A stretch of DNA of 26,623 bases from a virus (taxonomy: Duplodnaviria > Caudoviricetes), in the IMG/VR virus record IMGVR_UViG_3300045250_000014, positions 1 through 26,623 of that record; one strand, written 5' to 3'. This document shows positions 1 to 26,623 of this stretch, piece after piece. A program made the position numbers and the translations under genes. Position 1 is the first letter of the stretch, and each line of letters starts with the position of its first letter. The notes under the pieces were generated by a model. That model saw only the letters and a list, made by a program, of their open reading frames with translations. It did no database searches and was not told where the DNA came from.

Positions 1-45
1 CAACCACGGAGCCTGACACCACCCCAAACGCCACCCGAACACGAC

Positions 46-83
46 AAAACCCCCGACATCCTCAAGAGGATGCCGGGGGTTTG
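46..83 (-). terminator. Intrinsic terminator downstream of the tmRNA-like 3' fragment
   Basis: Minus strand AAACCCCCGGCATCCTC-TT-GAGGATGTCGGGGGTTTT: long inverted repeat whose single mismatch is a G-U pair on the minus strand, ending in a T run. Confidence 0.8.
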
Positions 84-87
84 ACAC

Positions 88-105
88 GTGGAGCCGGCGG
101 GAATC
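88..105 (-). other. Attachment-site core: 3' fragment of tmRNA (ssrA)-type gene
   Basis: Minus strand GATTCCCGCCGGCTCCAC = end of T loop, CCCGC T stem, CGGCTCC acceptor strand with the Ala U70 position, discriminator A; the rest of the RNA gene is absent. Confidence 0.75.
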
Positions 106-169
106 TCCCCACTCCCCCAGCAGCCCGCCGATCCGACCACTTCGGTACACGCCCGGACTCACCACGGCC

Positions 170-556
170 TCAAATCGCACCTTCAAACCGTGTGACAAGC
201 CTGTCCCGCACGACCTGCTCAGTGACCCACAATGTCTCCGCCAACTCGAACAGATCCGTGGTCCAGCACAAGGCGGACTCGAGCGCATCATCCGGGATCA
301 ATAAGCGGGCCGTCTCCGCACGCACCCTGGCCTCCACCCCTGACGGCTGCGCACCCTGATGCCCCTCACGCAGATGCACCAGCTCATGCGTCAACGTGCA
401 CCTGCGCTCTACCTGCGTCACCAGCCGGGCCCGGTTCAGGTAGATCGTCATGGACGACGGGTCGCACAGGCCCAGCACACGTCCAGGAAGATCGGCCCTC
501 CACAAAACCCTGACGCCAAGTTCACGCACCACGCGCCACGGATGAAACTTCACCAT
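170..556 (-). CDS. ImmA/IrrE family Zn metallopeptidase (anti-repressor)
   Basis: RCTLTHELVH (HExxH) followed by a conserved Glu (VEARV) and LAETLWVT; directly downstream of the repressor. Start 556 (ATG) or 562 (GTG). Confidence 0.9.
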   Translation of the reverse strand: MVKFHPWRVVRELGVRVLWRADLPGRVLGLCDPSSMTIYLNRARLVTQVERRCTLTHELVHLREGHQGAQPSGVEARVRAETARLLIPDDALESALCWTTDLFELAETLWVTEQVVRDRLVTRFEGAI

Positions 557-562
557 GCTCAC

Positions 563-584
563 ATCAGAGCATGAGACACCGACA
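563..584 (-). promoter_or_regulatory. Possible PafBC (RecA-NDp)-type DNA-damage promoter for leaderless immA
   Basis: TGTCGG-N10-TCTGAT with ATG 7 nt after the hexamer; one mismatch to TGTCGG-N10-TANNNT. Confidence 0.45.
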
Positions 585-590
585 GAATGG

Positions 591-1148
591 TCAGGCGGGC
601 TCGTCGCTCCCCGTGTCCTGAGACTCGTCCTCCGGGCTCGGAAGGGACGCGTCCCGCCGCTCAGAGTCCGTCATCCCTCCCTGCTTGTACGCCGCCAAGT
701 CCATGGACGACTGGTCGTCATGCTCGACCACAGACCCCTCCGCGGGCTCCGGGTCAGCCGCCGCGTCTGCCTCGGTGGGCGACGACTCCCATTCTTTGGC
801 CAGGTGAGCAGCTTGCATGACGAATGCGCGCAACTCCGGGGACAGGAGCTTCCCGTCATGGATGACTAGATCGTTGTCGCCGTGCGTGCCCGATGTTTGC
901 ACGTCGATCCCACGGTCCCGAGCGGCCGCAAGGACCACTTCGGAGATCGGGACCCCCATCCCCGCAGCGAGCCCTTCGATGGTCTCCTTGGTCGGGAAAG
1001 CCTTCAGCTCGCCGCGAGAAAGCATCGTATAGAGGCGCTGTGGAGGAATGCGGCCACCCGAGCGACGGGCGATGTCTGCTGGCTTAATGGCCGGCTTGAG
1101 GGATTCGATCATATGGATCAGGCCGCCTGGCCTTGCTTTGTTCGTCAT
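591..1148 (-). CDS. Immunity repressor, XRE-type HTH
   Basis: ADIARRSGG...PTKETIEGLAAGMGVPISEV; divergent from the Cro-like gene, upstream of the ImmA-like gene; acidic tail containing DLAAY. Confidence 0.85.
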   Translation of the reverse strand: MTNKARPGGLIHMIESLKPAIKPADIARRSGGRIPPQRLYTMLSRGELKAFPTKETIEGLAAGMGVPISEVVLAAARDRGIDVQTSGTHGDNDLVIHDGKLLSPELRAFVMQAAHLAKEWESSPTEADAAADPEPAEGSVVEHDDQSSMDLAAYKQGGMTDSERRDASLPSPEDESQDTGSDEPA

Positions 1149-1201
1149 GGCTGAAAGGCTCCCAGCGCGCCGCGGTTCGGCGCATTCGTCAATCTGTTCG
1201 C

Positions 1202-1398
1202 ATGTCTACCGCATTTGGAGCAGAAGACCGTGCGACCTGTCTACCAGAGAGTCTAGAAGATTCCGGGCATCCGCAGCAGTAGGCGTGAAACACGCAACCT
1301 GTCTGTCGGACATCCATGTCTATCTGGCAGTTGACACAACACCACTGGTAGACATATGCTCATGTCTACCAGGCAGTTTCGAACCAACCACCAGACAG
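1202..1398. promoter_or_regulatory. Operator cluster of the lysis/lysogeny switch, consensus (A/C)TGTCT-NNN-AGACA(G/T)
   Basis: Full or half sites at 1202, 1237, 1299, 1316, 1341, 1362, 1384; perfect 11-bp inverted repeat 1345-1355 / 1362-1372. Confidence 0.8.
1331..1360 (+). promoter_or_regulatory. Early lytic promoter (SigA type)
   Basis: TTGACA-N18-TATGCT upstream of the Cro-like gene, overlapped by operators. Confidence 0.8.
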
Positions 1399-1407
1399 GA
1401 ATCTCCA

Positions 1408-1698
1408 ATGGTCGTCAGACGAATCAAGCGCTACTGGAAGGAGGGGACCTACATGCATATGCGATCCCCCGACACATTCAAGGCGTTCATGGCTCTCCGC
1501 AACGTCACGGTCCGCGAACTCGCAGACATGGCCAAGTGCTCGCCCGCCATGATCGGCCACCTCCGTACCGGCTACAAGGTCGAACACGGACCAGACCTCG
1601 CCGAGCGAATCGCTGGGGCTCTCCGCTGCCGAGTGGAAGACCTTTACGAAATCAGCAACGACAAAGACCGGACCTACTTCGAGGACGTGGCGGCATGA
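1408..1698 (+). CDS. Cro-like XRE HTH protein
   Basis: TVRELADMAKCSPAMIGHLRTG...LAERIAGALRCRVEDLY; AGGA RBS before ATG 1408. Confidence 0.85.
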   Translation: MVVRRIKRYWKEGTYMHMRSPDTFKAFMALRNVTVRELADMAKCSPAMIGHLRTGYKVEHGPDLAERIAGALRCRVEDLYEISNDKDRTYFEDVAA

Positions 1699-1985
1699 CG
1701 ACGACACCGATGGCTTTGGAATCTGACCCGGTCGCGTGGCGTGATTCCGTCCTCGACCTGATCGACGCGAAGTGCCGGCGGGGTGAGCGGTTCACGTCCG
1801 ATGACCTGCACGAGGTGGGCGAGCCTCCGAAGGACTGCATGTGGGGAGCAGTCATCCGCACTGCGGTCGGACGCCGGATGATCCAGCGCGTCTCCTACCG
1901 CACCACGGGTAGGCGCCAGGGTCGAGGCCACGCGGTCGGCTACTGGGAACCCGACCCCGCCACGTACCGCCCGGCGGTGGCCTGA
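1695..1985 (+). CDS. Hypothetical phage protein
   Basis: ATGA overlap with the Cro-like stop; MTTTPMALESD... Confidence 0.75.
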   Translation: MTTTPMALESDPVAWRDSVLDLIDAKCRRGERFTSDDLHEVGEPPKDCMWGAVIRTAVGRRMIQRVSYRTTGRRQGRGHAVGYWEPDPATYRPAVA

Positions 1986-2188
1986 TGCCGCGCCGACCAC
2001 CACCGGTCACGGAACGCCAGTACACGATCCCGGAAGCCGCGGACCTCCTGCAGGTCTCGGAATCAACGGTCCGCCGCATGATCTCCCGCCGCGAACTCCG
2101 CGCCTACAGGATTGGCCGCCACATCCGCATCGACCCCGCCGACCTCGGCAAAGCACGAACCCCCGTCACCGCGGCACCCGCCGCATAA
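1985..2188 (+). CDS. Excisionase-like MerR/HTH_17 DNA-binding protein
   Basis: YTIPEAADLLQVSESTVRRMISRRELRAYRIGRHIRI. Confidence 0.85.
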   Translation: MPRRPPPVTERQYTIPEAADLLQVSESTVRRMISRRELRAYRIGRHIRIDPADLGKARTPVTAAPAA

Positions 2189-2205
2189 CCCAAGAAGGAA
2201 CCACC

Positions 2206-2328
2206 ATGAGCAAGACACCCCGGCACCTTGGCCCCCGCGATCCGAAGCGCGAAAACTACGACCGCGTCTGGTCTCGCATCCTCGGCCGCCCCGTCCTCAG
2301 CAACAGCGGACGGCGGGCCGCAGCATGA
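2206..2328 (+). CDS. Small hypothetical protein, 40 aa (not in the ORF track)
   Basis: GAAGGAACCACC-ATG; MSKTPRHLGPRD...GRRAAA; stop overlaps the next ATG. Confidence 0.7.
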   Translation: MSKTPRHLGPRDPKRENYDRVWSRILGRPVLSNSGRRAAA

Positions 2329-3173
2329 GCACCGCGACGATGGATGCCCGCGCCGATCTCGGGCCCGGCGTGTACGACGGGATCCCGAACGACGTCTACC
2401 ACGGCGTCCTCGAGGCCGTCGGGTCCACCACGCTGAAGGGCCTCCTCGACCCGAACATGGCTGGCCTGTACGACGCCCGTGGCCGCGTGGACCTCGGCCA
2501 CAAGACCGCCTTCGACGTCGGCACCGCCGCCCACTCCCTCATCCTCGAGAGCGACACGGACGGCGTGACGGTCCTCCCCTACAAGGATTGGCGCACCAAG
2601 GCCGCACAGGCTGATCGGGACGCAGCCCGGGAGGCCGGCCTGATCCCCATGCTGGCCCATGAGTGGGCGCCGGTCCCAGCGATGCGTGACGCGGTCCTCG
2701 CGCACCCGGTCGCGAAGACCCTTGTGACCGGGCACGTGGCCGAGCAGACGATCATCACCCGCGACGAGCAGACCGGCGTCCTGGTGAAGGTTCGCCCCGA
2801 CGCACGCACCGCAGTGATCGCGGACCTCAAGACCGTGGCCGACGCGAACCCCCGCACCATCGAACGCAAGGTCATCCCCGAACGCGGCTATCACCAGTCC
2901 GGCGCCTTGTACGTCGACACGGTCAACGCCGAGTTGGGAGAAGAACTCCCCTTCGTCCTGATCTGCGTCGAGAAGACCGCCCCGTACCGGGTCTCCGTCG
3001 TCGAGATCGGCGACGACTACCTGGCAGACGGCAGGGCCAGGAATCGGCGGGCACTCGACCTCTACGCCCACGGCATCCAGACCGGCGAATGGCCGACTTG
3101 GCCCGACACCTACACAGCCGAACCACCCCTCTGGCTGACCACCCAAACCGAAGAACTCACCGAAGGAGCCTGA
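2325..3173 (+). CDS. RecE/exonuclease VIII-like PD-(D/E)xK nuclease
   Basis: GTAAHSLILE, KVRPD, IADLKT, GYHQSGALY, VEKTAPY motifs; precedes a RecT-like gene. Confidence 0.88.
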   Translation: MSTATMDARADLGPGVYDGIPNDVYHGVLEAVGSTTLKGLLDPNMAGLYDARGRVDLGHKTAFDVGTAAHSLILESDTDGVTVLPYKDWRTKAAQADRDAAREAGLIPMLAHEWAPVPAMRDAVLAHPVAKTLVTGHVAEQTIITRDEQTGVLVKVRPDARTAVIADLKTVADANPRTIERKVIPERGYHQSGALYVDTVNAELGEELPFVLICVEKTAPYRVSVVEIGDDYLADGRARNRRALDLYAHGIQTGEWPTWPDTYTAEPPLWLTTQTEELTEGA

Positions 3174-3174
3174 C

Positions 3175-4008
3175 ATGACCATCCAACCCACCAACAACGA
3201 CCTGGCGACCATCGAGCACACGGCCACCCCCGCCAAGGTGCAGACCACCGCCGACACCATCGACCTCGTCGCCTGGGCGCAGGAACTCTCCGCAGCCCAC
3301 GAGATCGCCACCGCACTGGCCCGCACCTCCGTCGTCCCGGCCACGTTCCGCGGCAAGCCCGACGAGTGCGCCGCCGTGATCCTCGCAGGCAAGGCCCTCG
3401 GCCTCGACCCGCTCACCAGCCTGCAGAACATCTTCGAGGTCCACGGGCGCCCAGCCATGTATTCGCGCACCATGGTGAGCCTGGTCCTTGGTGCCGGCCA
3501 CGAGGTCCGCCGCACCGCAGCCACCAACGACTCAGTCACCGTGGCTGCGCGCCGCAAGGGTGACGACGACTGGCAGGAGTTCACCTGGACGATCCAGCGT
3601 GCCGAGCAGGCCGGATATTTGAAGAACGCCAAGTACAAGTCCGACCCCATCGCGATGCTTACCGCGAAGGCGCAGGCCGAAGCATGCCGCACAGTGGCCC
3701 CCGACGTGTTGACCGGCGTCGCCGCATGGTCCCGCGAGGAGATCGAACTCGAGGACATGGGTGAGCGCCCATCCCCGCCGAAGACCACCCCGTCCCCGGC
3801 GCTGGCCGCGCAGGTCGCCGCCGCGCAGGACGTCGACACGGCCACCGGTGAAGTCGCCGACCGCGACTGGTACGCCGAGATGGAACCCATCATCGAAGAC
3901 GCCGGAGCGCTCAGGAACCTATACAGCGAAGCAGCCAAGCACGGCGCCGACCAGGACGTCCTCGCGTCCATCGCCGCCGCAGGCACCGAAGCAGCGAAGG
4001 CGGCCTGA
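3175..4008 (+). CDS. RecT-like single-strand annealing protein
   Basis: VPATFRGKPDECAAVILAGKALGLDPLTSLQNIFEVHGRP; lies between exonuclease and SSB. Confidence 0.8.
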   Translation: MTIQPTNNDLATIEHTATPAKVQTTADTIDLVAWAQELSAAHEIATALARTSVVPATFRGKPDECAAVILAGKALGLDPLTSLQNIFEVHGRPAMYSRTMVSLVLGAGHEVRRTAATNDSVTVAARRKGDDDWQEFTWTIQRAEQAGYLKNAKYKSDPIAMLTAKAQAEACRTVAPDVLTGVAAWSREEIELEDMGERPSPPKTTPSPALAAQVAAAQDVDTATGEVADRDWYAEMEPIIEDAGALRNLYSEAAKHGADQDVLASIAAAGTEAAKAA

Positions 4009-4011
4009 TCC

Positions 4012-4509
4012 ATGACCCTCCCTACGATCACCGGTTACGCATTCGTCCCGTCGATGCCGCAGGACGCGGTCCGCTTCGGCCAGGACGGTGCCGCATACGG
4101 GTCCGTGCGCGGCAAGTTCGCGGCCCGTTTCAAGGACGAGTCCGGGAACTGGCAGGACCGCGACGAGACGTGGGTGGACCTGCAGCTTGGCGGCCCGATC
4201 CAGCGGTTCGCCAATGAGTTCCAGCCCAACGCGACCGTGTACGTCTCCGGCGAGTTCTACGTCCGTGAGTACCAGACCCGCGACGGCGGCAAGGGTATCG
4301 CCCCGGCAATCCGGGTCCGCGCCTTCGAGATCCAGCCTCGCCGCGACAAGGGCCAGTCCCAGCCAGCGAATGGGAACGCGGGCACGTGGACACCGGGCCA
4401 GCCTGGCGGCTTCGGCGGCCAGACCCAGCAGCAGCCCGACCCGTGGGCCCAGCAGCCCGCAGCACCTGGCGGGTGGGGCGACGCGGCCCAGTCCTCCCCG
4501 CCGTTCTGA
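4012..4509 (+). CDS. ssb: Single-stranded DNA-binding protein
   Basis: OB-fold pattern (VYVSGEFYVREYQTRDG), G/Q-rich tail with DPW and terminal PPF. Confidence 0.88.
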   Translation: MTLPTITGYAFVPSMPQDAVRFGQDGAAYGSVRGKFAARFKDESGNWQDRDETWVDLQLGGPIQRFANEFQPNATVYVSGEFYVREYQTRDGGKGIAPAIRVRAFEIQPRRDKGQSQPANGNAGTWTPGQPGGFGGQTQQQPDPWAQQPAAPGGWGDAAQSSPPF

Positions 4510-4515
4510 TCGGTA

Positions 4516-4576
4516 GGGCGCGCCTGGTGGCCGCCTCCCCCTGGGAGGTGCAGCGGTTCGATCCCGCCAGCGCCCA
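4516..4576 (+). ncRNA. Miniature tRNA-like structure lacking a D arm
   Basis: GGGCGC/GCGCCC-A acceptor, GCGG-TTCGATC-CCGC T arm, 8-bp central hairpin 4532-4550. Confidence 0.5.
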
Positions 4577-4578
4577 CT

Positions 4579-4620
4579 CAAAGCCAAATCAAAGCCAAAT
4601 CGGACCCGGATTTGGTTTTG
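4579..4620. repeat. Tandem 11-bp repeat plus an inverted copy
   Basis: CAAAGCCAAAT at 4579 and 4590; GATTTGGTTTTG at 4609-4620. Confidence 0.8.
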
Positions 4621-4643
4621 TACTCACTCGGAAGGAACCACCC

Positions 4644-5009
4644 ATGACGTACGCGTACGGCGCTGTTGCCGGCACCGACAAGGCGACCATCATCAAACTG
4701 CGGCAGCGCATCGCCTACCTCGAGACCGCGCTCACCGAAGCCCTGACCTGCACCACGTCCGGCCTCACCCACCCGAAACCGTCCCCCACCCGGTACCCGC
4801 GACGCCGAGAAGTGCCCCTCTGGAACCGCATCGATTGGACCAGCGCGGAGGCCCAAAAGTCCATCCACGACGCATGGCTGGCAGTCCACCACGCCAACCG
4901 TGAACCCCGTGGTACCGGCGTCGCCAGACTCGCCACCCTCGGCCACGAAACCGAAGCGCACACCCTCGAAACCCGCCTCCGCAACCACACCAACAGGAGC
5001 GCAGCCTGA
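4644..5009 (+). CDS. Hypothetical phage protein
   Basis: GAAGGAACCACCC-ATG; coupled to the next gene. Confidence 0.75.
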   Translation: MTYAYGAVAGTDKATIIKLRQRIAYLETALTEALTCTTSGLTHPKPSPTRYPRRREVPLWNRIDWTSAEAQKSIHDAWLAVHHANREPRGTGVARLATLGHETEAHTLETRLRNHTNRSAA

Positions 5010-5956
5010 TGCCCGCCAACATCAAACCCACTGACGGGGTCCGCCGCGACTGCCACCACCCCATCGCCAACCACGTCCACGGCACCCACCTCGCCTACTC
5101 CCTCGACAAATGCCGGTGTAACCCATGCCGCGAAGCACACCGCATCATGCACCGCCACCAAGAGCGCCAACGCCTCTACGGGCGCATCGACTACGTCGAC
5201 CCCACCCCGGCCCGCGAACACGTCCTCGCGCTTCAAGCCGCCGGCGTCGGCCTCAAATCCCAGCATCTCGCCACCGGCGTCAGCCTCTCCGCCTACGGGA
5301 AACTCATCTACGGGTACAAGAAGAACGGGACACCACCGTCGAAGCGGATCCGCAGCGCTACCCGCGACCGCATCATGGGGCTGCGGATCACCGACTACGA
5401 CCGCCTCCCCGACCGCGCCACCGTCCCCGCCGACGGAACCAGGCGCCGCGTCCAAGCGCTCAACTACAACGGGTGGCCGACCTCCTGGGTCGCCAACCAG
5501 ATCGGCATGATCGACACCAACCTCGGCACCGCGCTCAAGAAAACCCACCTGTCCGCGAAGACCGCCCGCCTCATCAAACACCTCTACGACGACTACTGGT
5601 CCACCCCGGCACCCGAAGGCGTCGACCACTACACGAAGTCCGCCCGCGCCAAAACCATCGCCCTCGCCAAGAGGCGCGGCTACGCCCCACCCCTGGCCTG
5701 GGACGACATCGACAACCCCGACGAACAACCGCAGCTCGGCGGCAAGCCGAAGCGCGACCAGGTCCTACCCGGCGAAGTCGAATGGCTCCTCGACTCCGGC
5801 GTCCCCGGCGACCAAATCCACACCAGGGTCGGCTACTCCGCCACCTACCACCTCAAACGCAAACTCGCCACACTCGGACGCCACGACCTCTCCCACCGCC
5901 TCACCAACGAATACGTGGCAGAACACCTCAACCGGAGCAGGAAGAACGCAGCATGA
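5009..5956 (+). CDS. Probable DNA-binding protein with N-terminal CRCxxC motif
   Basis: HGTHLAY..KCRCNPCR, GTRRRVQAL..GW and PPLAWDD motifs typical of actinophage early proteins. Confidence 0.7.
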   Translation: MPANIKPTDGVRRDCHHPIANHVHGTHLAYSLDKCRCNPCREAHRIMHRHQERQRLYGRIDYVDPTPAREHVLALQAAGVGLKSQHLATGVSLSAYGKLIYGYKKNGTPPSKRIRSATRDRIMGLRITDYDRLPDRATVPADGTRRRVQALNYNGWPTSWVANQIGMIDTNLGTALKKTHLSAKTARLIKHLYDDYWSTPAPEGVDHYTKSARAKTIALAKRRGYAPPLAWDDIDNPDEQPQLGGKPKRDQVLPGEVEWLLDSGVPGDQIHTRVGYSATYHLKRKLATLGRHDLSHRLTNEYVAEHLNRSRKNAA

Positions 5957-6399
5957 CCCGCTACTACGTCCGCCCACCGGAGCAGGTCGCCTGCGGGATC
6001 TCCTACTGCGGACCCAACGCTGCCGGTACCAACCGCCTGGACACCGAGTTCGAGCACGAACTCTTCCACGCAAACTTCTCCGGCTACGCAGCCCTCGACG
6101 GACCAATCACGATCCACGACCATGACCGCTACTACCACCACGGGGACCAGATCACCTTCCCCGACGGAACCCACGGCGTCGAACCCGACCGCGACCACTG
6201 GGAAGAACACCTCGACCAAGGCCACCCCATCAGCGGCGACTACACCACCGCATACTGGCGCTGGCGTCGCAACCCCAGCCGAGGCGTCAACTCCCTCCGC
6301 CAAGTCTGGGCCTCCATCGGCCTCGGCCCCGACGGGGCGCCGGCCAAACCAGCTGAACCGGTCCAGACGGACATCTTCGACTTCCTGGACGCCCCATGA
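5953..6399 (+). CDS. Hypothetical phage protein
   Basis: ATGA overlaps at both ends; MTRYYVRPP... Confidence 0.75.
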   Translation: MTRYYVRPPEQVACGISYCGPNAAGTNRLDTEFEHELFHANFSGYAALDGPITIHDHDRYYHHGDQITFPDGTHGVEPDRDHWEEHLDQGHPISGDYTTAYWRWRRNPSRGVNSLRQVWASIGLGPDGAPAKPAEPVQTDIFDFLDAP

Positions 6400-6626
6400 G
6401 CCGCCACCGTGACCCGTCTGCGTCGATCACGTGCCGGAACATCGTCTCCTCTGCACCTGACTGCACGGTCTGCCACAAGGCCGCCTACCCCACCAAGCAG
6501 GCTGCAAGGGACGCGTACAACTACATCCACGACCCGGACGCCCCGCACCGCTTCTACGAGTGCCCCAGTGGCGCGTGGCATTGGACGTCCCAGATCACCC
6601 GCCCCAAGACAGGAACCATCAAATGA
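6396..6626 (+). CDS. Small Cys/His (Zn-binding) protein
   Basis: CTVCHKAAY...FYECPSGAWHWTS. Confidence 0.75.
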   Translation: MSRHRDPSASITCRNIVSSAPDCTVCHKAAYPTKQAARDAYNYIHDPDAPHRFYECPSGAWHWTSQITRPKTGTIK

Positions 6627-7123
6627 GCCGCAAGTTCTCCCGCATCATCCGCTCCATCTGGAAGGACAACGACTTCCGGGGCCTCACCCCCGAAGCGCAG
6701 CACCTCTACTTCGTGCTCATCTCCGACCCGAAGCTCACCTACGCTGGCGTCACCGACTGGCGGCCAGAGAAGATCAGTGGTCGCGCCAACGGGTGGACCG
6801 CCGACCAAGTCGCACAGGCTGGGCACGAACTCGCCAACGCACTCTTCATCGTCATCGACGACGACACCGAGGAAGTCTTGATCAGGACGTTCCACCGCAA
6901 CGACGAATGCCTGTCCGTCCCCAACATGTCCCGCGCCGTCATCGACGCCTACGAGACCGTCGAGTCACCCACCATCAGCGGAGTCATCATCCACGAACTC
7001 ACCCGCCTCCACGAGCAGCAACCCAGCCTCCCCGGCTGGAACAACATCGGCACCTTCCTCAACGACTACCAAGCCATCGACCCCGGCACGCTCACACCCG
7101 AACCAGCTGGCGCACCCTTCTGA
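6623..7123 (+). CDS. Replication initiator-like protein, short form
   Basis: SIWKDNDFRGLTPEAQHLYFVL...YAGVTDWRP resembles the N-terminal domain of actinophage replication initiators; AGGAACC RBS. Confidence 0.7.
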   Translation: MSRKFSRIIRSIWKDNDFRGLTPEAQHLYFVLISDPKLTYAGVTDWRPEKISGRANGWTADQVAQAGHELANALFIVIDDDTEEVLIRTFHRNDECLSVPNMSRAVIDAYETVESPTISGVIIHELTRLHEQQPSLPGWNNIGTFLNDYQAIDPGTLTPEPAGAPF

Positions 7124-7139
7124 ACCTTCGAGAACGCGA

Positions 7140-7175
7140 AAGCCCCGTCACCATGAGGTGGCGGGGCTTCTTCAT
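7140..7175 (+). terminator. Intrinsic terminator
   Basis: AAGCCCCGTCACC-ATGA-GGTGGCGGGGCTT-CTTCAT. Confidence 0.75.
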
Positions 7176-7329
7176 CTGGTCCGAACCGTGTAGCCTACGC
7201 ATAGAGGTTGCTACGCATGCCGCGCACGGATCGAGAATCCGAGTGCAGCGAGTTGCAACTTCACTGTAATTCCAGGGCACGCGGGGACCGCGCAAGCCCT
7301 ACGTCATCACTCGACCAGAAGGGCATCAC

Positions 7330-8337
7330 ATGGCTACGCATAGCGACGAATCGCCAAGTAAAGCAGTATCCGGCGCCAAGGGAGGAACCCACCGAGCGCA
7401 ACTCATGACCCCCGAAGAGCGCAGCGAATCGGCACGCAAGGCTGCCGAGGTCCGCTGGGGGAAGAAGACCCCCATCTCCGAGTACGCAGGAGACCTCACC
7501 ATCGGAGACATGACTCTCGACTGCGCCGTCCTCCCCGATGGCCGGCGCATCATCACACAGAAGTCGATCATGACCGCACTCGGACGATCCGAGAGTCAAG
7601 GCCGACGCGTCCGCAACGACAACCGGCCACCGTTCCTCGAAGCCAACAATCTCACCCCGTACATCAGCCCCGAACTCAAGGAGATGATGAACAAGGTCGA
7701 GTACCGCATCAAGGGCGAGAAGACCGTCCGGACCGGATACCCGGCCGAGATCATCCCCGAGGTCTGCGAGGTATACCTTGATGCCCGCCTAGACGATGCC
7801 CTGATCCACAACCAGAAGCCTGCGGCGGAAGCTGCCGAGATCCTGGTGCGCGGCCTCGCCCGAGTCGGGATCACCGCGCTCATTGATGAAGCCACCGGCT
7901 ACCAGGAGAAGCGCGCAGAGGACGAACTGCGCCGTCTGCTCGAGCAGTACGTCTCCGAAGAACACCGCCCCTGGATGAAGCGCTTCCCCCAGAAGTTCTT
8001 CAAGGAGGTCTACAAGATCCACGGATGGAAGTTCCTCCCCAACCAGCACCAACACCCCGGCTACGTCGGCAAGTTCATCAACCGCACCGTCTATGAGCAG
8101 ATGCCCGAAGGGATCCTGGACGGGCTCCGCGAAGTCAATCCTTCCAACGCCTCCGGCAACCGCTCGCGTCGCCACCACCAGCACATCCGTGACGGGCAAC
8201 CATCTGAGCACCTGGACGACCAGATCAAGACGATCATCGTCCTGATGGAACTCTCCGACAACAAGGAGGAGTTCTGGCGGTTGTTCCAGAAGAAGTACAA
8301 GGGGCAGCCGGAGCTCGACCTTCAGTTCGACGACTGA
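7330..8337 (+). CDS. P63C-domain protein (antirepressor-like)
   Basis: AKGG..RA..MTPEERSESARKAAEVRW, CAVLPDGRR, GITALIDEATGYQ, PWMKRFP, HHQ motifs. Confidence 0.88.
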   Translation: MATHSDESPSKAVSGAKGGTHRAQLMTPEERSESARKAAEVRWGKKTPISEYAGDLTIGDMTLDCAVLPDGRRIITQKSIMTALGRSESQGRRVRNDNRPPFLEANNLTPYISPELKEMMNKVEYRIKGEKTVRTGYPAEIIPEVCEVYLDARLDDALIHNQKPAAEAAEILVRGLARVGITALIDEATGYQEKRAEDELRRLLEQYVSEEHRPWMKRFPQKFFKEVYKIHGWKFLPNQHQHPGYVGKFINRTVYEQMPEGILDGLREVNPSNASGNRSRRHHQHIRDGQPSEHLDDQIKTIIVLMELSDNKEEFWRLFQKKYKGQPELDLQFDD

Positions 8338-8346
8338 CCAACGGGC

Positions 8347-8381
8347 AGCCCCATCACGTCATCGTGGTGGGGCTTTTCCAT
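8347..8381 (+). terminator. Intrinsic terminator
   Basis: AGCCCCATCACG-TCAT-CGTGGTGGGGCT-TTTCCAT. Confidence 0.75.
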
Positions 8382-8391
8382 GCCCAAATCA

Positions 8392-8630
8392 CCCCGTCCC
8401 GACGCCCGTTCGAGACACGTCCTTTACCCCGTCCTACACCCCGTTCGACGGACGTCCTTGAGGCGTCTCCGATCCGTCCCTTCATCCGTCCCCCACCCCG
8501 TCCCGACGGACCGATGGACGTAACTCGAACGCCCGTCCCCTACACGTCCCCCACCCCGTACAGCAGCCCGTCCCCCAGCCCCTCGCCGAGACGTGCCGAC
8601 GAACAAGAACAAGAACTTACAACTCACAAC
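8392..8630. repeat. Iteron-like periodic repeats plus A-rich tract; probable replication origin
   Basis: CGT-centred units (mostly CGTCC) at 8395, 8407, 8418, 8430, 8442, 8453, 8464, 8475, 8487, 8499 and 8534, 8545, 8557, 8569; then GAACAAGAACAAGAACTTACAACTCACAAC. Confidence 0.65.
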
Positions 8631-8765
8631 GGTCCGCAGCAATCGGCTGGGAGGTAACCACACCTCGTGCGCGTGAGCGCGAACGAACTCGAGGCTGACT
8701 ACCAGCCCCACCAGGACCACCGACCGGATCACCCGTCGCTCGGTTTGCTGCTTCAAGACTCCAAC

Positions 8766-8804
8766 CCGTCTGGTAGACATGTTGACCTGTCTGTCGGTAG
8801 ACTG
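8766..8804 (+). promoter_or_regulatory. Promoter overlapped by switch-type operators
   Basis: TAGACA-N18-TAGACT (8774-8803); CCGTCT-GGT-AGACAT at 8766 and CTGTCTGTCGG at 8787. Confidence 0.7.
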
Positions 8805-8825
8805 AATCCCAGGAGGAACCACCAG

Positions 8826-9230
8826 ATGCCCATCACAGACCCTCAAGGCGCAGCACTCGCCCAGATCCTTCACCAGATCCGCCGCGACTGGCCCATGCCC
8901 TCGCTCATCGCCCACCTCAAATCCCACGCTGACCACCCCGCACCGTTCGGCGACATTGCGCAGGCTGCGATCACCACCGCCAACGAGCGCGACGCGAAAA
9001 CCCCGCTCCTGATCTGGGATCAAGGCTCACACTGGCCCGAACGCATCCGGGAACGCCTCCCCGCCGGCCCCCGCTGTGAGGACCACACGACAGAGCCCGC
9101 CGCAACCTGCCGGTCCTGCCGCGGGGATGTTCTCGCCGGCGAACGCACCGAAGCCCAGATCGGGAAACGCCTCAACCCCGCACCACCCGTACCAGCCAGC
9201 CAAGCAAGCCGGGCACGAGGGCAGGCATAG
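8826..9230 (+). CDS. Replication-region hypothetical protein with CxxH/CxxC motif
   Basis: AGGAGGAACCACCAG-ATG; IRRDW...KTP...HW...CEDH...CRSC. Confidence 0.75.
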   Translation: MPITDPQGAALAQILHQIRRDWPMPSLIAHLKSHADHPAPFGDIAQAAITTANERDAKTPLLIWDQGSHWPERIRERLPAGPRCEDHTTEPAATCRSCRGDVLAGERTEAQIGKRLNPAPPVPASQASRARGQA

Positions 9231-9365
9231 GGCGGCAACAGTGTTATTTGCCCGCCTCCCGGACGAAAACACCGAACACGCGTACTCGGACACCCAAACA
9301 ATCCCAGACCCGCAAAACGGCACACAGCCGAAGCGCGCCACACACCACCAAAAAAGGAACCACCC

Positions 9366-9563
9366 ATGAGCCACCCGACCACAGAGCCCTCAGCCTGGCG
9401 TGACGACGCAGCCGACGCCGAGCAGTGCGCAACCATCGACCTCGCCTGGGTCGGCCTCGACCACGACGGAGAGGTCGTGTTCCACACCGACGTGACCATC
9501 ACCTCCGCCGAGTTCGCGATCATGCTCAACGCCCTCGCCGACCACGAGGAGGCCACCAAGTGA
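9366..9563 (+). CDS. Hypothetical protein
   Basis: AAGGAACCACCC-ATG; coupled to the next gene. Confidence 0.75.
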   Translation: MSHPTTEPSAWRDDAADAEQCATIDLAWVGLDHDGEVVFHTDVTITSAEFAIMLNALADHEEATK

Positions 9564-9733
9564 GCAGCCGACTGCACCCGCGTACCAGCCTCGCCTCCCT
9601 CAACAGCGCCGACGACCACACCCTCGACGCCACGGAGGTCGCACAGCAGCTCCACGAACTCGCCGACATGCTCGACCAAGAATGGGCCGACTACGAAACC
9701 CACCGCCTCGGCCTGAACGGAGACCAGAAATGA
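9560..9733 (+). CDS. Hypothetical protein
   Basis: GAGGAGG RBS, GTGA overlap. Confidence 0.7.
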   Translation: MSSRLHPRTSLASLNSADDHTLDATEVAQQLHELADMLDQEWADYETHRLGLNGDQK

Positions 9734-10107
9734 GCGCGCCAACCACCACCGACCTCCGCACCATGCTCGACCAGGCCACACCAGGCAATTGGCAGATATG
9801 GAGCGACTTTGACGACAGCACATGGACAATCGGACCCGCTGGCGGCATCTCAGTGGCAGACCTCATCGGCAACCACACTGACGCCCGCCTGATCGCCGCC
9901 GCCCCCGACCTCGCCCAACGCGTCATCGACCAAGAGGCCGCCATCCGGCGCGTGCGTGACATCCACGAGGGCATCGACGCTCTCATGAATCCCGGACCCC
10001 ATGAGCGCCTAGTCAAGGTCTGCTCCGGATGCGGCACTGACGACGGCAACTGGCAGCGCTGGCCCTGCCCCACCATCCGCGCCCTGGACGGCGGTGAGCA
10101 GGGATGA
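9730..10107 (+). CDS. Hypothetical protein
   Basis: ATGA overlap; ATPGNW, DARLIAAAP and CSGC...WPCPTIRAL motifs common in actinophage accessory genes. Confidence 0.75.
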   Translation: MSAPTTTDLRTMLDQATPGNWQIWSDFDDSTWTIGPAGGISVADLIGNHTDARLIAAAPDLAQRVIDQEAAIRRVRDIHEGIDALMNPGPHERLVKVCSGCGTDDGNWQRWPCPTIRALDGGEQG

Positions 10108-10550
10108 GTGGCGTCTGGTGGTGCAGCATCCACGAGGCCTACGAGGAATGCTTCCCCTGCTCAGCCTTCCAAAAGCCGGACGAGGACCGCTGCCATCCGC
10201 AGGGCACCACCCACCCTCCGCTACGCGGACACCGACCACCAGAACGGAGGCACCCCATTACCACCGACGAAACCAGGGAAGCGCTGCGAGACGAGATCTA
10301 CGAGTACGGCGGCGTACGTGAAGACGACGCCTACCGCTACACCAAGGGTGCCGCGAAGAAGGCATTCGAGGACGTTGACGCCGCCCTCACCAAACACGAG
10401 GCCACGATCAAGGCCGATGCTCTGTACTGGGCTGCCCGGAAGCTACGTCAGGGCATCTGGCCCGAGAACGAGGAGCAGGGCGTCATGAACGCTGCACGGG
10501 AACTCGAGGCCCGCGCCGACCGGATCGAGAGCGAGGCCCCCGATGCCTGA
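10104..10550 (+). CDS. Hypothetical protein
   Basis: Translationally coupled ORF. Confidence 0.65.
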   Translation: MSGVWWCSIHEAYEECFPCSAFQKPDEDRCHPQGTTHPPLRGHRPPERRHPITTDETREALRDEIYEYGGVREDDAYRYTKGAAKKAFEDVDAALTKHEATIKADALYWAARKLRQGIWPENEEQGVMNAARELEARADRIESEAPDA

Positions 10551-10851
10551 CTGGACCGGCAAGCAAACCGCTGCGGTAGCGGAGTTCTGCGAGTACGCGA
10601 CGAGCCTGAACCCGGAGGGCTCACGGATCCGCCCGGACGACCTGATTGTTCATGAACGCCTGCACAACGGTGACCCCAAAGAGGACCGACTGGACCTGAC
10701 CGTCGTCGCACTCACCCCGGACATCATCGTCACCGCGACCATCGACTGCTACGGCAACGGCTACTACTGCCACGGGGACATCAACTGGATTCACAACGGG
10801 GCCGACGAAGACTGCACCTGCGACGAATGTGAGAGCGAGGCCCGGGGATGA
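10543..10851 (+). CDS. Hypothetical acidic Cys-containing protein
   Basis: GAGG RBS; overlapping start/stop. Confidence 0.7.
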   Translation: MPDWTGKQTAAVAEFCEYATSLNPEGSRIRPDDLIVHERLHNGDPKEDRLDLTVVALTPDIIVTATIDCYGNGYYCHGDINWIHNGADEDCTCDECESEARG

Positions 10852-11111
10852 GCGAGTACACGCCGGATACGGAAGAGGTCCGTATCAAATACAGACTGTC
10901 TTCGGGGCAGCGCCCTGGAGACTATGACGAGTTCGACCGCTGGCTTGCCGAGGTCAAGGCCGAGGCTGCCGCACGAGCGCTCATCGACTTCGCGGACTCC
11001 ACCCGGATGCCCTTCACCGTATTCCGGGGCGACAATGACGAGCCAATCACCGTGGGCGACCTCCTCCGCGAGACAGCCGCCCACTACGACAAGGAGGCCA
11101 CCGATGAGTGA
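10848..11111 (+). CDS. Hypothetical protein
   Basis: MSEYTPDTEEVR...EFDRWLAEV; ATGA overlap. Confidence 0.75.
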   Translation: MSEYTPDTEEVRIKYRLSSGQRPGDYDEFDRWLAEVKAEAAARALIDFADSTRMPFTVFRGDNDEPITVGDLLRETAAHYDKEATDE

Positions 11112-11250
11112 GTGCGCAACCTGCCAGCGCGGATCCCACGAGTCGTGCACGGGCTACGACGGGTCGATGACCGTGCACCCGGACAGCCTTCCGCTGTGCG
11201 ACTGCCACTGCTGTGATCGGAGGTGGGGACGTGATCATGACGCTGCATGA
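11104..11250 (+). CDS. Small Cys-rich protein
   Basis: AAGGAGG RBS; CATC..H..C...CDCHCC. Confidence 0.65.
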   Translation: MSECATCQRGSHESCTGYDGSMTVHPDSLPLCDCHCCDRRWGRDHDAA

Positions 11251-11389
11251 GCACTGCCACATATGCGAGTGGCTGGGCCGTGAAGCCGAGCGCACTGCAC
11301 TCGAACTCGGCCGAGCGTACTGGGTGTCCGAGACCAACGGTGGCCCTGACCTGCACCGCGCCATCTACGAGAAGGAGGCCACGTCATGA
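11237..11389 (+). CDS. Small hypothetical protein, 50 aa (not in the ORF track)
   Basis: MTLHEHCHICEWLG...YEKEATS; stop overlaps ATG 11386. Confidence 0.6.
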   Translation: MTLHEHCHICEWLGREAERTALELGRAYWVSETNGGPDLHRAIYEKEATS

Positions 11390-11610
11390 CTCCCCCGTTC
11401 ACGGCAGAGCAGGCCCTCGAATGGGCGCGTGAGGACGTGGAGGCGCAGGTGTCTGGCGCCAACGCCCACTCTGAGCGCGACGAAGGCCTACATGAAGCCA
11501 CCCGCATCCTTAACCGCTGGATCAAGCGCGTGCAGGACACCAAGCCGAAGCAGGTCATGCGACGTGAGGCAGACATCCACCGTGTCAGCCGGAAGGACGC
11601 CGACCTATGA
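11386..11610 (+). CDS. Hypothetical protein
   Basis: AAGGAGG RBS. Confidence 0.7.
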   Translation: MTPPFTAEQALEWAREDVEAQVSGANAHSERDEGLHEATRILNRWIKRVQDTKPKQVMRREADIHRVSRKDADL

Positions 11611-11678
11611 CCGCCCGCACCGGTGTCACCCGCGAAGCCCGAACGCTCAACGGGTCCGACGTCGGGCGGGACTCACGC

Positions 11679-12063
11679 TCAGATGTAAACCCTGCCGGAC
11701 GAAAGCTTGTAGATACGCTTTTTGACATTACTGGCACTGTACATTCGAAGCTTAAAGGTCGCGTGCTCACCCTCCTTGAAGCCGTGCTTCGTGAGTGCAA
11801 CGCAGGTCCAGATCCTGCGGGAAGAAGCGGTCCCCCAAATCCGCTTGCCACCACGGTAGAAGCGAACGTCAGCATAACCACGCGCACCAGGCTTGACGCA
11901 GAACTTGTTGTTCGACGCCGCGAACTTGTAATAGATGACTGGCACCGTTGTACGTAGCGGGAATACTCGTACCAGCCTGCGCCGCAGGTGCGGCTGCGAT
12001 CCCGCCCCCGGCCAAGAGACCCAGGGCGATAGCGGCGGTAGTGACCTTGCGTCGGATGCTCAT
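11679..12063 (-). pseudogene. Frameshifted secreted cationic protein (moron)
   Basis: Signal peptide MSIRRKVTTAAIALGLLAGGGIAAAPAAQA in one frame; ordered mature-like sequence (IYYKFAASNNKFC...) continues in another frame from about 11940; lower GC. Confidence 0.65.
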
Positions 12064-12192
12064 GATGATCCATTTCACTTGGTAGAAGACCTGACACGTA
12101 ACAGTGTGTCACCAGCCCGGGCACAACCACAAAAGGAGAGGCCCAGCACCACCTCACGGCAGTACCAGGCCCCACGCACTCACTCAGAAGGG

Positions 12193-12378
12193 TCAGGAAT
12201 CCTTCAGGCCGTCAACAGCGCCCTTCACGGAATCCTTCGCATCCTCAGCCTTGCCCTTCACACCGCCAGCAACCTGCTGCGACTTCCCCTCAGCTTCCTT
12301 CGAGGAATCACCAGTCACCTTCCCGACGGCCTCCTTGGCCTTGCCAACAACCTTGTCCTTCATCTCATCGAAACTCAT
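12193..12378 (-). CDS. CsbD-family stress protein (moron)
   Basis: DKVVGKAKEAVGKVTGD...EAEGKSQQ..G; AAGGAG RBS. Confidence 0.88.
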   Translation of the reverse strand: MSFDEMKDKVVGKAKEAVGKVTGDSSKEAEGKSQQVAGGVKGKAEDAKDSVKGAVDGLKDS

Positions 12379-12479
12379 GACAACTCCTTGACTAGTGCGG
12401 AACCCGCGGCCGGTACGACCGCAGGGGTACTCCAACCTACACACCTCCGATCACCCACACCACCAGCAAAGGGACACCA

Positions 12480-12857
12480 ATGACGAGAAGTAGAGCCTCC
12501 GCGAAGGCCGCCGGCGCACGGTTCGAGAGGCAGATCGCCGACGCGCTCGCCGAACACGTCGACGACCGCATCGACCGCAGAGTCAAAGGCGGGTCCACGG
12601 ACAAGGGTGATATCGGCGGCGTCCGCCACCAAGGGCAACGCGTCGTCATCGAATGCAAGGACACCGCCCGCACCGACCTCGCCGGATGGACCAAAGAGGC
12701 CGAGGCCGAGCGCGTCAACGACCAGGCCCTCGCCGGAATCGTCATCTCCAAACGCCACGGCAAAGGTGATCCCCTCGACCAATGGGTGCACCTCACCGTC
12801 CGTGACCTCATCGCCATACTCAACGGGGAACGGATCCCCCAACCGCCACTAGACTGA
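12480..12857 (+). CDS. Holliday junction resolvase (PD-(D/E)xK, Hjc-like)
   Basis: KAAGARFER...DKGDIGG...VIECK. Confidence 0.8.
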   Translation: MTRSRASAKAAGARFERQIADALAEHVDDRIDRRVKGGSTDKGDIGGVRHQGQRVVIECKDTARTDLAGWTKEAEAERVNDQALAGIVISKRHGKGDPLDQWVHLTVRDLIAILNGERIPQPPLD

Positions 12858-12889
12858 CCGAACATCACTCGCACCCGAAGGAACCACCA

Positions 12890-13192
12890 GTGACTGAATC
12901 AACCCCTGCCCCCGTCAACCCTGGCGAGAGCGCCAACACCGCTCCCGGAGTCGGCATCATCGCTACCGGTTGGACCCTGTCCGCATTCTTCGCCGTCATC
13001 GCGATCATCACGCTCTTCGTCAACCTCACCAACGGCAACGGCTACCTGGACAACGCCGCCGGAGACCTCGCCACCACCAAGGCACTCACCTACGCGGTCA
13101 TCTGGGCCGTGCTCAGCGTGACAGCAGCACTCCTTGCACTCTCCGGACACATCCGCGCCGGGTTCGCCAAGCTCGCCGAGGCCGACAAATGA
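12890..13192 (+). CDS. Two-TM membrane protein
   Basis: Two long hydrophobic segments; GAAGGAACCACCA-GTG. Confidence 0.75.
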   Translation: MTESTPAPVNPGESANTAPGVGIIATGWTLSAFFAVIAIITLFVNLTNGNGYLDNAAGDLATTKALTYAVIWAVLSVTAALLALSGHIRAGFAKLAEADK

Positions 13193-13992
13193 ACCGCCGC
13201 CACCTCGCCCCTGCCCTCCTACTCGCCGCCTGCCTCGCACTCGCCGGATGCGGTGGCGGGAAGAACGAGGCCAAGCCCGTTGGGTCCAGTGCCGGGACGG
13301 CCAAAGCAAAGTCGTACGACGGCGTGGAAGACCTCCGAGACGCCTACATCCGGGCAGGCGGAGAGTGTAACGACTGGAACAAGAGCAATAAGGTCACAGG
13401 AGCTGCGGAGTCTGGGGAGTGCGGTGGAAGTGTGGTCCTTTCCACTTACCTGAGTAGCCAAGCCGCACAAGACCAAGTCAAGACCACAAAGGAAGCACTC
13501 GGCGACACCATCGCACTGCATTGGCTCGTCGGCGAAAACTGGATCATCAACGCGCCCGATGTGGATGACGTGAAGAAGAAGCTCGGTGGAACCATCGTGT
13601 CATCCAGTGGATCATCGGAGTCTCCGTCTGCTGACAAACCAACGTCCAATCCGGCATCCGCGAGTGGTGTCGAAGCGACCTTCAATGTTGTCGATGCATC
13701 TGGCGATATCGCATACGACTTCAAGGGGAAGGTCACCGAGGTCTGGGCGGTTGACGGAGACGGTGACACCGTAGACTTCGATTTCTCAGACCCAGAAGAC
13801 GCCCGCAATGTCAGCGGAACACATCCGTTCGTTGACGCAACCATGGGGAGCGAAGTGACCGCCAGATTCTCAGGGTGGGGGTCTCAGTATGGCGCCGAGT
13901 GTGAGCTGACTTGGGAAGGCGACATCATCACGTCAGATTCGGTAGCGCCTGGTGATGGCGGAAGTATCGACTGCTCTGGAACTATCGAGTAG
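13189..13992 (+). CDS. Lipoprotein
   Basis: MNRRHLAPALLLAACLALAG-C lipobox; two Cys-pair domains joined by a Ser-rich linker. Confidence 0.8.
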   Translation: MNRRHLAPALLLAACLALAGCGGGKNEAKPVGSSAGTAKAKSYDGVEDLRDAYIRAGGECNDWNKSNKVTGAAESGECGGSVVLSTYLSSQAAQDQVKTTKEALGDTIALHWLVGENWIINAPDVDDVKKKLGGTIVSSSGSSESPSADKPTSNPASASGVEATFNVVDASGDIAYDFKGKVTEVWAVDGDGDTVDFDFSDPEDARNVSGTHPFVDATMGSEVTARFSGWGSQYGAECELTWEGDIITSDSVAPGDGGSIDCSGTIE

Positions 13993-14004
13993 CCCCACCC
14001 CGCG

Positions 14005-14037
14005 AGGCCCGTCACCACGGTGACGGGCCTTCCGTTT
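14005..14037 (+). terminator. Intrinsic terminator
   Basis: AGGCCCGTCAC-CACG-GTGACGGGCCT-TCCGTTT. Confidence 0.75.
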
Positions 14038-14047
14038 GCCTAGCTAC

Positions 14048-14121
14048 CTGCCTGCGAGACATATGAACGTGTCTGGTAGTTGACTCCATACCGCGTTGCA
14101 ACTAACCTGTCTACCAGCCAG
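14048..14121 (+). promoter_or_regulatory. Promoter with three switch-type operators
   Basis: TTGACT-N17-TAACCT (14080-14108); operators at 14048, 14069, 14107. Confidence 0.8.
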
Positions 14122-14152
14122 CTTGAGTTGTCTTTCAGTAAGGAACCACCAC

Positions 14153-14320
14153 ATGATCGGCACCCTGAACCCCGCCGCCGACGCCCGCACCGGCATCTAC
14201 GCCGATCCGGAACCCGGCACCCCCGACTGCGACACCTGCTACCTCGCCGGCCACCAGTGCGAGACCTGCTCCGGGGCCGCCGAATACGACCAGTCCCCCG
14301 CCGCACTCTTCACCCGATAG
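14153..14320 (+). CDS. Small CxxC-CxxC protein
   Basis: AAGGAACCACCAC-ATG; CDTC...CETC. Confidence 0.7.
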   Translation: MIGTLNPAADARTGIYADPEPGTPDCDTCYLAGHQCETCSGAAEYDQSPAALFTR

Positions 14321-14328
14321 GAACCACC

Positions 14329-14514
14329 ATGACCACCACACTCGCCCCGGCCCTCACCAAGGCAGACATCATCGAACGCCTCGAATACGAGCGCGACCGC
14401 TTCAACGACCTCGCCGACACCTTCCAGATCGCTGGACTCGGCACCGCACTCGTCGCCGTCCACCGTGACGCCGCGAAACGCATGGACACTCTCATTCAAG
14501 GCGCCGCCGCATGA
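14329..14514 (+). CDS. Hypothetical protein
   Basis: AGGAACCACC-ATG. Confidence 0.7.
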   Translation: MTTTLAPALTKADIIERLEYERDRFNDLADTFQIAGLGTALVAVHRDAAKRMDTLIQGAAA

Positions 14515-14642
14515 GACCCCGCACACTCGCCACCGACCTGACCCGCCTGGCCGACTGGATCACCCGCCACCCAGGCGTTGGCGCCGCCATCATCTGCGCC
14601 GGAATCCTCGGCACCGCACTCATCGAAGGGACCGCAGCATGA
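14511..14642 (+). CDS. Small membrane protein, 43 aa (not in the ORF track)
   Basis: MRPRTLATD...GVGAAIICAGILGTALIEGTAA; ATGA overlaps at both ends. Confidence 0.65.
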   Translation: MRPRTLATDLTRLADWITRHPGVGAAIICAGILGTALIEGTAA

Positions 14643-14758
14643 ACCCGCTCATCATCGCCGCCGCAGCCCTGGGCCTCGTGACCGTCCCCGCGGCCCTCGG
14701 CTACGGCGTCATCATCCTCGCCGACAAGATCAAGCCGAGAGTGAAGGTGCGGCCATGA
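14639..14758 (+). CDS. Small membrane protein, 39 aa
   Basis: MNPLIIAAAALGLVTVPAALGYGVIILA; ATGA overlaps. Confidence 0.65.
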   Translation: MNPLIIAAAALGLVTVPAALGYGVIILADKIKPRVKVRP

Positions 14759-15000
14759 CGTTGCGGGCCTGTGACCTCACCGCTGGCCACATCGGCCAGC
14801 GAGCCGAAATCCGGTGCGACAACTTCGGTGCGACAGGTGTCCTCGTCGGTGTTGTCGGCTACGCCACCAGCCGCGCCGTCGTCCTGCACCTCGCAGACTC
14901 CGGCGCATCCGCAACCTGCACAGTCCCCTGGAACGCAGACGTGACCCTCGGCGACCCGGAAGCGTCCGGCATCGGCTGGTGCGAGGAAGGTGTCGCATGA
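14755..15000 (+). CDS. Hypothetical protein
   Basis: MTLRACDLTAGHIG...; ATGA overlaps. Confidence 0.7.
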   Translation: MTLRACDLTAGHIGQRAEIRCDNFGATGVLVGVVGYATSRAVVLHLADSGASATCTVPWNADVTLGDPEASGIGWCEEGVA

Positions 15001-15710
15001 CCACGTGCACCAACTCGCAATCCTGCCAGCAGGAGACGGCGCCGGGCATGTACCTGTGCCGGGAGTGCGTGAAGCGGCTGTCTCGCCTGATCGGTGAGGC
15101 TGAGCACCTGCTCGTGCTGGCCGGGCATGCGATCTCGAAGCAGGGCTCCAATAGGTCGGCCGGGGGATCATCGGCCTCCGTGTCGTCGGCCCCGATGAAC
15201 CTGGACGCGATGACCTGGCGCGACGCCGTAGCCCGCTGCCTGGACGTGAACGGTTTGGCGGACGCCCGCCAAGACCCGGACCGCCGGGCCTGGGACGCCG
15301 CCCGCTCCGGGAATGCCGGGTATGTGATCGCGGACCTCGACTACAAGGTCGGGCGGCTCACCCGGATCGTGGACCTGCCCGTGGAGCGGCGCAGACTGGC
15401 CGCGTGCGGGGTCGAGGGCTGCACAGGCTCCTACCTCTACACGGACGGTGCCAGCATCGCCACCTGCACCATGTGCCGGGCGACGATGGACATCCACACC
15501 TACCGGGCATGGCAGCTCAACCAGGCGACAGGGACACCCCTGCCGCTCGCCCGCCTCTGCCGTGTCCTATCCAAGGCCGGGGTGAGGGTGAACCCAGCTA
15601 CCGCCCGCAAGTGGGTGGAACGCGGGAAACTCGCCCCCGACAGCATGGACAGCAAGGGCCGAGCCTTGTATACCGCAGATCAAGTCCTCAACCTTGCGAG
15701 TGCAGCATGA
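14997..15710 (+). CDS. Zn-finger/HTH protein, probable late transcription regulator
   Basis: Four Cys pairs; C-terminal PATARKWVERGKL...LY MerR-like HTH; last early gene before the late promoter. Confidence 0.7.
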   Translation: MTTCTNSQSCQQETAPGMYLCRECVKRLSRLIGEAEHLLVLAGHAISKQGSNRSAGGSSASVSSAPMNLDAMTWRDAVARCLDVNGLADARQDPDRRAWDAARSGNAGYVIADLDYKVGRLTRIVDLPVERRRLAACGVEGCTGSYLYTDGASIATCTMCRATMDIHTYRAWQLNQATGTPLPLARLCRVLSKAGVRVNPATARKWVERGKLAPDSMDSKGRALYTADQVLNLASAA

Positions 15711-15730
15711 CGACACGCCGCGCCGAATAC

Positions 15731-15760
15731 TTGCGCGAGCACACTTGTGTCACATATTCT
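15731..15760 (+). promoter_or_regulatory. Probable late promoter
   Basis: TTGCGC-N18-TATTCT with a TGTG-T-CACA palindrome next to the -10. Confidence 0.6.
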
Positions 15761-15763
15761 GTT

Positions 15764-16040
15764 CACAGAATGGCAGTCGTGTCCCCAGAGGACTGACTGC
15801 CTTCTGTGCAAGTGGCCGGGTTGAGCGCGCTGGTGGTTGGTTCCTTCGGGTGGCGCTCCCCGGCCACACCCATACCCGCCGTGCCACCTGACGACAGTCG
15901 CCACCTTCCACGACTGAGAAACGCCCGGCACGGCACATCAACGTGACGGACCCCGGCTCAACCTCTACATGAACACCCGGGCGAGAACGTCACCAGCCCC
16001 GGCGCGGACCGCTGACACAACTCCCGGCCCGCACCGGGGC
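15764..16040 (+). ncRNA. Five-hairpin structured late leader / sRNA array
   Basis: Consecutive stems 15764-15808, 15812-15867, 15878-15934, 15943-15993, 15996-16040; no credible CDS. Confidence 0.65.
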
Positions 16041-16116
16041 CACCAAGCCGCCTCTCCAATCGGCAGGACCCCGGAGCGCGCACCGGAAGATCGTGGTTCG
16101 AATCCACGGGTGGCCA
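16038..16116 (+). tRNA. tRNA-like element (pseudo-tRNA, anticodon not assignable)
   Basis: Perfect GGCCACC/GGTGGCC-A acceptor and CGTGG-TTCGAAT-CCACG T arm; irregular D and anticodon regions. Confidence 0.65.
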
Positions 16117-16130
16117 CGCTTCACAGATAG

Positions 16131-16334
16131 TTAGTTCTCGACAGCCAGATACAACCCTTCATACCGAACGCCATTGGCAGAGGGCACCCTGGACTTATAC
16201 TTCGCGACGTATACGATGCCGTCGTTTGTGGGGTATCGCTTCTGCTCAAGTTCCCCGTCGTCGCCAAACTTCACCGGCCACTCCTGCCCGGCAAGGGGCC
16301 CGTCTTTCACTTTCACCATCGCGATAGCACTCAT
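16131..16334 (-). CDS. Small hypothetical moron protein, probably leaderless
   Basis: Lower GC; VKDGPLAG motif; TAGGCT -10 at 16347-16342, 7 nt before the ATG. Confidence 0.65.
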   Translation of the reverse strand: MSAIAMVKVKDGPLAGQEWPVKFGDDGELEQKRYPTNDGIVYVAKYKSRVPSANGVRYEGLYLAVEN

Positions 16335-16399
16335 GCGGAATAGCCTACCGACCACTCACGCCCAGGCGGTGTGACCAACCGGCACGCCCAGGAGGCGCA

Positions 16400-16837
16400 A
16401 TGCCACCCACGAAATACTCCGAGGAGGAGAAACAGGCCGCACTCAAGGCCTACGAAGAGCACGGCGGAGCGAAGGCCGCCAAGCAGACCGGGATCCCCGC
16501 ATCGACCATCCGCAAGTGGGCCGGGAAGTCGGGGGTTCAGTCCAACGCCATCGACGTCATGGCCAACGCCAATGAGGCCCGACGCGTCAACCTCGCGAAC
16601 TCGCGTTCCCTCATCGAAACGGACTCCCTGTCCCTCGCCGAGAAACTCCTCGCCGAGATGCACCGACGCATCAACGAACAAGCCGACCTGATCGCCGCCG
16701 ACGACCTCAACCGCATGTTCGGCACCGCCGTCGACAAAGCCATCGCGCTCGCCAAACTGAACGATGACCACGGCGCATCCGCCGCACGATCCATGCTCGA
16801 CCGGATCGCAGAACAGATCGGCGTCCCCAACGAATAG
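16400..16837 (+). CDS. Terminase small subunit
   Basis: N-terminal HTH (AAKQTGIPASTIRKW); directly upstream of the large subunit; AGGAGG RBS. Confidence 0.8.
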   Translation: MPPTKYSEEEKQAALKAYEEHGGAKAAKQTGIPASTIRKWAGKSGVQSNAIDVMANANEARRVNLANSRSLIETDSLSLAEKLLAEMHRRINEQADLIAADDLNRMFGTAVDKAIALAKLNDDHGASAARSMLDRIAEQIGVPNE

Positions 16838-16848
16838 AGGAGGTGGCC

Positions 16849-18120
16849 GTGACCGCTCTCGCTGACGCCGTCACAGCCGTCTCCCCAAAGCAGCTCGACT
16901 TCCTCCGCAACTCCACCGCCCGCGTCAACATGACAGACGGCGCGATCCGTTCCGGCAAGACCGTCATCACGCTCACCCGCTGGCTGTTCTACGTCGCACG
17001 CGCACCCAGGGGCGGCGAACTCGTCATGATCGGCCGCACCCGCGACAGCGTGTGGCGCAACTGCATCAACCCCCTGCAGAACCCCGACCTATTCGGAGAC
17101 CTCGCAGAGCAGATCATCGGCAACCATGGCGCACCCACCGTCACCATCCTCGGCCGCCGCGTCCACATCCTTGGCGCCAGTGACGCCAAAGCGGAGAAGG
17201 TCATCCGAGGCATGACCGTCGCCGGCGCCTTCGTCGACGAGGTCACCGTCATCCCAGAAGAGTTCTTCACGCAGCTCCTGGGCCGCATGTCCGTTGCCGG
17301 CGCGAAACTCTTCGGATCCACCAACCCTGATAGTCCAGCCCACTGGCTCAAGGCGAAGTTCCTCGACCGCCTCGACGACCTGTCCGACTGGCGACACTGG
17401 CACTTCACCATCGACGACAACCCATCCCTCACCGAAGCGTACAAGAACTCCATCAAGACCGAGTTCACCGGCATGTGGTTCCGCCGCTTCATCCAGGGCG
17501 AATGGGTGGCCGCCGAGGGCGCCATCTACCCCATGTGGGATCCAGAACGGCACGTGATCAACCCGGACGAACTGCCACCCATGCAAGACGTCCTCGCAGT
17601 CGGACTGGACTACGGAACCCAGAACGCCACCGCCGCACTCCTACTCGGCCTCGGCGTCGACGGGATCCTCTACTTCCTCGACGAGTGGGTGTACTCCGGC
17701 AGGGACACGCACCGGCCACTCACTGACTCAAGCCTCGCCGACCACCTCGAAGCGTGGATGGACGCCTGCCGGCAGGAATGGCAGCGGCCCCGGCTGATCC
17801 TCGTGGACCCGTCCGCAGCATCGTTCCGCACCGAACTGCAAGCGCGGGGAGTGCCGACCACTGCCGCTGACAACGACGTCCTATACGGCCTGCGGACCAT
17901 GGCGTCGCTACTCGGCCAAGGCGTCCTCAAAATCTCATCCAAGTGCAAGGGCCTGATCAACGAGATCCCCGGCTACTGCTGGGACGACAAGGCAGCAGAG
18001 AAGGGCGAGGACAAGCCCGTGAAAGTCGCCGACCACTCGTGCGACGCGGCCAGGTATTGCCTGGTCACCACTGAAACCTACTGGTCTACCCGCGTGAGGA
18101 GGAACCGTGCCGCTGCCTGA
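16849..18120 (+). CDS. Terminase large subunit (PBSX/SPP1-like)
   Basis: GAIRSGKT Walker A, AFVDE Walker B, STNP, DYG, DPSA, DHSCDA.RY; start 16849 or 16843. Confidence 0.95.
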   Translation: MTALADAVTAVSPKQLDFLRNSTARVNMTDGAIRSGKTVITLTRWLFYVARAPRGGELVMIGRTRDSVWRNCINPLQNPDLFGDLAEQIIGNHGAPTVTILGRRVHILGASDAKAEKVIRGMTVAGAFVDEVTVIPEEFFTQLLGRMSVAGAKLFGSTNPDSPAHWLKAKFLDRLDDLSDWRHWHFTIDDNPSLTEAYKNSIKTEFTGMWFRRFIQGEWVAAEGAIYPMWDPERHVINPDELPPMQDVLAVGLDYGTQNATAALLLGLGVDGILYFLDEWVYSGRDTHRPLTDSSLADHLEAWMDACRQEWQRPRLILVDPSAASFRTELQARGVPTTAADNDVLYGLRTMASLLGQGVLKISSKCKGLINEIPGYCWDDKAAEKGEDKPVKVADHSCDAARYCLVTTETYWSTRVRRNRAAA

Positions 18121-19624
18121 AACCTCCATCGTGTGGCCCCCAGAGCGCTTCTCCGACCTGTACTCGGCGGTCCGCGTAAATGACGCCTGGTACGCCGGGA
18201 ACGTCGACGTCCTGGCCGAGGAATACCGGAACCAGTCCCGTGTGATCAACCGACCGTCGCAGATGGCGGGTGGCCTGCAGGGTATGGCTGCCCGCTTCTT
18301 CTGGGGGAAGCCGACACCGCAGGGTGAGCACCGCACACGGTTGCACGTGCCGGTCGCATCCGACCTCGCCACCACCAGCGCGGACCTTCTCTTCTCGGAG
18401 GCGCCCCGGATCCTCTTCCCGGACGGTGTACCGCAGGTGGTGAAGGACCGGGCCGATCAGATCGTGAACACGCCGTCCATGCACTCCACGTTCTTGGAGG
18501 CCGCCGAGGTGGCCGCCGCACTGACCGGAGTGTTCCTGCGTGCCGTGTGGGATGCAGAGTTCGAAGACCACGTCATGGTCGACGTGGTGCACCCGGACAA
18601 GGCCGTCCCCGAGTGGCGGTGGGGCCGCCTCGCAGCGGTCACATTCTGGACAGTCCTGGACGACGCTGGGAAGCACACGATCCGGCACCTGGAACGCCAC
18701 GAACCCGGGCGGATCCTCCACGGCCTGTACGTGGGTGAGACCGGCCAGTTGGGCCGCCAAGTCCCCTTGGACGAGAACCCGGCTACCGAATACCTGGCCG
18801 ACATGGTCGACGCAGAAGGCGGCATCGACACGGGTGTGGACACACTCACTGCCGCGTACATCCCGAACATCAAACCGTCCCGCCGCTGGCGAACCACACC
18901 CGACCTGGCACCCTACGGCAGGTCCGACTTTGAGGGCATCGAACCACTCTTCGACTCCTTCGACGAGGTCTACTCCTCCTGGATGCGCGACATCAAGCTC
19001 GCGAAGGCCCGCCTGATCATCCCCGAAGGCATGACCGAATCCCGCGGACGCGGTCGCGGCGTCGAGTTCGACGATGACCGGGAGATCTTCACCGAGGCCC
19101 CCATGGGCGGGAAGATGGCCGATGCCGGGATCCTCCCCCAGCAATTCCAGATCCGTGTGGAGGAGCACAAGGCCACAGCCATGGAGATTCTCCGGGCGAT
19201 CCTCCGTGCCGCCGGATACTCGCCCAGCACGTTCGGAGACGACCCCATGGCCGTGTCCACGACAGCGACCGAGGTGAAGGCCCGAGAGCGCATGTCGGAG
19301 CGCACAAGGGACAAGAAGTCCCGGTATTGGGCTGCAGCGCTGGCACCGTTCATCCGGACACTGATCAACGTGGACGCCGTCGTGTTTGGCGGCCAGCAGG
19401 TCGACGATCTGCCGGAGATCAAGTTCCAGGAGACCACACAGAAGGACCCCCTAGACCTGGCTCAGACCGCGAACCAGCTCCGGTCAGCCATGGCCGCGTC
19501 CACGGAGACCCTGGTGCGGATGCAGCATCCGAACTGGGACCGCGACACCGTGAACGAGGAAGTTGAACGCATCCATGCGGAGAACGGCACCATCACGGAC
19601 CCGCTCACGTTCGACCGCTCATAG
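18107..19624 (+). CDS. Portal protein (SPP1/A118 type)
   Basis: 505 aa after terminase; YIPN, YGRSD, TATEV motifs. Confidence 0.92.
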   Translation: MPLPETSIVWPPERFSDLYSAVRVNDAWYAGNVDVLAEEYRNQSRVINRPSQMAGGLQGMAARFFWGKPTPQGEHRTRLHVPVASDLATTSADLLFSEAPRILFPDGVPQVVKDRADQIVNTPSMHSTFLEAAEVAAALTGVFLRAVWDAEFEDHVMVDVVHPDKAVPEWRWGRLAAVTFWTVLDDAGKHTIRHLERHEPGRILHGLYVGETGQLGRQVPLDENPATEYLADMVDAEGGIDTGVDTLTAAYIPNIKPSRRWRTTPDLAPYGRSDFEGIEPLFDSFDEVYSSWMRDIKLAKARLIIPEGMTESRGRGRGVEFDDDREIFTEAPMGGKMADAGILPQQFQIRVEEHKATAMEILRAILRAAGYSPSTFGDDPMAVSTTATEVKARERMSERTRDKKSRYWAAALAPFIRTLINVDAVVFGGQQVDDLPEIKFQETTQKDPLDLAQTANQLRSAMAASTETLVRMQHPNWDRDTVNEEVERIHAENGTITDPLTFDRS

Positions 19625-19643
19625 CTGAGGTGGTGGTGCCCGC

Positions 19644-20759
19644 ATGAAGTGGACGCCACCACCAGACACGCCCATCGAGGACGTGGTCACGTCCATCATC
19701 GGTGAGATTGTCGCCGCGTACGTGCTCGCCGAGGAGGACATCCTCAAAGCGTTCGCTGCCGAGGTGAAGGCCGGTCTCATGCCGGACGAGCTCACGCCGC
19801 GTGAACTGGTCCGTCTGAGACGGCATGTGCAGGGCGTAGCCGACCGGCTGGCGACTGCGACCCCGGACATGATCGACACGCTGGTGGCTGTGGCGTCCAA
19901 GCGTGGCATGGGCGCAGCGCTCACCCAGCTGTCGGCGCTGCCTGGCCTGCCTGGCCCGTTCCGGCGTGTGGGTGACGCGCAGGCGGTCATGGATGTGATC
20001 GGCGACCTGACGTCGGCGTTCGAGGACGTCAGGTCGCGGATCCTGCGGTTCCCCGACGACGTGTACCGGAAGGCAATCGCCGACACCACAGCCCGGAACC
20101 TGCTGGTCTCGACCGGGCAGCGGCCAGCGCAAGCGAGCGCGTGGCGTGACCTGATCGGGCAGGGCGTCACCGGGTTCGTGGACAAGGCTGGCCGTCGCTG
20201 GAACCTCGCCTCCTACGTGGAGATGGCCAGCAGGACCGCGACGATTCGGGCATACCGGGCGCAGAACGAGCACACCATGCACGCCAACGGGATCTTCCTG
20301 GTGAAGATCGTCGGCGGCAACGACATGTGCTCCAAGTGCGGTGCCTGGGTCAACAAAACCCTCTCACTGGATGGGACGCCGGCGGGTGACTACCCGATGC
20401 TGTCCGCCGTCGATGACCGCATGGTCACCGTGCACGTCGCCGGGACCATCGACCAGGCCCGTGAGGCTGGCTGGTCTCACCCGAACTGTAGGTGCACCAC
20501 AGCCTGTGTCCTCCCCGGCGTGGACCCCGTCGTCAAGACCTCCACCTACTCACCGGAGAAGGATCAGGAGCGCGACCGGCTCCGAGCCCTCGAACGCAAG
20601 GTTCGCAAGCTCAAGCGTGAGGACCTCCTCGATACCGACCCAACTGTCAAGGCGCGCATCCGTGACACACAAGAGCAGATCCGTGAGCACGTCGAAGCGA
20701 CCGGCCTGAAACGCCAGCGCCGCCGCGAACAACTCAACCTCGGCCACCAACGCCGCTAG
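19644..20759 (+). CDS. Minor capsid / head morphogenesis protein
   Basis: FVDKAGRRWNLASYVEMA, HPNCRC, RALERKVR. Confidence 0.88.
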   Translation: MKWTPPPDTPIEDVVTSIIGEIVAAYVLAEEDILKAFAAEVKAGLMPDELTPRELVRLRRHVQGVADRLATATPDMIDTLVAVASKRGMGAALTQLSALPGLPGPFRRVGDAQAVMDVIGDLTSAFEDVRSRILRFPDDVYRKAIADTTARNLLVSTGQRPAQASAWRDLIGQGVTGFVDKAGRRWNLASYVEMASRTATIRAYRAQNEHTMHANGIFLVKIVGGNDMCSKCGAWVNKTLSLDGTPAGDYPMLSAVDDRMVTVHVAGTIDQAREAGWSHPNCRCTTACVLPGVDPVVKTSTYSPEKDQERDRLRALERKVRKLKREDLLDTDPTVKARIRDTQEQIREHVEATGLKRQRRREQLNLGHQRR

Positions 20760-20789
20760 ACGCGGCCCAACCCAGGAGGTAAACCCACC

Positions 20790-21440
20790 ATGGCTGACAC
20801 CAACCCCACCCCCGCTGACGGCGCATCCAACGACGGCGCCGCACAGCCCCAGACCCCGGAGGCCGGGCAGACGCAGACCACGCCCCCGACCCCCGACCCC
20901 GCACCCGCCGCGCAGAAGGTCGAAGACCTGCCCGACTGGGCGCAAACCCTCGTGCGCGACCTCCGCGCCGAGAACGCCTCAGCACGCACCAACGCCAAGC
21001 AGACGGCAGCGCAGGAAGCCACCGACTCCGTCACCGAGAAGATCGGCAAGGCACTCGGCCTCATCAAGGACGACGACGCCGACGCACCGTCCGTGGAAGA
21101 CCTCACCAAACAGGTCTCCGCAGCGCAGGCCGCCTCCCGGCAGGCCGCCATCGAACTCGCCGTGTACCGCGCAGCATCCCAGCACGACGGAGACCCCGCC
21201 GCGCTCCTCGACTCCCGGACCTTCCTGGCGAAGGTCACGGACCTCGACCCCACCTCTGAGGACTTCGCCACCAAGATCGGCGACGCCATCAAGGAACAGG
21301 TCGACACCAACCCCAAGCTCAAGGCGAGCGGCCCGGCGCCCTCCCGCAGTGGTGGGGAGATGGGCGGCAAACAAGAACAGCAGGCGGGCCAGTCCCCCAC
21401 TGAACTTGCCGCGCTCATCCGCAAGAACCGCATCTACTGA
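20790..21440 (+). CDS. Capsid scaffolding protein
   Basis: Low-complexity N-terminus, LPDWAQ..VRDLRAENASAR, LLDSRTF; upstream of the capsid gene. Confidence 0.85.
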   Translation: MADTNPTPADGASNDGAAQPQTPEAGQTQTTPPTPDPAPAAQKVEDLPDWAQTLVRDLRAENASARTNAKQTAAQEATDSVTEKIGKALGLIKDDDADAPSVEDLTKQVSAAQAASRQAAIELAVYRAASQHDGDPAALLDSRTFLAKVTDLDPTSEDFATKIGDAIKEQVDTNPKLKASGPAPSRSGGEMGGKQEQQAGQSPTELAALIRKNRIY

Positions 21441-21454
21441 CAAGGAGGGCCATC

Positions 21455-22420
21455 ATGGCTCATCAGTTCCTCAAGCCCGAGGTCATCGGCAATGCCGCCC
21501 TCGGACTCGTCAAGGAGGACACCATCCTCCCCAACCTGGTCTACCGCGACGCGGAGACCAACTATCAGGGCAACGTCGGCCCCCGCGGCGACAAGGTCCT
21601 CATCCCCATCCGTGGCGCCCTCGGCGACGCCCGAGAGCTCGCCTGGCGTGACGCGACCCGCAAGATCGTCACCGACGAGATCAAGGACGCCACCGCTGAG
21701 ATCAAGCTCGACACCTACCTGTACAAGGCTGTCGGGCTGCTCCGTGAAGAGCAGACCCTCGACATCGCCGACTACGGTGCACAGGTCCTCACCCCCATGA
21801 CCAACTCCGTCGCCTACGGGGCAGAGAAGCGCATCGCAGCCGCCATCGAGGGCGCCCCCTACACGGAGACCATCACTCTGGCCGACGCAGAGCGTGGCAC
21901 CTACAACGCCCTCGTGGACGCACGGAAGTTCCTCCGCAAGCACGGTGTCCCCCGCGACGGCCTGGTCGCCATCGCAGGCACCGAGGCCATCGCCCGCGCC
22001 CTCAAGGATCCCACGCTGATCGACGCGAACCGCTCCGGCGACTCGAACACCCTGCGTGAGGCCGAGATCGGACGTATCGCCGGGTTCAGCCTGTACGAGT
22101 CCGACGTCATCGACGACGACTCGATCTACCTGTTCCACCCGACCGCATTCCCGACCGTGTTCCGCGCACCGGCCCCGGCCCGCTCGGTCCCGTTCTCCGC
22201 GTCCGTGTCCGGTGGCGGCATCGCCATGTCGTACTGGGAGTCCCTGAACTCCGACAACGACTCTGACCGCGCCTTCCTTGGCACGTTCTTCGGCGTGAAC
22301 ACCTACTCGGACCCGGTCGACGCAACCGACCCGGGTGGGACCAAGGAGTTCGTGCGTGCCATCCGCATCGCAGGTCCGAACGCCGGCACCCCCGGTGAGG
22401 GCGACGAGTCGGGAAAATAA
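21455..22420 (+). CDS. Major capsid protein
   Basis: GDKVLIP, VPRDG, LREAEIGRIAGF; position and size. Confidence 0.9.
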   Translation: MAHQFLKPEVIGNAALGLVKEDTILPNLVYRDAETNYQGNVGPRGDKVLIPIRGALGDARELAWRDATRKIVTDEIKDATAEIKLDTYLYKAVGLLREEQTLDIADYGAQVLTPMTNSVAYGAEKRIAAAIEGAPYTETITLADAERGTYNALVDARKFLRKHGVPRDGLVAIAGTEAIARALKDPTLIDANRSGDSNTLREAEIGRIAGFSLYESDVIDDDSIYLFHPTAFPTVFRAPAPARSVPFSASVSGGGIAMSYWESLNSDNDSDRAFLGTFFGVNTYSDPVDATDPGGTKEFVRAIRIAGPNAGTPGEGDESGK

Positions 22421-22460
22421 CGGCCCGCGTCAAGGCCACGATCTGACCTTGGCGCGGCTG
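22411..22460 (+). promoter_or_regulatory. Putative -1 frameshift cassette of the capsid gene
   Basis: In-frame G GGA AAA directly before TAA; hairpin 22421-22460; -1 frame reads ITARVKATI*. Confidence 0.7.
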
Positions 22461-22482
22461 ATCCCGCAGAAGGGAGGCCCGC

Positions 22483-22857
22483 ATGCTGACCTACGCTGAA
22501 CCGTCCGACCTCCCCGAGGATCTGCAGACAGTGAGTGGCGTGGACGCCCTGCTGGCGTCGGCGTCACTCATCGTGGACATGCTGGTCCGTGGGGCACGGT
22601 ACGACACGGACGCTGATGGCCGGCCGACCGACGAACACCTAGCCCAGGTGTTCCGGGACGCCACGGTCGCGCAAGTGGTCTGGGCGGACGAGACCGGTGG
22701 TGGCGCCACGAGTGCCGCCCCGTCCTCGCTCGGCTCCCTGCACTTCGATGCGACCGTGAGTGCGGATGGTGACCCGGTGCCACCTGGTGTGGGACCGGAC
22801 GCCTACCGGCTCCTGCGTATCGAGGGTCTGGTCACCTCCCGTGTGAGCGTGCCCTGA
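22483..22857 (+). CDS. Head-tail adaptor
   Basis: YA...LL..AS..VD...YDTD.DG.P...AT.AQV pattern; follows the capsid gene. Confidence 0.75.
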   Translation: MLTYAEPSDLPEDLQTVSGVDALLASASLIVDMLVRGARYDTDADGRPTDEHLAQVFRDATVAQVVWADETGGGATSAAPSSLGSLHFDATVSADGDPVPPGVGPDAYRLLRIEGLVTSRVSVP

Positions 22858-23183
22858 TGCCGCCCCGCATCCCCGCCCGCCTCCTCCCCCACACGGTCCT
22901 CGTGAAGCCCTTCCTCGGTGCTGGGCCTTACGGGGACCGGTGGGGTGAGCAGGTGGAAGTGAAGCGCTCCCTGGTGGAGGACAAGGTACAGGTGGTTCGG
23001 GACGCCGACGCCCGCGAGGTGACCTCGTCGGCGACCGTGTACCTAGAACCCCGCACCCTGCCCGCCGGATCCCTGGTGACCGTATGGGCTGGCACCCAGT
23101 GGGAGATCGAACGGAAGGCCCTGGCGGTCTCCCATTTCGACCACCCCGGCGGCCTGTCCCACATGGTCGTGTACCTCGAGTAG
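22857..23183 (+). CDS. Head-tail stopper
   Basis: LLPHTV...G.GPYG...VRD...EV.S; gene order. Confidence 0.75.
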   Translation: MPPRIPARLLPHTVLVKPFLGAGPYGDRWGEQVEVKRSLVEDKVQVVRDADAREVTSSATVYLEPRTLPAGSLVTVWAGTQWEIERKALAVSHFDHPGGLSHMVVYLE

Positions 23184-23192
23184 GAGGCGACC

Positions 23193-23531
23193 ATGGCACT
23201 GAACTGGTACGGGCCGAAGGTCACGCAGGCCGTGACCGGCGCCGCCATCCAAGGACTCAACCAGGCCGCCGAATACGTCCGATCCCAGACCGTCCCCCTC
23301 ACCCCGCTACGTGACGGGGACCTCCGGAACTCGTTGCACGTCTCCGAAGCCACCACGGGCGACCCGGTCGCCGCCGTGTTCACGAACCTCCCCTACGCCG
23401 TCCGGCAACACGAGGAACTCAACTACCGGCACCGCGACGGCCAAGCGAAATACCTCGAGGTCGCAGCCAACCAGTCCAGGGAGCAGGTCTCCCGGATCGT
23501 CACCACCGCAGTGAGGAGGGCCACCCAGTGA
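23193..23531 (+). CDS. Neck protein (HK97 gp10-like)
   Basis: P..DGDLRNS, PYAVRQHE, GQAKYLE. Confidence 0.8.
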   Translation: MALNWYGPKVTQAVTGAAIQGLNQAAEYVRSQTVPLTPLRDGDLRNSLHVSEATTGDPVAAVFTNLPYAVRQHEELNYRHRDGQAKYLEVAANQSREQVSRIVTTAVRRATQ

Positions 23532-23986
23532 CCACAGTGAATATGGACGTCACCGACTCCCTCACCCTCGACCTCGCCGCCGGGTTCATCGACCTCATGG
23601 TCAACGAAGCCCACGTCGGCACCTGGAAAGAGGACGGGTACAAGAACGGTGACCTCGGCATCGTGATCGGCGCCATGCCACAAGCACCCGCCGACCTCAT
23701 CGCCATCACCCCCTACGTCGCGCAAGTCGACGTGGAACCAGGTGTGGACGTGCGTGCCTTCCAGGTCCGCATCCGGTCCGGGTCACGCGACCCGAGACCC
23801 TGCATCCAAGCCGTGGACAGGCTCCACGACACCCTCAACGGACTCGGCCCGGTCACCCTCGGTGGCCACTCCGTGCCCCTCATCTGGCGAAACAGTCTCG
23901 CCGACCTCGGTCTCGACACCTCCGACCGGTACGAGATCACCGACAACTACTACCTCTACGTAGACAAGGAGCCACACCATGGCTGA
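23528..23986 (+). CDS. Tail terminator
   Basis: MP.AP...IAITPY, QVRIR, LGLD...RYE.TDNY; precedes the tail tube gene. Confidence 0.75.
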   Translation: MTTVNMDVTDSLTLDLAAGFIDLMVNEAHVGTWKEDGYKNGDLGIVIGAMPQAPADLIAITPYVAQVDVEPGVDVRAFQVRIRSGSRDPRPCIQAVDRLHDTLNGLGPVTLGGHSVPLIWRNSLADLGLDTSDRYEITDNYYLYVDKEPHHG

Positions 23987-24491
23987 CAACACCACCGCCC
24001 TCGCGTCCAAGCTCGCCCGACGCTACGCCGTCGAGGTGAAGCCCACCGGATCCGACGACACCGCATGGGTCCGCGTCAAGGGCATCAACTCCCTCACCCC
24101 CGGCCTCGACCAGAACTTCGAGGACTCCACCGACTTCGACAACGACGGCTGGACTTCCTCCGAGAAGACCTCCCAGGGCTGGAACCTCGCCCTCGGCCTC
24201 ATCGAGAAGGTCGGCCAGGCGGACAAGAAGCAGGACCCCGGCCAGCTGATCCTCGAGAACACCCAGGACAAGTTCGGCGGCGAAGGCTTCGTGGACGTCC
24301 GCTGGGGCGAGCGTGACGGCGAGATCGCCTACACCGGCAACGCTGCAGTGCAGTGGGAGCCGCAGGGTGGCGGCGTCACCGACCTGTCCTCCGTGAACGT
24401 GACCCTCACCGGAAACGGGGCCCGCAAGAAGCTGACCCCGAACCCGTTCAACACGGGCGACTCCGGCCAGGGCGCCAACCCGGGGGAATGA
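23979..24491 (+). CDS. Major tail (tube) protein
   Basis: LARR..VEV, DFDNDGW, DPGQ, VTLTGNG. Confidence 0.88.
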   Translation: MADNTTALASKLARRYAVEVKPTGSDDTAWVRVKGINSLTPGLDQNFEDSTDFDNDGWTSSEKTSQGWNLALGLIEKVGQADKKQDPGQLILENTQDKFGGEGFVDVRWGERDGEIAYTGNAAVQWEPQGGGVTDLSSVNVTLTGNGARKKLTPNPFNTGDSGQGANPGE

Positions 24492-24535
24492 CAGCCCGCG
24501 TCTCCGCCACCGTCTAAGTGGCGGGGACGCGGCTG
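24482..24535 (+). promoter_or_regulatory. Putative -1 frameshift cassette of the tail tube gene
   Basis: In-frame G GGG GAA directly before TGA; 18-bp hairpin 24492-24535; -1 frame reads MTARVSATV*. Confidence 0.65.
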
Positions 24536-24571
24536 CCCCGCTCCCGCAAGTACTGAAGGAAGGAAGCCACT

Positions 24572-24880
24572 ATGGCTGACTGGACTACCCCGCTCCCTGC
24601 GGACGCCAAGGTTGGCGACGACGGGCACCCTGACCTGCACAACCAGATCAAGGCGAACGTCGTCGAGATCCGCAACCTGGTGGACTCCGGCGCACTCAAC
24701 GGCAAGGACGGTGCTGCTGGCGCCAAGGGTGCCACCGGGGCCGCTGGCGCGAAGGGCGACAAGGGCGACAAGGGCGACACCGGGGCGACCGGAGCGAAGG
24801 GTGCGGACGGCAAGGATCTGTCCGCCGAACTCGCCGCGCTGACCGCCCGCGTCGCAGCACTCGAAACCCCAGCAGGCTGA
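24572..24880 (+). CDS. Small collagen-like (13 Gly-X-Y) virion protein
   Basis: GDDGHPDLHNQI head, GKD...GKD triplets, LAALTARVAALE coiled coil. Confidence 0.8.
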   Translation: MADWTTPLPADAKVGDDGHPDLHNQIKANVVEIRNLVDSGALNGKDGAAGAKGATGAAGAKGDKGDKGDTGATGAKGADGKDLSAELAALTARVAALETPAG

Positions 24881-24973
24881 GCCTGCCCAACTGACCGGTC
24901 CCCGGACGTCACGCCCTGGTGGGTGCGCGGCGCCCGGGGACCACCCCAACCCACCACCAAAGGAGACACCACC

Positions 24974-25507
24974 ATGTCTTTCAACGCATACCAGGCCTTC
25001 CGAGGCCCCATCAAACTCCCCATCGGCGGCAAGGAATACACCCTCCCGACCGTGTCCGCCGAACTCGGCGTCCGCCTCACCCTCATCGCCGAACGATCCT
25101 CCGAGATCATGCGCATCGCCATCCACAACGACGAAGCCAGACAGGCCGCCGAAGCCAACGGTGAACCCGCACCCGAACCGGAACCGATCCCCGACTTCCA
25201 GATCGACGGCGTCGAATCCGTCGACGACATGAACAAGGAACTCCTCGGCCCCCTCTACGACGAAATGGTCGCAGACGGCGTCCCCTTCGAAGCCCTCGTC
25301 CTCGCCGGGCAGACCGCAACACACGACTTCCTCTACGGGCGCGAAGCCGCCGAGGCCTACTGGAACTCCGGTGGCGACCCAAAAGCAGTAGCGGAGACGC
25401 TCCCCGCAGCGAACGTTTTCAGTCAGAGTACGGGCGCGGAGAATACGACCCCGACACCGGACTCTACGAGTGGTACGAAGCCCCAACCGAAGAAGTCGAA
25501 GAGCTAA
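24974..25507 (+). CDS. Tail assembly chaperone (G)
   Basis: LPIGGKEY..P, LGPLYDEMVADGV; AAGGAG RBS; contains slippery C CCA AAA. Confidence 0.85.
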   Translation: MSFNAYQAFRGPIKLPIGGKEYTLPTVSAELGVRLTLIAERSSEIMRIAIHNDEARQAAEANGEPAPEPEPIPDFQIDGVESVDDMNKELLGPLYDEMVADGVPFEALVLAGQTATHDFLYGREAAEAYWNSGGDPKAVAETLPAANVFSQSTGAENTTPTPDSTSGTKPQPKKSKS

Positions 25508-25725
25508 ACGGCTCCCACCCCACCATCACCTACACGGCCATGGTGGAGCAGTGGCGGCTCCTCGAGGGCGCGTTCACGCAGGTCCTCGGCATCACTCTCG
25601 AGGACGAGTTCCCGAACCGCTCCTGGCGGTGGTTCACCACGCACGTGAACACCCTCATCAACACGGACTGCGCGTTCGCTCGCGCCGTCGCACCCGAGCC
25701 GAAGAGTGCACCCGAAACCGAATAA
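25378..25725 (+). CDS. Tail assembly chaperone -1 frameshift extension (GT)
   Basis: CCCAAAA at 25378-25384; -1 frame open from 25384 (SSSGDA...YGRGEYDPDTGLYEWY) into ORF 25540-25725. Confidence 0.85.
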   Translation, partial: PKSSSGDAPRSERFQSEYGRGEYDPDTGLYEWYEAPTEEVEELNGSHPTITYTAMVEQWRLLEGAFTQVLGITLEDEFPNRSWRWFTTHVNTLINTDCAFARAVAPEPKSAPETE

Positions 25726-25740
25726 CGGAGGTTACCCGCC

Positions 25741-26504
25741 ATGGCCATGACCGCTGCCGAACTTGTCGCCTACCTCCGCCTCGACGACCGTGGCTTCACG
25801 AAGGGCATGCAGCAGGCCGAGAAGACCATGGCCGCGTCGGACGGGAACTTCCGCAAGTTCGCGAAGGGCATGGGCAACGCCGCAGCCGGGGCGATTACCG
25901 GTGGCGCCGCCGCCGCCACCGCATTGGGCACGTCCGTGTTCAAGACCGGCGTCGAGTACAACACCCTGCAGCAGTCCTCCCGTGCCGCACTCAAGACGAT
26001 CATGGGTGGCGGCGCGCAGGCCAACGCCCAGATGGACAAGCTGGACTCCTTCGCGAAGAACTCCCCGTTCTCGAAGGCCGTCTTCATTAAGGCGCAGCAG
26101 CAGCTCCTCGGCTTCGGCATGACCGCGAAGGACGTCGTCCCCACCCTGGACGCCATCCAGAACGCGGTCGCCGCCACCGGTGGGTCCAATGAGGATATTG
26201 CCGAGATCAGCACGGTCCTCGCCCAGGTCACTGGTACCGGCAAGATCACCGCCGAAACCCTGAACCAGCTCGGCTACCGGGGCATCAACGCCGCCGACAT
26301 CATCGGCAAGGAGATGGGCAAGTCCGGCAACGAGATCCGGGCATCCATCACGAAGGGCACCCTGGACGCCGGCAAGGCCATGGACGCGCTGACCTCCGGG
26401 ATGCAGAAGCGTTTCGGTGGTGCCGCAGCAAACGTGAAGCAGACCATGTCCGGTGCCGCCGACCGTATCAAGGCGGCATTCCGTGACGTCGGCTCGAAGC
26501 TGGC
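25741..26504 (+). pseudogene. Tape measure protein, interrupted by an IS
   Basis: FAKNSPF, LLGFG, GKITAETLNQL...GI tape-measure N-terminal motifs; sequence character changes abruptly at 26505. Confidence 0.88.
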
Positions 26505-26623
26505 TGTCAAGTCCTGGGTTTTGTTGAGGGTCAGCGGTTGTTGAGTTTCAGGCCGCGGTGGCGGTCTGGTCGGGGCCGGTGTGTCCGGCCCAGTATTGGG
26601 CTTCGACTTCCGTAGGGGTGCGG
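26505..26623 (-). mobile_element. IS3-family insertion sequence, right end (partial)
   Basis: Terminal TGTCAAGTCCTGGGTTTTGTTGAGG (minus strand ends ...CA); adjacent transposase C-terminus. Confidence 0.8.
26548..26622 (-). CDS. IS3-family transposase OrfB C-terminal fragment
   Basis: RTPTEVEAQYWAGHTGPDQTATAA* matches the TP.E.E..Y ending of IS3 OrfB proteins. Confidence 0.75.
   Translation of the reverse strand, partial: RTPTEVEAQYWAGHTGPDQTATAA

Follow-up and report, generated by a model that had tools for sequence, protein, structure and literature searches.

Small RNAs that pair over a Shine-Dalgarno (SD) sequence and its spacer block ribosome loading. RsaE and RNAIII, with C/U-rich loops in Gram-positive bacteria, and the multi-target RNA GcvB each direct one loop seed to many translation-initiation regions; these RNAs are host encoded and metabolic or virulence related. 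Among phages, StxS-type RNAs originate from the lambdoid late promoter. The closest arrangement described is that of the start-associated sequence (SAS) motifs of cluster K mycobacteriophages, which were reported in 2011 without an assigned role and with one reversed copy away from gene starts in four K1 phages (Pope 2011, PMC3203893). In the passages on SAS in three papers (PMC3203893; PMC11373665; for cluster EF, PMC7302621), the function is left open and the reversed copy is given no role. The corresponding passage of the 2024 Adephagia paper (PMC11373665) still calls the role unknown, and a protein partner for SAS is raised both there and by Pope 2011 (PMC3203893). Our search, which covered the openly available full-text literature, found no late phage RNA directed against a shared early ribosome-binding site (RBS) tag and no explanation of reversed SAS.

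Here we analyze a virus DNA of 26.6 kb, referred to throughout as the window, in which the loop of a predicted hairpin (H2) in the late leader is antisense to a tag shared by early RBSs.

Results

Profile searches of the window placed early genes ahead of terminase, portal, head, and tail genes. It is a temperate actinobacterial siphophage, and its nearest named relatives are in Galactobacter. Besides the repressor and a cro-like gene (Table 1), the early region encodes excisionase, RecE/RecT, SSB, a replication initiator, and RusA. The product of the last early gene has two CxxC-type motifs and a C-terminal MerR-like HTH (PF13411 below the cut-off); we call it a putative late regulator, a role taken from gene position alone. 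A gap of 689 nt separates the end of this gene from the first late gene. The replication-initiator-like ORF that begins at 6623 stops at 7123 after about 166 aa, with PHROG profiles being 331 to 446 positions long, and it may be truncated or split (region 7123-7330). Contigs from four of four RNA-labelled runs differ from the window by a 2-base insertion after 11935 and by T>C at 11454, so an assembly error or a variant is possible at these positions. Contigs of the four runs cover all 30 bins of 20 kb in a DNA-like manner, and contigs carry neither strand nor level.

Table 1. Coordinates of features in the window; energies are predicted for pairing with the leader RNA
Feature	Position	Strand	Basis
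Repressor	591-1148	-	gene annotation
Match to the loop over 14 nt, just upstream of the cro-like gene's SD	1381..1394	+	sequence match
cro-like gene	1408-1698	+	PF13443
AGGAACCA tag before ATG 2206, 40-aa ORF	2196..2203	+	predicted -25.3 kcal/mol
Tag before ATG 4644	4633..4640	+	predicted -15.4 kcal/mol
Tag before ATG 6623, replication initiation protein	6611..6618	+	predicted -11.2 kcal/mol
Tag before ATG 8826	8814..8821	+	predicted -13.7 kcal/mol
Tag before ATG 9366	9355..9362	+	predicted -20.2 kcal/mol
Best target: match of 15 nt (exact) or 19 nt (bulged), ending at GTG 12890	12872..12890	+	predicted -24.4 kcal/mol
Tag before ATG 14153	14141..14148	+	predicted -12.7 kcal/mol
Tag with extended match before ATG 14329	14311..14326	+	predicted -24.3 kcal/mol
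Putative late regulator, 237 aa, last early gene	14997..15710	+	phrog_908, phrog_2474
Putative late promoter TTGCGC-18 nt-TATTCT	15731..15760	+	by eye; relatives aligned
Hairpin H1, inferred 5' end of late transcript	15765..15807	+	fold z -5.67
Hairpin H2	15812..15867	+	fold -35.8 kcal/mol, z -3.67
Antisense loop, seed TGGTTCCTTC + TGGT extension	15829..15852	+	match to tag
Hairpin H3	15878..15934	+	fold z -3.12; not conserved in G001
Degenerate tRNA-like cloverleaf	16038..16116	+	fold, z -0.37; weak blastn to phage tRNA-Gln
67-aa ORF inside late leader	16131-16334	-	no PHROG match; absent in G001
First late gene, putative terminase small subunit	16400..16837	+	position; then terminase large subunit, portal, head/tail

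The leader consists, in order, of the candidate promoter, H1, H2, H3, the cloverleaf, and the minus-strand ORF. Only the promoter, the position of H1, and H2 are kept in G001, a Galactobacter prophage whose regulator is 78% identical to that of the window. Both promoter hexamers are identical in G001, and alignment gives TGGACA-17-TAGATT as the counterpart in a second relative, G006; a consensus promoter scan did not report the site. RNA synthesis would start at about 15765, the first base of H1, a position at which G001 and G006 also hold a hairpin of different sequence. A second promoter-like sequence, TTGGCA-16-TATACT, lies on the + strand at 16174-16201, within the minus-strand ORF. The cloverleaf has intact acceptor and T arms, a D arm, and a non-standard anticodon arm; it is absent in G001, and neither ARAGORN nor Rfam made a call on it. 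Real tRNAs occupy comparable leader positions in three other loci (L038, L047, and L048), and in L020-L023, L047-L050, and L133 (Glutamicibacter/Arthrobacter type) tRNAs follow a recurring structured motif, GACCGGC..., AATAGCCCC..CACGAG..GGGGAGC.

H2 is built of a lower stem (GTGGCCGGG/CCCGGCCAC), a 2-nt bulge, an upper stem (GAGCGC/GCGCTC), and a 24-nt loop, and the reverse complement of 15830-15852 is CACCCGAAGGAACCAACCACCAG. The wider stretch 15780-15900 folds with a z of only -0.92. The loop is partly closed by weak internal pairing in ViennaRNA folds, and 3.4 to 5.6 kcal/mol are needed to open the seed. H2 stays intact in folds up to 16120 (3.4 to 5.7 kcal/mol for the seed) and is disrupted in the fold of the whole 636-nt leader, where seed opening costs 5.5 to 8.7 kcal/mol. 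A sequence scan of the leader found no U-tail terminator after H2. Rfam gave no match in the window at gathering score and one chance-level match in 15650-16450 at E <= 5, and blastn of the leader against annotated phages returned only the weak tRNA-Gln matches. Exact scans of viral contigs with the seed and with the scaffold yielded only near-identical copies of the window phage or unrelated contexts; a metagenome scan gave one distant locus.

The tag AGGAACCA occurs eight times on the + strand (2196, 4633, 6611, 8814, 9355, 12879, 14141, and 14319), each copy beginning 10 to 12 nt before an early ATG or GTG, and its sole minus-strand copy is the H2 loop. These nine occurrences on both strands compare with 0.70 +/- 0.83 expected, and none of 100 shuffles reached nine. 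By called starts, the tag precedes 8 of 31 early and 0 of 14 late ones. The first-pass annotation had placed the core at early RBSs, as we find, although it counted seven copies. Its individual matches were recovered from the sequence: an exact 15-nt match to the loop at 12872-12886, extended to 19 nt by one 4-nt bulge so that the last base is the G of GTG 12890; the exact match in the cro leader; and the match ahead of ATG 14329, whose single insertion is one T. It was also right that the minus-strand copy is not itself an RBS, there being no start codon at RBS distance. The longest antisense match of the loop to the early region, 15 nt, compares with a maximum of 14 in 1,000 dinucleotide shuffles, and other 23-nt segments of the late leader reach at most 11 nt.

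We scored pairing of RNA 15765-15880 with hand-picked starts (30 early and 14 late, leaving out a wrongly placed start at 7407) by using home-made accessibility-corrected duplex energies. At <= -10 kcal/mol, 12/30 early and 0/14 late starts were matched (Fisher p=0.004), in a comparison that favors any G/U-rich loop, because the early starts are A/C-rich and unstructured. The counts were 9 versus 0 at <= -12 kcal/mol (p=0.02) and 7 versus 0 at <= -14 kcal/mol (p=0.053). The 12 starts matched at -10 kcal/mol include those of cro, recT, and each of the eight tagged genes. The strongest energy at a late start was -9.6 kcal/mol, and the portal start at 18107, which carries AGGAACC, reached -6.5 kcal/mol. 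A scan of the loop against phage starts, suggested earlier as a check, accordingly returned early-only matches at the -10 kcal/mol threshold.

In G001 the paired stem bases of H2 are identical to those of the window. The loop has changed but keeps TGGTGGTTCCTTC, the 13-nt complement of GAAGGAACCACCA, and the tag stands before at least six early starts, that of the cro ortholog among them. The cro gene is matched in both phages in different arrangements, with a 14-nt match just upstream of the SD in the window and a 12-nt match on the SD in G001. In the 3.3-Mb G001 genome, which is that of a related host and not of the window's own host, the long tag followed by ATG occurs five times, always within the prophage; the short tag has 34 matches (6 in the prophage) versus 29 for the reversed control and is not enriched. 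The G006 locus (best HMM E value, 7.8e-55) has a scaffold similar to H2 and a different loop, complementary to AGGAG..CCCCATGAC with two central mismatches, which fits its own AGGAG(A/G)AACCCATG starts. Covariation of loop and motif among relatives, another suggested check, found partial support: G001 keeps stem and seed, and the loops fit each phage's own tag. An H2-like order of stem, TT bulge, GAG ... CTC, and stem was also seen, with very different loop sizes, in L046 (G213), L070 (G039), and L038 (G006); this recurrent scaffold may be a processing or protein-binding feature.

An unselected test took 51 loci with a regulator homolog. Of these, 45 were kept after removal of two near-duplicates, two loci whose regulator was not the last gene, and two for which called starts numbered below 8. 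A pair was scored as matching when at least four early starts, from crude SD-based gene calls, had in common an 8-mer antisense to part of the leader's first 450 nt. Matches were found for 5/45 cognate and 13/1980 non-cognate pairs (0/20000 permutations) and, without the window and G001, for 3/43 and 8/1806 (p=0.0009), with kinship ignored in both calculations. The three further cognate loci are G006, L019, and L073, with the tags AGGAG..CCCATGAC, AAGGAGAG, and GAGGAGAT, respectively, and their matches sit in a hairpin 110 to 130 nt after the regulator. Eight copies of the L019 tag precede starts, every one of them in the early region; 10 kb of late DNA contains no copy, and a single reversed copy lies in the loop. 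Leaders with a loop-tag match are not alignable beyond G001 and G006. The remaining 40 of the 45 loci, some of which are perhaps not true orthologs, had no cognate antisense 8-mer at four or more starts, and BV-113 had no cognate antisense match. L087 was rejected as a cognate locus and counted as a non-cognate match: antisense AAGGAACC is present but does not sit in a clean loop, and there is no cognate tag in the 14 starts available. The leaders of L071, L072, and L096 have short hairpins with C/U-rich, anti-SD-like loops and no strong cognate tag.

When loops were set against starts in a matrix, the cognate cells held 11/31, 5/24, 5/28, 9/22, 7/33, and 14/49 matching starts, and the others at most 4/31. 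The matrix of guides against phages peaks on the diagonal, except for the tag common to the window and G001. Because its loops were picked partly for their match, the matrix serves as illustration, and the permutation test carries the weight. Late starts matching the phage's own loop numbered 0/11 in G001, 0/13 in L019, and 1/3 in L073. Seed and targets correspond across lineages. Cluster K is the exception, its loop drifting against a fixed SAS.

Adephagia has 16 forward copies of SAS and one reversed copy at 58682. The reversed copy, after which no start codon follows, is the loop CCTCCTATCC of a long hairpin within the gap that separates gene 92 from gene 93, and late + strand transcription starts in this gap according to the RNA-seq passage of PMC11373665. 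The loop matches 14/49 early starts (genes 44-92) and 2/36 late starts, with genes 36-43 left out. The likeness to the window is one of layout, and we compare the K hairpin with H2 without claiming homology. Sequence matching the gap is found in 186 Mycobacterium phage records. A conserved, structured late leader of about 280 nt (L111:29540-29885, Adephagia 58539-58884, and cluster K homologs) follows a TTG..TAGACT promoter-like site and contains the invariant blocks GCTGGTCACC and TGCAG; some records annotate a hypothetical ORF there, and in Nanz197 (L125) an annotated reverse transcriptase gene (59999-61336) lies directly upstream.

The stems of 10 K phages are 91.6% paired, with three compensatory pairs and frequent + strand G-U pairs; this covariation is modest, 25/500 shuffles reaching the same level. 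Of 14 K phages, five (Adephagia, Validus, LastHope, Mdavu, and Nanz197) have an exact anti-SAS as the loop; the loop is partial in five others, lost or altered in three, and absent in TM4. SAS itself is unchanged in all seven non-exact phages checked, with 10 to 18 matches at <=2 mismatches, and the tag is therefore independent of the loop. AnnaSerena has 10 SAS matches and no reversed copy. The primary role of K tags is probably to provide start sites that are strong or depend on a factor, and the loop would exploit these sites.

Discussion

We lean slightly toward reading the H2 transcript as a late trans-acting antisense RNA that damps early translation. The candidate promoter, controlled by the regulator encoded upstream, would make a late RNA carrying H2 in quantity. 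H2 would form in vivo, and the effector would be either the uncut late transcript or a small RNA cleaved out of it. Its loop would seed in trans on the SD and spacer of tagged early mRNAs; the duplex would extend toward the start codon and block 30S/ribosome loading, so that early translation would fall once late transcription begins. We also weighed a step in which RNase P frees the RNA through the tRNA-like element but did not take it to be general, since that element is missing from G001. The first-pass annotation had proposed a late antisense RNA that shuts off many early genes at once, as an early-to-late switch. The late-leader site, the + strand orientation, and the early-only targets in that proposal stand. 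"Shuts off" and "switch" are too strong, because the loop matches only about one-third of early starts, a cognate loop is missing from most relatives, and K tags outlast the loop. The element is probably a fine-tuning brake gained independently by some phage lineages, not an essential switch.

A generic anti-SD loop, resembling the 16S tail, could instead damp or compete for many SDs, those of the host included, or bind a translation factor; the tag match would then follow in part from the strong, stereotyped RBS of the phage. The SD complement does lie within all the seeds, and L071, L072, L096, and five K phages have C/U-rich loops that lack a strong cognate match. We consider this reading unlikely: the match varies from one phage to another and runs into a phage-specific spacer, late starts are passed over even where their SDs are strong, and the G001 host genome shows no enrichment of the short tag. 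If the tag were a site for an RNA- or DNA-binding protein, the reversed copy might be a further site or a minus-strand RNA decoy displaying protein sites in the manner of CsrB. The minus strand of the H2 region folds too (z -4.17) and would display AGGA in its loop, the minus-strand ORF of the leader points toward the hairpin, SAS persists without the loop, and an SAS protein partner has been raised (in the passages on SAS of PMC3203893 and PMC11373665). A protein site nevertheless seems distinctly unlikely, given that the + strand folds better than the minus strand in the window (-63.9 versus -56.3) and in G001 (-62.1 versus -53.4), though hardly in G006; that the minus-strand ORF is absent in G001; that the late + strand of Adephagia is the transcribed one (RNA-seq passage of PMC11373665); that K stems rely on + strand G-U pairs; and that a DNA site needs no loop.

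The patchy distribution would suit a relic with no regulatory effect, in which a structural or processing hairpin has captured either an inverted copy of an early gene start or what was once the start of a minus-strand minigene, now lost. The reversed loop indeed reads as an RBS and ATG in G006 and L073 and is one letter off in G001. We find a relic quite improbable, because the window and G001 share the seed but differ in neighboring loop letters, non-alignable leaders and cluster K repeat the placement with different tags, and no start codon follows the reversed copy in the window or in Adephagia. It is very improbable that the loop works in cis, restraining or timing the first late genes on its own late transcript, or that it activates the tagged genes. 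The first downstream gene of L073 does match its loop, and the portal start of the window carries AGGAACC. The pairing energies at late starts of the window and the absence of loop matches at late starts in G001 and L019 argue against a role in cis, and the predicted pairing covers the SD and spacer.

Returning to the late trans-acting RNA, we raise more tentatively, as a possibility that we do not yet favor, a repeated addressing system of actinophages, in which a private early RBS tag is paired with a late-leader hairpin carrying an exchangeable guide loop. Such an RNA-only early-to-late shut-off would explain the reversed SAS of K1 phages. The late RNA, if real, would likely also explain the puzzling SAS of some mycobacteriophages. 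Confirmation would add a phage timing mechanism, with one late RNA damping many early mRNAs via a common tag, and would offer, for use in actinobacteria, a natural hairpin scaffold whose guide loop can be swapped. The loop-tag layout is cheaply testable in Adephagia, which is cultured and genetically tractable (in M. smegmatis).

The proposed RNA would be an RNA counterpart of T4 RegB, whose role it would fill. RegB is a protein nuclease that cuts GGAG (passage on RegB in PMC3014915), whereas the agent in the window is a predicted RNA acting on the SD and spacer; no RegB-like family was found among 52 ORFs scanned with PHROGs, on a partial contig with many ORFs lacking an assignment. In the C4 antisense RNA of P1 and P7, as in the prediction made here, a loop-displayed seed pairs near an RBS in trans, although C4 controls ant in immunity (passage on C4 in PMC12197685). 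Unlike C4, the proposed window RNA has many early targets, sits in the late leader, and matches no Rfam family. StxS and other lambdoid late-leader RNAs are likewise regulatory small RNAs from a phage late region, but the targets given for StxS are stx1AB and host rpoS (passage on phage small RNAs in PMC12197685). Giles also makes an abundant late small RNA (cited in PMC5488031, in a passage that names no target). Unlike RsaE, RNAIII, and GcvB, the window has seed and targets within one phage, matching per lineage. The cluster K arrangement shares the most specific traits: an over-conserved RBS tag in one orientation at non-structural gene starts (eight early and 0/14 late here), conserved beyond the SD and rare in the host (the long form is 5/5 in the prophage of G001, a related host), and one reversed copy away from starts, which in Adephagia lies within a late-leader hairpin loop. 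Host family differs, and the window tag is the same kind of feature as SAS but not the same motif, because it reads AGGAACCA(CC), shorter than the SAS sequence GGGATAGGAGCCC.

Follow-up and report, generated by a model that had tools for sequence, protein, structure and literature searches.

Frameshifting at the ends of genes for major virion proteins has its closest described precedents in Lactobacillus phage A2 and the Listeria phages A118, A500 and PSA, where it occurs at both the capsid and the major tail gene (accessible text of PMC5009743). As is likely at the locus presented here, recoding in the final codons of the two major virion genes gives a minor, C-terminally extended form of each protein, in several cases through a -1 shift with a 3' structure. 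Twin capsid and tail frameshifts that add Ig domains are already known, and the extensions in these four phages are whole, mostly Ig-like domains carried in cis, in agreement with what a preliminary description of our locus had stated for A118 and A500. In our case recoding at gene ends is indicated by sequence and conservation, whereas a folded Ig/FN3 domain in the new frame is absent: the extension has 9-10 residues (nine in the locus itself), and the displayed part would be a separate fibre.

Three further systems are related in part. In Bacillus phage SPP1 the gp17.1/gp17.1* frameshift sets the decorated share of the tail tube (3:1), the decoration being dispensable for infection (accessible text of PMC8718954); here too a frameshift would govern the portion of decorated subunits, but SPP1 fuses an FN3 domain, on the tail only, and the accessible text describes neither a tag nor a separate partner. 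ORF10 of Enterococcus phage phiEf11 combines a slippery run at the stop codon, a stem-loop and a predicted -1 extension of 21 aa, the peptides of which went undetected by mass spectrometry (accessible text of PMC5221750); it shares the slip run at the stop, the stem-loop and the short -1 extension with our locus but differs in slip site and sequence, and that text mentions no partner. The G/GT frameshift of actinophage tail-assembly chaperones uses the ‘fivetwo’ motif GGGGGAA, present in annotated SEA-PHAGES frameshifts (accessible text of PMC10885494); the slippery heptamer class is the same, but that frameshift joins two chaperone domains outside the virion, whereas here the site ends structural genes. 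In the literature searched, we found no description of a short frameshift tag paired with a separate fibre, although supplementary files may list frameshift products.

Herein we analyse a 26,623-nt stretch of a Caudoviricetes record (IMGVR_UViG_3300045250_000014; “the window”) and consider it probable that slip cassettes add a nine-residue tag to both head and tail proteins, the tag being the predicted docking site for the N-terminal domain of a fibre.

Two cassettes at the ends of the capsid and tail-tube genes

The features of the locus are collected in Table 1.

Table 1 Features of the capsid, tail-tube and fibre genes in the window.
Feature	Position	Strand	Basis
Major capsid protein, 321 aa	21455..22420	+	phrog_283 E 5.7e-42; PF11651
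Slippery heptamer G GGA AAA and 0-frame stop TAA	22411..22420	+	sequence
-1 frame tag ITARVKATI, stop TGA	22417..22446	+	sequence; homologous tags in other cassettes
Stem-loop directly 3' of capsid stop, putative frameshift stimulator	22421..22460	+	folding; covariation, 15 cassettes
Tail tube protein, 170 aa, ends ...GDSGQGANPGE	23979..24491	+	phrog_3884 E 4.5e-37
Slippery heptamer G GGG GAA and 0-frame stop TGA	24482..24491	+	sequence; GGGGGAA motif in accessible text of PMC10885494
-1 frame tag MTARVSATV, stop TAA	24488..24517	+	sequence
Stem-loop directly 3' of tail-tube stop, -1 stop inside loop	24492..24535	+	folding
Putative tag partner: 102-aa small fibre protein with N-terminal domain, collagen repeat and heptads at the C-terminus	24572..24880	+	PF01391 at aa 44-80; tail-fibre PHROGs; co-occurrence
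N-terminal domain, 40 aa, MAxW..LP..A..GD.GH..DHN.I...I.E.R..VD, candidate tag-binding anchor	24572..24691	+	alignments

The capsid gene ends TCG GGA AAA TAA and encodes an acidic G/P/E linker at its C-terminus (...PGEGDESGK), while the tail-tube gene ends CCG GGG GAA TGA; neither strand of the 26.6-kb window has a further GGGRRAH-plus-stop site. Both slippery sites named in the preliminary description are present, although G GGG GAA does not follow the canonical XXXYYYZ heptamer pattern and corresponds instead to the fivetwo motif (accessible text of PMC10885494). The capsid hairpin, whose 5' arm is the tag-encoding part, folds at -24.2 kcal/mol (z -4.05) and the tail hairpin at -36.3 kcal/mol (z -7.28); for neither did any of 200 shuffles fold equally well, and each -1 stop is positioned within the loop of its hairpin or right at it. 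The differences between the twin tags had been called mostly synonymous or conservative in the -1 frame, a wording from which the non-conservative K/S difference has to be excepted.

Contigs of four public runs, the single DNA run among them possibly being the source of the window itself, matched region 21400-25100 with 0 differing letters, and public RNA runs contained the region only as flat-depth contigs, uninformative on expression. The phage is actinobacterial.

Conservation of the cassette across eight phages

Comparison supported the proposal of twin -1 frameshift cassettes on capsid and tail genes, and we retrieved 15 cassettes across 8 phages, carried by unrelated capsid (phrog_283, 777 and 10) and tube (phrog_3884, 476, 792, 117 and 2645) families. 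Seven of the eight phages have a cassette on both genes; the remaining one (L026) has the fibre and the tail cassette, but its capsid gene lacks a cassette. For eight cassettes the search placed no constraint on tag sequence, six (L191, L202 and L198) being found only via the fibre domain described below, and two (L190) via a tag-agnostic pattern combined with contig reading. That pattern matched at least 119 loci, and among the matches listed eight were the fibre loci of four phages; the other loci were dropped as chance after the top 45 by folding energy had been read, the rest having no fibre HMM match. In metagenome contigs, an alignment search found no relative of the tail tube, and a pattern scan returned the L006 phage again plus one further match (L045), which was dropped as chance, being without coding context or fibre gene.

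Every cassette consists of GGGGGAA (12 of 15, the fivetwo class) or canonical GGGAAAM (GGGAAAC in 2, GGGAAAA in 1), then directly the stop codon, and then a covarying hairpin whose stem starts 3-5 nt 3' of the heptamer (-19.8 to -39.1 kcal/mol) and which shows compensatory change in 8 of 9 consensus base pairs. The tag has nine residues in 14 cassettes and ten in one, with the -1 stop at codon 10 in those 14 (TGA 11, TAA 2, TAG 1). GC counts in the tags are 63/49/90 of 105 for codon positions 1/2/3, similar to the capsid gene (0.65/0.47/0.88). Among the changed codons of twin pairs, 12 of 29 are synonymous in the -1 frame, compared with 3 of 28 in one of the two alternative frames and 4 of 28 in the second, counts that do not represent independent events because the cassettes are related. 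The mean BLOSUM pair score over the 15 cassettes is likewise highest in the -1 frame (14.4 vs 6.7 and 9.8), an advantage at the protein level that emerged only at this sample size, since with the first seven cassettes the -1 frame was not better conserved (11.7 vs 12.1 and 15.0). The slippery heptamer, 3' structure and -1 coding signal expected of a programmed -1 frameshift cassette are all found together; judged from these comparisons, structural genes that are unrelated to one another carry a cassette whose -1 reading frame is conserved as coding sequence, and -1 frameshifting at the capsid and tail-tube stops likely tags a fraction of subunits.

The idea of a short tag common to capsid and tail proteins gained support from the same comparison, with a consensus of [MIL]-T-[AD]-[RL]-[YV]-x-x-x-[YIVF]-COOH and with twins in one phage having 6.1 of nine residues in common, versus 3.6 across phages. 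TARVxAT, by contrast, did not hold up as the conserved motif: Tyr occupies both position 5 and position 9 in 11 of the 15, and the window's own tags (V5, I/V9) are of the minority type. As to the beta-strand-like character suggested for the tag, the averaged hydrophobic moment was 0.32 at 170 degrees versus 0.21 at 100 degrees, but Asp, Gly or Glu is frequent at positions 3 and 7; an amphipathic helical tag was rejected as unsupported by the moment.

A fibre gene accompanies the cassettes

One small fibre gene lies 69-95 nt 3' of a cassette in all eight phages, after the tail cassette in six and after the capsid cassette in two. The separate decoration protein envisaged earlier as tag partner thereby has a plausible candidate in the fibre gene of Table 1, although adjacency of fibre gene and cassette shows association, not contact. 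The N-terminal domain belongs to an unnamed family of 135 representatives (clusters at 50% identity), in which it is mostly N-terminal (within the first 48 residues in 121 of 134 representatives examined) and is followed by collagen, beta-helix tailspike, GDSL esterase, deacetylase or tail-repeat cargo. This arrangement, a conserved N-terminal module on variable cargo, is shared with trimeric phage fibres that have an N-terminal particle-binding domain.

An AlphaFold2 monomer of the domain has a helix at 20-39 and is otherwise coil, with no strands. At 40 aa of predicted coil and helix, it does not look like an Ig/FN3 beta-sandwich lacking a strand; there was no Ig/FN3 Pfam match and no PDB sequence match below E 0.5, and ESM Atlas leads were all below 0.9. 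A complex prediction with three N-terminal domains and three tag peptides scored 0.00, its controls not having been folded, and was counted neither for nor against binding; the peptide supplied was a 30-residue -1-frame translation, in which 21 non-physiological upstream residues were included because the partner was required to be 30 residues long.

Matches to the domain numbered 2 of 401 in an order-wide and 3 of 401 in a family-wide genome sample. Weak matches, which weigh against the docking reading, occurred after the capsid gene in L016 and L021 (E about 2e-3; no tag-like C-terminus in the loci examined), in gp125 of phage E3 (E 1.5e-3; no tag within 32 kb) and as one genomic hit (L047).

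The tag motif in frame in Rhodococcus phages

In four low-GC Rhodococcus phages, domain-bearing genes are interleaved with proteins that end in frame in the tag motif (e.g., YTELYQATY* and MTSGYYDSY*), three of them tail-tube-like, and the motif-ended genes carry no cassette. The cluster (NiceHouse gp52-54, Trina gp63-66, Grayson gp69-74, Weasels2 gp68-74) resembles the cassette loci in having the N-terminal domain on fibres or tailspikes beside motif-ended proteins, and differs in that small phrog_20413 proteins and tail-tube-like paralogs bear the motif in frame. NiceHouse gp52/53 and Trina gp63/65 start with the domain (HMM E 6e-8 to 4e-5); NiceHouse gp54 ends YTEVYSESY*, with no other motif match in 99 kb (713 open stretches), while Trina gp64 and gp66 end YTELYLDSY* and YTELYQATY*. 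Among domain-bearing genes, the endings TSGYYDSY*, LPLYDSFY* and TTGYYDSY* are those of Grayson gp72 and Weasels2 gp70/72 (phrog_4574, major tail protein). Domain matches in the Weaselviruses (E 1.5e-5 to 0.18) include weak ones, and Grayson gp69 and Weasels2 gp68 fit the motif only with one extra residue, under a rule relaxed after both had been seen. The records of the cluster carry no docking-system annotation, and the accessible text of 10.1101/2022.11.23.517428 has no passage on tailspikes. Trina- and Weaselviruses appear to employ the tag/domain pair with no frameshift involved, on dedicated small proteins and tail-tube-like paralogs.

Proposed mechanism and alternatives

We propose that the ribosome very probably pauses at the stop codon and hairpin and slips on GGGGGAA or GGGAAAM, and that the tagged subunits would then be built into head and tail, their flexible acidic linker exposing the tag. 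The fibre would be trimeric because of its collagen repeat, trimer formation being an established property of collagen, and there is a good chance that its N-terminal domain binds tag positions 1, 5 and 9, probably with the free C-terminus too; frameshift efficiency would set the number of fibres per particle. We also lean, by a small degree, towards a broader reading in which actinobacterial phages possess a portable pair of nine-residue C-terminal tag and 40-residue catcher that could join any capsid or tube protein to any fibre, tailspike or esterase cargo, through a 50-nt cassette or through in-frame paralogs, with the frameshift rate as a stoichiometry dial. This suggests a logic different from that of the Ig-domain systems, with recoding making only a socket, so that a single gene could serve to decorate the head as well as the tail and the cassette module could move between unrelated structural gene sets. 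If true, it would give the unnamed domain family a function, suggest a mode of tailspike attachment in cultivated Rhodococcus phages, expose tags that are invisible to gene callers and amount to a plug-and-socket standard for virion decoration, and the 9-aa/40-aa pair could become a display handle.

The alternative that survives best, although we consider it unlikely, accepts frameshift and tag and assigns the tag a non-fibre role (host surface factor, modification site, degradation signal or subunit contacts), with the fibre gene merely co-travelling. Closer relatives (L014, L015, L016 and L021) use a like slip site and hairpin to add acidic P/E tails of 37-41 aa and no tag, so frameshifting has uses without a fibre, and the fibre linkage could stem from co-transfer of one small DNA module. 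However, the second cassette lies ~2 kb from the fibre gene and yet has a near-identical tag, and in the Rhodococcus phages the motif sits beside domain-bearing genes where a cassette is lacking. No evidence emerged for the host factor that had been offered as tag partner, and the 40 ORFs scanned in the window, a genome fragment, include no glycosyltransferase.

It is considerably less probable that no frameshift occurs and that translation restarts at the ATGA overlap, yielding a free nine-residue peptide or coupling to the next gene. An ATG overlapping the stop does begin 10 of the 15 tags, and the same codon-level signals would be expected, but ATA or CTG begins the other five, the slippery heptamer is kept in all 15, GGA AAA/C and GGG GAA interchange at one place, and the Rhodococcus motif is the end of a longer protein. 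A strong hairpin at a start codon should, moreover, hinder initiation.

We give little credence to a duplicated terminator or RNA-processing hairpin with the nine-codon frame as by-product. Strong hairpins do stand behind most of 11 distant Micrococcaceae tail genes and most of six annotated actinophages, but these control hairpins mostly begin several bases past the stop, none having a GGGRRAM heptamer there, whereas the cassettes have GC with a three-base periodicity, synonymous changes between twins and three stop codons exchanged at one position. No T run, the counterpart of an intrinsic terminator's U run, follows either stem in the window sequence; terminators of actinobacteria can be without U runs. 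Loss of the slippery site and nine-codon frame from an otherwise retained stop-adjacent hairpin cassette was seen in no homolog; the preliminary description had named this combination as pointing to such a hairpin.

Covalent fusion of structural protein and fibre, whether the loop stop is read through or bypassed or the proteins are ligated later, is just as improbable, for although the -1 stop is located in the hairpin loop and the fibre ATG of the window, 81 nt away, shares the register of the tail -1 frame, such register exists in just 4 of 8 phages, near chance, on which ground bypass fusion was rejected, a second in-frame stop precedes the fibre gene in the window, and the distant cassette is unable to reach that gene in cis.

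The docking reading concerns the fibre's N-terminal domain; at the other end of the protein, a third exact match to TRACNGCCCGCGTC (at 24840) is an in-frame LTARV in the C-terminal heptads. The fibre's LTARVAALE was rejected as template or partner of the tag, as L026 keeps LTARVEALE with a different tag, and the match looks coincidental.

Twin probable frameshift cassettes at the ends of capsid and tail genes

The window is part of a siphophage or prophage of high GC content; its gene order is listed in the table.

Genes of the window in their order
Feature	Position	Remark
Terminase
Portal
Scaffold
Major capsid	21455-22420
Four connector genes
Tail tube	23979-24491
Collagen-containing (fibre) gene	24572-24880	102 aa
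Tail chaperones
Tape-measure		broken off near 26506

The preliminary description had placed at the ends of the capsid and tail-tube genes a cassette of slippery heptamer, 0-frame stop and hairpin, whose -1 frame encodes a nine-residue tag (ITARVKATI* and MTARVSATV*, respectively). Sequence and folding agreed with that description for both genes: the window holds two GGGRRAH+stop sites, which are the two cassettes, and both hairpins fold better than all 200 shuffles. G GGG GAA, the heptamer of the tail gene, departs from the form XXXYYYZ, but according to PMC10885494 GGGGGAA is the sequence of all ~1000 "fivetwo" motifs at SEA-PHAGES frameshifts, annotated without experimental test.

Tail-tube and capsid homology led to twin cassettes in two further phages, L006 (LIDRYAGTY*, LTDRYADAY*) and L020 (MTDLVRDTF*, MTDRVLATI*), while a tag-constrained pattern retrieved L026, a phage carrying MTALYTGAY* on an unrelated tube gene and no cassette or tag on its capsid gene. 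A pattern that specified nothing but slip site, stop and an MA(x)W start further downstream, leaving the tag unconstrained, retrieved L190, with MTDLYRASY* on an unrelated capsid gene and, on reading the contig, a second cassette on the tube gene (MTALYGARY*). Searches with the fibre N-terminal domain alone (see below) added L191 (MTARYLPSY*, ITARYLPSY*), L202 (MTDLYRETY*, MTALYRETY*) and L198 (MTDRYDESYR*, INDLYQSSY*), giving 15 cassettes in eight phages once identical contigs were collapsed. All coding-strand GGGRRAH+stop sites in the eight loci (≤16 kb each) are cassettes, and the carriers span at least three capsid and at least five tube PHROG families, with the L198 capsid left out of the scan. 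In that capsid gene (L198:1000-2446) a C-terminal beta-rich domain precedes the cassette, and the frame break upstream of the cassette reflects a sequencing error or else another site of recoding.

Judged by codon patterns, the -1 frame of the cassettes is the coding frame. In 14 of the 15 cassettes its stop is codon 10, and all three stop codons occur; GC at tag codon positions 1, 2 and 3 is 63, 49 and 90 of 105. Within twin pairs, 12 of 29 changed codons are synonymous in the -1 frame vs 3/28 and 4/28 in the others, and across the 15 cassettes the mean BLOSUM score is 14.4 vs 6.7 and 9.8. Since the cassettes are related, and since the BLOSUM test on the first seven only did not favour the -1 frame, these statistics are supporting patterns rather than independent counts. 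Selection also acts on the hairpin: eight of nine consensus base pairs show double changes. Among 11 distant Micrococcaceae tube genes and six annotated actinophages, most had hairpins and none had the heptamer at the stop; a hairpin by itself says little.

In tail-tube genes of closer relatives (L014:3190, L015:4475, L016:4499, L021:4496), heptamer and hairpin are present and the -1 frame encodes 37-41 acidic, P/E-rich residues instead of the 9-mer. GE, GK or GN also closes 15 of 21 tube homologs and 17 of 54 capsid homologs; together with the extensions, this indicates that end-of-gene slippage is widespread in the lineage, with the 9-mer apparently one cargo among others.

A candidate partner for the tag

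In all eight cassette phages one small gene lies 69-95 nt downstream of a cassette, behind the tube gene in six and behind the capsid gene in two. Alignments confine the similarity among these small fibre proteins to their first 40 residues, a domain covered by no Pfam or PHROG family and predicted, as a monomer, to be coil plus one helix. Looking up the window's fibre protein by sequence gave unrelated collagens only. A profile search yielded 135 representatives, with the domain inside the first 48 residues in 121 of 134 examined, and the 24 scanned for cargo carried collagen, tail repeats, beta-helix tailspikes, GDSL esterases, deacetylases or glycine-rich domains; N-terminal position and varied cargo form a pattern typical of a particle-binding module. 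Phages whose tags have V at position 5 (window, L020) carry L/K/N at three positions of the fibre, and phages with Y-type tags carry other residues there; since the window and L020 phages are 85-88% identical, this amounts to one contrast only.

L016 and L021 have a weak fibre-domain match and no tag. In L016 the matching 55-aa gene (2255-2442) lies behind the capsid gene, in the -1 frame of the latter; no stop separates the two, and no slippery site is evident. In a subfamily of the domain proteins (P0125, P0136, P0137, P0139, P0147 and others), two or three GDxGHxxDHN domains stand in tandem before a glycine-rich one; such a chain may by itself imitate the trimer.

In-frame tag motifs in Rhodococcus phages

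Weak tblastn matches led to Rhodococcus phages in which the domain heads NiceHouse gp52/53 and Trina gp63/65 (E 6e-8 to 4e-5, among 4915 segments). The small genes that come next have the motif as their in-frame ending, YTEVYSESY* in NiceHouse and YTELYLDSY* and YTELYQATY* in Trina. No other of the 713 open stretches in the first 99 kb of NiceHouse matches the strict motif, and the capsid and main tube genes of that phage carry no cassette. Three further phages were inspected as a test of this link. In Grayson and Weasels2 several genes start with a domain-like sequence (E 1.5e-5 to 0.18). Interspersed among these are three phrog_4574 "major tail protein" genes that end TSGYYDSY*, LPLYDSFY* and TTGYYDSY*, and two phrog_20413 genes that end YSELYEE(I/V)YE*, fitting the motif with one extra residue. 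E3, a myovirus with a weak domain match, showed no tag-like ending within 32 kb. Tagging a tube paralog and frameshifting a fraction of the tube subunits would be two routes to one result; this parallel, a matter of genomic context, argues most strongly for the tag as the ligand of the fibre N-terminal domain.

An N-terminal ETAQERF...W...ERKxRGWD stretch (phrog_20413) is common to small Rhodococcus phage proteins (L207:6813-7385, L207:8825-9004, L204:28256-28441, L206:6123-6314), some of which end in the tag motif while one of 190 aa does not; they are candidate virion-to-tailspike adaptors.

Proposed mechanism and known systems

The ribosome would likely stall at stop and stem and slip one base, then read ten codons along the 5' arm of the hairpin and terminate in the loop. 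A minority of subunits would thereby carry the tag on a flexible acidic linker, to which a fibre trimer could bind through its N-domain, so that a single fibre gene would decorate head and tail.

Capsid and tail frameshifts both append Ig-like domains in A2, A118, A500 and PSA (PMC5009743), SPP1 has an FN3 extension on its tail tube (PMC8718954) and a 21-aa extension is predicted in phiEf11 (PMC5221750). The open-access full texts searched, a set with few subscription journals, showed no short tag added by frameshifting and paired with a separately encoded fibre. The twin cassettes are real; frameshift recoding is an already known strategy, which they would extend by a short tag for a separate partner. 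The proposed partner is specific and cheap to test.

Further features of the window

In window 25378-25725 a slip candidate, C CCA AAA, lies ~42 codons upstream of the tail-assembly-chaperone stop; from it the -1 frame runs open as far as 25725, and GAC CCA AAA is conserved in relatives. The tape-measure gene is interrupted at 26506-26623; on the reverse strand this part reads ...RTPTEVEAQYW...* with a repeat-like stretch at its end, and it resembles the end of an IS3-type transposase. This junction recurs in other contigs of the same phage, and L020 similarity breaks off there.

The nearest named capsid and tube proteins belong to Galactobacter and Auritidibacter records, and identity to annotated phage isolates is below 40%. 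Public runs containing the stretch are labelled ant metagenomes; contigs with loose ends at window 24824-24870 show that the L026 phage and a further phage whose fibre C-terminus is similar are also present in them, so that several fibre-bearing phages share one habitat.
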